64,000 nt of DNA from positions 5,808 through 69,807 of the forward strand of contig JAVBMW010000027.1 of assembly GCA_031551965.1 (NCBI GenBank). Direction: 5' to 3'. A model generated the notes under the pieces. That model ran no database searches, had not been told where the DNA came from, and saw only the letters and a list, made by a program, of their open reading frames with translations. Position numbers and translations under genes: made by a program. Positions 1 to 64,000 of the stretch are shown here, in pieces; the first letter of the stretch is position 1; each line of letters opens with the position of its first letter. Origin of the DNA: Holdemania sp. (GTDB lineage: Bacteria; Bacillota_I; Bacilli_A; Erysipelotrichales; Erysipelotrichaceae).

Positions 1-1383
1 GGAGTAGAAAATGTGATTTCGTCTACATTAGTCAGCACGATATCCAACATTGCAGTGCTTGTGACTTCATTATTTGCGATGTTTCAAAAAAGCTGGGTTT
101 TAGCTTTAGTGGGTATGTTGATTATTCCACTGTTTGTTTTGCCTACAAAATCAGTAGGCAAGAGACGTTGGTCACTAGCTTTAGTATCACAAAAGAAAAA
201 TGACGAAATGAATCAAATTCTTAATGAAACATTAAGTGTCAGTGGTCAACAATTAGTTAAATTATTTACTAATGAAGAAATGGAATTAGAAAAATATAAG
301 AAAGTTAATGAAGAAATTTATAAGTTAAAAATAAAAGAAGGAATGGTCGGACGTTGGTTCCGAATGGCAATCACTACTTTTACTAATATGGGACCAATGC
401 TGATTTATTTAACTGGTGGTATTTTGATCCTTAAGATGAATGTAACTAGTTTAAGTGTTGGTGATGTTACAGTAATGGTTGCATTACTTAATCGTATGTA
501 TCGGCCAGTCAATCAATTATTGGAAGTACAAATTGATTTTGTAAGAGGAATGGCTTTGTTTAGTCGAATCTTTTCTTATTTGGATATGGAAGTAGAGATT
601 AAAAATGATGAAAACGCTATTGTTTTAAATCCAATGTTAGGGCATATAAAATTTGATCATGTTGATTTTGGCTACAATGCAGATACACCAATCCTAAAAA
701 ATGTAGATTTTGAAATCGAATCTGGCAAAATGATTGCGTTAGTAGGACCCTCTGGTGCAGGTAAGTCAACGATAATTAGTTTATTAACTCGTTTGTATGA
801 AACACAAAATGGAAGTGTAGCAATCGATGGAATCAATGTAAATAAGCTTGATTTAAAAATGCTTCGTCAAAATGTTGGTGTGGTCACACAAGATAGTTAT
901 TTGTTTAATGGTACGATAAAAGACAATTTGTTGTATGCTAAGCCAAATGCAGATGATCAAGAACTAATTGAAGCATGTAAATCTGCTAATATTCATGATT
1001 TTATCAATTCTTTGCCTGATGGTTACAACACTCAAGTAGGTAATCGAGGTATGAAACTATCAGGCGGTGAAAGACAAAGAATTTCATTAGCGAGAGTGAT
1101 TTTAAAGAACCCTTCAATATTGATCATGGATGAAGCGACTTCTTCTTTAGATTCGATTTCTGAAAATTTGATTCAAGAAGCAATAGAACCACTACTTAAA
1201 GGTAGAACAAGTATCGTGATCGCACATCGCTTATCGACTGTAGTTAGTGCGGATGAGATATTAGTTATAGATCAAGGTCAAATCAAAGAAAAAGGCAATC
1301 ACAACACATTATTAAAACAAAATGGTATTTATACTGAGTTATACAATACTCAATTCAAAAAAATATTGGAATTACAAAATTAA
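1..1383 (+). CDS. ABC exporter, fused permease/ATPase (MsbA-like); 5' end cut by window edge
   Basis: Frame is open from base 1. Walker A GPSGAGKST, ABC signature LSGGERQR, Walker B ILIMDEATSSLD and H-loop IAHRLST are present, preceded by hydrophobic TM segments. Confidence 0.9.
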   Translation, partial: GVENVISSTLVSTISNIAVLVTSLFAMFQKSWVLALVGMLIIPLFVLPTKSVGKRRWSLALVSQKKNDEMNQILNETLSVSGQQLVKLFTNEEMELEKYKKVNEEIYKLKIKEGMVGRWFRMAITTFTNMGPMLIYLTGGILILKMNVTSLSVGDVTVMVALLNRMYRPVNQLLEVQIDFVRGMALFSRIFSYLDMEVEIKNDENAIVLNPMLGHIKFDHVDFGYNADTPILKNVDFEIESGKMIALVGPSGAGKSTIISLLTRLYETQNGSVAIDGINVNKLDLKMLRQNVGVVTQDSYLFNGTIKDNLLYAKPNADDQELIEACKSANIHDFINSLPDGYNTQVGNRGMKLSGGERQRISLARVILKNPSILIMDEATSSLDSISENLIQEAIEPLLKGRTSIVIAHRLSTVVSADEILVIDQGQIKEKGNHNTLLKQNGIYTELYNTQFKKILELQN

Positions 1384-1409
1384 GTTCTAACTTTGCTTTA
1401 GAACTTTTT
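1384..1409 (+). terminator. Intrinsic terminator after ABC exporter
   Basis: gttctaa / ttagaac 7-bp stem, 7-nt loop, then ttttt. Confidence 0.6.
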
Positions 1410-1445
1410 CTAACTGTTGTATAATCATCACATGAGGTGATTTTC

Positions 1446-1865
1446 ATGATGAGAGATCCAGTACAAACAATAGGAAATTTGATTGATAAACAAAGTGTTG
1501 CCTTTATTAGTTCAAATGATGAAGATGGTTTTCCCAATACAAAGGCAATGTTAGCACCGAGGATTAGAGAGGGTATTAAAACTTTTTATTTTACAACGAA
1601 TACTTCTTCTAAAAGAGTAGGACAATACAAAGAGAATAATAAAGGATGTATTTATTTTTATGATAAGCGATTTTTTCGTGGTGTCATGTTAGTTGGGACT
1701 TTTGAAGTTTTAGAAGACAGTGCTAGTAAAGAACTCATTTGGCAAGAAAAGGATACAATGTATTATCCGTTAGGTGTAACGGATCCTGATTATTGTGTGT
1801 TACGTTTTACAGCTACTAAAGGAAGATATTACTGTAATTTCAAATCAGAAGACTTCAATGTCTAA
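1446..1865 (+). CDS. Pyridoxamine 5'-phosphate oxidase-family (general stress protein 26-like) protein
   Basis: About 140 aa with the split-barrel PNPOx-like pattern (FISSNDEDGFPNTKAM ... IYFYD ... VLRF). GAGGTGA RBS lies 5 nt upstream of the ATG at 1446, so the GTG at 1437 sits inside the RBS. Confidence 0.6.
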   Translation: MMRDPVQTIGNLIDKQSVAFISSNDEDGFPNTKAMLAPRIREGIKTFYFTTNTSSKRVGQYKENNKGCIYFYDKRFFRGVMLVGTFEVLEDSASKELIWQEKDTMYYPLGVTDPDYCVLRFTATKGRYYCNFKSEDFNV

Positions 1866-1912
1866 GAATTAATTATGAAGATTTGTGATATAATGTTTGA
1901 GAGGATAATCAA

Positions 1913-2458
1913 ATGAATAAACAAGATTGGATCAAAGAATTAGTTAGTTTAGTTAAAACATTTTTAGTAAGCTTCATTATCGTGTATGTTATCTCGAATT
2001 TTATTGCAAAACCAGTTAGAGTAGATGGTAGTTCCATGTATCCAACTTTAAAGGATAAAGAGTTGGGTTTTTCGTTAATACTTAATTCTAAGCAATTAGA
2101 AAGATTTGATATTGTTGTGATTAAAATTCCTGTAGGTTCAAAGTCAAAGTTAATCGTAAAAAGAATAATTGGTTTACCAAATGAAACTGTTGAAATTATG
2201 AATAATGACATTTATATCAATGGTGAAAAAGTAAATCAAGAATTTCTTGACTTAGATTATGTATTAAGTCAAAGCTCAAATGGCGTATTTACGCGTGATA
2301 TAGAGGCGATAAAATTGGGCGATGATGAAATATATGTATTAGGAGACAATCGTGTCAATTCTCAGGATTCACGATATTACGGTCCTTTTAAAACAGATGC
2401 AGTGGTATCAAAAGGGGTATTTGTGTTCTATCCTTTTAATGAAATGGGAATAAAATAA
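1913..2458 (+). CDS. lepB: Signal peptidase I
   Basis: N-terminal TM; catalytic boxes GSSMYPTL, VKRIIGLPNETVE and GDNRVNSQDSRYYGP. Confidence 0.9.
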   Translation: MNKQDWIKELVSLVKTFLVSFIIVYVISNFIAKPVRVDGSSMYPTLKDKELGFSLILNSKQLERFDIVVIKIPVGSKSKLIVKRIIGLPNETVEIMNNDIYINGEKVNQEFLDLDYVLSQSSNGVFTRDIEAIKLGDDEIYVLGDNRVNSQDSRYYGPFKTDAVVSKGVFVFYPFNEMGIK

Positions 2459-2479
2459 AAGAAGAAATTGGGAAAAATT

Positions 2480-2827
2480 ATGAAATGGAAAAATGTAACT
2501 GATGGATTTAGTGAATCACAAAGACATTACAAAAACACATATTTGGAAGTTTGTTATGTATTTGATGAAGTATTGGAAGTAAGTTTGTTTTCGTCTGAAC
2601 AGGATTTGTATGAAATCTATGTATCCTATGGAATCATGGTAGGGATCATATATGTTGAACAGAATAAAGCTTTATCACTATTTGAAGAAGTTAAAGAAGT
2701 ACTTGAAAAAGAATATCGAATAAATAAAAAGCCAACTGGTGAATTCATTGATAGTTTTTGTGAAAAGTATCAATTGGATTACCCAAATGATTTGTTTTTT
2801 GATTTTAATTTAGAAGATTTGATTTAA
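2480..2827 (+). CDS. Hypothetical protein (about 115 aa)
   Basis: ORF only; no motif recognised. Start choice (ATG 2480 vs TTG 2468) is uncertain. Confidence 0.4.
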   Translation: MKWKNVTDGFSESQRHYKNTYLEVCYVFDEVLEVSLFSSEQDLYEIYVSYGIMVGIIYVEQNKALSLFEEVKEVLEKEYRINKKPTGEFIDSFCEKYQLDYPNDLFFDFNLEDLI

Positions 2828-2854
2828 AATAGAAAAAATAGGAATGGAGGTGGG

Positions 2855-3703
2855 ATGATGTCGATACAATGGTTTCCGGGTCACATGACAAAAGCAAAAC
2901 GTCAAATGATTGAAAATATTCAAAAAGTAGATATGGTAATTGAAATCAGAGATTGTCGCATTCCACTTTCAAGTACGAATCCGATGTTGGATGATATGAT
3001 CAAGACGAAGCCTAGACTGATACTTTTAAGTAAAAAAGATAAAGGTCAAGTTGAAGAAATAAAAAAATGGATCGAAGTATTAAATAATGAAAATACTCAA
3101 GCGATCGCAATGGATCTTTTAAAAGACCCTGTATTAAATAAAACAGTTGAAGCTTGTCAAAAAGTAATGCAACCGATGATTGATCGCCAAATACGCAGAG
3201 GAATCAAACCACGAGCGATCAGAGCAATGGTTGTAGGGATCCCCAATGTAGGAAAATCTACTTTTATTAATCAAATAGCGAAAAAAAAGGCTACAAAAAC
3301 ATCGGATAGACCCGGTGTGACAAAAGACCTTCAATGGGTGAAATGCAATGAAAAACTTGAACTACTAGATACACCTGGTGTTTTGTGGCCACGTTTTGAG
3401 GATCGTCAGGTTGCGCTTCATTTGGCAATCACTGGAGCAATTCGAGATAAAATATTACCTTTGGAAGATATTGTTGTCTACGCAATTGAAACATTATCAA
3501 CAGAAGTACCAGAATACATTACAAAGCGTTATGATATTGAAATTCAAGAAGATGCCTACAAAACAATTGAAGCCATTGCCAGAAATAAAAATTGGATCAA
3601 AACAGGAAATGAAATCGATTATGATCGAGCTTACAATATGATTTTAAATGAAATCAGAGATGATAAATTAGGTAATTTTACTTGGGAGAAAGTTCATGAT
3701 TAA
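2855..3703 (+). CDS. rbgA: Ribosome biogenesis GTPase A (YlqF/RbgA)
   Basis: Starts MSIQWFPGHMTKA. Circularly permuted GTPase motifs are present (LLSKKD, then GIPNVGKST, DTPG). GGAGGTG RBS. Confidence 0.9.
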   Translation: MMSIQWFPGHMTKAKRQMIENIQKVDMVIEIRDCRIPLSSTNPMLDDMIKTKPRLILLSKKDKGQVEEIKKWIEVLNNENTQAIAMDLLKDPVLNKTVEACQKVMQPMIDRQIRRGIKPRAIRAMVVGIPNVGKSTFINQIAKKKATKTSDRPGVTKDLQWVKCNEKLELLDTPGVLWPRFEDRQVALHLAITGAIRDKILPLEDIVVYAIETLSTEVPEYITKRYDIEIQEDAYKTIEAIARNKNWIKTGNEIDYDRAYNMILNEIRDDKLGNFTWEKVHD

Positions 3704-4316
3704 AGAACTTGAAAATACATATGAACACATTGCTTGGCAAATCGATCAAACCGTAATTGGTATCGATGAAGCTGGTAGAGGTCCGATTGCCGGGCCATTA
3801 GTTGTAGCGGGAGTCATATTACCAATTGGTTATGAAAATCCTGAAATTTATGACTCTAAGCAAACTTCACTTAAAAAAAGAGAAGAATTGTATAATGTCA
3901 TTATAGAAAATGCCTTATCTTATCAAATCGTAATTGTATCTGAAAAAGAAGTGGATGAATTAAATATTTATAGAGCAACTCAAAAGGCAATGCATGAAAT
4001 TGGAGAAAGTTTAGAAAGTACAGTAGTATTAACAGATGCGATGCCATTGCCTCATTGTAGTAAGGTCGTCCATGATATTATCAAAGGGGATCAAAAAAGT
4101 ACCTCAATAGCTGCAGCCAGTATTTTAGCTAAAGTGACTCGAGATCGTATTATGATCGAACTAGATAAACAATATCCAGAATATGGCTTTGCGAGACACA
4201 AAGGATATCCGACAAAAGAACATTTAGAAAATCTAAAGAAATTTGGTGTACTTGAAATCCATCGTAAAAGTTATGGACCAGTTCAAGATCAAATGCAAAT
4301 GCAGTTAGATATTTAG
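3696..4316 (+). CDS. rnhB: Ribonuclease HII
   Basis: GIDEAGRGPIAGPLVVA active-site motif and DSKQ; conserved position after rbgA, overlapping its end. Confidence 0.9.
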   Translation: MIKELENTYEHIAWQIDQTVIGIDEAGRGPIAGPLVVAGVILPIGYENPEIYDSKQTSLKKREELYNVIIENALSYQIVIVSEKEVDELNIYRATQKAMHEIGESLESTVVLTDAMPLPHCSKVVHDIIKGDQKSTSIAAASILAKVTRDRIMIELDKQYPEYGFARHKGYPTKEHLENLKKFGVLEIHRKSYGPVQDQMQMQLDI

Positions 4317-4395
4317 AGGTTTGAAATCTCTTTTTCCTTTATTTACCTAATCGAAGAATTAATTAAATGGGCATTCTAATATCAGGAGGCCTAAA

Positions 4396-4866
4396 ATGAA
4401 AAAAACATTACTTATAGGATTATTAGTATTATTAACTGGTTGTTCCACCAACAACAAGCCAAAACCAACACCAACACCTACAACTACTCCTTCAGAAACA
4501 CCTACGTCAACTCCAACAATAGTAAAAGAAGCGAAAGACGTTGTTGGAGAAGAAACACAGTTTGGTACACCGATTGTAAGTTTGAAAATGGTTGAAGGAA
4601 AAATTACTGAAGTGATGATCGATGAAATTACTTCAAATGGTAGTAAACGAGAACTAAAAGATGAATATAAATTATCTGATAAAGCGGTTGCACCATGGAT
4701 TACACAAGTAGATCGACTTCAGGCTTATATCGTTGAAAAAGGGACAGTCGATGAAATTGAGTTAAAAGATGGCAAAGTAACAAATGAAGATTTAAAAACA
4801 AGTGTTACAATCAATGTTGAAGAATATATCAAAACGATAAACAAAGCTATCAATGAAGCAAAATAA
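4396..4866 (+). CDS. Lipoprotein with Pro/Thr-rich linker, unknown function
   Basis: Lipobox LLTGCS after a signal peptide, then a KPKPTPTPTTTPSETPTSTPT linker. AGGAGG RBS. Confidence 0.7.
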   Translation: MKKTLLIGLLVLLTGCSTNNKPKPTPTPTTTPSETPTSTPTIVKEAKDVVGEETQFGTPIVSLKMVEGKITEVMIDEITSNGSKRELKDEYKLSDKAVAPWITQVDRLQAYIVEKGTVDEIELKDGKVTNEDLKTSVTINVEEYIKTINKAINEAK

Positions 4867-4950
4867 TGATTTAGGTCTCTTTTAATAGGGATCTTTTCTT
4901 TTGCCCAAAGAATTAAAATGTTAAACCATATTCTATTATGGGGTGATAAT

Positions 4951-5634
4951 ATGAAAGTCTATATTCACAATGAAGAAACAAATCGAATCGAACATTATAA
5001 TTTAGCACTTGATCAAGATATGCCATATACTTCGAATCGAATACTAACAGTGGGAATGTTTAAAGGCGGCACAAACACGGACATCATGTGGAGTTCAAAG
5101 AGTTTTTTAGAAGCATATAATAAAATTGCGGTTCAATTTGGTTGTCCTATTGAAATTGAACATGGTTTTAGTCGTGGATGGCAGGAAATACCCGATGAAA
5201 TTTATACACATAAATTGGGAACTGCATTAAACGTTGGCGGAAATTTAAGTATACCTTCATTAAAAAATCTTGTGAAGCTCTTAGAAGAATCCGGCTTATT
5301 TGATTATGTAAGTGAACTTGAACATTTTGCGAATTTTGTGCATTTTCATCAAATTCCTGAACCAGATGGAGCTTTAGTTCCCTTTCATCAAATTCAGTTA
5401 GGTGAAATTGGTCCTGCTGTATTTGTACTTCAAGATTCATTGTGGAAACTAGGTTATAATATTTGTGAGTTGAATGGAAATTTTGACGAAGCATTAAATC
5501 AAGAAGTAAAATTATTTCAATTGACCCAAGGTTTAATCCCAAATGGAATAGTAGATCGCTATTTTTGGGTAGCTTTATTTTTGCTGGTTCATCCAGAAGA
5601 TTATCGTCTTTTAGCAGACAATAGTTTTAATTAA
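4951..5634 (+). CDS. Peptidoglycan-binding-domain protein with N-terminal peptidase-M15-like region
   Basis: C-terminal PG_binding_1-like pattern (GPAVFVLQDSLWKLGY ... FDEALNQEVKLFQ ... GLIPNGIV). N-terminal PIEIEHGFSRGW ... THKLGTALNV resembles the M15A SGxR / SxHxxGxAxD pattern, with N in place of D. Confidence 0.55.
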   Translation: MKVYIHNEETNRIEHYNLALDQDMPYTSNRILTVGMFKGGTNTDIMWSSKSFLEAYNKIAVQFGCPIEIEHGFSRGWQEIPDEIYTHKLGTALNVGGNLSIPSLKNLVKLLEESGLFDYVSELEHFANFVHFHQIPEPDGALVPFHQIQLGEIGPAVFVLQDSLWKLGYNICELNGNFDEALNQEVKLFQLTQGLIPNGIVDRYFWVALFLLVHPEDYRLLADNSFN

Positions 5635-5675
5635 GTCAAGTGAAAAATCTTTCACTGAAAAAGGATGAAAATGAC

Positions 5676-5704
5676 TTGAAATAATTTTAGTAAGCGGTTA
5701 CAAT
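5676..5704 (+). promoter_or_regulatory. Sigma-A-type promoter (TTGAAA-17 nt-TACAAT)
   Basis: TTGAAA at 5676-5681, exact 17-nt spacer, TACAAT at 5699-5704, upstream of the leader ORF. Confidence 0.55.
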
Positions 5705-5730
5705 GATATCAAGAAACAGAGGTGAGTACC

Positions 5731-5805
5731 ATGAGCATCAAATTGCCTGAACTTGTTCAAGAAAACAATTTAGGGGTGCTTGTGCGACTTGTAAATAACT
5801 TTTAA
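5731..5805 (+). CDS. Putative 24-codon leader peptide (MSIKLPELVQENNLGVLVRLVNNF)
   Basis: ATG is preceded by a GAGGTGA RBS 5 nt upstream. The stop codon ends 1 nt before the 5' arm of an intrinsic terminator. The ORF is too short for the supplied ORF track. Confidence 0.45.
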   Translation: MSIKLPELVQENNLGVLVRLVNNF

Positions 5806-5833
5806 GGTGGGTGCGGTTTGACCTGCCTTTTTT
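5806..5833 (+). terminator. Intrinsic terminator in the 5' leader (candidate attenuator)
   Basis: ggtgggt / acctgcc 7-bp stem (two G-U pairs), 8-nt loop, followed by tttttt. It lies 32 nt upstream of the ankyrin gene start. Confidence 0.55.
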
Positions 5834-5865
5834 GTACCTCAGTTCAATAAAGGAGGAAAACTTAA

Positions 5866-6534
5866 ATGAATCAATTAGACAAAGAATTTTGGGATGCTGC
5901 CGCTGCGGGTGATTTCGCAAAGGTATGCTCAACAGTAGCACAAGGAGCAGATATCAATGTTGCTTCTGGTGATGGAAGAAATGCATTAATGCGTGCTGCA
6001 AAGCGTGGGTATGATGATATTGTGCGTTTCTTATTAGATAATGGCGCAAATGTTCGTGCAAGAGATTTTAATAATAAAACTGCATTGATGGGCGCTTCAA
6101 AAAAAGGAAATTTAAATATCGTTAGAATGTTGGTACATGCTGGTGCAGATGTGAATTCACATGACAATAATGGTCGTACATCTTTAATGCGTGCAGCATT
6201 CTTAGGTGAATTTGATGTGTGTCATTATTTAATTGGTAATGGTGTTAATGTTAATGCAAGAGATACAAAAGGTCGTACAGCTTTAATGGAAGCAGTATTA
6301 GCTTGTAAAGCAGACGTGATCACTTTACTTGTGGATGCTGATGCCGATGTCAATGCGCAGGATAATAATGGAAGTACTGCGTTGATGCGTGCTGCATATA
6401 GTGGAATCGTTGAGCTTGTAAACTATTTATTAGCTCATGGTGCAGATAAAGAAATCAAAGATTTTGATGGAAATAAGGCTGTTCATTATGTACGTACTGA
6501 ATGCTTAGATGACTTAAAGGACATCTTGAAGTGA
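5866..6534 (+). CDS. Ankyrin-repeat protein (about 6 repeats)
   Basis: Repeated 33-aa units of the form G-TALM-AA--G----V--LL--GA-VN--D. AAGGAGG RBS. The stop is 10 nt from the next start. Confidence 0.85.
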   Translation: MNQLDKEFWDAAAAGDFAKVCSTVAQGADINVASGDGRNALMRAAKRGYDDIVRFLLDNGANVRARDFNNKTALMGASKKGNLNIVRMLVHAGADVNSHDNNGRTSLMRAAFLGEFDVCHYLIGNGVNVNARDTKGRTALMEAVLACKADVITLLVDADADVNAQDNNGSTALMRAAYSGIVELVNYLLAHGADKEIKDFDGNKAVHYVRTECLDDLKDILK

Positions 6535-6544
6535 GGGCGGATAT

Positions 6545-8614
6545 ATGAAAGACTATTTAGCGAGCGAAGTAAGAAATATCGTTTTATTAGGACATAGTGG
6601 TACTGGAAAAAGTACGATTGTAGAAGGTGCTTTGTATTTTACAAAACAAGTTGATCGTATGGGTAAAACGGCAGATGGTAATAATACATCTGACTTTGAT
6701 CAAGAAGAAATCAAACGTGGATATTCTATCTATTCTTCTTTAGTACCAATTGAATGGCGTGACTGTAAAATCAACTTTATTGACACACCAGGTTACTTAG
6801 ATTACGAAGGTGAAATGAGATCAGGTGCAAGTGTTGCGGATAATGCCTTGATCGTAGTTAGTGGTAAAGATGGAATCGAATCTGGAACAGAGAAAGCTTG
6901 GAAACTTGCTTCTGCTAGAAAACTTCCAACTATTTTCTTTGTGAATAAAATGGATGATGAACATGCAAAATTCGCAAATATTTATGAAGACTTACGTAAC
7001 AAATTTGGTAAGAGTGTTATTGCATTCGAATTGCCGATCGTTGAAAATGAAAAAGTAGTCGGAAGTATCAATATTCTTCGTAAAAAAGCATGGTATTTCA
7101 ATGATCGTGATAACGCGAAAGAAGTACCTGCAAATTATGTTGATCAAGTTGAAGAATACTATGCTCAAATCACTGAAGCTATCGCTATGGGTGATGATGA
7201 ATTAATGGAAAAATTCTTCTCTGGTGAAAGTTTTGATGTGCATGAAATTGCAAGAGGGTTGCGTATTGGTGTTCGTTCAGGAGAAATTCGTCCAGTTTAT
7301 TGTGGTGCTGCAACTGAATGTATCGGTATTGAAAGATTACTTGATCTAATCACAGAATACTTCCCAAGTTATGCAGAAAAAGGTACTGTTGAAGCTGAAG
7401 ATACAAAAGGAAATAAAGTTGTACTTACTACAAATGAAAAAGAAGATTTTAGTGCTTTTGTTTATAAAACGATCGTCGATCCATTTGTAGGAAAAATTTC
7501 ATTCTTAAAGGTTATGACTGGTGTGTTTAGTGCTGATAGCCAAGTATACAATGTTCAAAAAGAAGAAGCAGAAAAAATCAATCAAGTATTTATTATGAAG
7601 GGTAAAGTTCAAATGGCTGCAGGTAAATTATTTACTGGAGACATTGGAGCTGTAATTAAACTTCAATATACTGAAACAAATGATACTTTAGCAACTAAGG
7701 CAAAACAAGTAAAATATCCAGCAGTTGAATATCCTCAACCATTACTTGGTGTTGCGATTTGGCCTAAGACAAAAGCCGATGAAGATAAAGTAAGCTTTGC
7801 ACTTGCGAAAATGTGTGATGAAGATAAATCGATTCGTGTTGTAAGAAATCCAGAAACGAAAGAAACTGTTCTTTATGGATTAGGTGATCAACAATTGGAT
7901 GTTATTATTAGTAAACTTAAATCAAAATATAAAGTTGAAATTGAAACAACTGAACCTAAAGTTCAATACCGTGAAACAATTCGTGGTACTGTGACTCAAG
8001 AAGGAAAACATAAAAAACAATCTGGTGGAGCAGGACAATATGGACACGTATTCGTTCGTTTTGAACCGGCTGATTGTGAAGATATGATTTTCGAAGAAGA
8101 AGTATTTGGAGGATCTGTACCTCGTCAATACTTCCCAGCAGTTGAAGCTGGACTTCGTGAATGTATGCTTCATGGTGTGCTTGCAGGATACAAAGTAGTT
8201 GGAGTTAAAGCGGTACTTACAGATGGTTCTTACCATGATGTTGACTCAAAAGAAATCGCGTTTAAAGCAGCTGCTCGTATTGCTTATAAAGAAGGATTAC
8301 CAAAAGCGAAACCAATCATTCTTGAACCGATCGCAAAAGTTGAAGTTTTTGTTCCAGAAGAATATACCGGAACGATCATTGGTGACTTCAACAAGCGTCG
8401 TGGAATGATCATGGGTATGGATATGGTTGATGATCTTCAAAAAGTTGAAGCTGAAGTACCATTATCTGAAATGCAAAAATATGCAACTGAGCTTCGTTCA
8501 ATGACTCAAGGTCGTGGACAATATAGTCTTCAATTTGATCGCTATGAACCAGCTCCTCAACCAATTGCTGATAAAGTAATTCGTGAACAAAAAATTGAAG
8601 TAAACGAAGAGTAA
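6545..8614 (+). CDS. Elongation factor G paralogue (EF-G-like translational GTPase), atypical switch II
   Basis: 689 aa. G1 GHSGTGKST, G3 DTPGYLDY (Tyr where EF-G has His), G4 NKMD. Domain IV/V-like regions are present (GGAGQYGHV, YHDVDS, EP). Confidence 0.85.
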   Translation: MKDYLASEVRNIVLLGHSGTGKSTIVEGALYFTKQVDRMGKTADGNNTSDFDQEEIKRGYSIYSSLVPIEWRDCKINFIDTPGYLDYEGEMRSGASVADNALIVVSGKDGIESGTEKAWKLASARKLPTIFFVNKMDDEHAKFANIYEDLRNKFGKSVIAFELPIVENEKVVGSINILRKKAWYFNDRDNAKEVPANYVDQVEEYYAQITEAIAMGDDELMEKFFSGESFDVHEIARGLRIGVRSGEIRPVYCGAATECIGIERLLDLITEYFPSYAEKGTVEAEDTKGNKVVLTTNEKEDFSAFVYKTIVDPFVGKISFLKVMTGVFSADSQVYNVQKEEAEKINQVFIMKGKVQMAAGKLFTGDIGAVIKLQYTETNDTLATKAKQVKYPAVEYPQPLLGVAIWPKTKADEDKVSFALAKMCDEDKSIRVVRNPETKETVLYGLGDQQLDVIISKLKSKYKVEIETTEPKVQYRETIRGTVTQEGKHKKQSGGAGQYGHVFVRFEPADCEDMIFEEEVFGGSVPRQYFPAVEAGLRECMLHGVLAGYKVVGVKAVLTDGSYHDVDSKEIAFKAAARIAYKEGLPKAKPIILEPIAKVEVFVPEEYTGTIIGDFNKRRGMIMGMDMVDDLQKVEAEVPLSEMQKYATELRSMTQGRGQYSLQFDRYEPAPQPIADKVIREQKIEVNEE

Positions 8615-8621
8615 ATCAATT

Positions 8622-8648
8622 AAAGACCGGTTTTAGTCCGGTCTTTTT
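8622..8648 (+). terminator. Intrinsic terminator after EF-G paralogue
   Basis: agaccgg / ccggtct stem flanked by aaa / tttt. Confidence 0.75.
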
Positions 8649-8671
8649 CAACTAATAAAGGAGGGATTGTT

Positions 8672-9505
8672 TTGAAGTCCTCACAAGAATTGCTGATTGA
8701 TCTTGCGAATTGGGTTGCAAAGGAGTCAAATCTTACTGCGCTTATCTTAAATGGGTCAAGAGCCAACCCAAACGCAAAGAAAGATCGTTTGCAGGATTTT
8801 GATGTAGTAGTCGTTTGTCAAAACATTGAGTATTATAAGAAAGATAAATCATGGATCGATCAGTTTGGAACTATAGCGATCATGCAAGAACCGGAAAATG
8901 GAAATCCAAATGCCTATACTTATTTAATTCAGTTTGAAGATAGAAATCGTATTGACTGTACCTTTCATAATCTCCACAGTGCAATAGTACAAATTAAAAA
9001 TGATCCATTAAGTTTAGTACTTGTGGATAAAGGAAATGATTTTTCGTTTGTACCAGAAGCAAGTGATAAGCTATATCATGTCAAAAAACCTACTCAAAAA
9101 GAGTTTGAAGAATGCTGTAATGAATTTTGGTGGGTCGCAACTTATGTTGCGAAAGGTCTTAGAAGACATGAACTACTTTATGCTATGGAGCATATCAATG
9201 CTTATGTTCGTCCAATGTACTTACAACTTCTTCGTTGGCGTGTGGGCTTTCAAACAAACTTTGAACTCAGCACTGGTAAACAAGATAAATATTTATTAGA
9301 TTATTTGGATGATGAAATGAAACAAAAACTACAAAATACTTTTTGTGTTTTAGAAGAAGAAGCGATGTGGAAAGCACTTGAAAATCTTTGTGATAGTTTT
9401 TCAAGTCTTGCGCAACAATTTGATTTTGAATACAAAATTTATGAAGAAAAAGGATCAAGATCAATAATAGAATTGATCAAAAATATGGATATAGAACTTG
9501 TATAA
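8672..9505 (+). CDS. Aminoglycoside 6-nucleotidyltransferase family protein (ANT(6)/AadK-like)
   Basis: LNGSRANPNAKKDRLQDFDVVVV, IDCTF, ECCNEFWWVATYVAKGLRRHELLYA and RWRVG match, as I recall them, the conserved blocks of ANT(6)-Ia/AadK. TTG start after an AGGAGGG RBS. Confidence 0.8.
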   Translation: MKSSQELLIDLANWVAKESNLTALILNGSRANPNAKKDRLQDFDVVVVCQNIEYYKKDKSWIDQFGTIAIMQEPENGNPNAYTYLIQFEDRNRIDCTFHNLHSAIVQIKNDPLSLVLVDKGNDFSFVPEASDKLYHVKKPTQKEFEECCNEFWWVATYVAKGLRRHELLYAMEHINAYVRPMYLQLLRWRVGFQTNFELSTGKQDKYLLDYLDDEMKQKLQNTFCVLEEEAMWKALENLCDSFSSLAQQFDFEYKIYEEKGSRSIIELIKNMDIELV

Positions 9506-9583
9506 ATTATGTTTTCTATTTCATCTTTAATCGTCATTTAATAGATACACTATTATTCTAAGAAATTGAAGCTTGACCTAAAA

Positions 9584-9613
9584 TAAAAAAACGAGATTTT
9601 TGGATCTCGTTTT
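9584..9613. terminator. Bidirectional terminator between ANT(6)-like gene and htrA-like gene
   Basis: acgagat / atctcgt stem flanked by an A-run and a T-run. Confidence 0.7.
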
Positions 9614-9616
9614 AAA

Positions 9617-10765
9617 TTAGTTCTTAATTTCTTGGAATGTTACTTCAAGATCGATGATTTTATTATCACGACGAACTTGAACATTGACTGTATCACCAAC
9701 TTTATGAGATTCGATGATCCCTACAAGAGTATCATAACTATCAATTGCGATATCATCCATCGATACGAAGCAATCTCCTGCTTGTAGTCCAGCACGTTGT
9801 GCAGCTGAGTTTTCAATGACTTCTGAAACGTAAACACCAAATTGATTTACGCCGTATTGTTGTGCTGAGAAAGCATTTGTGATATTCGCAACTTTAATAC
9901 CAAGGGAAGGTCTTCCCGTTACATAGCCATATTCAAGGAGTTGTTCGACGACTTCTTTTACATCATCGACAGGGATCGCAAAACCTAGTCCTTCAATGTT
10001 GGTACCAGATGATTTTGCGACAACCAAACCAATTAATTCACCTTGACTGTTGAATAATCCACCACCACTGTTTCCAGGATTGATTGCTGCATTGGTTTGA
10101 AGTAAGTTACGAGTTCTACCATCAAGCGTTATTTCGCGATCAAGTGCACTGAGAATACCATTTGTTACAGTTCCACCAAGTTGACCTAGTGGATTTCCTA
10201 CTGCGATGACTTCTTGACCAACAACTAGATTTGAACTGTTGCCAAGTATAGCTGGGATACAATCATTTTTTTCGATTTTAAGTAATGCGATATCTGTCTT
10301 ACTATCGGTTGCGATCAGTGTTGCATCGTAACTAGTACCATCATGCATTTTTACCTTGATTGTTTGCGCACCTTCGATGACATGATTGTTGGTGATAATG
10401 TAACCATTGGTTGAGTAAACAACACCTGATCCCGCACCTTGAGATGTATATTCTTGATTCCAGAAGCTTGTCGTTGTAGTTTCAGTGATGATCTCAACTA
10501 CACTGTTTTGTACTAAATCAGCTACTTGAATCACGTTGTTGCCTGTTTCAGTACTTGTCTGTATGACGTTGTTTGCGCTTTGGTAAACAATCGTTTGATT
10601 TGATGGTAAATAGTTAAGTGCTACAAAAGCAGAACTAAAACCTACCGTTCCAGATATCAAGGCACACATAAGGTAAGTTTTTAAGTTTGAGTTTTTCTTT
10701 GGTTTATTAGGTTCACGGAACAAATTTGTTTCCGGAGTAGGGTTTTCTACATTAATTTCTTCCAT
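9617..10765 (-). CDS. HtrA/DegP-family serine protease with PDZ domain
   Basis: N-terminal TM; catalytic triad context TNNHV, DIALLKI and GNSGGGLF; C-terminal PDZ-like GLQAGD. Confidence 0.9.
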   Translation of the reverse strand: MEEINVENPTPETNLFREPNKPKKNSNLKTYLMCALISGTVGFSSAFVALNYLPSNQTIVYQSANNVIQTSTETGNNVIQVADLVQNSVVEIITETTTTSFWNQEYTSQGAGSGVVYSTNGYIITNNHVIEGAQTIKVKMHDGTSYDATLIATDSKTDIALLKIEKNDCIPAILGNSSNLVVGQEVIAVGNPLGQLGGTVTNGILSALDREITLDGRTRNLLQTNAAINPGNSGGGLFNSQGELIGLVVAKSSGTNIEGLGFAIPVDDVKEVVEQLLEYGYVTGRPSLGIKVANITNAFSAQQYGVNQFGVYVSEVIENSAAQRAGLQAGDCFVSMDDIAIDSYDTLVGIIESHKVGDTVNVQVRRDNKIIDLEVTFQEIKN

Positions 10766-10838
10766 AAAATACCTTCTTTCTATTTATAACTTCATTATGG
10801 GGTGCTTTGTTGAATTTTATATGGTATTAATGTGAAGT

Positions 10839-12395
10839 TTAGCTGAACTTTTCTAAGATTGCCAAAGCACATCGAAAACCATCAAGTGCTGCAGACATAA
10901 TTCCTCCTGCATAGCCAGCCCCTTCACCACATGGATAAAGTCCTTCAATCGTTGTGCTGATGCATTTCTCATTTCGAAGAATTTGAATAGGACTTGAAGA
11001 TCGACTTTCCACTGCGGTCATTAGTCCATATTTAAAACCTGGCATTTTTTTGTCAAAGGCAAGAAGTGCTTCTTCGAGAGCCTCATTAATAAAAGGATCA
11101 AACAAATCATGAAGGTCGCACATAGTATTACCAAGCAAATAACTAGTAGAAAAATCAAAAGGACCTTTATTAATTTTCAAATAATCATAAGCCCACTCTG
11201 CAGGAGCTTTATAACTGTTGTGTGCTAATAAAAATGCTTTTTTTTCAAGAGATTGAATATAATCGAGGCCGGCAAACAAACCCGGTTTTAAGTCACTTGT
11301 TTTTACTTGAACTAGAATTGCACTGTTTGCGTTATCTAAATTTCGTTTTGATTCGCTCATTCCATTGATTACTAGTTGACCATTACTGCTTGCAGCGGCG
11401 ACAACACTCCCTCCAGGGCACATACAAAATGTATATACACCTCTGTCTTTAGATGTTGTGTGGGTTAAACGGTATTCCGCGTTTTTTAAAGCGGGATGAC
11501 CGGCAAATTGTTTGTACTGGCGTTCATTGACCCATTTTTGAGGATGTTCGATCCTGACTCCAACCGCAAAGTCTTTGGCTTTCATTTCAACGTTATTCTG
11601 ATCAAGCATCATGATCGTATCCGTTGCACTATGACCAATGGCAAAGATGATATGTTTACTATCGAAACGTTGATTGTTTGCGATAACACCAACGATTTGA
11701 TTGTTTTCGATGATGCATTGATCAACCTGATGTTCAAAGTAAAAGTTTGCCCCCATGGATTCAATTTTTTTACGAATGTTGATGATGATGTTTCTTAAGA
11801 CATCAGTTCCGATATGAGGATGCTGCATGATCAATATTTCGGGATCAGCTCCTGCTTCAACTAATATTTCTAAGATAGTTTGCGTATTGGGATCTTTTAA
11901 ACGACAAGTTAATTTACCGTCTGAGAACGTTCCTGCACCACCTTCTCCATATTGTACATTGCTTTTGGGATCAAGGATGCCCGTTTGCCAAAAAAATTCA
12001 ATATCCTTTACACGTTGTTCTACTTGTTTTCCTCTTTCAAGAATAATAGGTTTGCATCCTGCTTCGGCTAATGCATAAGCCGCAAATAAACCAGCAGGAC
12101 CACATCCCACAATGATAGGACGATCTTTAGGATCACTACAGCTAAAGTTTATTCTTTTTGTTTTTTCTGATTTTGTGATATCACGATTGTGCTTTGCCAA
12201 AAGTTTCTTTTCTAATGGTGTCTCAACTAAAGCAGTTATTTTTAAACACAATTTTTCACGGGCATCGATTGATTTACGAATGATCGTATATTCTAAAATG
12301 TCATTTTCCTGAATATGACATTTTTTCGCAATATAAGGTTTTAGTAGGGTTAAATCAGTGTCGATAGGACATTCAATTTGATTGATTTGAATCAT
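10839..12395 (-). CDS. FAD-dependent oxidoreductase (COG2509-like uncharacterised dehydrogenase)
   Basis: Rossmann motif IIVGCGPAGLFAAYALAEAG and C-terminal GEGAGYAGGI. ATG at 12395 follows GGTGA; the upstream TTG start overlaps a TATAAT-like box. Confidence 0.75.
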   Translation of the reverse strand: MIQINQIECPIDTDLTLLKPYIAKKCHIQENDILEYTIIRKSIDAREKLCLKITALVETPLEKKLLAKHNRDITKSEKTKRINFSCSDPKDRPIIVGCGPAGLFAAYALAEAGCKPIILERGKQVEQRVKDIEFFWQTGILDPKSNVQYGEGGAGTFSDGKLTCRLKDPNTQTILEILVEAGADPEILIMQHPHIGTDVLRNIIINIRKKIESMGANFYFEHQVDQCIIENNQIVGVIANNQRFDSKHIIFAIGHSATDTIMMLDQNNVEMKAKDFAVGVRIEHPQKWVNERQYKQFAGHPALKNAEYRLTHTTSKDRGVYTFCMCPGGSVVAAASSNGQLVINGMSESKRNLDNANSAILVQVKTSDLKPGLFAGLDYIQSLEKKAFLLAHNSYKAPAEWAYDYLKINKGPFDFSTSYLLGNTMCDLHDLFDPFINEALEEALLAFDKKMPGFKYGLMTAVESRSSSPIQILRNEKCISTTIEGLYPCGEGAGYAGGIMSAALDGFRCALAILEKFS

Positions 12396-12446
12396 AATTT
12401 TATCACCATTTCTATTATACAACTTTTAAATAAAAAAATTTAAAAA

Positions 12447-12463
12447 AAGTGGTCATACCACTT
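12447..12463. promoter_or_regulatory. GntR/FadR-type operator, perfect palindrome AAGTGGT-CAT-ACCACTT
   Basis: 17-bp perfect inverted repeat with the TGGT-N3-ACCA core typical of FadR-subfamily GntR sites, directly upstream of the GntR gene. Confidence 0.6.
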
Positions 12464-12500
12464 GAAAGGGGTTACAAATTATGCTATTGTATATTTACAA

Positions 12501-12511
12501 TGGTCAGACCA
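12501..12511. promoter_or_regulatory. Second GntR-type operator core TGGTCAGACCA
   Basis: TGGT-CAG-ACCA palindrome just downstream of a TACAAT -10-like box and 13 nt upstream of the GntR start. Confidence 0.5.
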
Positions 12512-12523
12512 GTTGGAGGTAAA

Positions 12524-13180
12524 ATGGAAAATTCGACAAGTCAGAAAGTAATTGATTATCTGCTGAGTGAGATTCAAAACGGCAATATTCAAATTGGGGA
12601 TAAGCTTCCATCAGAAAGGGAGTTATCGAGTAGACTTCAAGTATCACGCAGCAGTGTAAGAGAGGCAATGGCAGCATTTAATATTATAGGAATGGTACAA
12701 GTTAAACCACAAGGGAAAACGACATTACAATCCTATCATATGGCTGGTTTTATGAATACTCTGTCACCACTATTTATGATGAATGAAAATATTCACCAGG
12801 AAATATTAGATTATCGTTTATGTATTGAAAAGCAAGCGATCAATTTAGCGATGAAACAAGATATTTCAAAACTCGCAAACATCATTGATTTAATGAAACA
12901 ATATGATTCAGAAAATCTTGCGGAAGAATTGGATGTATTGTTCCACATTACTTTAGTTGAGTGCAGCAACAATTCACTTTTAGTTCAATCGATTCATGGT
13001 GTTATGAAATTGTTGGAACATTCAGTTAAATCAAATCGTAGTAAAGAAAAGACAAATTTAGAAGAATTATCTAGGGAACATGAAGCTATTGTTCAGGCAA
13101 TGCTGGAAAACAAATGTGAAGTTGCTCAAAATTTAATGGAAAATCACTTAAAACGAGAAGAAAGAGAGAGTAGTCTATGA
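12524..13180 (+). CDS. GntR-family (FadR/FCD subfamily) transcriptional regulator
   Basis: N-terminal wHTH LPSERELSSRLQVSRSSVREA and an all-helical C-terminal FCD-like domain. GGAGG RBS before the ATG at 12524; the longer track ORF runs through the operators. Confidence 0.85.
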   Translation: MENSTSQKVIDYLLSEIQNGNIQIGDKLPSERELSSRLQVSRSSVREAMAAFNIIGMVQVKPQGKTTLQSYHMAGFMNTLSPLFMMNENIHQEILDYRLCIEKQAINLAMKQDISKLANIIDLMKQYDSENLAEELDVLFHITLVECSNNSLLVQSIHGVMKLLEHSVKSNRSKEKTNLEELSREHEAIVQAMLENKCEVAQNLMENHLKREERESSL

Positions 13181-13977
13181 ATATTGTAGTATGTATCAAA
13201 CAGGTTCCAGATACTCAGAAAGTTCAAGTTGATCCTGAAACCGGTGTGCTTATTCGTGATGGTATTGAAACAAAGATGAATCCTTATGATTTGTATGCAC
13301 TTGAAGTTGCCTTTCAAATCAAAAAGAAAACTGGCGCAAAAGTCCATGTTATTTCAATGGGACCTCCTAGTGCAGAAGCGGTATTAAAAGAAGCTTTCTC
13401 ACTTGGTGCTGACGCTGCTTATTTGATGAGTGATCGTCGTTTTGGTGGGGCAGATGTTTTAGCTACCTCTTATACGTTATCACAGGGGATTCAGTCGATT
13501 GGTGATGTATCGTTGATTTTATGTGGTAAACAAACTACAGATGGCGATACTGCTCAGGTAGGACCAGCCATCGCTGAATATTGTAAGATACCTCACGCAA
13601 GCTGGGTAAAAGAAATCGTATCATTTGATGAAAATCAAATTATTGCCATACAGGAAATGATGGATAGCACAGCGACAATAAAAATGAGTTATCCATGTTT
13701 GATTACTGTAGAAAAAGGAATCGTTCAACCAAGTCTTCCTTCTTTCACAAAGAAAATGGAGACAAAGAATCATCCGATTCAACTGATCACAATGGATGAT
13801 TGTCCGATCAAAGATTCTAGTCGTTATGGATTAAGTGGATCACCAACTCAAGTGGAAAGAATTTTTGAACCACAGGCAAATGATCAGGTAGTACGTTTGG
13901 ATTTTGATACTCAAACCAATGTAGATAAATTAGTTGAAGTTCTAAAAGAACTTAAAGTAGTGGATGAGGTGATCTAA
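13177..13977 (+). CDS. etfB: Electron transfer flavoprotein beta subunit
   Basis: MNIVVCIKQVPDT start; GADAAYLMSD ... GGADVLATS ... CGKQTTDGDTAQVGP. Confidence 0.9.
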   Translation: MNIVVCIKQVPDTQKVQVDPETGVLIRDGIETKMNPYDLYALEVAFQIKKKTGAKVHVISMGPPSAEAVLKEAFSLGADAAYLMSDRRFGGADVLATSYTLSQGIQSIGDVSLILCGKQTTDGDTAQVGPAIAEYCKIPHASWVKEIVSFDENQIIAIQEMMDSTATIKMSYPCLITVEKGIVQPSLPSFTKKMETKNHPIQLITMDDCPIKDSSRYGLSGSPTQVERIFEPQANDQVVRLDFDTQTNVDKLVEVLKELKVVDEVI

Positions 13978-13978
13978 G

Positions 13979-15172
13979 ATGGCAGGAATTATAATTGATC
14001 AAAAAACATGTATAGAGTGTGGTGCTTGTGTTAGTGCTTGCCCATTCAATGCTTTATCGATGGACAGTAGTAAAGTTGAAGTCAATGCAAACTGTAAAAT
14101 GTGTCGTATTTGTGTAAAAACCTGTCCAACAAGTGCGATTTCAGTTGAAGAAAAAAAAGTTGAAGCAATCAACAAAGATGAATATAAAAATATTCTTGTT
14201 TATGTTGAACATGATGAAAAAAGAATCCATCCAGTTACTTTTGAGTTGATTGGTAAAGGGCTACAGCTTGCTTCAGTAATCAAACAAAATGTTGTATGTC
14301 TGCTTATTGGAGGTGATCTACAAAAGAAGGCGCAGACATTACTGGAATATGGTGTTGCAGAAGTTTATGTTTATGATCATCCTGAACTTGTGAATTTCAG
14401 AGTTGATAATTACGCTAATGTATTTGAAAATTGCATCAAACAATTTAAACCAACAGTATGTTTAGTTGGGGCAACGACAACAGGTAGAAGTTTAGCTCCA
14501 CGGGTCGCAACACGATTTAAAACCGGATTAACGGCAGATTGTACACAACTTGAAATGCGTGAAAATACCGATCTAGTCCAAATTCGACCAGCTTTTGGGG
14601 GAAACATTATGGCTCAGATCATCAATACAAATTGTCGTCCTCAATTCGCAACAGTACGTTATAAAGTAATGGACCACGCTAAAAAAGTGGAGGCTCCAAA
14701 TGGAAAGATCATAAACTGCACTTTAGAAGAAAACTTACTGAAATCAAAGATCGAAATTCTTGAAATCAATAAAAAACCAGAGCTTAAAAGTATAACTGAT
14801 GCCGATGTATTGGTTGTTGCAGGTGCAGGAATAAAAGATGAAAAAGGCATGGCAATGGTCAAAGAATTGGCTGATTTGTTGCATGGAATGGTCGCAGGTA
14901 CTCGACCTTTAGTTGAAAAAGGACTGATCAGTGTCCATGAACAGATCGGATTATCAGGAAGAACTGTAAAACCAAAGCTGATCATTACTTGTGGAGTTAG
15001 CGGTGCAATTCAATTTGTCGCTGGTATGGACAGCAGTGAGATGATCATCGCGATCAATCAGGATGCAGAAGCACCGATCTTCAATGTTGCCCACTATGCA
15101 GTGATCGATGATATTTATGAAGTATTACCTAGAATGATCGAAAGAATCAAAGGAGGACAAATGCATGTTTAA
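13979..15172 (+). CDS. etfA: Electron transfer flavoprotein alpha subunit with N-terminal 2x[4Fe-4S] ferredoxin domain
   Basis: CIECGACVSACP and CKMCRICVKTCP motifs, then the EtfA core (GRSLAPRVA, RPAFGGN, VVAGAGI, GLSGRTVKPKLIITCGVSGAIQF). Confidence 0.9.
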   Translation: MAGIIIDQKTCIECGACVSACPFNALSMDSSKVEVNANCKMCRICVKTCPTSAISVEEKKVEAINKDEYKNILVYVEHDEKRIHPVTFELIGKGLQLASVIKQNVVCLLIGGDLQKKAQTLLEYGVAEVYVYDHPELVNFRVDNYANVFENCIKQFKPTVCLVGATTTGRSLAPRVATRFKTGLTADCTQLEMRENTDLVQIRPAFGGNIMAQIINTNCRPQFATVRYKVMDHAKKVEAPNGKIINCTLEENLLKSKIEILEINKKPELKSITDADVLVVAGAGIKDEKGMAMVKELADLLHGMVAGTRPLVEKGLISVHEQIGLSGRTVKPKLIITCGVSGAIQFVAGMDSSEMIIAINQDAEAPIFNVAHYAVIDDIYEVLPRMIERIKGGQMHV

Positions 15173-16562
15173 TCAAGTTACAGCTCAAGATGTTGAAGCA
15201 CTACAATCGATTTGCGGAACAGAATTTGTCTATACAAATGAGGAGATCCATAGTGATTATACTCATGATGAAATGATCGAATATGGAAAATATGATCCTG
15301 AAGTTGTGGTATGTCCTAAAGATGCAGAGGAAATTTCAAAAATATTAAAATACGCTAATACTCACAATTTACCAGTTACAACACGAGGTGCAGGAACTGG
15401 ATTGTGCGGTGGATGTGTACCGATTTGCGGTGGTATCGTTTTATCGATCATGAGAATGAACAAAATACTTGAAATGGATACTCAGACTATGACTGCGGTA
15501 GTGGAACCAGGAGTTCTGCTTATGGATATTGCAGCTAAGGCAGAAGAATTAAATCTGTTGTATGCCCCAGACCCAGGAGAAAAAAGCGCAACGGTCGGCG
15601 GGAATGTGATGACCAATGCCGGCGGGATGAGAGCAGTAAAATATGGTGTAACACGGGATTATGTAAAAGGAATGGATGTTGTGCTGGCAAATGGGGAAAT
15701 CGTAACCTTTGGTGGTAAAATCGCTAAAAACAGCTCAGGATATAGTCTAAAAGATTTAATGATCGGATCAGAAGGAACCCTTGGTATCGTTACTAAACTA
15801 TACTTGAAATTGATCGCTAAACCTAAAAAAATGGTTTCGTTATTGATTCCTTTCGATGAATTATCGACATGCCTTGACCTAGTACCCAAAGTGATGCAGT
15901 TATCAACTTGTCCTACTACAATTGAGTTTATGGAAAAAGAAGTGCTGGATGACGCGCAACAATTTTTAGGAAAAGACTTTCCAAATAAAGAATACAATGC
16001 TTATTTGATTGTTTCATATAGTGGAAATTCTACCGAAGAAATCAATGTGATGATCGAAGAATGTGCACATTTAGCTTTAGCAAATGGTGCAATCGATGTC
16101 TTTATCAGTGATACGAGTGAGCGTCAGGAAACAATTTGGAATGCACGTGGTGCTTTCCTTGAAGCAATCAAAAATTCAACTACTATGATGGATGAATGTG
16201 ATGTTGTCGTAAATATTGATAAGGTCGCAGAGTTTGTAAAGTTTACTCGTGCATGTGCTGAAAAATATCAAGTGCGAATTCGTAGTTTTGGTCATGCAGG
16301 AGATGGAAACCTACATGTTTACGTTTGTAAAGATGATTTAGATGATGAAAGATGGCATACTGTTGTAAAGGCTTGTATGGATGATTTCTATCAAAAGGCA
16401 ATCGAACTTGAAGGACAGGTATCAGGAGAACATGGTATTGGTCATGCTAAAAAAGATTACTTAAAACAATCTGTAACTGAAACTCAAATTGAAATTATGC
16501 GTCAAATTAAAAAAGCTTTTGATCCAAATGGTATATTAAATCCACAAAAAGTAATTGATTAG
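15165..16562 (+). CDS. FAD-linked oxidase (GlcD / D-lactate dehydrogenase family)
   Basis: FAD_binding_4 pattern (PVTTRGAGTGLCGG, GVLL, GSEGTLGIVT) and C-terminal GEHGIGHAK. Confidence 0.85.
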   Translation: MFNQVTAQDVEALQSICGTEFVYTNEEIHSDYTHDEMIEYGKYDPEVVVCPKDAEEISKILKYANTHNLPVTTRGAGTGLCGGCVPICGGIVLSIMRMNKILEMDTQTMTAVVEPGVLLMDIAAKAEELNLLYAPDPGEKSATVGGNVMTNAGGMRAVKYGVTRDYVKGMDVVLANGEIVTFGGKIAKNSSGYSLKDLMIGSEGTLGIVTKLYLKLIAKPKKMVSLLIPFDELSTCLDLVPKVMQLSTCPTTIEFMEKEVLDDAQQFLGKDFPNKEYNAYLIVSYSGNSTEEINVMIEECAHLALANGAIDVFISDTSERQETIWNARGAFLEAIKNSTTMMDECDVVVNIDKVAEFVKFTRACAEKYQVRIRSFGHAGDGNLHVYVCKDDLDDERWHTVVKACMDDFYQKAIELEGQVSGEHGIGHAKKDYLKQSVTETQIEIMRQIKKAFDPNGILNPQKVID

Positions 16563-16626
16563 TCAAAAGGGTTGGTTTATCCAGCCTTTTTATTTTATAA
16601 TGGTGTAGAAGGTTTAGGTGAATATA

Positions 16627-17931
16627 ATGAAAGTTGGATTTATATCTTTAGGTTGTGTTAAGAACCGTGTCGATAGTGAAAGAATTATGGGATTAATCAA
16701 GGAAGCAGGATGTACGATCACAAGCTCAGTAAAAGAAGCTGAAGTGATCATGATCAATACCTGTGGTTTTATTGAACCTGCTAAGCAGGAAGCAATCGAT
16801 ACTATACTAGAAATGGCTGAATACAAAAATGATAACTGTAAGAAATTGATTGTGCTGGGATGTCTTGCAAAACGTTATAAAGAAGATTTGATTAATGAAA
16901 TGCCAGAAGCAGATCGTTTTATCGGTGTGGATGAATACAGTCAATTAAGAGAAATATTAAATGAAGAACTAGATTTAGAAATTAAAAGTACTTATGGTAA
17001 AAACACTCGTTTATTATCAACTCAACCATGGATGGCTTATATGAAAATCGCTGATGGTTGTGATAATCGCTGTACTTATTGTGCTATACCATTGATAAGA
17101 GGTAATTACATATCTTATCCAATCGAAGATTTGATTCAAGAAGCGAAAGAACTCGCAACAAGCGGAGTCAAAGAACTTGTACTGATTGCTCAAGATACAA
17201 CGCGTTATGGACTTGATCTTTATGGTAAACGACGTTTAGGAGATTTGATCACAGAACTGAATAAAATTGAGGGGTTACATTGGATTCGTATTTTATATAT
17301 GTATCCAGATGAAATTGATGAAGCTTTGATTTTGACAATGAAAGCATGCGATAAAGTATTGCCTTATTTTGATATTCCAGTTCAATATGGTGAAGATAAA
17401 ATGCTTCTTTCAATGAATCGCCGAGGAACTGTTGAGAGTATCAAAGAAGAAGTAAAAATGATTAGAAAACACTTTGATATGCCGGTTTTACGTACTACGA
17501 TGATCGTCGGATTTCCGCAAGAAACACAAGCTCAGTTTGATGCACTGATTGATTTTGTCAAAGAAATTCGTTGGGACCGCTTAGGGGCATTTACTTATTC
17601 GCCTGAAGAAGATACACCAGCGTATTTAATGGATGGAGCAGTACCAGAGGAGGTTTCGGAAGAACGATACAACATCTTAATGGAAGTTCAAGAAGAAATC
17701 GCATTAGAAAAAGGTAGCGAGCTTGTCGGAAAGATTCTTGAAGTTCTAGTTGAGAATCAAGATGGATTAACCGGAAGATATCATGGTCGTTCAATACATA
17801 GTGCTCCTGATGGTATTGATGGAATCGTTTATATCACGAGTGATGAGCGTTTAGAATTTGGAACTTTTGTCAAGGTTTTGATCACAAGAGCTGCACATCA
17901 TGACTTACATGGAACCACAAAATTTGCGTGA
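16627..17931 (+). CDS. rimO: Ribosomal protein S12 methylthiotransferase
   Basis: MKVGFISLGCVKN start, radical-SAM CDNRCTYCAIP and a C-terminal TRAM domain. Confidence 0.9.
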   Translation: MKVGFISLGCVKNRVDSERIMGLIKEAGCTITSSVKEAEVIMINTCGFIEPAKQEAIDTILEMAEYKNDNCKKLIVLGCLAKRYKEDLINEMPEADRFIGVDEYSQLREILNEELDLEIKSTYGKNTRLLSTQPWMAYMKIADGCDNRCTYCAIPLIRGNYISYPIEDLIQEAKELATSGVKELVLIAQDTTRYGLDLYGKRRLGDLITELNKIEGLHWIRILYMYPDEIDEALILTMKACDKVLPYFDIPVQYGEDKMLLSMNRRGTVESIKEEVKMIRKHFDMPVLRTTMIVGFPQETQAQFDALIDFVKEIRWDRLGAFTYSPEEDTPAYLMDGAVPEEVSEERYNILMEVQEEIALEKGSELVGKILEVLVENQDGLTGRYHGRSIHSAPDGIDGIVYITSDERLEFGTFVKVLITRAAHHDLHGTTKFA

Positions 17932-17941
17932 GGAAGAGAAA

Positions 17942-18886
17942 ATGGATAAAAGAAAATTAATCATTGATTGTGACCCTGGAGTGGATGATGCTTATGCGAT
18001 CGTCATGGCTCTATTAAGCGAAGAATTTGAAGTTTTGGGAATTACAGGTGTTTCCGGAAATAAATCAATTGATGCAGTAATTCCTAATGCGTTAAGGTTG
18101 ACACAATTCTTAAATAAAGATGTTAAGGTTTATCGTGGGGCAGCAGCCAATTTGGAGTCAATGAGAAATGGTGTTGTCCAAAAAAATGATGCCGAGACTT
18201 TTCATGGTAAAGATGGTATGGGAAATAGTGAGTTAAGCTATACTACTGCAAACCTTGCGGAGGAAAGTGCAGAAGACTTTATCATTTCAATGATGAAGAA
18301 ATACCCAAACCAAGTTGAATTATTGACGCTTGGACCTCTTACCAATATTGCCTTAGCGATTCAAAAAGACGTTGAAGCAATGAAAGACTGTAAAGAGATC
18401 ACGATCATGGGTGGTGCTTTTAAACGGCATGGAAATGTGAGTGATTTTGCCGAGTTTAATATTTACTATGATCCAGAGGCAATGGATCTTGTCAACAGAG
18501 AATTATCTGAATTTGTACCGATCACTTACGTAGGACTTGATGCAACCCATTGTGTATTGTTCGATCATAATGATTTCGCAAGACTCCGTTATACAGGGGG
18601 TGAAACTGGAAGATTACTCTCTAAGATCATACAAGGCTATGCTGAGCAATATTTTGTCCATAATAGCTATCTAGGTGCAGTGATCCATGATTTATTCACA
18701 TTCATGACTATGGCCTATCCTGAAATCATTGTTGAAGAAATATTAAGTGGTGTTGAAATCAAATGTGATGAGGAACATGCAGGTCAAACAGTATTAGTAG
18801 ACAGTGATCATAAGAGTCGGGTAATCCTGAAATTAGATGACGCAAAGACAAAAGAGATTTTCTTTGATTTCTTTTGCGAAAAATAA
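17942..18886 (+). CDS. Nucleoside hydrolase (IUNH family)
   Basis: DCDPGVDDAYAI signature near the N-terminus. ATG at 17942 is preferred over the upstream in-frame start inside rimO. Confidence 0.85.
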   Translation: MDKRKLIIDCDPGVDDAYAIVMALLSEEFEVLGITGVSGNKSIDAVIPNALRLTQFLNKDVKVYRGAAANLESMRNGVVQKNDAETFHGKDGMGNSELSYTTANLAEESAEDFIISMMKKYPNQVELLTLGPLTNIALAIQKDVEAMKDCKEITIMGGAFKRHGNVSDFAEFNIYYDPEAMDLVNRELSEFVPITYVGLDATHCVLFDHNDFARLRYTGGETGRLLSKIIQGYAEQYFVHNSYLGAVIHDLFTFMTMAYPEIIVEEILSGVEIKCDEEHAGQTVLVDSDHKSRVILKLDDAKTKEIFFDFFCEK

Positions 18887-18963
18887 ACGTAAATAGGTTT
18901 AAACATTGAGTTTTGAAATGAACTTGTTATAATAGAATTAGAACAAAAAAGGGAGAAATTAAA

Positions 18964-19863
18964 ATGAAAAAAATCATCGGAATCGACTTAGGTGGAACTC
19001 ATGTTCGTGTTGCGAAAGTAACTGAAACAGGTGAAGTTTTACAGGAAATCAAAAGTGTTTCTTATGGTCAGGATGGACCAGAAAAAGTATTGGCTAATTT
19101 AATTGAGCTAGTGCAACAAATTGATAATTATAAAGAATGTGTAGGAATTGGACTTGGAATACCAGGACCAGTCGATACTGAAAACAAATGCATCAAAATT
19201 GCTTCTAATTTACCAGGTTGTGCAAAATTTCCATTTGGTTATCGTTTAGAAGAAGCTTTGGGATTACCAACTTTCTTAGATAATGACGCTAATGTTGCTG
19301 GACTTGCGGAAGCACTTGTAGGAGCAGGAAAAGGAAAACCAATCGTTTATTATGTAACTATCTCAACTGGAATCGGTGGAGCATTGGTTGTCGATGGAAA
19401 AGTAGTGTCAGGTAAAAATGGATTCGCTGGTGAAATTGCGAATATCATCGTGGATCGAAATGGCGAAAGACGTAATAATTTAAATCCAGGGGCTATCGAA
19501 AGTGAAGCAAGTGGAACTGCGATTGGACGCATTGGTAAAGAAATGATCGGTGATCAAATCGTTGAAGGAAAAGATGTTTTCGATTTAGCTCGTAGTGGCG
19601 ATGCAAAAGCGATTAAGATTTGTGAAGATATGGCATACAATCTTGCGATCATGTTTTCAAGTATCGCCCATGTGGTAGATCCTCATATATTTATTATTGG
19701 TGGTGGTTGTATGAAGGCAAAGGATGTTTTCTTTGATAAAATGGTTGCTGATTTTAAAACTTTAGTTCATGCAGCTATGGCTGATGTTGAATTTAAAGAA
19801 GCAGAACTTTCTGAACCTGGAATCATTGGAGCAGCAATGTTACCAATTTCTTACGGGTGTTAA
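18964..19863 (+). CDS. ROK-family sugar kinase (glucokinase-like)
   Basis: IGIDLGGTHVRVA ATP-binding start, DNDANVAGLAE and GIGGALVVDGK. Confidence 0.85.
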   Translation: MKKIIGIDLGGTHVRVAKVTETGEVLQEIKSVSYGQDGPEKVLANLIELVQQIDNYKECVGIGLGIPGPVDTENKCIKIASNLPGCAKFPFGYRLEEALGLPTFLDNDANVAGLAEALVGAGKGKPIVYYVTISTGIGGALVVDGKVVSGKNGFAGEIANIIVDRNGERRNNLNPGAIESEASGTAIGRIGKEMIGDQIVEGKDVFDLARSGDAKAIKICEDMAYNLAIMFSSIAHVVDPHIFIIGGGCMKAKDVFFDKMVADFKTLVHAAMADVEFKEAELSEPGIIGAAMLPISYGC

Positions 19864-19865
19864 TT

Positions 19866-21098
19866 ATGAATGAAAAAATATTACGAAAATATGCAAGTGT
19901 TGCGGTTAGAATGGGTGTTAACATTCAACCAGGACAACTTTTAGTTATTAATTCTCCAGTACACAGTTCAGAGTTCGCAAGACTTTGTGCAGAAGAAGCT
20001 TACAAAGCTGGTGCTGGTGAAGTTATGGTTACTTATAACGATGAAAAGCTTTCTAAAATTCATTATGATTATGCAGATGTTGAAGTGATCGGTAATGTAC
20101 CTGAATGGAATATCAAACGTAAAGAGTATGAACAAGGGAACAAGTGTGCTTATTTGCATTTGGATTCACGCATTCCATCTATTTTGAAAGATGCTGATCC
20201 TGAAAAAGTCAGAGTTGCAACGACAATGATTTCAAAAGCACTGAAACCATTCCAAACTTATACAAGGGCAAATCATGGACAATGGTGTATCGTTGGTGTA
20301 CCTAATCCAGAATGGGCTACAAAAGTATTCCCAGATCTTAATACCGAAGATGCAGTTGAAAAATTATGGGAAGTGATTCTTGCAAGTGTCTATATCACTG
20401 AAGACAATGACCCAATCGCTGTATGGGAAGAGCACAATGCCGAAATTAGAAATCATTCTCGCGAACTCAATGCCTATGACTTTAAATCACTTCATTTCAA
20501 AAATGGAGCAGGAACTGATTTGGTCGTAGAACTTGTAGAAAATCACATTTGGGCTGGTGGCTGTGAATATACAACAGGTGGAGTATTATTTAATCCAAAC
20601 ATGCCGACTGAAGAAGTATTTTGTATGCCTCACAGAAATAAAGTAAATGGAAAAGTAGTTAGTACAAAACCACTTAGCTACAATGGTAAACTAATTGATC
20701 AATTCACATTGAATTTCGTTGATGGAAAAGCAGTGAGCTTTGAAGCTAGTAACAACAGTGAAATCCTTAAGAGTTTACTTGAACTCGATGAAGGATCAAG
20801 TCGTTTAGGTGAAGTTGCCTTGATCAGTCATGATTCTCCAATATCAAAGAGTCAGATTTTATATTATGATACTTTATTTGATGAAAATGCATCTTGTCAC
20901 TTAGCATTAGGTGCAGCTTATCCAATGAATGTCAAAGATGGTAATGATTTAAGTGAAGAAGAACTTCTTGAAAAAGGATCAAATCAATCTATGACTCACG
21001 TTGATTTCATGTTTGGATCAAGTGATATGGAAATAACAGGTCTTACTCAAGATGGTGAAGTTATTCAAATATTTACAAATGGAAATTTCGTATTTTAA
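19866..21098 (+). CDS. Aminopeptidase, M29 (AmpS/PepS) family
   Basis: LRKYASVAVRMGVNIQPGQ start, FDENASCHLALG and HVDFM motifs. Confidence 0.85.
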   Translation: MNEKILRKYASVAVRMGVNIQPGQLLVINSPVHSSEFARLCAEEAYKAGAGEVMVTYNDEKLSKIHYDYADVEVIGNVPEWNIKRKEYEQGNKCAYLHLDSRIPSILKDADPEKVRVATTMISKALKPFQTYTRANHGQWCIVGVPNPEWATKVFPDLNTEDAVEKLWEVILASVYITEDNDPIAVWEEHNAEIRNHSRELNAYDFKSLHFKNGAGTDLVVELVENHIWAGGCEYTTGGVLFNPNMPTEEVFCMPHRNKVNGKVVSTKPLSYNGKLIDQFTLNFVDGKAVSFEASNNSEILKSLLELDEGSSRLGEVALISHDSPISKSQILYYDTLFDENASCHLALGAAYPMNVKDGNDLSEEELLEKGSNQSMTHVDFMFGSSDMEITGLTQDGEVIQIFTNGNFVF

Positions 21099-21106
21099 TC
21101 AAATCA

Positions 21107-21139
21107 ATTGTAGTGCATAAAAAGCACTACAATTTTTTT
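21107..21139 (+). terminator. Intrinsic terminator after M29 aminopeptidase
   Basis: attgtagtgc / gcactacaat 10-bp stem followed by a T7 run. Confidence 0.8.
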
Positions 21140-21280
21140 AATGTTGATTATATTAATATTATTAGTGTATTATTAGTTTATAGAAAATAGATGCAATACG
21201 GTATACCAATATATTTATAGCTTAATCTGATTTATAAAAAGGATGGTAATGACTTAGATTTACATATCAGGAGAAGTTTT

Positions 21281-21811
21281 ATGGGAAAGAAGATGTTGTT
21301 TAAAAATTATTTGAAAAGTTATTGTAAAGATTTAACAGGGACTGAAGATTACAGACTTTCATCTTTTGCTTCGAAATTAAATGATAATCCTCGAAGTCAA
21401 CATCCCGTTTTCTTATATGCGTTAATGTTTCCAAATGAGAAATATTTTAAGAATAAGCTTAATCAAAAACAACTCGAAGAATATTCTGTTTTAGAAAAAC
21501 ACTATGAAAAATACAAAGATATTGAACTAATGCTTCAAAAAGAGAAGTTTTTAATAATAGAATATCGAAAGGTTTATGATGCTTATATTCAGTATACAAG
21601 TGATTATGCTGCTGATACTCCATTGAAAAGGGCATATCATGAAAAAATTTTGCAAATGTTAGGAAATAGAAAAATAAGTAACTATCGGATTTGTGTTGAC
21701 AATAATTTGAATCAGGGAAATTTTCATAGTTTCTTAAAGGGTGATTATTCAAAATTAAGTAAAGACAAATGTAAAGACGTATATCTATATTTGCAAAAAT
21801 CGGAAATTTAA
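21281..21811 (+). CDS. Hypothetical protein with C-terminal HTH-like segment
   Basis: 176 aa, GGAGAAG RBS. The C-terminal ISNYRICVDNNLNQGNFHSFLKGDYSKLS resembles an XRE-type helix-turn-helix. No other motif was recognised. Confidence 0.55.
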   Translation: MGKKMLFKNYLKSYCKDLTGTEDYRLSSFASKLNDNPRSQHPVFLYALMFPNEKYFKNKLNQKQLEEYSVLEKHYEKYKDIELMLQKEKFLIIEYRKVYDAYIQYTSDYAADTPLKRAYHEKILQMLGNRKISNYRICVDNNLNQGNFHSFLKGDYSKLSKDKCKDVYLYLQKSEI

Positions 21812-21921
21812 TAAAGGAAAGCTAATGATTAGCACTGATACATTTTAAAAATGTATCTTTTTAAAAAACCTTTGTAAGATTTTATGAACTTAAGAGTCAT
21901 ATTAGTAAAGGAGGAAAAATT

Positions 21922-22428
21922 GTGGATGAATTTGAAGAAATATATCGACTGTATTTTAATGATGTATATCGCTATTTGTTGAAGTTATGTCGAAATCAAC
22001 ATATTGCTGAAGACATCACAAGTGATACCTTCTTTAAAGCGATGAAAGCGATGGATAAGTTTAGAAACGAAAGTGATTTGAGAGTATGGTTATGTCAAAT
22101 CGCTAAGAATAGTTACTATTCTTATTTAAGAAAACACAATCAAACCCAGTATGTAGAAGAAATGGAAATCTTGGATTCGCTTTATTATCAAGACAATTTG
22201 TCAAAAGACTTCAATGACAAAGAAGAAGTTATGGCAATTCATCAAATATTGCATAATTTAGAAGAACCTTACAAAGAAGTGTTTCATCTAAGATTCTTTA
22301 CTGAATTGAGCTTTATCCAGATCGGTAACTTATTTGGCAAAACTGAAAACTGGGCTTGTGTAACTTATCATCGTGCAAGATTTAAAATCAAACAAAGAAT
22401 GGAGGAAAAAGGATATGAATCAATGTAA
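21922..22428 (+). CDS. ECF-type RNA polymerase sigma-70 family factor
   Basis: Region 2 (AEDITSDTFFKA ... WLCQIAKNSYYSYLRK) and region 4 (PYKEVFHLRFFTELSFIQIG ... TYHRARFKIK). GTG start after AAGGAGG. Confidence 0.85.
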   Translation: MDEFEEIYRLYFNDVYRYLLKLCRNQHIAEDITSDTFFKAMKAMDKFRNESDLRVWLCQIAKNSYYSYLRKHNQTQYVEEMEILDSLYYQDNLSKDFNDKEEVMAIHQILHNLEEPYKEVFHLRFFTELSFIQIGNLFGKTENWACVTYHRARFKIKQRMEEKGYESM

Positions 22429-23305
22429 TATCGTAAAGGATTTATTACCCCTATATGTAGAAGATTTAGTAAGTGAAGATACGAAATGTTATGTTGAAGA
22501 TCATTTAAATACATGTGAATCATGTCAAAATGAACTGAAACAATTGAAACTTGGGAAAATTGAAGTATCAAATGATGCAACTATACCTTTAAAAAAAATC
22601 AAAAAAAATTTAGAAAGGAAACAGTTAAAAACTATTTTAGTAACGGCATCTTTAGTTATTTTGGCTTTTGGCATTGTGATATTTGGCTTTTTAACAAAAC
22701 ATAACCCTGCTCGAAATCCTAACAATATACTTACTGTAATAGAATCAGATGATGAAGTAATTATTGAGTTTCAACCTGAAATTGCAGGATATGAAGTATA
22801 TAATGAAATAATTGATAATGAATTCATGTCGTACAAATTGTATGCTTGGTATACTGAGTGGAATAGAATTTCAAACAATGATGAAATTCTTAGGTTTTCG
22901 GTCAATAAAAATGAAATCAATAATTTTATAATTGAGTATAGTGATTATGAAAATGATAAATTGATATATTCGACTTCTGGATACTTAGGACAATCATTTC
23001 ATGTATTGGTAGCTTTGCGTTTAGGTTATTATCTTATGATTGATTTGGCTATAATTGTGATTTTGTCAATTATGCTGATGATATATAGAAAAAATCATAA
23101 TTTTAAAATATGGCTTCAACGCATGATTTTGCTACCTATTTGTTACTTGTTTGGACATTTTAGTATAAAAGGTTTTAATACCATTTCTATTACGATAAGC
23201 CGAGATTTCCTATTAATATGTGCAGTAACGATCTGTATGTATTGTGCAAGTTTAATGTTATTTAACCATTTATGCGTTAATGTTTCCAAACGAGAAATAT
23301 TTTAA
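22415..23305 (+). CDS. Anti-sigma factor: zf-HC2 domain, TM, about 110-aa extracytoplasmic domain, 3 C-terminal TM helices
   Basis: HLNTCESC (H-x3-C-x2-C) motif. The start at 22415 overlaps the sigma gene's stop. Hydrophobic segments lie at about aa 72-94 and in the last 100 aa. Confidence 0.8.
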   Translation: MNQCNIVKDLLPLYVEDLVSEDTKCYVEDHLNTCESCQNELKQLKLGKIEVSNDATIPLKKIKKNLERKQLKTILVTASLVILAFGIVIFGFLTKHNPARNPNNILTVIESDDEVIIEFQPEIAGYEVYNEIIDNEFMSYKLYAWYTEWNRISNNDEILRFSVNKNEINNFIIEYSDYENDKLIYSTSGYLGQSFHVLVALRLGYYLMIDLAIIVILSIMLMIYRKNHNFKIWLQRMILLPICYLFGHFSIKGFNTISITISRDFLLICAVTICMYCASLMLFNHLCVNVSKREIF

Positions 23306-23390
23306 GAATAACATTAATCAAAAACAACTCGAAGAATATTCAATTTTAAAAAGTATTTTGAAAAATACTAAGATATAGAATTAATGCTTT
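23271..23390 (+). pseudogene. Duplicated internal fragment of the 21281-21811 gene (remnant)
   Basis: About 120 bp align to 21416-21535. The first 71 nt differ at 3 positions; later there are more mismatches and an apparent 1-nt deletion with in-frame stops. The first 35 nt supply the last codons of the anti-sigma gene in another frame. Confidence 0.8.
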
Positions 23391-23436
23391 AACTTACAAT
23401 TTCTAATAGTGACAGTTATAAAGAAGTGAAAACAAA

Positions 23437-23463
23437 TTTATTTATTGATAAACAATAAATAAA
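23437..23463. repeat. Perfect 11-bp AT-only inverted repeat (tttatttattg-ataaa-caataaataaa)
   Basis: Read directly from the sequence, upstream of the orphan membrane paralogue. Confidence 0.7.
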
Positions 23464-23517
23464 TGTTGCAAAACAGAAAATATTTGATATACTTCTCTTA
23501 TAGAGAAGGTGAAGGAA

Positions 23518-24219
23518 ATGAAATCTTTGTATTCAAAAAACTTTAGGCAAATTATTATTTTATGTATTACGATACTATATACAATGGCGTTTTGTGTTTC
23601 GATATTTGCAGTAATGACAAAGCGCAATTACTTACCATATACAGAAAGCCTATTGAAGATGGAATTACAAAAAGACCAGTTGTCGATTCAATTTAATTTA
23701 CCAGCAACAGATTATGAAGTAATTCAAAAAGATATGGATGATGGTTTTATCATTTATGAAGTAAAGACGTGGAACACTTATTGGGATTCACTTGTAAAAG
23801 ATAAGGAACCTATGGTATATGAGATTAAACGTGATAATCTATTGAATTTAGTAGTTAATTATAGTGATTATGAAAATCACTGGAATTTATATGAATCATC
23901 AGATACTCATGGAGGATTTTCAGTATTAAGGCGTTTGGTATTGGGATATTATTTTATAGTTGCTTTAATTTTATGTGTATTCTTCTTTATTCTTGAACTC
24001 CTTTTCATCAAATTGAGGGAAGTACGGATTTGGGTCGAAAGAATACTTTTGTTGCCAGTTTCTTATATTTTAAGTCACCTGATAGTAAGAGGCTTTGCAT
24101 CAGCTTCTGCTGAGGCATATCGTGATTTTATTTTGATCTGTATTATCACAGTGTGTTTATATGTTGCTTCCTTACTTGTATTGATACTTTTCCAGTCAAA
24201 GAAGAAAATTATAGCTTAG
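23518..24219 (+). CDS. Membrane protein, paralogue of the anti-sigma factor lacking the zinc-finger domain
   Basis: Collinear similarity to aa about 70-297 of the 22415-23305 product, for example NYSDYENH vs EYSDYEND, RLVLGYYF vs LRLGYYL, RIWVERILLLPVSY vs KIWLQRMILLPICY, and YRDFILICIITVCLYVASL vs SRDFLLICAVTICMYCASL. Confidence 0.8.
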   Translation: MKSLYSKNFRQIIILCITILYTMAFCVSIFAVMTKRNYLPYTESLLKMELQKDQLSIQFNLPATDYEVIQKDMDDGFIIYEVKTWNTYWDSLVKDKEPMVYEIKRDNLLNLVVNYSDYENHWNLYESSDTHGGFSVLRRLVLGYYFIVALILCVFFFILELLFIKLREVRIWVERILLLPVSYILSHLIVRGFASASAEAYRDFILICIITVCLYVASLLVLILFQSKKKIIA

Positions 24220-24229
24220 TTTTTAAAGG

Positions 24230-24261
24230 CGTTTATCAAATTGTAGATAAGCGTTTTTTTT
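24230..24261 (+). terminator. Intrinsic terminator
   Basis: cgtttatc / gataagcg stem (one G-U pair) followed by a T8 run. Confidence 0.7.
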
Positions 24262-24374
24262 AGAAAATATTATTTTACTCACTTTTAATTGGGCTTGTTT
24301 ACAATTTTGACCAAAAAGTTTCTATGGTTTTAATTTGGACATTAATTTGATACAATGATAAAGGTGATGTTCAA

Positions 24375-25844
24375 ATGTTTCATATATCTGATGTAAAAAA
24401 ATATAGTCGATGTCCTAAGATGTTTTATAATTCACTTCATGAGCCGGTGAATTCTTTTATGCGTTATATACGTGTAGATGAAGCATTGACAGAACTTGCG
24501 ATGCAGAAGCTTAAAGTAGAAAACTATTTTTTAGGGCAACGCAATGATCCAAGTTCAGTAGCGATGGAAGCATCTAAAAATAATGAATGGTTGATCAAAG
24601 CGCGTTTTGAAGCTGAAAACTGTAGAGTTAAAATTCCTCTAATGCATAAAACTGAAGAGGGGTGGGATCTTTACTTTATATTAACGGCAATTTATCCAAA
24701 AGAAGATGATATGCAATATTATTGTAATAATGTCTGGGTGTTGAATAAGTTAGGATTTAAAATCAATAATATTTATATTTTACATTTAAACAAAGATTAC
24801 ATCAGAGAAGCTGAATTGAATGTAGATCAGCTATTTGTGATTGGGGAAGATTTTTATAATGCTAACGGTAATCCAGTCAGTAAGGTCACAAAGACTATAA
24901 AAGATAGAATACAAAATTTGACACCTGTTCTAAAAGAAATGGAACAGGTTGCAGCACTTGATGAATTTGAAGCAGTAAAGTCAAAAAAATGTATAAAAAG
25001 AAATCGATGTTCATATTATGATGTTTGTTTTCCAAATGAAAAAAAATTAGAAGATGATTCAGTGATGACATTAGTTTCATCTCAATATAAAAATGAAATG
25101 TTTCAGGAAGGAATAAGATTGTTAAAAGATATTCCCTTGAATCGTTTAGAAGGCTCTAGACAACAATATGCACAAGTTATGGCAAGTCGTAAGGGTGGTC
25201 AGTTTGTGGATAAGAGTGCCCTTAAAACGTGGATCAATAATCAACTTGTTGAACCACTAAGTTTTTTAGATTTTGAATGGGAAACTTATGCGATACCGCC
25301 ATTTGTTGGATTAAAACCTTTTGATGTGGTTTGTTTCCAATATTCACTGCATATGCTAAAAGAGGACCAATCTTTGATCCACAAAGAATTTTTAGGAGTT
25401 CATGATTGCCGTGAAGAATTCATTTTACGATTGATTCAAGATCTGCCAAAAAGTGGAAGCATTTTAGCTTACAACGGTGAAGGTGCTGAAAAGCTTCGTT
25501 TAATTGAATTGGCTGAACAATTTCCCCAATACAAAGATGAGTTATTGTCAATATGCGACCGTATCGTTGATTTAAGTATTCCTTTTATGAATGGTTTAGT
25601 TTATGACATACGAATGAAAGGCTTTTATTCACTTAAAGTTTTATTATCAGTCTTTGATAATGAATTAAAATATTCAGATTTGGATATCAGTCATGGAATG
25701 GATGCTGTATTCAAATGGAGAAGCATGGATAAAGATGAAAGTGAAAATAAAGAAATTGAACAACAACTTATGGAATATTGTGGGTTAGACACATTAGCCA
25801 TGGTGATCGTATTGGATTGGTTAAAAAAACAGGTGGAGGATTAA
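24375..25844 (+). CDS. DUF2779-like protein: N-terminal Cas4/RecB-like Cys-cluster region plus C-terminal DEDD-like exonuclease region
   Basis: One Cys near the N-terminus (SRCPKMF) plus CIKRNRCSYYDVC. The C-terminal LSFLDFEWET ... YNGEGAE ... YCGLDTLAM resembles exonuclease motifs. Confidence 0.55.
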   Translation: MFHISDVKKYSRCPKMFYNSLHEPVNSFMRYIRVDEALTELAMQKLKVENYFLGQRNDPSSVAMEASKNNEWLIKARFEAENCRVKIPLMHKTEEGWDLYFILTAIYPKEDDMQYYCNNVWVLNKLGFKINNIYILHLNKDYIREAELNVDQLFVIGEDFYNANGNPVSKVTKTIKDRIQNLTPVLKEMEQVAALDEFEAVKSKKCIKRNRCSYYDVCFPNEKKLEDDSVMTLVSSQYKNEMFQEGIRLLKDIPLNRLEGSRQQYAQVMASRKGGQFVDKSALKTWINNQLVEPLSFLDFEWETYAIPPFVGLKPFDVVCFQYSLHMLKEDQSLIHKEFLGVHDCREEFILRLIQDLPKSGSILAYNGEGAEKLRLIELAEQFPQYKDELLSICDRIVDLSIPFMNGLVYDIRMKGFYSLKVLLSVFDNELKYSDLDISHGMDAVFKWRSMDKDESENKEIEQQLMEYCGLDTLAMVIVLDWLKKQVED

Positions 25845-25845
25845 A

Positions 25846-26772
25846 ATGAAAATTTTAGATTTACACGCTGATATTGGATATGACATTGCTTTAAAACGAT
25901 CGAATCAAGAGTCTGATGTATTTATGCGCCATCATTATTCAAAATTACAAACTGGAGAAATAACGACAACTGCAGTTGCGTGCTATTTTGAAGGTCAAGA
26001 GTCATGGGAAACAATGCAAGATGCAGTACTAGAATGCAATGAAGATATAAAAAATACAGACATCAACATTATTTTAAACAAAAATGATTTTGATACTAGT
26101 GCACAACAAAGTGTTATTTTGACAATTGAAGGAATGTGCGGTATTGATCAGGATGTTGAAGATAGAATACAGTGGCTTTATGATCATGGTGTACGTATCG
26201 GAAGTCTTTGTTGGAATGAACAAAATGCCTTAGCGACAGGAAAAAATGGAGATGTAACACGAGGATTGACCGATTTAGGAAAACGTGTGATCAAAAAAAT
26301 GAATGAATTAAAAATGATTATCGATGTTTCACACGCTAATGAAAAAACATTCTGGGATATCATTGAATGCAGCGAAAGACCAATTATTGCGACTCATAGT
26401 AATTACCGTGATCTTTGCAATGTTGAACGTAATCTTACCTTTCAACAACTCAAAGCAATCGCCCAAAAAGGGGGACTTGTAGGACTCAACGCAGCTAAAA
26501 ACTTTGTCGATCCTAATCCTGAACTTCAGGATGTTGCCCACTTAGCGAAACACGGAATTGAAATGACAAAAGTAGTTGGCATTGACCATATTGCGATCGG
26601 TTTTGATTTTATGGATTTCTTTGAAAGTGATCGATCCTTTATGGCAAAAGGACTTGAATCTGCAGATGTTGCCCAAAATCTTTTGATTGAGTTACAAAAC
26701 GAATTGAGTATTGAAGATGTGAGCAAAATTGCTTCAGAAAATGCGATCCGCTTTTTAAAAAAAGAGTTATAA
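25846..26772 (+). CDS. Membrane-dipeptidase-family (M19) dipeptidase
   Basis: LDLHADIGYD, IDVSHANEKTFWD, ATHSN and IGFDF motifs. Confidence 0.8.
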   Translation: MKILDLHADIGYDIALKRSNQESDVFMRHHYSKLQTGEITTTAVACYFEGQESWETMQDAVLECNEDIKNTDINIILNKNDFDTSAQQSVILTIEGMCGIDQDVEDRIQWLYDHGVRIGSLCWNEQNALATGKNGDVTRGLTDLGKRVIKKMNELKMIIDVSHANEKTFWDIIECSERPIIATHSNYRDLCNVERNLTFQQLKAIAQKGGLVGLNAAKNFVDPNPELQDVAHLAKHGIEMTKVVGIDHIAIGFDFMDFFESDRSFMAKGLESADVAQNLLIELQNELSIEDVSKIASENAIRFLKKEL

Positions 26773-26808
26773 AAAACATCTTGGAAATTTTCCAAGATGT
26801 TTTAAGTT

Positions 26809-27675
26809 CTAGTCAAGTGAAATTAACTCATAATCTTTAGAGCCAATTTCTAATTTGAATGCTGCTTCAATTGTATGGACACCATTTTTAGATTCAATTC
26901 TTTCAATCAAATGCTTCTTGCCCGGATCATCACTTGCATAGACTAAATCGATGCAAGCCTGATCCAATGCAACAGGATCACATGAAGCAAGGATTCCGAT
27001 GTCTTTTATTTTTGGATCCTCTGCCTTTGCACAACAATCACAATCGACAGACATATTACTCATGACATTGATATATACTATTTGATCTTTGTAATGATCC
27101 ACGATTGTTTTAGCGGCATCTGCCATAGATTCTAAGAATGAATCATGATCAGATGACCATTTCTTCTTTGGATCGCCTGCCCCATGAATACAAGCTTTAC
27201 CATGACTTGAAGCAATACCAATCGCAATGTTTTTTAAAGCACCACCGTAGCCACCTGAAGGATGTCCTTTGAAGTGAGAAAGCACGAGCATCGAATCATA
27301 GTTAGTTAAATGAGATCCTACAAAATTTTCTTTTAAGTGGAATCCTCCAGCTAATGGTAATGAAATGTGTCCATCTTCATCCATAATGTCAACTTTTGCG
27401 ATTTCAGTCCAACCATGAAGTTGCATTGTTTCCCAATGCTTTTCTGTAGTGTTTCGCTTACCAGGATATGCGGTATTACATTCGACGATCGTTCCTTGAA
27501 CATGATCGATCATTGGTTTCCAAAAACTAGGTCTTAGAAAATTTTGATTTCCTATTTCTCCTGAATGAAGTTTGACCGCAATATTACCTCTAAGTTCAAT
27601 ATTTAGTTTTTCAAATATTTCAATTGTTTTTTCAGGACTTATTATTTTTGTGAAGTATACTTTTGATTTTTCCAT
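26809..27675 (-). CDS. DUF362-like Fe-S-associated protein
   Basis: Start MEKSKVYFTKI after TAAGGAGA. The overall pattern is typical of DUF362/COG2768, and a Cys cluster SVDCDCC is present. Confidence 0.5.
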   Translation of the reverse strand: MEKSKVYFTKIISPEKTIEIFEKLNIELRGNIAVKLHSGEIGNQNFLRPSFWKPMIDHVQGTIVECNTAYPGKRNTTEKHWETMQLHGWTEIAKVDIMDEDGHISLPLAGGFHLKENFVGSHLTNYDSMLVLSHFKGHPSGGYGGALKNIAIGIASSHGKACIHGAGDPKKKWSSDHDSFLESMADAAKTIVDHYKDQIVYINVMSNMSVDCDCCAKAEDPKIKDIGILASCDPVALDQACIDLVYASDDPGKKHLIERIESKNGVHTIEAAFKLEIGSKDYELISLD

Positions 27676-27809
27676 TTTCTTAATCTCCTTAGAATTATTA
27701 TACATTAAAATTTAATAAGAATAGCAAGAAGGAGTTGCGAGTGTTAATTTATATGCCTCTAATACGCTAAAATATTTCTTGAATATACAGTCTTTTAGAA
27801 AGACACTTT

Positions 27810-29903
27810 CTATGGTGTGAAAGAAAGAGGTAAAACGATGGCATCATTATCTTTTGTAATCGATACAATTAAATCTAATGCATTTTCGTTGTTGAAATAA
27901 GAATCGGTTTGATAACGCATGAGTGGAGCATAGTTATCTTGAACATAAGTATTTCCACTAAAAGTGATGCCACTATCATCCAACACATCAAAATAAAGTA
28001 AGTTAAGTTTGGATTTATAACATACGTTGTTTTTAATTAATATGTTAAATAAATTTCCATTGTATGGAGAAGTTATTCCTAAAGCAGAGATTTCTTCTCG
28101 TGATTCACGCCAATTGTAGCCAGAATACAAAATAAGATTATCTTCAAAAGTAACATCTTTAAATATCGTAACTTGATCTTCTTCATTGAAGTTTGCGATC
28201 CATAAAGTATGAACACACCTTTCGAAAACATTGCCTTTTACTATGATGTCAGAGTTAATAGTGTTTTCCATTAACTCCTTATCCCAACCTGTTTCAATTG
28301 TAATTCCTTCATCATAGGCATCGTGAATATAATTGTTAAGAGCTTTATTACTCGCCCCGTTCATACCTAACGCACCACCTGCTCCAATAGAAATCTTTTC
28401 TTCAGGGAAAACACCCCACTCAGCACCACCAACAAATCCAACCACAGAATTTTGAATCGTTGCCCCATTTTTGTCGGCGGCAGTGAAATTAACGGCTTGA
28501 TTTCCGAAATATTTAATACACAAGTTATCAAGTATAGTGCCATTGACCACGTTTATAAATGAAACATTATTAATTACTGAAAATTCTATAGACCAATATA
28601 TTTCTCCAGGGTTCCCTTCATCACATCGCAGGTATAATTCACCTGTATTTTGGCAATTGAATAACATTAAATTACCATTTACATATTCATTCCAATTGGT
28701 TAGATCCACATTGTTAAAAAAGTGATTGTTTTCAAGATCTTTGAAATCTATTAGCACATTATCTGTTCCCAGAACTGTATAATTTTTACCATTCCAATAA
28801 GCCCATGTTTTATCGGCATAGCTTTCTCCTTCGTTGAATACGACTAATCCGCAGAATGGGAGTTTTCGATGAAAAACCCAAATATTATTGGTGCCTTCAA
28901 GTAAAGTCCATTTTTCTTTTCCAGTTCCATTCTCTGGGGATCCATAGAAACGTGGTTTTTCGCCAACTCCATAAGCTGAATATGTAACTCCTTCATCACA
29001 GAATAGTGTATCATAACGCCAAATATCTCCACGTTTGAAATAGACACCATCTCCTTGATTAAAAGATGTATTATTTATTTTGTTGATTGTTGCCCATGCG
29101 GTTTCAGGTGATAACCCATCATTATTGTCATTACCAGTATTTGAAACATAATACGATGTACCAGTCACTATTATTTCTTCAGAATTTGATAAAATACTGT
29201 CTTTTCGAACTTCAACGTTTTTAAGTATATTTAATTCTTCTTCAGTTTGATACCTTATAGAAGGCTCTAATAATGATTCATAACAACGAAGTGCTGCCAA
29301 GAGTGCTTCGGTATATGTAAATGGATCAGATACTCGCATTGTATTATTTACTTCATCATAATCAAAAATGGTTTTATTTGAACTGATAGAAGTGATACTC
29401 ATACAATAAAAATATCCAAAAGTAGCGTAATTCCATTCGCTGAATGACATCACCGTTGGAAAGACAGGGCGATTCCAATTTGGCAGATAAGGATAATTCC
29501 AAGAGAATTCATCCCACGCGCTATCAGTAATCCTTTCGTGGCGACTATTATTGAAATTGAAATCAATGCTATCTCCATATATCGCTTTAACTGCAAACAT
29601 TACAGAAATCATTGCTTCATCACGCTTCATCTCTTTTTCGGTCAATCGCGCATTCATTAACTGTGATTTCCATTCATCTAATTTAGAAGGAGCGCTTAGT
29701 TCTACAGTTTTATCAAGCATTTTAAAAAAATCAGCATAGGTGATTGTATAATCTTCTTCTTTATAAGACCCAAATCCAAGATTTACTGCTCGAGCCAATT
29801 CTGGATCATCGTAGTTTTTTATAACTGTAGTTTGGTTACCACTGCAGGAAATTAAATTAATTAGAACCATTAGTGATAATGAAAGCTTAATTATTTTTTT
29901 CAT
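27810..29903 (-). CDS. Large lipoprotein with C-terminal right-handed beta-helix (pectate-lyase-fold)-like repeats
   Basis: Signal peptide plus lipobox LISCSG. AGGAGG sits 6 nt before the ATG at 29903. The C-terminal half is rich in N/G/I repeats (NNYIHDAYDEGITIE, VKGNVFERC, FEDNLILYSG). Confidence 0.6.
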   Translation of the reverse strand: MKKIIKLSLSLMVLINLISCSGNQTTVIKNYDDPELARAVNLGFGSYKEEDYTITYADFFKMLDKTVELSAPSKLDEWKSQLMNARLTEKEMKRDEAMISVMFAVKAIYGDSIDFNFNNSRHERITDSAWDEFSWNYPYLPNWNRPVFPTVMSFSEWNYATFGYFYCMSITSISSNKTIFDYDEVNNTMRVSDPFTYTEALLAALRCYESLLEPSIRYQTEEELNILKNVEVRKDSILSNSEEIIVTGTSYYVSNTGNDNNDGLSPETAWATINKINNTSFNQGDGVYFKRGDIWRYDTLFCDEGVTYSAYGVGEKPRFYGSPENGTGKEKWTLLEGTNNIWVFHRKLPFCGLVVFNEGESYADKTWAYWNGKNYTVLGTDNVLIDFKDLENNHFFNNVDLTNWNEYVNGNLMLFNCQNTGELYLRCDEGNPGEIYWSIEFSVINNVSFINVVNGTILDNLCIKYFGNQAVNFTAADKNGATIQNSVVGFVGGAEWGVFPEEKISIGAGGALGMNGASNKALNNYIHDAYDEGITIETGWDKELMENTINSDIIVKGNVFERCVHTLWIANFNEEDQVTIFKDVTFEDNLILYSGYNWRESREEISALGITSPYNGNLFNILIKNNVCYKSKLNLLYFDVLDDSGITFSGNTYVQDNYAPLMRYQTDSYFNNENALDLIVSITKDNDAIVLPLSFTP

Positions 29904-30138
29904 TACAAACCTCCTCATATTATGAATTAAATTATTTTCTATAAGATAAACTAATTATAATTTGGTTATAAGAACACTGTCAACATTCTTTGTTACAGAA
30001 TTCAAAATAAAAAAAACGTTCATTAAAACGTTTTATTTGCCCATGTGTCTAAATTATACCATTAATTTTAAGTGAATAAAAGAATATACTATCTTTAAAT
30101 TTATGCCATAATATAGGTATAGTTAGGAGGATATAACT

Positions 30139-30675
30139 ATGAAAATTGATATAATTGGTAAAAATGTTGCAGTAAGTGATGCGATGAGGGCAAAAATTGA
30201 ACAGAAATTAGGGTTCTTGGAAAAGTATTTCCTCATTGATGCAGATACCTCTGCAAGAGTGGTTGTGGGTGTGTTTCCTAATACTCAGAAAATTGAAATC
30301 ACCATTCCTACAAAAGTAGCGATTTTAAGAACAGAAGTAGAAGATCCTGATTTATACAGTGCAATCGATTTAGCTATCGATAAACTAGAAGATCAAATTC
30401 GTCGTCAAAAAACTAGATTATCTCGTAAGCATAAAGAAAAATTGGCGGTTTCGTTTATTGAAGAAGAATTATTAGAAGAACTTAAAAAAGAAAAAGATGA
30501 TATCCTAGTCCGTACCAAAGTTGTTCAAGCAGAACACATGGATCTAGAGGAAGCAATCATGAGAATGGAAATGCTTGGACATGACTTCTTCATCTTTACA
30601 GATAATGAAACAGATAAAATCAGTGTTGTCTATCGTCGTAAAAACGGTGGATACGGATGTATTGAAACTGAATAA
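30139..30675 (+). CDS. hpf: Ribosome hibernation-promoting factor (long form)
   Basis: MKIDIIGKNV ... A-R-IE-KL start, RRQKTRL linker and C-terminal dimerisation domain (FIFTDNETDKISVVYRRKNGGYGCIE). Confidence 0.9.
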   Translation: MKIDIIGKNVAVSDAMRAKIEQKLGFLEKYFLIDADTSARVVVGVFPNTQKIEITIPTKVAILRTEVEDPDLYSAIDLAIDKLEDQIRRQKTRLSRKHKEKLAVSFIEEELLEELKKEKDDILVRTKVVQAEHMDLEEAIMRMEMLGHDFFIFTDNETDKISVVYRRKNGGYGCIETE

Positions 30676-30679
30676 TCTA

Positions 30680-30701
30680 AGCCTGACGAAAGTCAGGTTT
30701 T
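30680..30701 (+). terminator. Intrinsic terminator after hpf
   Basis: cctgac-gaaa-gtcagg hairpin followed by tttt. Confidence 0.7.
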
Positions 30702-30803
30702 AATATGTCAAAATAAGGAACTTAATGAATAGAAACGTAACTAAAAATGTGACAAACTTTTCAACTTGATTTCGTTAGGATTGTTTTATGAAAGGAGAAC
30801 GAT

Positions 30804-31523
30804 GTGAATAGCTATGTAGAAGTCAATTTGATTTGCAGCACTTTAATTTCAGTTTCAGCTCATCTTTTGGCAAATAATTTCCGTAAATCGAAGCAAAATA
30901 AACATAAAATTATATTGATCAGCATCATTTATAACTTGTTGGGATTAGTATGTTATAACTCATTAAAAGCGGTCATTCTGATTCATATTTGGATGTGTAT
31001 TACATTATACCAATATCAAATCAAAGCGTTGCTTGAAGCACATTTTGTGATTTTGTTTTGGCTTACGATCGCAGTTTATTTTCTGGATGCAACAGTTGTA
31101 AATATGGTCTTGTTTATACCATCAACTTCAATCATGTGGGTCGGATTTGTACTTGTGTTATTAGTGAGTATTCTACTTATCGAAAATGTCCTTAAATCTC
31201 TTGTTTTTCAACAAAAATTTGAAATGGATATCGAACTTGAAATAAATGGCAAGACTTATCAATGCCATGGATATTTAGATAGCGGAAATACTTTATTGTT
31301 CAATGAGTTACCTGTGATTTTTCTTTCAGATACCATTGGGGTTGATCTGTTTGGATTAGAAAGTTATCCTGTTGAATATCAAACGATTGAACAATCAATG
31401 ATTTGTCTAGTTTATCTATGCAAAATCCGGTTTGAAGGAAATGAAAAAGAAGCTTATTTTGGAATCATAAAAGATTTTGGTAATCATATCGATTGTCTAT
31501 TGAATGTTGCGCTATTCCATTAA
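30804..31523 (+). CDS. spoIIGA: Sigma-E processing peptidase SpoIIGA
   Basis: Polytopic N-terminal half and the C-terminal aspartic-protease motif GYLDSGNTL. It lies immediately upstream of the pro-sigma-E gene. GTG start after AAAGGAGA. Confidence 0.8.
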   Translation: MNSYVEVNLICSTLISVSAHLLANNFRKSKQNKHKIILISIIYNLLGLVCYNSLKAVILIHIWMCITLYQYQIKALLEAHFVILFWLTIAVYFLDATVVNMVLFIPSTSIMWVGFVLVLLVSILLIENVLKSLVFQQKFEMDIELEINGKTYQCHGYLDSGNTLLFNELPVIFLSDTIGVDLFGLESYPVEYQTIEQSMICLVYLCKIRFEGNEKEAYFGIIKDFGNHIDCLLNVALFH

Positions 31524-31528
31524 TAAAA

Positions 31529-32224
31529 ATGAAAAATTTAATAAATAAAATCAAGTCGTTTTTCTTGATGCGTAAAACCGTATTTTTTATTCAAGGTAAT
31601 GATGTACTTCCACATCCTTTGAGCAAAGAAGATGAGGCAAAAGCACTTGAAGAATTTGAGGAAACTGGAAGTAAAGAAGCAAGAGATCTTTTGATCGAAC
31701 ATAATTTGCGTTTAGTAGTTTATATTGCGAAACGATATGAAACTAATCCTATATTTATGGAAGATATTATCAGTATTGGTACAATTGGTTTGATCAAAGC
31801 GATCAATACATTTAAAAGAGACAAAAATATAAAATTAGTTACTTATGCTTCACGATGTATTGAAAACGAAATATTAATGTTTTTACGCAAAAAAAATCGC
31901 CGTAAACAAGAAGTATCCTTTGATGAACCACTTAATGTGGATTATGATGGCAATGAATTATTATTAAGTGATATTTTAGGAACGAGTGATGATATCGTTA
32001 CTCAGGAGTTCTATGCTGAAGAAGATAAAAGAGAGCTTTATGAAGCGATTGAATGCTTAGAAGAAAATGAAAAAATGATACTGATGATGCGTTATGGAAT
32101 CAATGAAGAGGAAAAGACTCAAAAAGATATTGCCGATATTTTAGGAATATCACAATCTTATATCTCTCGACTAGAAAAAAAGATTCTGAGTAAACTCAAG
32201 AATCAATTAGTTAAAAAATTATAA
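31529..32224 (+). CDS. sigE: Sporulation sigma factor SigE (pro-sigma-E)
   Basis: Pro-sequence MKNLINKIKSFFL ..., then IQGNDVLPHPLSKEDE (cf. YIGGSEALPPPLSKDEE in B. subtilis). Region 2 is NLRLVVYIAKRY and region 4 is TQKDIADILGISQSYISRLEKK. Confidence 0.85.
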   Translation: MKNLINKIKSFFLMRKTVFFIQGNDVLPHPLSKEDEAKALEEFEETGSKEARDLLIEHNLRLVVYIAKRYETNPIFMEDIISIGTIGLIKAINTFKRDKNIKLVTYASRCIENEILMFLRKKNRRKQEVSFDEPLNVDYDGNELLLSDILGTSDDIVTQEFYAEEDKRELYEAIECLEENEKMILMMRYGINEEEKTQKDIADILGISQSYISRLEKKILSKLKNQLVKKL

Positions 32225-32863
32225 TAGAATGTTTAGAAATAACGTAAGACTGAAACTGATTATCATTGGTAAGATCGAGTTAGTCTGATTGTACAAATAG
32301 GCTGTAATCAACGATATTAAGAAGTTATAGCCAAAACTATAAAGCAGTAGAGGCCATTCTAAACCTTGTTGAGTGATAGCAACAAAGAAACCAAAGAGTA
32401 AACCTGAACCTAAAATTACTGCTTTTTCTCCAATGCGAACTTTGAATCGATCAGTAAAACATTTAAAAGTTATACCAAAGCAAATGGCATAGCATAATGT
32501 ATAAGCTAAAATAATCGTAATATAAAAGAAACTGTATTGTTTAAGTGTAGCTAACTCAGGAGTGAAAATAAATCCTTTTGAGAAAAGCTCATTGATGATG
32601 GTAACGGCACAAGACAAAATAAAGCCGACCACGATAAATAATAGTGTTTCTTTTTTCTTGTTTTGAATTCGACGATAATGAAGTTCAAAAACATGAAAAT
32701 TCATAACTACTAAAATCAATGTGATCGTATGGATCGTAAAAGTTGCGGCAATAGTAAAATTTTCGAGTTGTCCTGCTAATAATGTTGCAACATAGGGCCA
32801 CCCAAAAAATAAAATTAGTGTAATTAATATTTGAATTACTGATAAGTTAGTAGATTTTTCCAT
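32219..32863 (-). CDS. Polytopic membrane protein (possibly degenerate CPBP-like)
   Basis: 6-7 hydrophobic helices. INELFSKG and YNQTNSI only loosely resemble CPBP motifs. Confidence 0.45.
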   Translation of the reverse strand: MEKSTNLSVIQILITLILFFGWPYVATLLAGQLENFTIAATFTIHTITLILVVMNFHVFELHYRRIQNKKKETLLFIVVGFILSCAVTIINELFSKGFIFTPELATLKQYSFFYITIILAYTLCYAICFGITFKCFTDRFKVRIGEKAVILGSGLLFGFFVAITQQGLEWPLLLYSFGYNFLISLITAYLYNQTNSILPMIISFSLTLFLNILL

Positions 32864-32982
32864 AAATTCCTCCAACAATCCTATTTTAGACTAAGTATAA
32901 GATTTTGTCGATTAGAATTTTTTTCAAAAAAAATGAGGTGAAGACTCATTTTGTTGGAATATTAATAGTAGGAGGGATTTTT

Positions 32983-33312
32983 ATGTTTGATGAAAATTTA
33001 ACAACACAACAACAGGAACAAATCATGAAGTATTTGATCAAGTGCTACAAACAATCAAGTAATCGTATTAAAAGAGCAGAAGCATGCAACACGATTCAAG
33101 AAAATGAAAAACTATATTTAAGTGATAAGACCACAAGAATGTTGGTGGATGATGCTTTAAATGAGTTAAGTCCAGATGAAAGAGAAATTATTGTTAATTG
33201 TTACATTGATGTAAAAAAAGAAGGGTGGTACTTAGATTACTTCTCTAGAAGTACATTTTATAGGCTAAAATCTAAAGCTGTGAATAAATTTTTACATTGC
33301 CTACATGTCTGA
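32983..33312 (+). CDS. Small sigma-70 region-4 / ArpU-like HTH protein
   Basis: 109 aa. LSPDEREIIVNCYI ... STFYRLKSKAVNKF resembles sigma region 4 / ArpU-type regulators. GGAGGG RBS. Confidence 0.5.
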   Translation: MFDENLTTQQQEQIMKYLIKCYKQSSNRIKRAEACNTIQENEKLYLSDKTTRMLVDDALNELSPDEREIIVNCYIDVKKEGWYLDYFSRSTFYRLKSKAVNKFLHCLHV

Positions 33313-33342
33313 AAAATGGTATTATACAGTTGAGGTGAAACG

Positions 33343-33585
33343 ATGGAACAGACAGAATTAATTTGTAAATTTTTCCAAGATCAACTACAGTTGAAAGAGG
33401 GAACTATGAACGTAGATACTCCATTAATTGAGTTGGGCTTAGATGGATTTTCAATCGTAAATCTAATGGTACAATTTGAAGAACAATTTTCCGTTACTTT
33501 TGATGATGAAGATTTATTGAAATTTAGTTGTGTCCGCGATATTGTTGAGAAAATGGAAACTATGGGAGGAAATGAGAAATGTTAA
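33343..33585 (+). CDS. Carrier-protein-like (ACP/DltC-fold) protein lacking the canonical Asp-Ser attachment site
   Basis: 80 aa. [19 protein letters not shown] aligns to the ACP helix-II pattern LG-DS---VEL----EE-F, with Gly at the Ser position. GAGGTGA RBS. The 3' end overlaps the ptsI start. Confidence 0.6.
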
Positions 33586-35282
33586 AGGGTATAGCAGCAT
33601 CATCCGGAGTAGCTATTGCAAAAGTTTACAAGTTAGAACAACCAGTATTGAATATTGTGCAAAAACAATGTGACAGTGAAGCTGAATTAGTTAAGTTTGC
33701 AGCAGCATTAGAAAAAACACAAAAAGATATTGAAGTGATCAAAACTAAAGCTGAGGGGAAATTATCAGCTGAAGAATTAGAAATTTTTGATGCACATATT
33801 ATGATGGCAAACGATCCAGAACTTGCTGGTCAAATTGAAGAAATGATCAAAAATGATGGTATCAATGCAGAATATGCAACTGAACAAGTTGCGAATGCAA
33901 TGATCGCAATGTTTGAATCAATGGATAATGATTATTTTAGAGAAAGAGCTGCAGATGTCAAAGATGTTACATTTAGATTAAAATGTAATATTGTTGGGGC
34001 AGTAATACCTGATTTAACAACGATCGATGAAGAAGTCGTTATTGTTGCAGAAGATTTGACACCATCAGATACTGCTCAACTTAATAAACAATATACATTA
34101 GGTTTTGCTACACAAATCGGAGGTCGTACTTCACATAGTGCAATCATGGCTAGAAGTCTTGAAATACCTGCAGTAGTGGGAATTCCTGGTGTTTTATCAG
34201 AAGTAAAACATGGAGATACCATTGTACTTGATGCGATCGCAGGAATCGTTATCTTGAATCCAACTGAAGCAGAAATAGCTGAATATACTGCTAAAGGAAA
34301 TGCATATCAAGCAGAAAAAGAAGCACTTAAAGTATTAAAAGATGCAAAATCTGAAACTACAGATGGACATGATGTTGAACTTGCAGGAAATATCGGAACA
34401 CCAAAAGATGTTGAAGGAGTTTTAGCTAACGGTGGAGAAGGAGTAGGATTATATCGTACAGAATTCTTATACATGGATAGTGAAAATTTCCCAACAGAAG
34501 ATGAACAATATGAAGCTTATAAAACTGTACTTGAAAGTATGAACGGTAAAAAAGTTGTAGTACGTACTTTGGATATCGGTGGCGATAAGAAGTTAAGTTA
34601 TTTTGAATTTCCTCATGAAATGAACCCATTCTTAGGTTATCGTGCTATTCGTTTATGTTTAGATCGTACTGATATTTTTAGAACTCAATTACGTGCACTT
34701 CTTCGTGCAAGTGCTTATGGTAAACTTTGCATTATGTTCCCAATGATCGCAACTCTTCAAGAGTTCAATGATGCGAAAGCGATCTACGAAGAAGAAAAGG
34801 CAAAACTTATTTCTGAAGGTGTAGCAGTAGCGGATAATATCGAAGTAGGTATGATGGTTGAAATTCCAGCTGCAGCAGTACTTGCAGATCAATTCGCTAA
34901 AGTAGCTGATTTCTTCTCTATTGGTACAAATGACTTAGTTCAATATTCTATGGCTGCTGACCGTATGTCAGAAAAAGTTTCTTACTTATACCAACCTTGT
35001 AACCCATCACTACTTCGTTTGATTAAAATGACGATCGATGGAGCACACAAAGAAGGTAAATGGTGTGGAATGTGTGGAGAAATGGCAGGAGATGAAATCG
35101 CTGTTCCAGTTTTATTAGGACTTGGATTGGATGAATTTTCAATGTCAGCTTCTTCAATTTTAAAAGCTAGAAAACTAGTTCGTAGCTTAAGTCATGTACA
35201 AATGCAAGGGCTTGCAAGTAAAGCTTTAGAAATGAGTCACGAATCAGAAGTCGTTGAACTTGTAAAAAATAGTATAAAATAG
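33579..35282 (+). CDS. ptsI: Phosphoenolpyruvate-protein phosphotransferase (PTS enzyme I)
   Basis: [16 protein letters not shown] start, phospho-His region [22 protein letters not shown] and FSIGTNDL. Confidence 0.95.
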
Positions 35283-35310
35283 TTTAAAAACTTCTAAAAT
35301 ACGATACAAT

Positions 35311-35333
35311 AAGGGTGTGGAAACACACCCTTT
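35311..35333 (+). terminator. Hairpin terminator after ptsI
   Basis: aagggtgtg-gaaa-cacaccctt 9-bp stem with a short T tail. The GTG start of track ORF 35317 lies inside this hairpin. Confidence 0.55.
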
Positions 35334-35349
35334 GAATTTAAGGAGCAAT

Positions 35350-35820
35350 ATGAAAAAAGTTATCTTTATTTCTTCTACAGGTGGTCACTTAACTGAACTT
35401 TTGCAATTAGAACCTTTGTTTAATGAAGTTGAGGCAACATTGATTACGGAGAAGACAAAATCAAATCAAGATTTATATAAAAAATTAACGATACCAGTTT
35501 ATTATCTTTCTTATGGGACGAAACAACATTTATTTTCTTATTTGTTTATTTTTGTATTTAACTGGCTTAAATCAATTTTTTATTTTTTGAAAATAAGACC
35601 TGATGTGATAATTACTACAGGGACCCATACAGCGGTACCAATGTGTTATATTGGACATTTCTTTAAAAAGAAAGTAATCTGGATCGAAACATTTGCGAAT
35701 AGTCAAACTGCTACAAAAGCAGGACAGTTAGTTTATCCCATTGCGGATACATTTATTGTCCAATGGGATAGTATGTTGAAAGCATATCCAAAGGCAAAAG
35801 TTGGGGGGTGGATCTTCTAA
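35350..35820 (+). CDS. Alg14-like glycosyltransferase membrane subunit
   Basis: VIFISSTGGHLTELLQL motif, internal TM, IITTGTHTAVP. Confidence 0.7.
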   Translation: MKKVIFISSTGGHLTELLQLEPLFNEVEATLITEKTKSNQDLYKKLTIPVYYLSYGTKQHLFSYLFIFVFNWLKSIFYFLKIRPDVIITTGTHTAVPMCYIGHFFKKKVIWIETFANSQTATKAGQLVYPIADTFIVQWDSMLKAYPKAKVGGWIF

Positions 35821-36296
35821 TGATTTTAGTTACTTTAGGAACTCAAGATAAAGCATTTCCACGCCTTATAAAAATGGTTGAAGATGCCATAAAATTAAAC
35901 AATAGAAATGAAGAAGTTGTTGTCCAAGCTGGATATACCAAATATCAAAGTGATACTATGAAAATCTTTGATTATATTAATATGTCTGAATTTGATGATT
36001 TATTGACAAAATGCGATGTTTTGATTACACATGGTGGAGTAGGGACAATCGTATCTGCGTTAAAGCAAAATAAAATGGTTATTGCAGTGCCCAGACTCGC
36101 TGAGTTTGGTGAACATCATAACGATCATCAATGTCAAATTATTGACAGTTTTGTCGAAAAAGGGTATATTTTGACTTGTACAAATTTTGAAGAGCTTGCA
36201 CAACATTTAAATAGAGCCAATGAATTTGTACCAAATCGATTTGAAAGTAATCACGAAAACTTCGTTGAACTGATTAGATCAGAAATTTTCAACTAG
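35820..36296 (+). CDS. Alg13-like glycosyltransferase catalytic subunit (Glyco_tran_28_C)
   Basis: MILVTLGTQ start and THGGVGT motif. TAATG overlap with the Alg14-like gene. Confidence 0.7.
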   Translation: MILVTLGTQDKAFPRLIKMVEDAIKLNNRNEEVVVQAGYTKYQSDTMKIFDYINMSEFDDLLTKCDVLITHGGVGTIVSALKQNKMVIAVPRLAEFGEHHNDHQCQIIDSFVEKGYILTCTNFEELAQHLNRANEFVPNRFESNHENFVELIRSEIFN

Positions 36297-36312
36297 TTTT
36301 AGGAGGGAAACA

Positions 36313-37233
36313 ATGGCTGAGCAACAGACAAAAGCTATAACTATTAAAGAGTTAAGAAATAAATTCAATATAATTGGACTTGCAATTATTTTTTATTGCG
36401 CCTTGCAATTTTTGTTTAGCTATTTTAAGGTTGATATTCTTATGTTTTCATCTAGTCTTCTATCTGAATTCTCGGAACTTGCGATCAACACTGGATATTC
36501 GATCATAACACTGTTTTTATCATTGATTATTCCTTTTGTAGTAGTGAAATTTGTGTTGAAAATAGAAATGTCAGAAATAATGCATTTTGACTCGATCCAA
36601 TGGTTTAGTCAAATTCAATATACATGTGTTAGTATTGCGATTTATATTTTTACAATGTTTTTAATTAATGTAGTACTATCACATTTTGCGCCTACTTTTA
36701 TATCTAGTTTCAAAATGAATGAAGCATTCTTTTCAAATGATGATATAATAAGAATCGCATATAGTTGCTATTTCATTCTATTCTTACCTTTTCTGATAGA
36801 GTTTGTATTTCGAGGGGTCATCTTAAAATGTTTTAGTAGATTTGGTGCGAAATTTGCACTTATTGCGAGTTCTTTTGTTTATATGTTGTTTAATATTCAG
36901 TCTCAATATTTTTTGATTTATTTTATTCTAGGATTATTCTTTGCTTATATATCCTTAATTCATAGCAGTTTTATTTCTTCATATTTAGCCCATGCAGGAT
37001 TAAATATTCTGATCGTTGCTATGATTTATATTCCGAAAAATTATATTTGGTTAATGGGTTTAGCGTCAATTGTCATTTATGTATTAGCGGTCTTGACATT
37101 TTACAATATCCGATCAAAACAGTCTCGTTTAAATCAAACATTATCAATGAAAGATTGTCGATATATTATGTTTAGTTCTTGGATTCTTGTGATTTCATTA
37201 GTGATTTTATCTTTATATAAGTTCTTTCTTTAG
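36313..37233 (+). CDS. CPBP-family intramembrane protease (CAAX/Abi-like)
   Basis: Polytopic. EFVFRG (EExxxR-type motif), then F---H-later and HAGLN motifs. Confidence 0.7.
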   Translation: MAEQQTKAITIKELRNKFNIIGLAIIFYCALQFLFSYFKVDILMFSSSLLSEFSELAINTGYSIITLFLSLIIPFVVVKFVLKIEMSEIMHFDSIQWFSQIQYTCVSIAIYIFTMFLINVVLSHFAPTFISSFKMNEAFFSNDDIIRIAYSCYFILFLPFLIEFVFRGVILKCFSRFGAKFALIASSFVYMLFNIQSQYFLIYFILGLFFAYISLIHSSFISSYLAHAGLNILIVAMIYIPKNYIWLMGLASIVIYVLAVLTFYNIRSKQSRLNQTLSMKDCRYIMFSSWILVISLVILSLYKFFL

Positions 37234-37241
37234 TTTTTTTT

Positions 37242-37329
37242 GAGAAGTTGGCCGAGCGGTTTAAGGCACCATCTTGGAAAGGTGGCGAAGTGAAAGCTTC
37301 CGTGGGTTCGAATCCCATGCTTCTCGCCA
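37242..37329 (+). tRNA. tRNA-Ser (anticodon GGA), CCA encoded
   Basis: Hand-folded. Acceptor is gagaagt/gcttctc; anticodon arm is ccatc-ttGGAaa-ggtgg; the variable arm is long; T arm is gtggg-ttcgaat-cccat; discriminator G plus CCA. Confidence 0.85.
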
Positions 37330-37338
37330 TAGTAATCT

Positions 37339-37369
37339 AATCCACTTTAAATGTGGATTTTTGTTTTTT
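37339..37369 (+). terminator. Intrinsic terminator after tRNA-Ser
   Basis: aatccac / gtggatt stem followed by tttgtttttt. Confidence 0.75.
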
Positions 37370-37536
37370 AGAAGTAATATATCACAGTTATATAGTTATA
37401 TATTTGAAAAAAAATCAAAAAAATATATAAAAAAAACATAAATATTAACTTTTTCGGTTATATTTGTTTCATTTTTTTGGAAAATATGTTATTTTTATAT
37501 TACAAAGTAATATTTTTTCAACATAGGGGGAGCCTA

Positions 37537-40500
37537 ATGAAATCAAAGCTCAATTATTTGATATTCTTTATAACCTTATCTACAGCTTTTATGCCAATTG
37601 CTGCTCAAGAGCTTAAACCAATTGGAAATGATCTGCTCTTTTTGTGTATTAGTGTAATTTTAATTATATTCTTATTTGTTTTATTCCAATTATATAAAAG
37701 AAATAATAAAATAAAGTCAATATTAAGTTCATTTAAAATAATAGATATTTATGAATGGAACCAAAAAACGGAAAAATTGAAAAGTTGGAGTAACTATTCG
37801 ATTTTCGAACAATATAACGTGGATCAGGATAATATAAAAATAATAGATCAAGATTTAATCCAGATAATTGAATCCGATTTTAAAAGTATAAATGAAAAAA
37901 AATATCATTATTTAAAGAATGATATGTTTTTTGATTTACAAAATAAAGAAACATTGTATTTAAGAAGATTTACTCGAAAGTTTGATTCGAATCGATGTTT
38001 GATGATTTTAATTGATTTAACTTTAGAAAAATCTAAAGAACAAGAATTAGAAAGAATAGCGAATAAAGATTATTTGTCATCATTATTGACTAGAAGAGCG
38101 ATTGATTCTGTTTTATTACAAAAAATAAATGAATCCAACTTAGTTGATCGTTATATTGTTTTATTTGATATTGATGATTTTAAATCAGTTAATGATCGAT
38201 ATGGACATGATATAGGGGATCAAGTACTTGTGGCTTTAGCTAGAATACTACAAGACCATATAGGGGCAGAAAACACGGCTCGTTGGGGTGGAGAAGAATT
38301 TCTCGCTTATATAGAAGGTAATGATTTTGATTCTGTTTTGACAAAAATATCAAATATTTTAGACACATTTTGTAATGAAAGTTTTTTAGTAGGAACTAGA
38401 ACATCATTTAAAACATCTGTTTCTTGTGGCATTGCAAAGTTTGATGTGAATAAGAATTATTATGAATGTATTTCAAATGCAGATAAAGCTTTATATAAAG
38501 CAAAAATAAATGGTAAAAACAGAATTGAAGTTTATTCTGAAAGTGAAGAACTTGATTTTGAAAATTCAGATCGTGTTTTATATAGTTCATTTGAATATTC
38601 CAATGAATACACGCATTTAATGAGCGATTTAATAAATATTATATTTAGTACGGATAGTATTGAAACTGTCTTGTTTGAAACGATGAAAACCGTTTGTAAA
38701 AGAATGGGGATTGATCATGCGAGTTCTTATTTTTACGAACCCATAAGCAATGTAATGAAACAAGTGAAATATGATCCTAAAAATCGGGATAATCATTCAT
38801 ATTCAATTGATAAGTTAAAAGAGTTAAATACATTAAAAGAAGGAAAAGTAAAATTCTTTACTAATAAAAATGAAGAAGTTAAAGATATTATGCCAACTGA
38901 TTCAAAGTCGATGGTTTTTATTCCTATTCTTCAACTTGGTGAATTAAGTGGAGCTATTATTTTTGATTATGCCAATCAAATACCTGATTGGACTGCAGAT
39001 AAAAGCAAAGTATTTAATGATTTGTCACACATATTCAATACTTTTTTAGGACGTTATAAAGTAAGTACTCTATTGACGTCTGCTGAAAATGCAATGAGCG
39101 ATATTTTAGATGGCATTAGCGGAAGCGTTTATGTTGTTGAGGTAAATACATTTAAACTCCTGTATGCAAATAAATTTATTCGTGAGATGTATGCTGAACA
39201 ATTAAAGAGTCTGGAGATAAATAAAACAACTTGTTGGAAATTATTGAGACCGGATATTGGAAAACCTTGTGAGTTTTGTAATATCTGGAAGATGATCGAA
39301 GATGGAAAAGTTGTGCAAAATTCGGCAAATCAAGAAATCTTCAATAGTTTAAAAGAATCTTACTACGATGTTACGACTACTGCAATTAAATGGAAAGATA
39401 AAGATGCTGTCGTGGTTGTATCAAGAAATATCACAAATGAAAAGAACTTAATGAATGCTCAAAAAGAGCTTACTGAACAATTTAGGATTCAAAACAAGCA
39501 ATATGAGTTTATTTTAGAGAACGCTAAATGTTGTTCATGGACAGCATATTTAGGTGATCCTTTAAAATTAGTAATGGGAAATATTGCGGATGCATTTTAT
39601 GGGGTAGAAGGAATTTCAAATCAAGTCATTTATGATTATACACTTCTTGGACTTAATAAAGATGAAATCAAAGGGCTACGCAAAGCTAGATTAGATTATA
39701 TTGATGGAAAAACTAGTGTTTTTGAGTTTGAACATTCTTTTAAAATTAATGGTGAAATTCGCTATGTAAAATCAATGGGAAAATGTTTTCATGATGATTT
39801 GACTACAATATATGGAATCACGATCGATGTTACAGAAATGAAAGAAAGCTTACTTTATCAAGCTGAATTATTGAAACAATTGACTCAACAAAACGAGAGA
39901 ATTGATTTAGCTTTACTTGCAAGTAAAAATATATTCTGGGAAAAGAAATTTAATACAAAATATGTGAATATTCAAGGAAGTGCAGATCAATTATTTGGCT
40001 ATCCTCAAGGGTATTTCAACAATCATTTAAGCATGCTTGAAGAAATTGTGTTAGAACCTTATCGATCTAATTATGATAAAGCTAATGAAGATTATATACT
40101 TGGTAAAACTGATCTATATTCTTGCGAATTCCCTGTTCGTACTTATAATGGAGACATTAAGTGGTTTAAATCAATAGGGAGAAAACCATACCCTGAAAGT
40201 GAGTATACAGTCGGAATGATGACTGATATTACGGATATAAAACTAGCAGAACAAAAACTATCGGATTTAGCTTTCCGTGATTCTTTAACTAATGTTTATA
40301 ATATTCGCTATTTAACTAATATTAACGATCATGATGAAAATATAATGAATTACGGTGCAGTAATGATGGACGTCAAAAGTTTTAAACAAATCAATGATAT
40401 TTATGGACATCAAATTGCTGACATGACACTACAAAAAATTGTTGAAGTACTTAAAGAGTTTTGTAGTGATCAACCGATAGTTAGAATTAATGCGGATCGA

Positions 40501-41529
40501 TTTATGGTGATTTTTAAAAATTGTGAAATCAATGATTTAGTAGATTATTCAGAAAAATTACTTCATCAATTTGAATCTCCATTTTATTTAACAGATCGCA
40601 TAATCAGAATAAATGTGAAAATAGGGATCGCTACTACAGAAAAAACAGATTTGTTTCAACTAGTTGACTTGGCGGAAATTGCTCTGATTGAAGCTAAAAA
40701 AGATGATGAAAAAGATATTTGCATTTTAACAGCTCAAATATTAGCGAAATCAGAAAGTAGAACTTTAGTTGAGTCACAATTACGTAAAGCAATCGATAAT
40801 AATGAATTTGAAGTTTATTATCAACCAAAAATTTCAGCTAAAGATGAAAGTATAGTAGGAGCTGAAGCGCTTCTTCGCTGGATACATCCCGAAAAGGGAA
40901 TCATTATGCCACTAGAATATATTCCAATAGCTGAACAAAACGGATTGATTATCAACATTGGAGAGTTTGTGATTGAAGAAACGATTCGTGAAGCAAGTAA
41001 TTGGTATAAACAAGGATATGAGATCACAATTTCTATCAATTTATCAATTGTACAATTCAGCAGTATTGGACTTGTGAAAAGAATTTTAAGTACACTTGAA
41101 AAATATGAATATCCTGCAAATCGCTTATCAATTGAAATTACTGAAACAGTAATGGCAAAAGATTTTGAGTATATTAGTAAAGAACTTATTAAACTTAAAG
41201 AGAAAGGCATTCAAGTTGAATTGGATGACTTTGGAAGTGGATATTCTGCAATGAGTTATTTAGCGAAAATGCCGATCGATTGCATTAAAATTGATAAAGG
41301 CTACATTGATCATATTGTCGACAATGAAAAAGACCGCGTTATTTTGCAAACGTTAATTATGATGGCAAAAAAATTAGGTTATTCAACGCTAGCTGAAGGA
41401 GTTGAAACTCTAGATCAACTTAGGCTTTTACAAGATTATGGCTGCGATATAATTCAAGGTTATTATTACAGTAAACCTTTAAAACTAGAAACATTTAAGG
41501 AATATTTGAAAGAAAAATATAAATATTAA
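37537..41529 (+). CDS. Membrane-anchored multidomain c-di-GMP protein: GGDEF (GGEEF) - GAF/PAS sensor modules - degenerate GGDEF (NADRF) - EAL
   Basis: Signal/TM pair at the N-terminus. GGEEF at 38287-38301, NADRF at 40489-40503, EAL(LR) at 40864-40872. DDFGSGYS, IKIDK, AEGVET and QGYYYSKP are present. GGGGGAG RBS before the ATG at 37537. Confidence 0.9.
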   Translation: MKSKLNYLIFFITLSTAFMPIAAQELKPIGNDLLFLCISVILIIFLFVLFQLYKRNNKIKSILSSFKIIDIYEWNQKTEKLKSWSNYSIFEQYNVDQDNIKIIDQDLIQIIESDFKSINEKKYHYLKNDMFFDLQNKETLYLRRFTRKFDSNRCLMILIDLTLEKSKEQELERIANKDYLSSLLTRRAIDSVLLQKINESNLVDRYIVLFDIDDFKSVNDRYGHDIGDQVLVALARILQDHIGAENTARWGGEEFLAYIEGNDFDSVLTKISNILDTFCNESFLVGTRTSFKTSVSCGIAKFDVNKNYYECISNADKALYKAKINGKNRIEVYSESEELDFENSDRVLYSSFEYSNEYTHLMSDLINIIFSTDSIETVLFETMKTVCKRMGIDHASSYFYEPISNVMKQVKYDPKNRDNHSYSIDKLKELNTLKEGKVKFFTNKNEEVKDIMPTDSKSMVFIPILQLGELSGAIIFDYANQIPDWTADKSKVFNDLSHIFNTFLGRYKVSTLLTSAENAMSDILDGISGSVYVVEVNTFKLLYANKFIREMYAEQLKSLEINKTTCWKLLRPDIGKPCEFCNIWKMIEDGKVVQNSANQEIFNSLKESYYDVTTTAIKWKDKDAVVVVSRNITNEKNLMNAQKELTEQFRIQNKQYEFILENAKCCSWTAYLGDPLKLVMGNIADAFYGVEGISNQVIYDYTLLGLNKDEIKGLRKARLDYIDGKTSVFEFEHSFKINGEIRYVKSMGKCFHDDLTTIYGITIDVTEMKESLLYQAELLKQLTQQNERIDLALLASKNIFWEKKFNTKYVNIQGSADQLFGYPQGYFNNHLSMLEEIVLEPYRSNYDKANEDYILGKTDLYSCEFPVRTYNGDIKWFKSIGRKPYPESEYTVGMMTDITDIKLAEQKLSDLAFRDSLTNVYNIRYLTNINDHDENIMNYGAVMMDVKSFKQINDIYGHQIADMTLQKIVEVLKEFCSDQPIVRINADRFMVIFKNCEINDLVDYSEKLLHQFESPFYLTDRIIRINVKIGIATTEKTDLFQLVDLAEIALIEAKKDDEKDICILTAQILAKSESRTLVESQLRKAIDNNEFEVYYQPKISAKDESIVGAEALLRWIHPEKGIIMPLEYIPIAEQNGLIINIGEFVIEETIREASNWYKQGYEITISINLSIVQFSSIGLVKRILSTLEKYEYPANRLSIEITETVMAKDFEYISKELIKLKEKGIQVELDDFGSGYSAMSYLAKMPIDCIKIDKGYIDHIVDNEKDRVILQTLIMMAKKLGYSTLAEGVETLDQLRLLQDYGCDIIQGYYYSKPLKLETFKEYLKEKYKY

Positions 41530-41531
41530 AT

Positions 41532-41560
41532 AAATGTACTCTTCGGAGTGCATTTATCTT
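41532..41560 (+). terminator. Hairpin terminator after GGDEF/EAL gene
   Basis: aaatgtactc-ttcg-gagtgcattt 10-bp stem (one G-U pair); weak T tail. Confidence 0.5.
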
Positions 41561-41619
41561 ATATAATTAAACAAACTAATTTAGTATAATAAAATAGAAA
41601 ACATAAGGAGAATTAAGTT

Positions 41620-42651
41620 ATGGAATTGAATATGGAATATGTACTTGATTTTGCAGAGAAATTATTGAAAATAGAAAGTCCTACAGGATTTACACATTTT
41701 GCAACACAGTTTTTAAAAGAAGAAGCAATAAGATTAGGCTATGAAGTAGCTGAAAATGAAAAAGGAAATTTATATATCGCAGTAGAAGGAAAAGAAAACA
41801 ACCGTGCTTTAGGTTTTAGTGCACATACAGATACTTTGGGATTAATGGTGCGTTCTATTAAATCAAACGGAACACTGGCAGTAACTCGTTTAGGTGGACC
41901 GATTATGGCAACATTGGATGGTGAATACTGCACAGTCATTACTCGTGACAATCAACGATATACAGGGACAATTCTTTCAACTTCTCCTGCAGTTCACGTA
42001 TTTAAGGATGCCTCAACAATTGAAAGAAATGAAGAAACGATGGAAGTTCGTTTAGATGAAATAGTAAAAAATAAAGAAGATGTTGAAAAATTGGGTATTA
42101 GAAATGGTGATATCGTTGCGATCGATCCTAAGACGGTGATCACACCATCAGGATTTATCAAAAGTCGTTTTTTGGATGACAAACTATCAGTAGCGATTCT
42201 TTTTGGAATATTAAAAGGATTAAAAGAAAATCAAGTGATTCCAAATACAAAAACATATTTCTTGATTTCTACATATGAAGAAGTAGGACATGGAAGTAGT
42301 TGGATCCCAGAGGATATTACTGAGTTGATTTCAGTAGATATGGGATGCATTGGACTCGACCTAGCGTGTACAGAGTATGATGTATCCATATGTGCAAAAG
42401 ATTCTGGAGGTCCTTATGATTATATGATTACTTCTAAATTAATTGATCTTGCGAAGAAACATGGTTTGACATACGCAGTAGATATTTACCCTTATTATGG
42501 ATCAGATACAGGGGCTGCTCTTCGCGGTGGCAACAATATCAAAGGTGGTTTAATTGGACCAGGTGTTGCGGCAAGTCACGGCATGGAAAGAAGCCATTCA
42601 AAAGCAGTTGAAAGTACGCTACGTTTAATTAACGCTTATATCACTGAATAA
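41620..42651 (+). CDS. M42-family aminopeptidase (FrvX/PepA-like)
   Basis: ESPTGF, AHTDTLGLMV, FLDDKLSVA, EEVGHG and DMG motifs. Confidence 0.8.
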   Translation: MELNMEYVLDFAEKLLKIESPTGFTHFATQFLKEEAIRLGYEVAENEKGNLYIAVEGKENNRALGFSAHTDTLGLMVRSIKSNGTLAVTRLGGPIMATLDGEYCTVITRDNQRYTGTILSTSPAVHVFKDASTIERNEETMEVRLDEIVKNKEDVEKLGIRNGDIVAIDPKTVITPSGFIKSRFLDDKLSVAILFGILKGLKENQVIPNTKTYFLISTYEEVGHGSSWIPEDITELISVDMGCIGLDLACTEYDVSICAKDSGGPYDYMITSKLIDLAKKHGLTYAVDIYPYYGSDTGAALRGGNNIKGGLIGPGVAASHGMERSHSKAVESTLRLINAYITE

Positions 42652-42914
42652 TGGATAAGATCGAGACATTTAAAGAAGTTGTTCAATTGTTGAATGACAA
42701 GGAAATAGTATTTACATTAAACAATAATTCTGTAACTTATTTTCGTATAGTAAAAGACAAAATTCAAGTAAACGCAACGAATGTTTCTTATAAAATATCA
42801 CTAGATGATTTAGAAAATCTTTTCTTTAAAGAAAACTTTTACTTGTATGATTTGACTGAAGAAATAGTATCTCAAGAAAAAGATGATGAATACTACAGTT
42901 GGAAACGTAAATAA
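42651..42914 (+). CDS. Hypothetical small protein (87 aa)
   Basis: ORF with TAATG-type coupling to the M42 peptidase; no motif recognised. Confidence 0.45.
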   Translation: MDKIETFKEVVQLLNDKEIVFTLNNNSVTYFRIVKDKIQVNATNVSYKISLDDLENLFFKENFYLYDLTEEIVSQEKDDEYYSWKRK

Positions 42915-42978
42915 CCATAGAAATATGGTTTTTTTTCTATTAGGAAGTTATAATAAATGTAGAAATAGGGTGATTAAA

Positions 42979-43581
42979 GTGTATTTTGAATATAATCAGT
43001 TCCAATTGGATGAATTAAGAAATAAAGATCCAAAATTAAAAGAAGTAATTGATGAAATGGGATTTATTCAACGAGAAGTGATTCCCGATTTATTCGTCGC
43101 TTTGATCAATTCAATTGTCGGTCAACAAATTGCCGCAAAAGCTGCAGATACTGTCTGGAAAAGGATGTTAGATAAATTTAAGGATATTACCCCGGAAATA
43201 TTGAATGAAGCAAAACTAGAAGAAATTCAAGCTTGCGGAATGAGTTTTCGAAAAGCGCAGTATATTAAAAATGCAGCATCAAAAGTTTACAACAATGAGC
43301 TCGATTTAACGGCATTAAATGATTTAAGCGATAAAGAAGTGATCCAAACTTTGATTCAATTTGATGGAATTGGTGAATGGACTGCAGAGATGTTGATGAT
43401 TTTTTCAATGAACCGTTATAATATCTTGAGTTATAAAGATCTCGCAATTCAAAGAGGTTTGATGAATCTTTATCATCATCGTAAAATCACTAAAAAATTA
43501 TTTGCGAAATATCAAAGACGTTTTGATCCTTATAATAGTATTGCGAGTTTGTATTTGTGGCAGTTATCACACAAAGATTAG
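42979..43581 (+). CDS. DNA-3-methyladenine glycosylase II (AlkA-like, HhH-GPD)
   Basis: VYFEYNQFQLDELRNKDPKL start (GTG), SIVGQQIAAKAA, HhH GIGEWTAEM and DLAIQRG. Confidence 0.8.
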   Translation: MYFEYNQFQLDELRNKDPKLKEVIDEMGFIQREVIPDLFVALINSIVGQQIAAKAADTVWKRMLDKFKDITPEILNEAKLEEIQACGMSFRKAQYIKNAASKVYNNELDLTALNDLSDKEVIQTLIQFDGIGEWTAEMLMIFSMNRYNILSYKDLAIQRGLMNLYHHRKITKKLFAKYQRRFDPYNSIASLYLWQLSHKD

Positions 43582-43593
43582 GAGGAAGACAAA

Positions 43594-44064
43594 ATGAAAA
43601 ATGCGATTCTTGTAGAAACTAAAATTGGTGATTTTGCGATTGCTGAAGAAAACGGTAAAATCACAAATGTGTATCTTGATGGATTAATTCCGATTGATCA
43701 GTGCCGACTTAAATCGACTGCAATATTAAAAGAAGCAAAGAAACAATTGATCGAATATGTGGATCAAAAACGTACATTTTTTGATTTGCCTTATCATTTG
43801 GAAGGCACTGAATTTGAGAAAAAAGTCTGGATGCAACTCTGTGAAATTCCTTATGGTAAAGTGAAGAGTTATCAGGAAGTTGCTACTGAAATTGGTAATC
43901 CAAAAGCGACAAGAGCGGTAGGAAGGGCTAATGGATTAAATCCTATACCGATTTTTATACCTTGCCATCGTGTTATTGGCAAAAATGGAAAATTAGTTGG
44001 ATTCGCAGGAGGATTAACACTTAAAGAAACGTTATTGCAACTTGAATACAAGAAAAAAATATAA
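43594..44064 (+). CDS. ogt: Methylated-DNA-protein-cysteine methyltransferase
   Basis: Active site IPCHRVIG; YGKVKSYQEVA and NP-P. Confidence 0.9.
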   Translation: MKNAILVETKIGDFAIAEENGKITNVYLDGLIPIDQCRLKSTAILKEAKKQLIEYVDQKRTFFDLPYHLEGTEFEKKVWMQLCEIPYGKVKSYQEVATEIGNPKATRAVGRANGLNPIPIFIPCHRVIGKNGKLVGFAGGLTLKETLLQLEYKKKI

Positions 44065-44074
44065 TTTAGAAATC

Positions 44075-44097
44075 GTGCTTATTTAAAGCACTTTTTT
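44075..44097 (+). terminator. Intrinsic terminator after ogt
   Basis: gtgctt / aagcac stem followed by tttttt. Confidence 0.65.
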
Positions 44098-44207
44098 CTA
44101 TTTAAAGAAATATTAAAGTATTTCTTAAGTTATTGAATGTTGTGATATTTGTATATTAAGATGCAATGTTTTTTGTTATAATATGAAAAGAAAATAGGGA
44201 GTATTCC

Positions 44208-44744
44208 ATGATCAAAACTTTATTTAAACCAAAAACTTATATTCGAAGTGTCTATGAATTAAATTTAGAGGCATTAGTGAAAGATGGATATAAGCTGCTT
44301 CTTTGTGATATCGATAATACTTTAGTCGGTTTTAAGGAACAAGTTCCACCTACAAGGGCTATGGAATTTTTTATGAGTTGCCATAAATTAGGTATCAAAT
44401 TAATTTTGGTATCAAATAATAATGAAAAAAGAGTTGTACCCTTTGCGGATGCAGCAGGTGTAGAATGCACCTTCTTTTCATTGAAACCATTAAAGGGAAC
44501 TTACAAAAAAATACTTAAAGAAACAGGGTATAACGCAAAGGAAACTGCTTGTGTAGGAGATCAGATTATTACTGACGTACTTGGCGGTAATAGAATGAAT
44601 ATCCATACTATATTCTGTGATCGGATCGTTGATTCGGATAGTATCCAAACTAAAATAAACCGTACTGTTGAAAGTGTCATTTTAAAAATATTAACTGCTC
44701 AAAATGAGTTTAAACAAGGAGAATATTATGGTTACAAAATGTAA
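44208..44744 (+). CDS. yqeG: YqeG-family HAD-IIIA phosphatase
   Basis: LLCDIDNTL, VSNN and GDQIITDVLGGN. It is the first gene of a yqeG-yqeH-type operon. Confidence 0.85.
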   Translation: MIKTLFKPKTYIRSVYELNLEALVKDGYKLLLCDIDNTLVGFKEQVPPTRAMEFFMSCHKLGIKLILVSNNNEKRVVPFADAAGVECTFFSLKPLKGTYKKILKETGYNAKETACVGDQIITDVLGGNRMNIHTIFCDRIVDSDSIQTKINRTVESVILKILTAQNEFKQGEYYGYKM

Positions 44745-45783
44745 GGGATGTGGAATAATTATTCAAAATAATGATCCCAATACTTTAGGTTATAGTCCTA
44801 AGATCGATTCTAAATATTGTCAACGTTGTTTTCGATTAACTCATTATGATGATTTAATGATTTCAATGAAAAAAGATATGGATGAAGATACAGTTATGAA
44901 AGAAATGAGACAACATGATGGTTTGATTGTTTGGGTCATGGATTGTTTCGATTTGGAAGCGGGATTACTTCAAGGAATGAACCGTCATTTTATAGGACGC
45001 GATATTTTGGTTGTTGCAACTAAAATCGATTTATTACCTAAAACAGTAGGGAAAGAGAAATTAGAAAAATTTATTTTGTCTCGTTTTAAAGAAGCTAATT
45101 TTAAAGTAAAAGGTTTGTGTTTTGTTGCAAAAGACAACAAAGCAGATTTAGAAGATTGTATGCGTCTAATCGATTTAATGAGAGAAGACAAAGCAGTTTT
45201 GTTTATGGGTAAAGCAAATGCAGGAAAAAGCACTTTACTTAATGGACTTTTGAATCAAAATGAATTAACGGTAACGCGATATCCAGGAACTACTTTGGAA
45301 TTTAATCCGATTCAAGTGAATGATACAACGTATTATGATACTCCAGGGTTAGTCAATCAATATAGTTTACTAATGAAAGTGAAAGATGAAGACCTTAAGT
45401 ATGTAATTCCTGATAAAACAGTAAAACCACAAATATTTCAACTGTGGGAGAATCAAAGTTATGCGATTGGTGGTTTGTGCAGAATCGATATAGAAACTAA
45501 TCAGGAAACTTCCGCAGTATTTTATATCAGTAATCGATTGGAAGTTCATCGAGGAAAAATCGATAAAGCAGACGACTTATGGTTGAAACATCAGGGTGAA
45601 ATATTAATTCCGAGTGTTGAAGAAACATTTAGTGAATTTAAAAGAGTATGTTTTAATCAGATAGATAAAAAAAGTGATGTAGTCATCCATGGACTTGGTT
45701 GGCTGATGATCAACAAAGCATCAAAAGTAACCGTATATGTACCAAGTAATGTCGAAGTGACGCTTAGAAAGGCGATGATTTAA
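44728..45783 (+). CDS. yqeH: Ribosome biogenesis GTPase YqeH
   Basis: N-terminal Zn-ribbon CKGCG ... CQRC; permuted GTPase motifs (ATKIDLL, GKANAGKST, DTPG). Confidence 0.9.
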   Translation: MVTKCKGCGIIIQNNDPNTLGYSPKIDSKYCQRCFRLTHYDDLMISMKKDMDEDTVMKEMRQHDGLIVWVMDCFDLEAGLLQGMNRHFIGRDILVVATKIDLLPKTVGKEKLEKFILSRFKEANFKVKGLCFVAKDNKADLEDCMRLIDLMREDKAVLFMGKANAGKSTLLNGLLNQNELTVTRYPGTTLEFNPIQVNDTTYYDTPGLVNQYSLLMKVKDEDLKYVIPDKTVKPQIFQLWENQSYAIGGLCRIDIETNQETSAVFYISNRLEVHRGKIDKADDLWLKHQGEILIPSVEETFSEFKRVCFNQIDKKSDVVIHGLGWLMINKASKVTVYVPSNVEVTLRKAMI

Positions 45784-46070
45784 TGTTAAATAATAAACAA
45801 AAAAGCTATTTGAAATCTTTAGCGAATTCTAAAAGAGCATTGTTTCAAGTAGGAAAAGATGGATGTACACCAAATTTATTCAAAACTGTTGATGATTCTT
45901 TAACTGCGCATGAATTATTAAAAATATCGATTTTAAAAACATGTGCAAGTGATGTAAGAGAGGTAGCTTTTGATATTGCTGCTGCGACAAAAAGTGAAGT
46001 AGTTCAAATTATTGGAAGAACAATCGTTTTGTATCGTGCAAGTAAAGAAAGAAAAATACAATTACCATGA
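45783..46070 (+). CDS. YhbY/YqeI-like CRM-domain RNA-binding protein
   Basis: LNNKQKSYLKSLA ... FQVGKDG ... HELLKI pattern, with conserved operon position. Confidence 0.8.
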   Translation: MLNNKQKSYLKSLANSKRALFQVGKDGCTPNLFKTVDDSLTAHELLKISILKTCASDVREVAFDIAAATKSEVVQIIGRTIVLYRASKERKIQLP

Positions 46071-47098
46071 GAAAAGTTGCGATCTTAGGAGGTACATTTG
46101 ATCCAATCCATAAAGGACATTTGGAACTCGCAAAAACAGCGTTAAAAATGTGTGGATTAGACGAAGTATGGTTTATTCCTACCTTTAAAACACCTTTAAA
46201 AGATCGCGAAATTACTTCATTTGAAGTTCGTGTTAAAATGATCAAGGCTGCCATTGCACCTTATCGTAAAATGAAGGTATGTTTAGTTGAAAGATATTTG
46301 CCTAGTCCTAGTTATTCCATCAATACAGTGGATAAATTAAAAAAAGAAAATCCAAATTATGATTTTTATTGGATCATCGGTGATGATCAATATGTTCAAT
46401 TGGATAAATGGCATCAAAGTGATCGTTTCAGAAAAGAAGTGAAGATCATTTGTTTTCATCGTAATAATCAACTTGATCAAAAAGCAGATGATATTCTTTT
46501 CGTTGAAGATTTTTGCGTCCCTGTGAGTTCAACAGAAGTAAGAGAAGGTAATTTGGGTCTAACAGTAAAAAGTGTGCGAAATATTATTTTTAATGAACAT
46601 TTGTATACAGAAGAAATATGTCGTTCTATGATGGGTGATCACCGATATAAACACAGTGTTTCAGTAGCAAATGTTTGTATTACTTTAGCTGCAAAGCATG
46701 GTGTGAATTGTAATAAAGCTTTTTTAGCTGGAATATATCATGATATTTTTAAGGAAATGGATTCACAAGAATGTGAAAAAATTATGCGATCAAGTTTTGT
46801 ACAATATATAGATGAACCAAAAGCCATATGGCATCAATGGCTTGCGGTATATTGGCTGAAACATCATTGTTACTTTTATGATCATGATGTCCTAAAAGCA
46901 ATTGAAAATCATGTTCAAGGCAATGGAAAAGGTAAGCTATCTAAAATCTTATATTTAGCAGATAAAATCGATCCTAGTCGTGGTTACGATTCTACAGAAC
47001 TAATGAAATTAAGCTGCATTGATTTAGATAAAGCTGTTTCTTTAGTCAAGTTACAACAACAAGAATATTTGAACAAGGAGAAGAAACATGCAGTCTAA
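46067..47098 (+). CDS. nadD: Fused nicotinate-nucleotide adenylyltransferase (NadD) + HD-domain YqeK
   Basis: N-terminal GGTFDPIHKGH and SSTEVR. The C-terminal half has HSVSVANV ... YHDIFKE (HD) ... LADKIDPSR. It is a single ORF of 343 aa. Confidence 0.85.
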   Translation: MRKVAILGGTFDPIHKGHLELAKTALKMCGLDEVWFIPTFKTPLKDREITSFEVRVKMIKAAIAPYRKMKVCLVERYLPSPSYSINTVDKLKKENPNYDFYWIIGDDQYVQLDKWHQSDRFRKEVKIICFHRNNQLDQKADDILFVEDFCVPVSSTEVREGNLGLTVKSVRNIIFNEHLYTEEICRSMMGDHRYKHSVSVANVCITLAAKHGVNCNKAFLAGIYHDIFKEMDSQECEKIMRSSFVQYIDEPKAIWHQWLAVYWLKHHCYFYDHDVLKAIENHVQGNGKGKLSKILYLADKIDPSRGYDSTELMKLSCIDLDKAVSLVKLQQQEYLNKEKKHAV

Positions 47099-47426
47099 TA
47101 TAAGTAAAATTGCAAATGAATTGGATAAGCATCATGCAACTAAAATCAATGTATTAGATTTTCAAAAAGTGAGTGCTGATTTTGATTACTTTGTGATCGC
47201 AAGTTGTAGTAATAGTCGTTTGGCTTGGTCAGTTGTTAGCTATCTTGAAGAAATGATTGCCAATGAGTCGATGACTATTCGTAAAATTGAAGGAAATAGT
47301 CAAAGTCGATGGATATTAGTGGATTGTTATGATGTGGTTATCCATTTGTTTGTTGAGGAAGAGAGAGATATTGTTCAGTTGGAATCACTCTGGTGTGATA
47401 TCCCTAGAATGAAGGTGAGTTTTTGA
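47088..47426 (+). CDS. rsfS: Ribosomal silencing factor RsfS
   Basis: DYFVIASCSNSRL ... WILVDCYDVVIHLF pattern and operon position. Confidence 0.85.
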   Translation: MQSNISKIANELDKHHATKINVLDFQKVSADFDYFVIASCSNSRLAWSVVSYLEEMIANESMTIRKIEGNSQSRWILVDCYDVVIHLFVEEERDIVQLESLWCDIPRMKVSF

Positions 47427-48121
47427 ATTACGATGAATTGGCTAAAATCTATGATGGTTTAGTAAAAGACGATGAAGCTACAAAGAAATGGTGTGAATAT
47501 ACTATAAGTAGAGTAGTTGGAAAAGACATTCTTGAGCTAGCCTGTGGATCTGCGGAAATCACACTTGCATTAGCGAAACAAGGATATCGAATCTTGGCAA
47601 GTGATTTATCAGAAAGAATGATCGAACAGGCAATGATCAAAGATGCAGACCACCTAGTAGAATTCGTAGTAGCCGATATGATTCAATTTGATTTTCAAAG
47701 AAAGTTTGATGCCGTTATATGTTATTGTGATAGTATCAATTATCTTAACAGCTTAGATGAATTTGTACAAATGCTTCGATGTGTTAAGAAACATTTGAAT
47801 GACCATGGTGTATTTTTATTTGATATTCATTCACTGGATCGTCTTGTTGAGTTTGAAGAAGAATTTTTAGAGGAAGGGATACTTGATGATGTCCAATATC
47901 AATGGTCGATTCAAAGCGATGAAAATAGGCTCTATCATCATTTTGGTTTCTGGCATGAAGGTCAGTTTAGTCAAGAAAACCATATACAAACTGTTTTCGA
48001 TCCAAATAAGATTATTTCCATTTTGGAAAATGAAGGCTTTGAAGTTGAAGTGATGACCGATTTTGATACTCCTGGAATCAATGAAGGAGAAAAGATATTT
48101 ATTGGAGGTAAAAAAATATGA
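47423..48121 (+). CDS. Class I SAM-dependent methyltransferase (YqeM-like)
   Basis: Motif I ILELACGSAE. TTG start overlapping the rsfS stop. Confidence 0.75.
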   Translation: MNYDELAKIYDGLVKDDEATKKWCEYTISRVVGKDILELACGSAEITLALAKQGYRILASDLSERMIEQAMIKDADHLVEFVVADMIQFDFQRKFDAVICYCDSINYLNSLDEFVQMLRCVKKHLNDHGVFLFDIHSLDRLVEFEEEFLEEGILDDVQYQWSIQSDENRLYHHFGFWHEGQFSQENHIQTVFDPNKIISILENEGFEVEVMTDFDTPGINEGEKIFIGGKKI

Positions 48122-48816
48122 TCGCTATAATTGCAGCAATGGAAGAAGAAGTAAACGCAATATGTCAACGCATGGACAAAGTGGAAAAACACACAATACG
48201 AAATGTCAAATTTTATGAGGGAAAGCTATCCGGTAAAGAAGTTGTTACTATGCAAAGTGGTGTTGGAAAAGTTTCGGCCGCAATGAGTACAACACTACTT
48301 TTAGATCATTATGAAGTAGATTGCGTTGTCAATATTGGCACGGCAGGAGGACTTCTTGAGTCTCAGGAGGTATTGGATGTTGTAATTTCCACCAAAGTCG
48401 CTCATCATGATGTGGATGTATCTGCCTTTAATTGGCCTCGTGGATTTGACCAAGATAAAACATGTTACAAAGCAGATGAAAAATGCGTTGAGCTAATTAA
48501 AAGTATTATTGAAGAAAAAGATCGCGTCTGGGTAGGTCCAATCGCCTCAGGAGATAGTTTTATTTCTACTGCTGCTCAAGTTAATGAGATAAAAAAATAT
48601 TATCCTGAAGCTATGTGTGCAGAAATGGAAGCGGCAGCAGTTGCTCAGGTTTGTAATCTTTTCAATAAACCATTTGTTGTGGTCCGTTCACTTAGTGATA
48701 TTACACTAGTTAAAGACAACCATTTGACTTTCAATGAATATGTTGTTTTGGCAAGTGAAAGAAGTGCTTTGTGGTGTGACAAATTTGTAGCTAAGTATTA
48801 CAATAAAGAGGACTAA
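48118..48816 (+). CDS. mtnN: 5'-methylthioadenosine/S-adenosylhomocysteine nucleosidase
   Basis: MIAIIAAMEEE start, GVGKVSAA, GTAGG, EMEAAAVAQV and VVRSLSD. Confidence 0.9.
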   Translation: MIAIIAAMEEEVNAICQRMDKVEKHTIRNVKFYEGKLSGKEVVTMQSGVGKVSAAMSTTLLLDHYEVDCVVNIGTAGGLLESQEVLDVVISTKVAHHDVDVSAFNWPRGFDQDKTCYKADEKCVELIKSIIEEKDRVWVGPIASGDSFISTAAQVNEIKKYYPEAMCAEMEAAAVAQVCNLFNKPFVVVRSLSDITLVKDNHLTFNEYVVLASERSALWCDKFVAKYYNKED

Positions 48817-48817
48817 T

Positions 48818-49414
48818 ATGGATATAATTACCGATTGGATAAAACGTTTATCATCGATTGATTTTTGGATTCAGTTTTTGGATGCATTTCAAAATCTTGG
48901 ACCTCTTGCCCCAATCTTACTCGCGTTAATAGAATCATTAATCCCAGCGTTACCCTTAGTTGCGATTGTTGCATTCAATATAGCGTCTCACGGTGTTGTT
49001 GCAGGATTTATTTATTCTTGGATCGGTTCTTTACTTGGTAGTATTATCGTATTTAGTTTTTTCAGATATGTAATGCGTGCTCATTTTTCAAGCTATATTG
49101 AAAAAAGCCCAAAATTGACTAAAGCATTGAATTGGGTTGCAGGCATTAATATGCAAACTTTATTTCTTATTTCAATGATGCCTTTTACTCCTAGTTCATT
49201 TGTCAATGTTGCATTTGGATTATCTAAATTTAATCCTAAAATATTTATTGCGACAATCTCGGTGGCAAAATTATTCATGATGGCGACACTTGCCTTTTTT
49301 GGGAATAGCGTTGTCCTAGCATTAGAAAATCCATGGTATCTTCTCATGGCTGGAGGAACATTATTGGCTTTGTATTTAGTTTCTCGTTATATTAATAAAA
49401 AACATGATCTGTAA
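48818..49414 (+). CDS. TVP38/TMEM64 (DedA/SNARE-associated) family membrane protein
   Basis: Polytopic, with P-LP--- and GSLLGS--- patterns typical of the family. Confidence 0.65.
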   Translation: MDIITDWIKRLSSIDFWIQFLDAFQNLGPLAPILLALIESLIPALPLVAIVAFNIASHGVVAGFIYSWIGSLLGSIIVFSFFRYVMRAHFSSYIEKSPKLTKALNWVAGINMQTLFLISMMPFTPSSFVNVAFGLSKFNPKIFIATISVAKLFMMATLAFFGNSVVLALENPWYLLMAGGTLLALYLVSRYINKKHDL

Positions 49415-49426
49415 GGGGGAAAATTT

Positions 49427-50590
49427 ATGGATGCAAAAACTTTTTTAGAAAACTACAAAGTAGAACGAAGAGATTCTCAATGTGTGAAGTGGAACAACTT
49501 AAATACATTTGAGGATCAAGATTTGATTCCAGTTTGTATTGCGGATGCTGATTTCAAAGTGTCTGAAAAAATACAGGAAGCTTTAATGAAGAAAGTTGAA
49601 TTTGGTGTTTTTGGTTATAATATCGTTCCAAAAAGCTATATTGAAGCATTACAAGCTTGGGAAAAGGAAAACTATCATTATGAAATAGATTCTTCATGGT
49701 TACGTTTTTCTCATGGTGTTGTCAATATTTTATCTTATGTGATAAGTAGTTTTACAAGCGTTGGTGACGAAATTTTAATTTTAAGCCCTGTTTATCCACC
49801 TTTCTCTAATTCAGTAGGATCACTTGATCGAAAAGTGGTTTCCTGTGAATTAAAAAGAGTAGATGATACATATAAAATTGATTTTTCATTGTTAGAAGAA
49901 ACTTTAAAAAATCATAACATTCGTTTATTTATTCATTGCAATCCCCATAATCCAATTGGTCGAGTTTGGACTAAAGAGGAACAAGAAAAAATAGTTTCAT
50001 TGATGAAAAAATATAATGTTTTGGTTTTAAGTGATGAAATTCATCAAGATTTATGTTTAACTAGTACCCATTTTCCAACTGTACTAGCTTTAGATAAAAG
50101 TTATTCACATCGCATATTAACTGCAACATCAAATAGTAAAACATTTAATCTGGCAGGATGCTCAGTAGCTCAAATTATGATTGAAGATGAAGAATTAAGA
50201 AATCAATATGACAAAGTAGTAAAGGCAATCAATCATGGTGCTGTAGATATTTGTGGATATACTGCTTCAGAAGCAGGGTATCGTTATGGAAAGCATTGGC
50301 TATCAGGTTTATTAGAAGTTATAAAAGAAAACTATGCGATTTTAAAGGAAGGTTTAAAAGACACTAATATTGGCGTAACTAAACTGGAAGGAACATATCT
50401 TGCTTGGCTTGATTTGAACGAATATTTTACTTACGATGAATTAAAGGATGTTATTATTAATCAAGCACATATCCATCCAAACTTTGGTTCAGTCTTTGGT
50501 GAGTCGGGTAATGGCTTTATACGCATTAACTTAGCAACATATCCTGAGAATATTGAAGAAGTTGTATGTCGGATTAAAAAAGTATTGTAA
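49427..50590 (+). CDS. PatB/MalY-type PLP-dependent C-S lyase (aminotransferase class I/II)
   Basis: VKWN, ADADFKV, NPHNPIGRVW, SDEIH and SNSKTFNLAG (PLP Lys) motifs. Confidence 0.85.
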   Translation: MDAKTFLENYKVERRDSQCVKWNNLNTFEDQDLIPVCIADADFKVSEKIQEALMKKVEFGVFGYNIVPKSYIEALQAWEKENYHYEIDSSWLRFSHGVVNILSYVISSFTSVGDEILILSPVYPPFSNSVGSLDRKVVSCELKRVDDTYKIDFSLLEETLKNHNIRLFIHCNPHNPIGRVWTKEEQEKIVSLMKKYNVLVLSDEIHQDLCLTSTHFPTVLALDKSYSHRILTATSNSKTFNLAGCSVAQIMIEDEELRNQYDKVVKAINHGAVDICGYTASEAGYRYGKHWLSGLLEVIKENYAILKEGLKDTNIGVTKLEGTYLAWLDLNEYFTYDELKDVIINQAHIHPNFGSVFGESGNGFIRINLATYPENIEEVVCRIKKVL

Positions 50591-50621
50591 AAAAAATGAA
50601 CGTCGTTTAGATGTTCATTTT
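50589..50621. terminator. Bidirectional terminator
   Basis: aatgaac / gttcatt stem between an A-run and a T-run, shared by convergent genes. Confidence 0.6.
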
Positions 50622-51240
50622 ATTGATTAGGTTGTTCAATAAGCTCACCAACATCTTCAATATGCCCAGTCCATATCTCATTAGCAATCATCCAGGTTTT
50701 TAGACTTAATGAATCAATTGGACTATCGCTTTTCCACTGGTGAACTGAAATAATTTCTTTAGTGTTGAGTGATGTATATTTTGTTGCGACAAATGCAGGA
50801 ACAGTTTCTATGTTCCATTCTTCTTTTAATCGTGCAGGTGTCCAATCAGAAGATAAACTTGCGATATCTACATATTCCAAAACTTCGATTTTATCAACTT
50901 TCAATTCTGCCGCAAGAGGTTTAAGAACATACTCATTAACGAAATCACAATCGGGATTACCTACAGTACAAAAGTAAAAATAATGTATTTCTTCTGTAAA
51001 TTCTTCTGCTTCTTTTGCAGATAATGTATTTTCATTTGAAGTGACTGGTTCAGTAGTTGAACCTGCAGTACTATTCAGCATCATTCTATTCGCTAAAACT
51101 TGATTATTATCGACAACTGCAAGAACTGTAGTTTCCTGAATACTGGCAGCTTGTTTGGGTTCAAATATACGATAACCTGTTAGGGCAAGACTACTTAACC
51201 ATATAGTTAATAGTACAGATGTAACTATTTTTTTAAACAT
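50620..51240 (-). CDS. Membrane-anchored secreted protein, possible thioredoxin-like fold without CxxC
   Basis: N-terminal TM/signal. The C-terminal IHYFYFCTVGNPDCDF ... VPAF is loosely thioredoxin-like. The functional assignment is weak. Confidence 0.4.
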   Translation of the reverse strand: MFKKIVTSVLLTIWLSSLALTGYRIFEPKQAASIQETTVLAVVDNNQVLANRMMLNSTAGSTTEPVTSNENTLSAKEAEEFTEEIHYFYFCTVGNPDCDFVNEYVLKPLAAELKVDKIEVLEYVDIASLSSDWTPARLKEEWNIETVPAFVATKYTSLNTKEIISVHQWKSDSPIDSLSLKTWMIANEIWTGHIEDVGELIEQPNQ

Positions 51241-51355
51241 GGTATTCCTCCTATACGTTAACAGTCTAACATTTTTAAATTAAGTTTGCAAATATCAATA
51301 AAAAAAGTGCTGTTGCTCATTTAATTTGGTATAATGGAAAACACGAGGTGATAAA

Positions 51356-51829
51356 ATGAAAAAAAGGTTAATTTCATTACTGATTACAGCTTTTCTAATA
51401 TTTTCACTTTTGTTCATTTGGTATATGATAAATACCAAATATTTCCTCGGATCATATTATAAAAATCGTTATGAAGATTCTAAAATTGTTGAACAAATGA
51501 TGAATAAATTATTAATTAAAAATTATGAGTTTATAAATACTCATAGTATGGAAGAATTAGTATATATTGTTGAAGTAATGGAAAATGATGCTGAAAATAT
51601 CGTGTGGTTTAATAAAGATTTAATGCTTTTAGCTAGAAAGCCATTATCCAGTTATAATGAAAAAATGATATTATCTAAGGCAACTGAATTAAATGTTGCT
51701 GATGCAGAAATTAAATTAGGTTTTTACAACAATAATCCAGTCATTGTTTTAGTGACTAAACAAAATGAAATTATTTTGAACTATGATACTTTGGAAGTTG
51801 TATTGATTTTTAATAAGAAAGTGGTGTAA
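51356..51829 (+). CDS. Membrane-anchored protein (YpmB-like by position)
   Basis: N-terminal TM, about 157 aa, located upstream of dnaD-nth as ypmB-region genes are in Bacillus. No motif was recognised. Confidence 0.4.
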   Translation: MKKRLISLLITAFLIFSLLFIWYMINTKYFLGSYYKNRYEDSKIVEQMMNKLLIKNYEFINTHSMEELVYIVEVMENDAENIVWFNKDLMLLARKPLSSYNEKMILSKATELNVADAEIKLGFYNNNPVIVLVTKQNEIILNYDTLEVVLIFNKKVV

Positions 51830-51835
51830 TCAGTT

Positions 51836-52384
51836 ATGAAGTGGTACAAGCATACATATATCAATAAAACAAATTGGATAATAGAAAATTATGGCGCTTT
51901 AAAATTATCGAGTTTAGAAGGAATTTTAGTTATGATTATCAATCATGCTAATGAAAACGGAATAAGTTTATCAATGGAAAAACTAGTGAAGATGAGTAAT
52001 CTAACACAAAGCGAAGTTGATAAATCAATTTCGCTTTTATGTGCTAAACAATATTTAGTGATCAAGGCAACAGCGAAAGAATTGGATTTTGACTTGAGTG
52101 GTTTATTTGAAGCTGAAGTTACGAAAAGTGAAAAAGTGGTTAATCAATCAGCTTATGATTTATTTGAAGTAGAGTTTGCAAGACCACTAAGTCAAAATGA
52201 ATTGACTCAATTATCAGATTGGCTCCATCTTTATGATCAGAAGCTAATCAATTTAGCTTTAAAAGAAGCGAGTCTTTATAAAAAGCTAAGTATGCCATAC
52301 ATTGCCAGTATTTTAGATTCATGGTCTAAGAAATCATTTACAGCGGCAATGATCGAGAAAGGAAAACATCTTGAAAAAGAGTGA
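51836..52384 (+). CDS. dnaD: DnaD-domain replication initiation/remodelling protein
   Basis: C-terminal DnaD-type repeat (FEVEFARPLSQNELTQLSDWL ... YIASILDSW); position upstream of nth. Confidence 0.75.
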   Translation: MKWYKHTYINKTNWIIENYGALKLSSLEGILVMIINHANENGISLSMEKLVKMSNLTQSEVDKSISLLCAKQYLVIKATAKELDFDLSGLFEAEVTKSEKVVNQSAYDLFEVEFARPLSQNELTQLSDWLHLYDQKLINLALKEASLYKKLSMPYIASILDSWSKKSFTAAMIEKGKHLEKE

Positions 52385-53006
52385 GTTTATTTTAGATATA
52401 TTAAAGAAACAATTTCCAGATGCACAATGTGAATTGTTGCATGAGGATGCTTTTCAGCTTGCAGTAGCAGTTGTTTTATCAGCACAGGCTACAGATGTAT
52501 CGGTAAATAAAGTAACGCCTAGTTTATTTAAAATGTATCCTGATGCAAAAAGTATGGCAAAAGCTAGTATCAATGATTTAGAAACTCATATTAAAACAAT
52601 TGGTCTTTATCACAACAAGGCAAAAAGTATTCTAGGCTTAGCTCAAAAAGTAGTTAGTGACTATGACGGAATCATGCCGCATACAATGGATGAATTGATA
52701 AAATTACCAGGAGTAGGCAGAAAAAGCGCCAATGTGATCTTATCTGAATGTTTTGGTATTCCAGCCATTGCAGTCGATACCCACGTAGAACGCATCAGTA
52801 AGCGCCTAGGATTAGCTAAGATAGATGATTCAGTACTTGAAGTTGAAAAGAAGTTAATGAAATCAATTAAAAAAGAAGAATGGACAAATACTCATCATTT
52901 GTTTATCTTCTTTGGCCGATACTTCTGTAAAGCAAAAAACCCCATGTGTTACGAATGTAAATTAATTGATATTTGTAAAGAAAAAAAGAAAAACTTACTA
53001 AATTAA
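52371..53006 (+). CDS. nth: Endonuclease III
   Basis: HhH LPGVGRKSANV, catalytic-Lys context, DTHV and the Fe-S cluster C-x6-C-x2-C-x5-C (CKAKNPMCYECKLIDIC). Confidence 0.9.
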   Translation: MKKSEFILDILKKQFPDAQCELLHEDAFQLAVAVVLSAQATDVSVNKVTPSLFKMYPDAKSMAKASINDLETHIKTIGLYHNKAKSILGLAQKVVSDYDGIMPHTMDELIKLPGVGRKSANVILSECFGIPAIAVDTHVERISKRLGLAKIDDSVLEVEKKLMKSIKKEEWTNTHHLFIFFGRYFCKAKNPMCYECKLIDICKEKKKNLLN

Positions 53007-53018
53007 TATATATAGTAA

Positions 53019-53046
53019 AAAAGGATCATTTTATTTTGATCCTTTT
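53019..53046. terminator. Bidirectional terminator between nth and the TPR gene
   Basis: aaaaggatc / gatcctttt stem. Confidence 0.7.
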
Positions 53047-55049
53047 CATTTTTTCTTTCTAAACTTTGATTTTTTCTCAAATAATTCCAAGAACCACTCT
53101 TCATTATAATTAAGAGCTTTTGCTTTATTATAATAATCTTTTGCTTGTTTCAAGTCATTATGATGGGTTTTGTAATAATAGCATAATTTTGCATACAACC
53201 AGCCAGTTTTATAGTCTTCTTTAAGCAATGTCTCTAAAATCTCTATTGCTTCATCAACTTGATTTATCTTACCTTTACAATGAGCGATATTGCATCTGAC
53301 AATTTCATTAGCAGGATCGATTTCAAGACTTTTTTCATACATTTCAAGTGATTTTGAGTAATCATCGATGTGCATATAACTCCAACCGACTTCATTGTAA
53401 GTTCTTACTGTTTTTCTTCCTAAAGCAATCGCAGATTCTAAAGGTTCGATCGCCTCTTTAAACATTTTCTGTTCATTTAGTATGTGACCTTTTAAAGCTA
53501 AAACCTGGCTATCTTCAGAATCTTTTTCTAAGCCCAAGTTAATATGTTCCATTGATTTTTCAAATTGTTTTAATTCGCAATAACAATCTGCATATTGATA
53601 ATGAATCCATTGGTCATCTTTTCCATCTTGATAAAGTGAATCTAAGAAAGCTAGAACATCTGAATATTTTCCGAGTGTATGGTAAATTGAAATATAATCA
53701 TTTAAAGCCCATTCCTCTTTATAATTTAAATCTTTAGCTTGTTTATGATAATCGAGTGCTTCATCATATTTATTGAGTCTATTTAAGCAGTAACCAATTT
53801 GTGCCTTAGTCCATCCACTAGCTGCATCAAGTTGTTCAAGTTCAAAAAAATATGTCAGTGCTTGGTCATAATCTTTAAGCATACTATAATGCCAGCCAAT
53901 TTGTGAAATTAGCCAATTGTGGTTTTGATGATTTGGTAATGCAATCAAATATTCTTTTAAAGCAGTATCAAAATCTTTGATTTCACTATAGCATATACCA
54001 AGTTCTGCATGAATCCATGGATCATCACGTCCTAAATCAATACAGTGATGTAGTATTGTGATCGCTTCATTATAATTATCGATGTGTTCTAGGCAAACTG
54101 CCTTAGAGCATAAGGGGACTATCGATTCTGGTTCAATATTTAACGAACGATCATAATATTCAATTGCGGATTGATAATCTTTTTTGTTTTCAAAAATAAG
54201 TCCAAGCTGATAAGTGATCAAAGCTTCTTTCTCAGGATAGGTTATCAAGCATTGTTGTAAGTAACTAATTGCTTCTTCTTCTAATTGAAGCGTTTGAAAA
54301 CAACGACATAATTCTTGTATTGGCCATTGATCACAATTTGATTTTTCAATCGATAATTTCAAATAAGGAAGGGCCAATTCAGGTTGTTTAAGGTTGTTGT
54401 AACAAATAGCGGATTCATTGATCAACCATAAATCATTATTAATGATTTCCGAGTCCATTTCTTTTAAATATTCCAGTTCTTCTTCAAATCGATTTAGTTT
54501 TGATAAACCATAGCACAAATCTTTTATCACCCATAATTCATTTAAACCGAAATTTTTTGCCTTGATCAAATATTCAACGGCATCTTCTTCTTTATTGATG
54601 CGATTTAATGAAAATCCGAGTTGTCCAAAAGTCCAACTATCGAAATTTTCTAGCATCAAAGCATCTTCAAAATACTCAATTGCTTCTTCATGACGATTCA
54701 ATCGAGATAATGAAAATCCAATTTCGCGTTTTATCCAAGCATCTTCTCTTCCTAACTCAGTTGCTTCGTTTAAGCTAATGACTGCTTCTTCAAAGAGCTC
54801 AAGTTTATTTTGTACCCAACCGATTTGCGAATAAATCCAAGAATTATCGACTCCTAAAGATTTAGCCATACCAAGACTAAGCAAAGCTTCTTTATAGTTT
54901 TCTACAAAACTGAGCAACCAACCTCTTTCACAGTAATACCATATTTGATCAGTTATGTCATCTTTAGCTTCTTCAAGAATATCAAGGGCATCATAATAAC
55001 GCTCTTCTTGAACGCATAACATGATTTCTTCTTCTATGTTCATTTTCAT
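53046..55049 (-). CDS. Tetratricopeptide-repeat protein (about 18-19 tandem 34-aa repeats)
   Basis: A regular D-W----[IL]G[WFY]----L----EA---[FL]--A--L pattern runs along the entire 667 aa. Confidence 0.8.
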   Translation of the reverse strand: MKMNIEEEIMLCVQEERYYDALDILEEAKDDITDQIWYYCERGWLLSFVENYKEALLSLGMAKSLGVDNSWIYSQIGWVQNKLELFEEAVISLNEATELGREDAWIKREIGFSLSRLNRHEEAIEYFEDALMLENFDSWTFGQLGFSLNRINKEEDAVEYLIKAKNFGLNELWVIKDLCYGLSKLNRFEEELEYLKEMDSEIINNDLWLINESAICYNNLKQPELALPYLKLSIEKSNCDQWPIQELCRCFQTLQLEEEAISYLQQCLITYPEKEALITYQLGLIFENKKDYQSAIEYYDRSLNIEPESIVPLCSKAVCLEHIDNYNEAITILHHCIDLGRDDPWIHAELGICYSEIKDFDTALKEYLIALPNHQNHNWLISQIGWHYSMLKDYDQALTYFFELEQLDAASGWTKAQIGYCLNRLNKYDEALDYHKQAKDLNYKEEWALNDYISIYHTLGKYSDVLAFLDSLYQDGKDDQWIHYQYADCYCELKQFEKSMEHINLGLEKDSEDSQVLALKGHILNEQKMFKEAIEPLESAIALGRKTVRTYNEVGWSYMHIDDYSKSLEMYEKSLEIDPANEIVRCNIAHCKGKINQVDEAIEILETLLKEDYKTGWLYAKLCYYYKTHHNDLKQAKDYYNKAKALNYNEEWFLELFEKKSKFRKKK

Positions 55050-55094
55050 CACCAGTTCTATTTTACCAAATTATTCATAAGACTTGTAGCAAAA

Positions 55095-55127
55095 TAAAAA
55101 ATATGAGCTTTTCACTCATATTTTTTT
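55095..55127 (-). terminator. Intrinsic terminator after ponA (hairpin flanked by A/T runs)
   Basis: atatgag / ctcatat stem with a flanking A5 run and T6 run. Confidence 0.7.
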
Positions 55128-55131
55128 GAAA

Positions 55132-58100
55132 TTAAGGTTGGTCAACGATACATGCATTTCCAGTACCATCATCGACTTTACCGTCTTCACAAACTTTACT
55201 TATTAAGGTAACAGTTTCATTTTTAATAATGTTTGTATAAGTGCCAGACCAAGTGCACACATAGCCAGTTCCACATGGTGGAGTAGCTGAACCACCTGAA
55301 GTGACAGTTTCAGTTTTTAATGGATTATTAGAGCTATCTACAAAAGTTACTGAATATGTTGGAGTAGAAGTAGGAGTAGGAGTTGGAGTTGGAGTTGGAG
55401 TAGGGGTACTATTCGAAACTCTTATCAAAGTAACAGTTTCATTTTTTTTCACATTTTTATAGTTTTCCGGCCAAGTACATGTGAAGTCTATGCCACAGTT
55501 AATTCCTTTCGCTTGCATTTCTGCATTAGTAGGAGGAGTAGCATTTGCTCCGGCATTGACAACTTCTGTTTTAATGGTTGTTTTAGTATCATCAGTAAAG
55601 GTAACTAGATAAGTTTGTTGGAAAGTATGTAATGTGAACGAAATTTTAGCATTTGCTATTTCACTTTGTTTCATAGTATTTGTAGTTCCTGGCGTTACCG
55701 CAACTGAGTTAACTGTAATGTCAATTGTAGGTTGGTTAATATCTGTAATTTTTGTTCCGTCTACATAAGTAATGTTTTCAACTTTAAATCCATTAGTAGT
55801 AGCCCAAATTTCAAGTGCAGGTTTTCCAATATTTGCAATGGGGTAAGTAAATGTAACATCTTTATCTTCAGCTGTAATTTCCACACACTTTTGAGAACTA
55901 GTATTACCTAAATGCTCATATGCATAGTAGCCACACACATTGATCTTAGAACCTGGTGCAACTTTGATATTTTCCGTTTTTGTATCTGACTCACTTGATA
56001 TGTTTACCGTTGTGTCATTCACAGTAATATCAGCACGATAACGAACTGGTCCAAACAACCATGAATAGTCGAATAAACGTTTTCCGACAGCAGTTACCGT
56101 TTTGTTTCCAACAGTAAGTGATAAGTCTATTGTATCTGGTGCAACATAAAGTTTGCTTTGATCAGGATAAGGAGCCCAATGAATCGATAAATCTCCATTT
56201 GTATCATTATAAGACGCTTGGAAATCGCCAAGATCAGCGAGAGTAGCGTTTTGTGGTTCACTCAATGAATAATTTGCTTCTTTTATTAGACCAGTAATAA
56301 TGAAACTAGGATCCATGCCATCGATCAAACTTGCATAAGGATAAGTTCCAATAATATGAGTAATTGATTTAACACCAGAAGGTCTTTCGATTGCCTTTGG
56401 TTTTAACTCAGAATTTAAAGCGTCTAGAATTAAAGTGGATATTTTACCAGGTAAGTTCAGTTTCGTATCTGCGTTTGTAAAATATGTTCCCTTATCTTTA
56501 ATTGCTTTTTCGTAACCAACCCAAACAGATGTTGTGTATTGGCTAGTACTGATGATCATCCATTTATCTTTTGGAACACCATCAGGAATGCCGTAAGCTT
56601 TTCCTTCTTCGCCCCAGTTAGAAGTTCCTGTTTTTCCATATACAGGATATGAACGTTTACATAACTGCATATAGTTTGAATAAGGACCATTTACAGCTTG
56701 GTACATTGTTTCCGAGGCCAAGTAAGCAGCTTCAGCTGAAATGATTTGATTTTCCGCATAAACAGGAATCAATGGTTCGGTACCATCAGAGAATTCTACT
56801 TTTGTGATCGTATGCGGTGTAATATAGTTTCCTGAATTGATCATTGTTGCATGTGCAGCCGCTAATTCCTTAGCACTGGCATCCCAAGTTGATCCACCGA
56901 TCGCATAACCAATATCGAAACTTTCTTTTGTAACTCTTGAAAAACCTAAATCTTGAAGATATTGAACAACCTTTCCTCGTCCATCACTCATGTTGCTGAT
57001 AACTTCTTGAAGTGTTTGGATCGCAGGTGTATTCATTGATGTTCCAACGGCATCAAGAACTGTCATTTGTCCATTATATACGTTACCGAAGTTTGTGATT
57101 ATTTTATTTGTACCTGCATAAGCGATTGGTTGGTCAATAACTACGTGACTTGTAGACCAGCCAAGATATTCAAAGGCAAGTGCATAAGATAAGAATGGTT
57201 TAACACTTGAACCTGGTTGTTTATATTGATCAGTTGCATGGTTAAGAAGTAAACTTCCTCCATCCGCATAGTTACGACCACCACCGATCGCAACGATTTC
57301 ACCAGTTTGATTATTGATGGATATTGCAGCCATTTCCATTAATTCATCAGGGAACTCAACAGATTTTTGTTCTCCAGCTTGAATTGAATCGATCATTGTC
57401 TGTGTTTTTGGATCCATAGCAGTATAGATTTTCATTGGGACAACAGTTGGATCTTTACCAGTTAAATCTTTTACTTCTTGAATAACCACATCAATATAAC
57501 TTTGATATGGAGTTCCTTGACCAGCTCCACGATTTGTACTGGATTCCACAAGTAAATCTTCTAAATTAATGGATTGAGCAAGTTCACATTCCTCTTTAGT
57601 AATATATCCATGTCGTAACATCAAGTTTAATACAGTATTTCGACGTTGTGTCGCTTTTTCTAAATATCGGAAAGGATTGTAAGAATAAGGTGAGTTGACA
57701 ACTCCTGCAAGCATTGCACTTTCTGAAAGTGTCAATTCTGAAACATCTTTACCAAAGTAATATTGTGCTGCCTTTTGTACACCACGAATATTTCCGCTTC
57801 CTCCAAAATTAACTTTGTTGATGTAATATTCTAAGATACTTTTCTTATTTGTTTGACTTTCAAGTTGCATTGCCATATAAATTTCTTGGAATTTTTGAGC
57901 AACTCCATTATCTCCTTGAGCAATGCTTGTATCATCACTCTTAAAATAGGAGTTATCGATCAATTGCATCGTTAAAGTAGATCCACCTTGAGTCATGGTA
58001 AGTCTTCGACGAATGATTGTATTTTTTCCGTTTTCATACATCGCTTTTACAAAACGGCTGATATCAAAACCATTGTGTTCAAAATATCGGCTATCTTCTA

Positions 58101-58428
58101 CTGCGACAAAGGCATCAACCAAAGAGTTAGGAATATCTTCATATGATATATTCGTTCTTATCTGTGCTCCAACTTCCGCAATAACATTGCCGTTTTTATC
58201 TAAAATTTGACTCGATTGTGTACTTTCAAAATTTTCAATTTTTACTTGCGGTGCATCCGAGATAAAATTAGATAAAACAACGACACCAATACAACTTACG
58301 ATCAAACCTAAAATAACGATCATACTTACGGTTGCCATGACCACCATTTTTATATTCAGTTTTCTTTTGGGCTTATTTGTAGTAGGTTGATTTGCTTTAG
58401 TTTTCTTTTTCAATTTTAGCTTTACCAT
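55132..58428 (-). CDS. ponA: Class A penicillin-binding protein (PBP1A-type glycosyltransferase/transpeptidase) with about 400-aa C-terminal extension
   Basis: N-terminal TM. GT51 motifs (EDSRYFEHNGFD, GGSTLTMQL, RRN). Transpeptidase SSVKP (SxxK), SMN and KTGT. A Pro-Thr linker and a duplicated C-terminal module follow. Confidence 0.9.
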   Translation of the reverse strand: MVKLKLKKKTKANQPTTNKPKRKLNIKMVVMATVSMIVILGLIVSCIGVVVLSNFISDAPQVKIENFESTQSSQILDKNGNVIAEVGAQIRTNISYEDIPNSLVDAFVAVEDSRYFEHNGFDISRFVKAMYENGKNTIIRRRLTMTQGGSTLTMQLIDNSYFKSDDTSIAQGDNGVAQKFQEIYMAMQLESQTNKKSILEYYINKVNFGGSGNIRGVQKAAQYYFGKDVSELTLSESAMLAGVVNSPYSYNPFRYLEKATQRRNTVLNLMLRHGYITKEECELAQSINLEDLLVESSTNRGAGQGTPYQSYIDVVIQEVKDLTGKDPTVVPMKIYTAMDPKTQTMIDSIQAGEQKSVEFPDELMEMAAISINNQTGEIVAIGGGRNYADGGSLLLNHATDQYKQPGSSVKPFLSYALAFEYLGWSTSHVVIDQPIAYAGTNKIITNFGNVYNGQMTVLDAVGTSMNTPAIQTLQEVISNMSDGRGKVVQYLQDLGFSRVTKESFDIGYAIGGSTWDASAKELAAAHATMINSGNYITPHTITKVEFSDGTEPLIPVYAENQIISAEAAYLASETMYQAVNGPYSNYMQLCKRSYPVYGKTGTSNWGEEGKAYGIPDGVPKDKWMIISTSQYTTSVWVGYEKAIKDKGTYFTNADTKLNLPGKISTLILDALNSELKPKAIERPSGVKSITHIIGTYPYASLIDGMDPSFIITGLIKEANYSLSEPQNATLADLGDFQASYNDTNGDLSIHWAPYPDQSKLYVAPDTIDLSLTVGNKTVTAVGKRLFDYSWLFGPVRYRADITVNDTTVNISSESDTKTENIKVAPGSKINVCGYYAYEHLGNTSSQKCVEITAEDKDVTFTYPIANIGKPALEIWATTNGFKVENITYVDGTKITDINQPTIDITVNSVAVTPGTTNTMKQSEIANAKISFTLHTFQQTYLVTFTDDTKTTIKTEVVNAGANATPPTNAEMQAKGINCGIDFTCTWPENYKNVKKNETVTLIRVSNSTPTPTPTPTPTPTSTPTYSVTFVDSSNNPLKTETVTSGGSATPPCGTGYVCTWSGTYTNIIKNETVTLISKVCEDGKVDDGTGNACIVDQP
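55357..55413 (-). repeat. Pro-Thr linker encoded by short tandem (ggagtt/ggagta)n repeats
   Basis: The plus strand reads ggagtagaagtaggagtaggagttggagttggagttggagtagggg, encoding TPTPTPTPTPTPTSTPT. Confidence 0.8.
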
Positions 58429-58431
58429 AAA

Positions 58432-59007
58432 TTATTCTCCTTTAAAGTATAGCTGATCAACTACTTTTAAGTAATTGACAGGCGGTGTTAATGAGTTGGG
58501 TATCAATACCGCAAATTCACTAAACCAAGTATACGGTAGTGATCGTTTCTTTCCATTTAGATAAAGATCGATCACGTCTTCTGCTTTTACTAGGTATGTT
58601 TCTTCATACGCTGTAAAACGTATAATAATAAAGGCGATCGCGCCATGTTCTAACACAAGTTTTAAGTGTTCGATTTGATGAGGATGGATACTTGAGAAAG
58701 GAAATGAAGTTTTACTATTTGTTTCTTTTGCCTCAAAGTCAATATAGCGTTTTTTATAAATTCCATTATAATCAGTAGTACTTGGAATCTTAAAATATGC
58801 TTCATCGATCTTTGCGGCAGTTCTAGTTGGATAATCAACATGAACAATTTGAACAGGAGTCGGTTTTTTATAAATAACCGCTTTATTCAGCTCTCGATAA
58901 TAATCATTACTTGCGTTCAATTCACTTTCAAGAGTCATACCTCTATGAGATGTATTTATTGAATTAGTAATATTTTTACTTCTTTTTCCATTAGGATAAT
59001 TTACCAT
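58432..59007 (-). CDS. recU: Holliday junction resolvase RecU
   Basis: NYPNGKR ... RGMTLE ... IDFEAKET pattern. It lies immediately upstream of ponA (3-nt gap), as in Bacillus. Confidence 0.85.
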   Translation of the reverse strand: MVNYPNGKRSKNITNSINTSHRGMTLESELNASNDYYRELNKAVIYKKPTPVQIVHVDYPTRTAAKIDEAYFKIPSTTDYNGIYKKRYIDFEAKETNSKTSFPFSSIHPHQIEHLKLVLEHGAIAFIIIRFTAYEETYLVKAEDVIDLYLNGKKRSLPYTWFSEFAVLIPNSLTPPVNYLKVVDQLYFKGE

Positions 59008-59242
59008 ATCTTCACCAATTCTTATTATACTCAAAATTCAAAGATATTGCTATAAAACACAGAAATTCTTAAGAAAAAACCAAACAAAAAATTTAAAATC
59101 ATGATGAAATTTCAGTCTGTTGGACTATTAAAGTATCAAAATTGATCTAGAATTGTTTGATATGATCAATTGTATGGAGTCTATTTTTCTTTTGTCTTGA
59201 GATTAAAAAGAATATATAATAATGAAATAAGGGAAAAGGATT

Positions 59243-59770
59243 ATGAGAAAATATAAAAATTTAGTTTTACGTGATGCAGCAACTGAAGATGCATCTATAC
59301 TTGGAAATTGGTGGCGCGATGGAAAGATAATGGAACATGCAGGATTTCCTTTAGGTATCAAGATAACTGACGATAAAATAATTAAAAATTTAAAAGAAAA
59401 ATCAAGTATGGATCATGGTATACAAATCATTGAGGTGGATAATTTACCAATTGGAGAGATGAGTTATCGTAGATGTGAAAATAATACAGCGGAAATCGGA
59501 ATCAAAATTTGTGATTTCTCAATGCAGGGAAAGGGCTATGGTCCTATGTTTTTGAGGATGCTGATCGACGAGTTGTTTTATGTATATTACTATGATCGTA
59601 TTATTTTGGATACCAACTTAAATAATATCCGTGCTCAACATACATATGAAAAAATAGGTTTCACAAAGGTTCGAATTCGCAAGGATGCTTGGGTCGACCA
59701 ATTAGGAAATAACCAATCATCCGTAGACTATGAACTATTAAAGAAAGAGTATTCATATTCATTTGAATAA
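59243..59770 (+). CDS. GNAT-family N-acetyltransferase
   Basis: LVLRDAATEDASIL ... Q-KGYG ... A---YEK-GF pattern. The substrate is unknown (RimJ/L- or AAC(6')-like). Confidence 0.7.
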   Translation: MRKYKNLVLRDAATEDASILGNWWRDGKIMEHAGFPLGIKITDDKIIKNLKEKSSMDHGIQIIEVDNLPIGEMSYRRCENNTAEIGIKICDFSMQGKGYGPMFLRMLIDELFYVYYYDRIILDTNLNNIRAQHTYEKIGFTKVRIRKDAWVDQLGNNQSSVDYELLKKEYSYSFE

Positions 59771-59785
59771 TTACAGGAGAAATTC

Positions 59786-60490
59786 ATGAAAAGTTCTAAA
59801 CTAGATTTAGCTAAAAGAGGTTACATTGAGTTATTTGAAATGAATGAATATCGTAAGTTGAATCAAAATGAAGTGTTAAAATATTTAGAATCTAATCTAC
59901 CTTATAAAAGGACTATAGCAGTAAGGCTTATATCAGAACGCAATTTGGTTGATGATTATGCTGATAAACTATTAAAGATGTTTGAAATTGAAAAAGCACT
60001 ATATACAAAGATTGAAATAGGTCAAGCACTGGAAAAAGGCAATATTGAAACTTGTAAGAAGATGATCAATTACTTAGGTAAAATAGGAAACAATCAACAT
60101 ACTTCAATCTATAAAGCATCTTTAAAGAAGAGTTATCCATTACCTCGTGATATCATTGCCAGAAGTTTAGCTAAAATGGATACCCATTGTCTAGAAACTC
60201 TACTTCAGGTTCTTGAATCTGATGATTTACTCAAAATAAGTGAAATTCTTGATGCGATTGGTTTTATGATATTTTATGATCCTGTTTTACAAACTAAAGC
60301 AAATTTTAATAAAATTAAGATTACATCAGAAAAATATTACATGAATGAATTAATAATGTGGAAATGTATTTTATGTTTTTCTGCTTTTAAAATTAATGAA
60401 TGCAAAGAATATTTAATAGAATTGAGATCAAGATCAAATAATGAAAAGTTGTTACTAGAAATTAATCGAAGTTTGGTAATGATTGGATAG
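59786..60490 (+). CDS. Hypothetical all-helical protein (possibly HEAT-like repeats)
   Basis: ORF with a GGAGA RBS. It has weakly periodic helical repeats (R--A-R-L--- / LL--L); no firm motif. Confidence 0.4.
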   Translation: MKSSKLDLAKRGYIELFEMNEYRKLNQNEVLKYLESNLPYKRTIAVRLISERNLVDDYADKLLKMFEIEKALYTKIEIGQALEKGNIETCKKMINYLGKIGNNQHTSIYKASLKKSYPLPRDIIARSLAKMDTHCLETLLQVLESDDLLKISEILDAIGFMIFYDPVLQTKANFNKIKITSEKYYMNELIMWKCILCFSAFKINECKEYLIELRSRSNNEKLLLEINRSLVMIG

Positions 60491-60550
60491 TTTGACTCTT
60501 GCTTTTTAAGACTTAATTTGAGAAAATAGGATGGAACGGTGGTGTTACTT

Positions 60551-60880
60551 ATGGAAAATAGATGCAATTTAGATGTACAAACGATCTTAGATACTGAATT
60601 CCATGTGGATTTTAAAGGTTATTCTTCAATTGAAGTAGATAAATTCTTGGATATGGTGATTGAAGATTATCAAATCTATGATCAAAAGATTGCGGACATG
60701 AAAGAACAGTTCTTAATGCAGGAAAGATCAATTGCTTCATTGAAAGCTAAGATTATTGAACTTGAAGGAAAAGCAAAGGCATTAGAAGATGTTGAATCTG
60801 TGAATCCATCTCAATTAGATCTTTTAAAAAGAATTTCAAAATTGGAACAAGAAGTTTATAAGAATAAACAAGAATTTTAA
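60551..60880 (+). CDS. gpsB: Cell-cycle protein GpsB (DivIVA-domain)
   Basis: ILDTEFHVDFKGYSSIEVDKFLDMVIEDY DivIVA N-terminal motif plus a coiled coil. It is adjacent to rnpB, as in B. subtilis. Confidence 0.85.
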   Translation: MENRCNLDVQTILDTEFHVDFKGYSSIEVDKFLDMVIEDYQIYDQKIADMKEQFLMQERSIASLKAKIIELEGKAKALEDVESVNPSQLDLLKRISKLEQEVYKNKQEF

Positions 60881-61232
60881 CATTCGGGTAACCGCTGACA
60901 GCAATGTTAGAGGAAAGTCCATGCTCGCACAGTCTGTGATGACTGTAGTGTTTGTGCTAGTTTAATCAATAAGGCTAGGCAGATGAAAATCTGACGGCTG
61001 ATGAACTCCTAAGGCGTAAGCTATGGACGACATCTATAAAAGTGCCACAGTGACGGAGTTCTATGGGAAACCATAGAAGTGGAACGGGTAAACCCCGCAA
61101 GCGAGAAACCCAAATTTGGTAGGGGAATTTTCCAGATCGAACTGAAGAAATGGAAAGACAAAGTAATTTGTAGATAAATGGTTACCACCCTGTTTACAGG
61201 GGACAGAACATGGCTTACAGAGTGTGAAATAA
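60875..61232 (+). ncRNA. rnpB: RNase P RNA, Bacillus (type B) class
   Basis: Blocks shared with B. subtilis rnpB as I recall it: ttcgggtaa-cgctg, agaggaaagtccatgctcgcac, aagtgccacagtgacg, gtggaacgggtaaacccc, gcgagaaacccaaatttggtaggggaa and acagaacatggcttacag. The ends can pair (P1). Confidence 0.9.
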
Positions 61233-61233
61233 T

Positions 61234-61257
61234 AAGAGATCGAAAGGTCTCTTTTTT
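61234..61257 (+). terminator. Intrinsic terminator after rnpB
   Basis: aagagatc-gaaa-ggtctctt hairpin running into a T-run. Confidence 0.75.
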
Positions 61258-61264
61258 AGAATAT

Positions 61265-61291
61265 AAAAAAGAGTGAATTTTGAATTCACTC
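61265..61291 (-). terminator. Intrinsic terminator for the minus-strand lipoprotein operon
   Basis: gagtgaat / attcactc stem; the T-run on the minus strand is aaaaaa on the plus strand. Confidence 0.7.
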
Positions 61292-61298
61292 TTACATG

Positions 61299-62150
61299 TT
61301 ATTTAGAAATTAAATTTTCGTAGCTTTCTACAAGTGCATTGTATAAATCATAATCATAGATTTTAAATTTATAAATTTTGAAGTAATGTTCAACTGCTTC
61401 GTTAGAAATTGAGCTAATTGCTGAAATAGCATTGACTGCTTCTTCTTGAAATGCAGTAGGATCACTTTCAAGTACACGAACGATATAGAATTTACTTGCA
61501 TCATCATTAACGATAACTTGACTTGAAGTTTCATTTGCCTTTAAGTTATTGATTTCATATTGAACAACAGTTTCATAAGATGTTTGATTTGTGATCACAG
61601 TAGCTTCACCACTAACTGAAGAACCATTGTCAGATGCAGTTGTAACAAAATCAGCACCGCTATTGATAGCGTCAAGTGCGATATTTGCAGCATCTTCATT
61701 ATCAAATGTCATTAATTGAATTTTCTTAGGAGCATATTTTGCAGATAAAGTAGTAAAGTTTTCAGTGATGTATTTGTTGTAAAGAGCTGTTAATTGAGCA
61801 TTTTGAACAAGTGTTTCTTTAAAGGCATCAATTGATGCATAGCCCATTGAAAGAATATAATACTCATATTGTTCACCTAACATACCTTCATAACTTGTTA
61901 ATGTTGCTTCAGCACTTGCAATCATTTCTTCGGTTGCAGGAACTTCAGCATCCAATACAAATTTATGAGCAGAAGTCACCGCAAAGTAGCTTCCTGCCAC
62001 AGAATTCATATAACCATATAGCTCGTTACGTGTTAATGATTGATCTCCTAAAGTTACTACAGCTGCACTGCCATCAGTAATTTTTGCTGATCCATTAGAA
62101 CATCCAGTTAATAGAAGAAGAGCGGTTAATAAAGTAAGTAATTTTTTCAT
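61299..62150 (-). CDS. Lipoprotein, PrsA/SurA-N-like chaperone domain without parvulin domain
   Basis: Lipobox LLTGCS. The helical N-terminal region is similar in layout to its upstream neighbour; no PPIase signature. Confidence 0.55.
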   Translation of the reverse strand: MKKLLTLLTALLLLTGCSNGSAKITDGSAAVVTLGDQSLTRNELYGYMNSVAGSYFAVTSAHKFVLDAEVPATEEMIASAEATLTSYEGMLGEQYEYYILSMGYASIDAFKETLVQNAQLTALYNKYITENFTTLSAKYAPKKIQLMTFDNEDAANIALDAINSGADFVTTASDNGSSVSGEATVITNQTSYETVVQYEINNLKANETSSQVIVNDDASKFYIVRVLESDPTAFQEEAVNAISAISSISNEAVEHYFKIYKFKIYDYDLYNALVESYENLISK

Positions 62151-63094
62151 TATTCATTTCCTCCTAAACCGATGTAGTTTTTAACTTTTGTTTCAACAGT
62201 TGGATCTGCGAATGTAAGACCTAATTCAACAGCTTTATTCCAGATGTTTTGAACGATCATTGTTGAATTGTTACTACGGATTCCAGAATAATAATCTTCT
62301 GACATGCTTAATGTTTCATAAGTTGAAGCATCACAGAAAATTAGATGATAACCATAATCTGTTTTAACCCAATCAGACATTTCACCTTCATTTAAAGCCA
62401 ATGAAGCAGCTAAGAATTCAGGTACATAACTAGTATTGACATCAGAATAGCCTAAATAACCATAAGATTCATAACTTGAATCATCAGAATATTGATAAGC
62501 AACATCCCCGAAATCAGTACCTGCAGCTAAAGCTGCATCAATTTCAGACATAATTGCAAGTTCTTCAGCAGTTGGATTATTTGAATCTTCCATACTTACT
62601 AAGATATGTGATAATAAACGTGGTTTTAATTCGTCAAATTTATCACTGAATAATGTATCTTCATATACAGAAGAACGAGCTGATAATAACATAAATGCTT
62701 CTAAATCATTGTAGTCATTATAGCCATATTGACGAAGAATTGATGTAAGTACACTTTTGTATTCAGTTCCATATTGACTTTGGAATTGAGTAATTACAGT
62801 TGCAGCATCTGTTGCTGCTTGAGTTTTCATTTCATCAGTTGTTTCAACGACAGCTTCTAAAACTGCTTTTTGAACAAACATGAAGATTCCTTCAGCACTC
62901 ACTTCTTCAAACATGTCATCATAAAATTCATCAGCAGTTACATTTTTATCACCGATTGAATAGACGATATCTTTACCATCTACAGATTTTCCAGGAACGA
63001 CATCTTTTGATTGATCATAAACATAGTAGCCGATAGCTCCTACACCTAATAAACCAACTAAAAGTACGAACCAATATTTTTTTAATACTTCCAT
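62150..63094 (-). CDS. PrsA-like foldase with parvulin-type PPIase domain (TM-anchored)
   Basis: N-terminal TM. Parvulin block LLSHILV ... GYLGYSD ... FL-A-L-L--GE-S--V-T-YGYHLI. Confidence 0.7.
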   Translation of the reverse strand: MEVLKKYWFVLLVGLLGVGAIGYYVYDQSKDVVPGKSVDGKDIVYSIGDKNVTADEFYDDMFEEVSAEGIFMFVQKAVLEAVVETTDEMKTQAATDAATVITQFQSQYGTEYKSVLTSILRQYGYNDYNDLEAFMLLSARSSVYEDTLFSDKFDELKPRLLSHILVSMEDSNNPTAEELAIMSEIDAALAAGTDFGDVAYQYSDDSSYESYGYLGYSDVNTSYVPEFLAASLALNEGEMSDWVKTDYGYHLIFCDASTYETLSMSEDYYSGIRSNNSTMIVQNIWNKAVELGLTFADPTVETKVKNYIGLGGNE

Positions 63095-63282
63095 TTTGTT
63101 TCCTCCATTTAGTTAAACCTTTCTTATTATATTTGATTATGAGCATAAATACAATTTATTTCACAAATTTGAATCTGAATTTTATGTGAACAAAAAGATA
63201 GTAAATCAGCATATCAATAAGGTTTATGCTATAATATGCCGTGTATACTAACAAATATGATACAGGAAGGATAAAATAATTT

Positions 63283-64000
63283 ATGAATCAATTAATCATT
63301 AGAGACTTAGTGGTGGAAATAGAAGGAAAACAGATATTAAAGGGTATAAACTTAACAATTAATGAAAATGAAATCCATGCATTGATGGGACCCAATGGAA
63401 ATGGAAAATCAACATTGCTTGCAGCAGTGATGGGACATCCAAAATATACTGTAACTAGCGGCACGATTACATACAATGGTGAAGATGTTCTAGCTATGAG
63501 TGTTGATGAAAGAAGTCGTAAAGGACTATTTTTAGCTATGCAATATCCGCATGAAATTTCTGGTGTAACTAATTCTGATTTTATTCGTACTGCAATGAAT
63601 GCTCGTACAGAAAAACCAGTTTCTTTGTTTAAATTTATTAAAGAAATGGAAAAATCGATTGCACAAATGGAAATGAAACCAGATCTTGCCCATCGTTTTG
63701 TAAATGATGGTTTTTCAGGTGGTGAGAAGAAACGCAACGAAATCATTCAAATGATGATGTTAAAACCAACCTTGGCAATGCTGGATGAAATCGATAGTGG
63801 TTTGGACGTTGATGCTTTAAAAATCGTAGCGAATGCAATTATCAATATGCAAAAGGAACAATCCCTTGGATTACTTGTAGTTTCTCATTATGAACGTTTT
63901 TATCAACTTCTACAACCAACTCATGCCCATGTGTTGATTGATGGAAAAATTGTGAAATCGGGTAATTATGAATTAGTAACTAAAATCGATACTGAAGGTT
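63283..64000 (+). CDS. sufC: Fe-S cluster assembly ATPase SufC; 3' end cut by window edge
   Basis: MNQLIIRDLVVEIEGKQILKGINLTINENEIHALMGPNGNGKSTL ..., FSGGEKKRNEI and LAMLDEIDSGLDVDAL. It has no stop in the window, so it is absent from the ORF track. Confidence 0.9.
   Translation, partial: MNQLIIRDLVVEIEGKQILKGINLTINENEIHALMGPNGNGKSTLLAAVMGHPKYTVTSGTITYNGEDVLAMSVDERSRKGLFLAMQYPHEISGVTNSDFIRTAMNARTEKPVSLFKFIKEMEKSIAQMEMKPDLAHRFVNDGFSGGEKKRNEIIQMMMLKPTLAMLDEIDSGLDVDALKIVANAIINMQKEQSLGLLVVSHYERFYQLLQPTHAHVLIDGKIVKSGNYELVTKIDTEG

Follow-up and report, generated by a model that had tools for sequence, protein, structure and literature searches.

The window, a 64-kb stretch of DNA, contains a gene for an ankyrin-repeat protein (ank) directly followed by a gene for a paralogue of EF-G, both of which are preceded by a short leader. 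The locus comprises the following features:

5676..5704, plus strand: promoter-like site, TTGAAA and TACAAT with a 17-nt spacer (10 of 12 matches; a match to the consensus only)
5718..5726, plus strand: Shine-Dalgarno sequence of the leader ORF, AGAGGTGAG
5731..5805, plus strand: leader ORF of 24 codons encoding MSIKLPELVQENNLGVLVRLVNNF, whose stop codon (5803-5805) reaches into the start of the attenuator hairpin
5804..5835, plus strand: attenuator resembling an intrinsic terminator, 9-bp stem (5804-5812 with 5821-5829), 8-nt loop and T-run
5850..5856, plus strand: Shine-Dalgarno sequence of ank, AAGGAGG, 9 nt upstream of the ATG
5866..6534, plus strand: ank, encoding a 222-aa cytoplasmic ankyrin-repeat protein with N-cap, five repeats and C-cap
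6533..6537, plus strand: GAGGG, a Shine-Dalgarno-like site for the EF-G paralogue that overlaps with the stop codon of ank
6545..8614, plus strand: EF-G paralogue of the EFG II type, 689 aa, with domains G/G', II, III, IV and V
8622..8650, plus strand: operon terminator, 9-bp GC-rich hairpin (8622-8646) followed by TTTTT

Both ORFs reported by the first-pass annotation, separated by a gap of 10 nt (6535-6544), were confirmed on the plus strand, as were the strong ribosome binding site belonging to ank itself and the clear terminator behind the second gene, whose hairpin folds with -13.1 kcal/mol (z=-4.8). Also in agreement with that annotation, a scan of the spacer between the two genes in the window for terminator-like sites detected none. 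The extent of the unit had been recognised in part: the two adjoining genes were seen, but the leader promoter, the 24-codon ORF and the attenuator upstream of them were missed. Since the promoter-like site, the short ORF and the terminator precede ank, the transcription unit is likely to start upstream of position 5866. The attenuator hairpin (-12.7 kcal/mol, z=-2.6 according to folding) ends at position 5829 and is separated from the ank ATG by only 36 nt, 30 of which follow the T-run; this gap leaves no space for a separate ank promoter. Orthologous loci show the TTGAAn...GGTTACAAT layout in front of their leader ORFs as well. Judged from its sequence, the leader therefore appears to be arranged as an attenuator, with a promoter, a short ORF with Shine-Dalgarno sequence, an intrinsic terminator and no space for a second promoter.

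The gene set around the EF-G paralogue in the window (a lipoprotein, a PG-binding protein, ank and an ANT(6)-like gene) lies outside of the str operon (rpsL-rpsG-fusA-tuf). Further neighbours in the window are presumably an rbgA-like gene, an rnhB-like gene and a gene for an HtrA-like protease; these labels were read off the translations and are not tool matches. A second EF-G-like gene was found neither in the 64-kb window nor in the loci examined in relatives. The ANT(6)-like gene was considered as a part of the module and rejected, as it is missing from all other loci and is located beyond the operon terminator.

According to Pfam the 689-aa protein contains all of the domains GTP_EFTU, EF-G_D2, EFG_III, EFG_IV and EFG_C. 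Its G motifs include GHSGTGKS, DTPG and NKMD, and the loops of its domain IV (HKKQSGGAGQYGHV and DGSYHDVDSKE) are EF-G-like. The G2 motif reads RGYSI and the G3 motif DTPGY, the tyrosine of which aligns with the catalytic switch-II histidine of the EF-G of M. pneumoniae and T. thermophilus. An identity as canonical EF-G (EFG I, fusA) was rejected, since DTPGY and RGYSI stand in the place of DTPGH and RGITI. Among the NCBIfam models NF009381 (PRK12740 series) was matched with 876 bits at a cut-off of 583, and the EF-G equivalog TIGR00484 was narrowly missed (653.1 against a cut-off of 659.4). The combination of DTPGY/F with a Ser-type G2 was detected in 80 of 80 relatives (28 Erysipelotrichales, 52 Clostridia). 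For the Clostridia subgroup of EFG II, Margus et al. 2011 described RxxSI as G2 pattern, with Ser instead of Thr. By this pattern and by the replacement of the catalytic histidine with tyrosine the paralogue fits the EFG II ("EF-G2") type. Genomes encoding an EFG II as a rule always have another EF-G (EFG I) as well. In M. smegmatis EF-G2 the catalytic histidine is also a tyrosine, and the exchange H88Y in EF-G1 abolishes the ribosome-dependent GTPase, while the EF-G2 of B. thetaiotaomicron is induced upon carbon limitation and required for gut colonisation.

The Ank protein consists almost entirely of ankyrin repeats, its 222 aa being covered nearly completely by the Pfam families Ank_2, Ank, Ank_4 and Ank_5 (five Ank stretches, E 1e-37 to 1e-43; Ank_2 146 bits, Ank 126 bits). 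The manually assigned repeat register comprises an N-cap, five full repeats and a C-cap in tandem repeats of 33 residues, which carry TALM instead of the usual TPLH. Orthologues of 222-225 aa and 52-82% identity are encoded in every Erysipelotrichales locus. The positions that canonically contact the target of an ankyrin protein are mostly Arg or Lys and have a conservation of 0.76, compared to 0.79 for the framework; R38, K46, R47, K79, K80, R104, R109, R137, R175 and Y178 show no or almost no variation. A PADLOC search for a single anti-phage system covering both proteins yielded no specific match, only generic matches of the ankyrin region (PDC-M72A, Ankyrin, MzaA) and weak ones of the GTPase, and a role in anti-phage defence was dropped for this reason.

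The pairing of the two genes is conserved far beyond this genome. An ank orthologue is located 9-34 nt upstream of the EFG II gene in 27 of 27 loci from different Erysipelotrichales species, the spacer containing a Shine-Dalgarno sequence at all loci, and EFG II is the next gene behind 77 of 78 metagenomic ank orthologues, with the sole exception lying on a contig of 1.6 kb. The same gene order was found in independent gene calls for the cultured Anaerorhabdus furcosa and for a biogas lineage; cultured strains with the module are Anaerorhabdus furcosa, Erysipelothrix inopinata DSM 15511 and Lactimicrobium massiliense. The only conserved neighbour of EFG II is ank, the genes at positions -2 and +1 varying between genera. 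Mobile-element genes were not detected beside the module; in one locus (L165) a resolvase-type recombinase gene is located about 3.8 kb downstream. The pairwise divergences of Ank and EFG II are correlated with r=0.94 at a rate ratio of 0.97 (69 unique pairs), a correlation that is confounded by common descent. ank and EFG II are an obligately linked, co-diverging pair. The conserved adjacency, with the other neighbours changing, lends good support to the proposal of the first-pass annotation that ank is a dedicated functional partner of the EF-G paralogue. The same annotation called the genes translationally coupled, which stands as far as the very short spacer is concerned (9-34 nt in 27 species), coupling itself being presumed rather than observed.

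The EFG II proteins of Clostridia, which share 44-52% identity, are encoded without ank and without a leader attenuator. In about 50 Clostridia EFG II upstream regions no leader-ORF/terminator layout was detected apart from one weak case attributable to chance, and no alternative partner emerged, as none of the neighbouring gene families is conserved beyond small subclades. Between the Ank-linked and the Ank-free EFG II proteins 25 positions differ, which are scattered over domains G, G', II and IV without a single obvious patch but include the residues A496, K550 and K569 at the tip of domain IV. These sequence differences are suggestive of the domain IV tip without deciding on an interface. 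Since EFG II of Clostridia functions without Ank, Ank may be regarded as an add-on tied to changes in the Erysipelotrichales EFG II, including those at A496, K550 and K569.

The attenuator, too, is widely conserved. A leader ORF of about 22-56 codons with a Shine-Dalgarno sequence was identified in 75 of 85 distinct upstream regions, where the ribosome binding sites are comparable to that of the window (e.g. AGAGGTG or GGAG), and in A. furcosa it is annotated as a gene. An FGG motif of the leader is nearly always encoded by TTC GGC GGG G, so that the constraint on it may act on the peptide or on the RNA. Hairpin and T-run are present in 81 of the 85 regions (about 95%) with 50 distinct stems, and the leader stop codon starts exactly 1 nt upstream of the hairpin in 39 of 53 strictly scored cases. 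Compensatory changes affect eight of the nine base pairs of the stem; none of 500 shuffles reached the observed covariation score, and controls with slid positions collapsed. The 65 copies of the attenuator motif in 2.7 Mb all lie upstream of ank. A further conserved T-run immediately precedes the hairpin.

For 64 leaders the structure of minimum energy was predicted, and it contains the terminator in 63. Folding of the 64 leaders cut off ahead of the 3' arm revealed no upstream segment that pairs consistently with the 5' arm and could serve as antiterminator. A GGTGGA sequence upstream, which resembles the 5' arm at some loci, was dropped as it is not conserved in the window. The lack of an antiterminator helix of the trp, erm or ARE-ABCF type points to an attenuator subtype based on occlusion by the ribosome. 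No known riboswitch, T-box or leader family of Rfam was detected in the whole window at the gathering threshold, and a permissive scan (E up to 10) revealed no relevant match in the region 5500-6000 or in a second locus (L085). In Firmicutes of the B. subtilis type the RNA polymerase usually runs ahead of the ribosomes, and pure occlusion would therefore be inefficient unless the polymerase pauses.

The findings are probably best explained by a translation-state-controlled unit specific to the Erysipelotrichales, which consists of the attenuator, ank and EFG II and in which Ank serves as a dedicated partner of EFG II. Leader attenuator, ank and EFG II would be transcribed as a single unit, and Ank and EFG II would presumably be made in a fixed proportion because of the 9-34-nt spacer common to both genes. 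Ank may bind EFG II as an adaptor, regulator or stabiliser via its invariant, strongly basic concave face. EFG II may bind the ribosome as a factor that hydrolyses GTP poorly or not at all, since its catalytic histidine is replaced by tyrosine; a low activity is, however, not assured, as T. thermophilus EF-G-2, another EFG II, hydrolyses GTP. If it behaves like the EF-G2 proteins of Bacteroides and Mycobacterium, EFG II would serve particular translation or energy states alongside canonical EF-G. We infer the physical binding of Ank and EFG II, the biochemical role and the direction of regulation.

In the leader, a ribosome at or near the stop codon may cover the 5' arm of the terminator and thereby allow read-through, whereas the terminator would form if the ribosome lags behind or is absent. 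Operon expression would therefore be a readout of how fast translation proceeds compared with transcription, or of an arrest at termination. Of the stress- or antibiotic-responsive module proposed by the first-pass annotation, the response to the translation state is thus retained, indirectly, by way of the conserved attenuator, and the role in antibiotic protection is not.

A bolder form of this explanation seems quite unlikely to us. It takes Ank as an obligate second subunit of EFG II whose invariant Arg/Lys groove would act on domain G or G' of EFG II, which lacks the catalytic His, as a GAP, a GDI or a mimic of the stalk and set the entry to and exit from the ribosome, and it takes the leader as a new ribosome-occlusion attenuator which would read the coupling of transcription and translation or an arrest at termination. 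If this holds true, Ank would be the first known case of a protein cofactor dedicated to an EF-G paralogue in bacteria.

Among the alternatives to a dedicated partnership, the one that survives best, though still unlikely, assumes that both proteins take part in the same process without forming a complex. The basic groove of Ank would then bind another acidic target such as rRNA, the L7/L12 stalk or canonical EF-G, and Ank could, for example, restrain EF-G1 or mark ribosomes for a takeover by EFG II. The contact surface with its basic residues (R38, K46, R47, K71, K79, K80, R104, R109, R137, R175) would suit RNA or an acidic protein, the subgroup-specific positions of EFG II form no clear single patch, and linkage in an operon proves only a shared function. 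However, the tight co-divergence at equal rates and the strict linkage would rather be expected of subunits or cognate partners, and EFG II of Clostridia works without Ank.

The view that the locus provides antibiotic protection is very unlikely. It regards the paralogue as an EF-G-like ribosomal protection protein and Ank as a FusB-like helper, with a leader induced by drug-stalled ribosomes. Attenuators of leader ORF and terminator are indeed typical of resistance genes against ribosome-targeting drugs including tet(M), and in the genome of the window the next gene downstream is ANT(6)-like. However, this gene is missing elsewhere and separated by the terminator, and the NCBIfam models of ribosomal protection proteins stay far below their cut-offs: tet_protect (NF012153) reaches 320 against 775, and the Tet(M), Tet(Q) and Otr models score below tet_protect; NF033148 reaches 229 against 1100 and NF012155 197 against 1420. 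These scores, the EF-G-like loops of domain IV and the EFG II motifs contradict the likeness to Tet(M)/Tet(O) suggested by the first-pass annotation. Its comparison with FusB-type proteins fails as well, since only ankyrin families of Pfam and NCBIfam match the 222-aa protein and no FusB-like domain was detected. Vertical conservation across an order in housekeeping contexts without adjoining mobile-element genes also argues against a resistance locus, and the characterised EFG II proteins are non-essential starvation or stress factors and not resistance proteins.

That the adjacency is meaningless, ank being unrelated and merely sharing a promoter with EFG II, is hardly credible even though ankyrin proteins are generic scaffolds, for in more than 100 independent loci with up to about 50% protein divergence the pair is kept at 9-34 nt while other neighbours change, and apart from the 1.6-kb contig an ank orthologue without EFG II is essentially never seen.

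A dedicated partnership of Ank and EFG II would be of interest as the role of EFG II has been open since its recognition, only three of these proteins having been studied with differing answers. Ank is a candidate interactor and may show on which surface EFG II is regulated, and the condition that induces the cis-element in the leader would show when EFG II is needed. An attenuator with a stop codon fixed at the foot of the terminator and no antiterminator would furthermore provide a clean natural test of the coupling between ribosome and RNA polymerase. The Erysipelotrichales, a lineage close to Mycoplasma, are common in gut and rumen and include the pathogen genus Erysipelothrix. In the searched literature no paper combines ankyrin with an EF-G paralogue, nor does any in connection with the Erysipelotrichaceae or an operon, in keeping with the first-pass annotation, to which no such pairing was known. 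The results point to a two-protein translation module behind a leader switch which is undescribed in this literature.

The paralogue resembles the described EFG II proteins (T. thermophilus EF-G-2, M. smegmatis EF-G2 and B. thetaiotaomicron EF-G2/FusA2) in its five domains, the Ser in G2, the replacement of the switch-II His by Tyr and the location outside of the str operon. It differs from them in its proposed dedicated partner protein and its leader-peptide attenuator, which have been reported for none of them; fusA2 of Bacteroides is controlled by a transcription factor. The clade of the window is also much closer to canonical EF-G, the EF-G of M. pneumoniae being matched with 544 bits compared to 413-436 bits for the EF-G2 structures of T. 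thermophilus and Bacteroides, and a further difference is that it has retained loops of the EF-G kind in domain IV.

Small ankyrin proteins with a single dedicated client are exemplified by AnkB of P. aeruginosa, which serves KatB and is encoded in the katB-ankB operon, and by yeast Yar1 with its client uS3. Like them, Ank is an ankyrin-only protein of about 200 aa for which a single client is proposed, and AnkB shares a two-gene operon with its client; the clients and the cell compartments are different, and we know of no precedent for a small ankyrin partner of a translational GTPase. FusB acts on canonical EF-G and is encoded by a mobile resistance gene. Ank is similar to FusB/FusC in being a small protein that is proposed to bind a factor of the EF-G family and to alter its behaviour on the ribosome, but as a pure ankyrin solenoid it has no kinship with them in sequence or domains.

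The leader resembles that of tet(M) in Tn916 (Ptet/orf12), where a gene of the EF-G family also lies behind a short leader ORF and an intrinsic terminator. According to the model for tet(M), a ribosome keeping pace with the RNA polymerase prevents termination, although the role of the leader peptide has been disputed experimentally. The locus in the window differs from tet(M) in that its EF-G paralogue does not belong to the ribosomal protection proteins, its leader stop codon directly adjoins the hairpin, and the search for an alternative RNA fold gave none. In the pyrBI leader of E. coli the translating ribosome blocks the terminator hairpin, and a U-rich tract upstream of the hairpin permits pausing of the polymerase. 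The conserved T-run directly upstream of the hairpin is a feature shared with pyrBI, and sensing of UTP by the window attenuator is an idea raised only by this analogy. In contrast to pyrBI, whose leader ORF extends through the terminator, the leader ORF of the ank-EFG II unit in most cases stops at the base of the hairpin.

The ankyrin-repeat gene (ank) and the adjacent gene of an EF-G paralogue form an operon in the Holdemania sp. window, with the following features:

5676-5704, + strand: promoter-like site (sequence match)
5731-5805, + strand: leader ORF of 24 codons with a good Shine-Dalgarno (SD) sequence, MSIKLPELVQENNLGVLVRLVNNF
5804-5829, + strand: terminator-like hairpin followed by a T-run (-12.7 kcal/mol); the whole leader element covers 5676-5835
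5850-5856, + strand: strong SD of ank, AAGGAGG
5866-6534, + strand: ank, ORF of 222 aa
6545-8614, + strand: EFG II-type EF-G gene, ORF of 689 aa
8622-8650, + strand: stable operon-end hairpin with T-run (-13.1 kcal/mol, z=-4.8)

The ank product (Ank) consists nearly entirely of ankyrin (ANK) repeats (Pfam Ank_2, 146 bits, plus five Ank stretches) that run in register from an N-cap through five 33-residue repeats to a C-cap. Its N-terminus does not resemble a signal peptide, and its overall pI is 5.7. The 689-aa protein carries all five EF-G domains (Pfam). The EF-G gene is preceded by an SD-like GAGGG of its own that overlaps the ank stop codon, and no terminator-like site was detected by the window scan in the intergenic stretch. 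The ORFs, their SDs, the 10-nt spacer and the hairpin at 8622-8650 thus bear out the gene pair of the first-pass annotation, with a terminator behind but not between the genes. Translational coupling, which had also been claimed, is presumed because the spacer is short: the spacer was confirmed, whereas the coupling itself is only deduced from it. The leader element is absent from that earlier account.

Based on the alignment to solved EF-G structures, the catalytic histidine of switch II (DTPGH) is replaced by Tyr (DTPGY) in the 689-aa protein and RGITI by RGYSI, while the EF-G-like domain IV loops HKKQSGGAGQYGHV and DGSYHDVDSKE are retained. The altered histidine and the relaxed G2 features hold in all relatives collected (28/28 Erysipelotrichales, 52/52 Clostridia). 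The protein belongs to the NCBIfam PRK12740 series (NF009381, 876 bits vs a cut-off of 583) and scores just under the canonical EF-G equivalog TIGR00484 (653.1 vs 659.4). According to Margus et al. (2011), the EFG II subfamily is defined by a relaxed G2 with Ser, RxxSI in the Clostridia subgroup, and is always accompanied by another EF-G. In the window the gene lies outside a str-operon context, and no second EF-G-like gene was identified within the 64 kb. On account of DTPGY, RGYSI, the NCBIfam scores, the published definition and the non-str context, the protein was filed as a putative EFG II-type paralogue.

Tyr also occupies the catalytic position in M. smegmatis EF-G2, which has been labelled a stress-specific factor, and the H88Y exchange nearly abolished EF-G1's ribosome-dependent GTPase activity; GTP is hydrolysed by T. 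thermophilus EF-G-2, and slow translocation is supported by Bacteroides EF-G2 (all from the cited M. smegmatis text). Bacteroides fusA2 is induced by carbon limitation and required for gut colonisation (cited paper). EFG II presumably acts on the ribosome as an alternative factor whose GTPase activity is low.

Scanning one genome per species for EFG II resulted in 80 loci. A full-length Ank orthologue (222-225 aa, 52-82% identity) was encoded immediately upstream of EFG II in 27 of the 27 Erysipelotrichales loci, labelled Holdemania, Solobacterium, Bulleidia, Lactimicrobium, Thomasclavelia and Erysipelothrix, with an SD-containing spacer of 9-34 nt and an EFG II identity of 54-77%. None of the Clostridia-type loci (EFG II 44-52% identical) had an Ank relative nearby. 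Clustering of three genes on each side identified ank as the sole conserved neighbour, the -2 and +1 genes varying by genus. The reverse survey, a metagenome scan starting from Ank, yielded 80 orthologues (61-74% identity), 77 of which are followed by EFG II within 8-83 nt; of the other three, two reach the contig end and one, on a short contig (L149), lacks EFG II. The arrangement was also detected on short contigs reached through Ank matches and, by independent gene calls, in the cultured Anaerorhabdus furcosa and a biogas-reactor lineage. The neighbourhood survey proposed in the first-pass annotation therefore turned out in favour of the pairing.

L149, a 1.6-kb metagenome contig, encodes Ank residues 1-213 (69% identical) followed by approximately 780 nt without EFG II, the only orthologue with such downstream sequence, which could reflect an assembly break or real loss. 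A contig labelled Tannerellaceae (Bacteroidota; L028) has an ank-EFG II locus and leader that scarcely differ from those on an Erysipelotrichaceae contig (L026), and L028 is probably mis-binned. In six Clostridia loci (L032, L037, L047, L049, L052, L053) an unannotated family of 175-272 aa, which is not an ANK protein, is encoded directly upstream of EFG II at gaps of 2-169 nt.

The leader hairpin ends only 36 nt before the ank ATG and abuts the leader stop codon. As a promoter would not fit into this stretch, transcription of ank and EFG II must pass through the hairpin. Among 85 distinct upstream regions, hairpin and T-run are present in 81, with 50 different stem sequences, and an SD-bearing leader ORF, about 22-56 codons long, in 75. 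Of 53 cases scored strictly, 39 have the first base of the leader stop exactly 1 nt ahead of the hairpin, and in most others the stop lies inside the 5' arm or loop. Compensatory changes affect eight of nine stem base pairs in an alignment of 40 diverse hairpins; the observed covariation was reached by none of 500 shuffles, and the paired fraction fell from 90% to 35-63% in register-shifted controls. The pattern occurs 65 times in 2.7 Mb of compared sequence (both strands counted), always upstream of ank, and nothing comparable precedes the Clostridia EFG II genes. The obligately linked pair and its conserved, covarying leader-ORF/terminator element are restricted to Erysipelotrichales.

In L085-L088 the element is located about 280 nt upstream of ank, separated by an additional ~250 nt (L085:3250-3500) with several GC-rich inverted repeats and, in L085, no Rfam match. 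The GC-rich ank upstream region of L082 (1-290) differs from all others and has neither leader nor hairpin; this short contig may be chimeric.

Ank and EFG II also co-diverge (r=0.94, inflated by common descent; ratio 0.97; 69 unique pairs), the small repeat protein thus evolving as slowly as the translation GTPase. Positions 2, 3, 5, 13, 14 and 33 of each repeat, which contact the target in ANK proteins, are conserved like the framework (0.76 vs 0.79) and dominated by invariant Arg/Lys (R38, K46, R47, K71, K79, K80, R104, R109, R137, R175) plus Y178, a pattern as would be expected if Ank has one conserved target that is acidic. On the concave face the positions are invariantly Arg or Lys, yet the whole protein is mildly acidic, and all repeats carry T-A-L-M instead of the ANK consensus T-P-L-H (5866-6534, alignment A1). 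We infer that Ank is a dedicated adaptor or regulator that binds EFG II. The basic groove is also compatible with rRNA, the stalk or canonical EF-G, which may be the target instead. Positions separating Ank-linked from Ank-free EFG II are scattered, falling in G, G' and II and at the domain IV tip (A496, K550, V554, K569, R578), with none in domains III or V; this distribution is suggestive but outlines no defined patch.

The antibiotic protection suggested by the first-pass annotation from Tet(M)/Tet(O) and FusB-type proteins is a weak explanation, as the best tetracycline ribosomal-protection model scores 320 vs a cut-off of 775 (NCBIfam; all cut-offs lie far above the protein's score), the domain search did not place Ank in FusB, the context is housekeeping and vertical, and the ANT(6)-like neighbour occurs beside the pair in this genome alone and is set apart by the terminator.

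This neighbour is a TTG-start ORF (8672-9505, 277 aa) with a streptomycin/aminoglycoside 6-adenylyltransferase domain (Pfam, 288 bits) under the NCBIfam ANT(6) cut-off (230 vs 420). According to their translations, the flanks (2855-5634, 9617-12422) encode housekeeping types (RbgA-like GTPase, RNase HII-like protein, lipoprotein, HtrA-like protease, FAD-dependent protein), besides a PG_binding_1 protein (Pfam); no mobile-element genes adjoin the operon, and no PADLOC defence system matches the pair. The window further contains a tRNA gene (37242-37326) and a class B bacterial RNase P RNA (60880-61222, 307 bits), which is typical of low-GC Firmicutes.

Ribosome occlusion would be the simplest mechanism for the leader element. 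With a ribosome sitting at the leader stop codon or close to it, the 5' arm would be covered, so that the terminator could not form, and expression would thus depend on how well the leader ribosome keeps up with RNA polymerase, or on an arrest at termination; the operon may in this way read translation status. Of 64 leaders folded with the 3' arm present, 63 include the terminator in their minimum-energy fold, and no consistent antiterminator appeared when the leaders were folded without that arm. A C-terminal Phe ends 35 of the 64 leader peptides, and a large subclade (L007, L010, L017, L085, L091, L099, L143, L150 and others) carries F-G-G at -12 to -10 from the stop. Since this is nearly always written TTC GGC GGG G, an arrest peptide and a G-rich RNA constraint are not separable.

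The strong conservation of the pair opens the role of EFG II to direct experiments. The literature searches yielded no EF-G paralogue with a dedicated ANK partner, and the leader element (window, leader region, L085) matched no Rfam family. As kinds, EFG II paralogues and leader-peptide attenuators have both been described before. The T-run conserved immediately 5' of the hairpin is reminiscent of the UTP-sensitive pause in pyrBI, although this is no more than an idea. Among described systems, the tet(M) leader of Tn916 comes closest; the same keeping-up model was put forward for it and afterwards questioned (cited paper).
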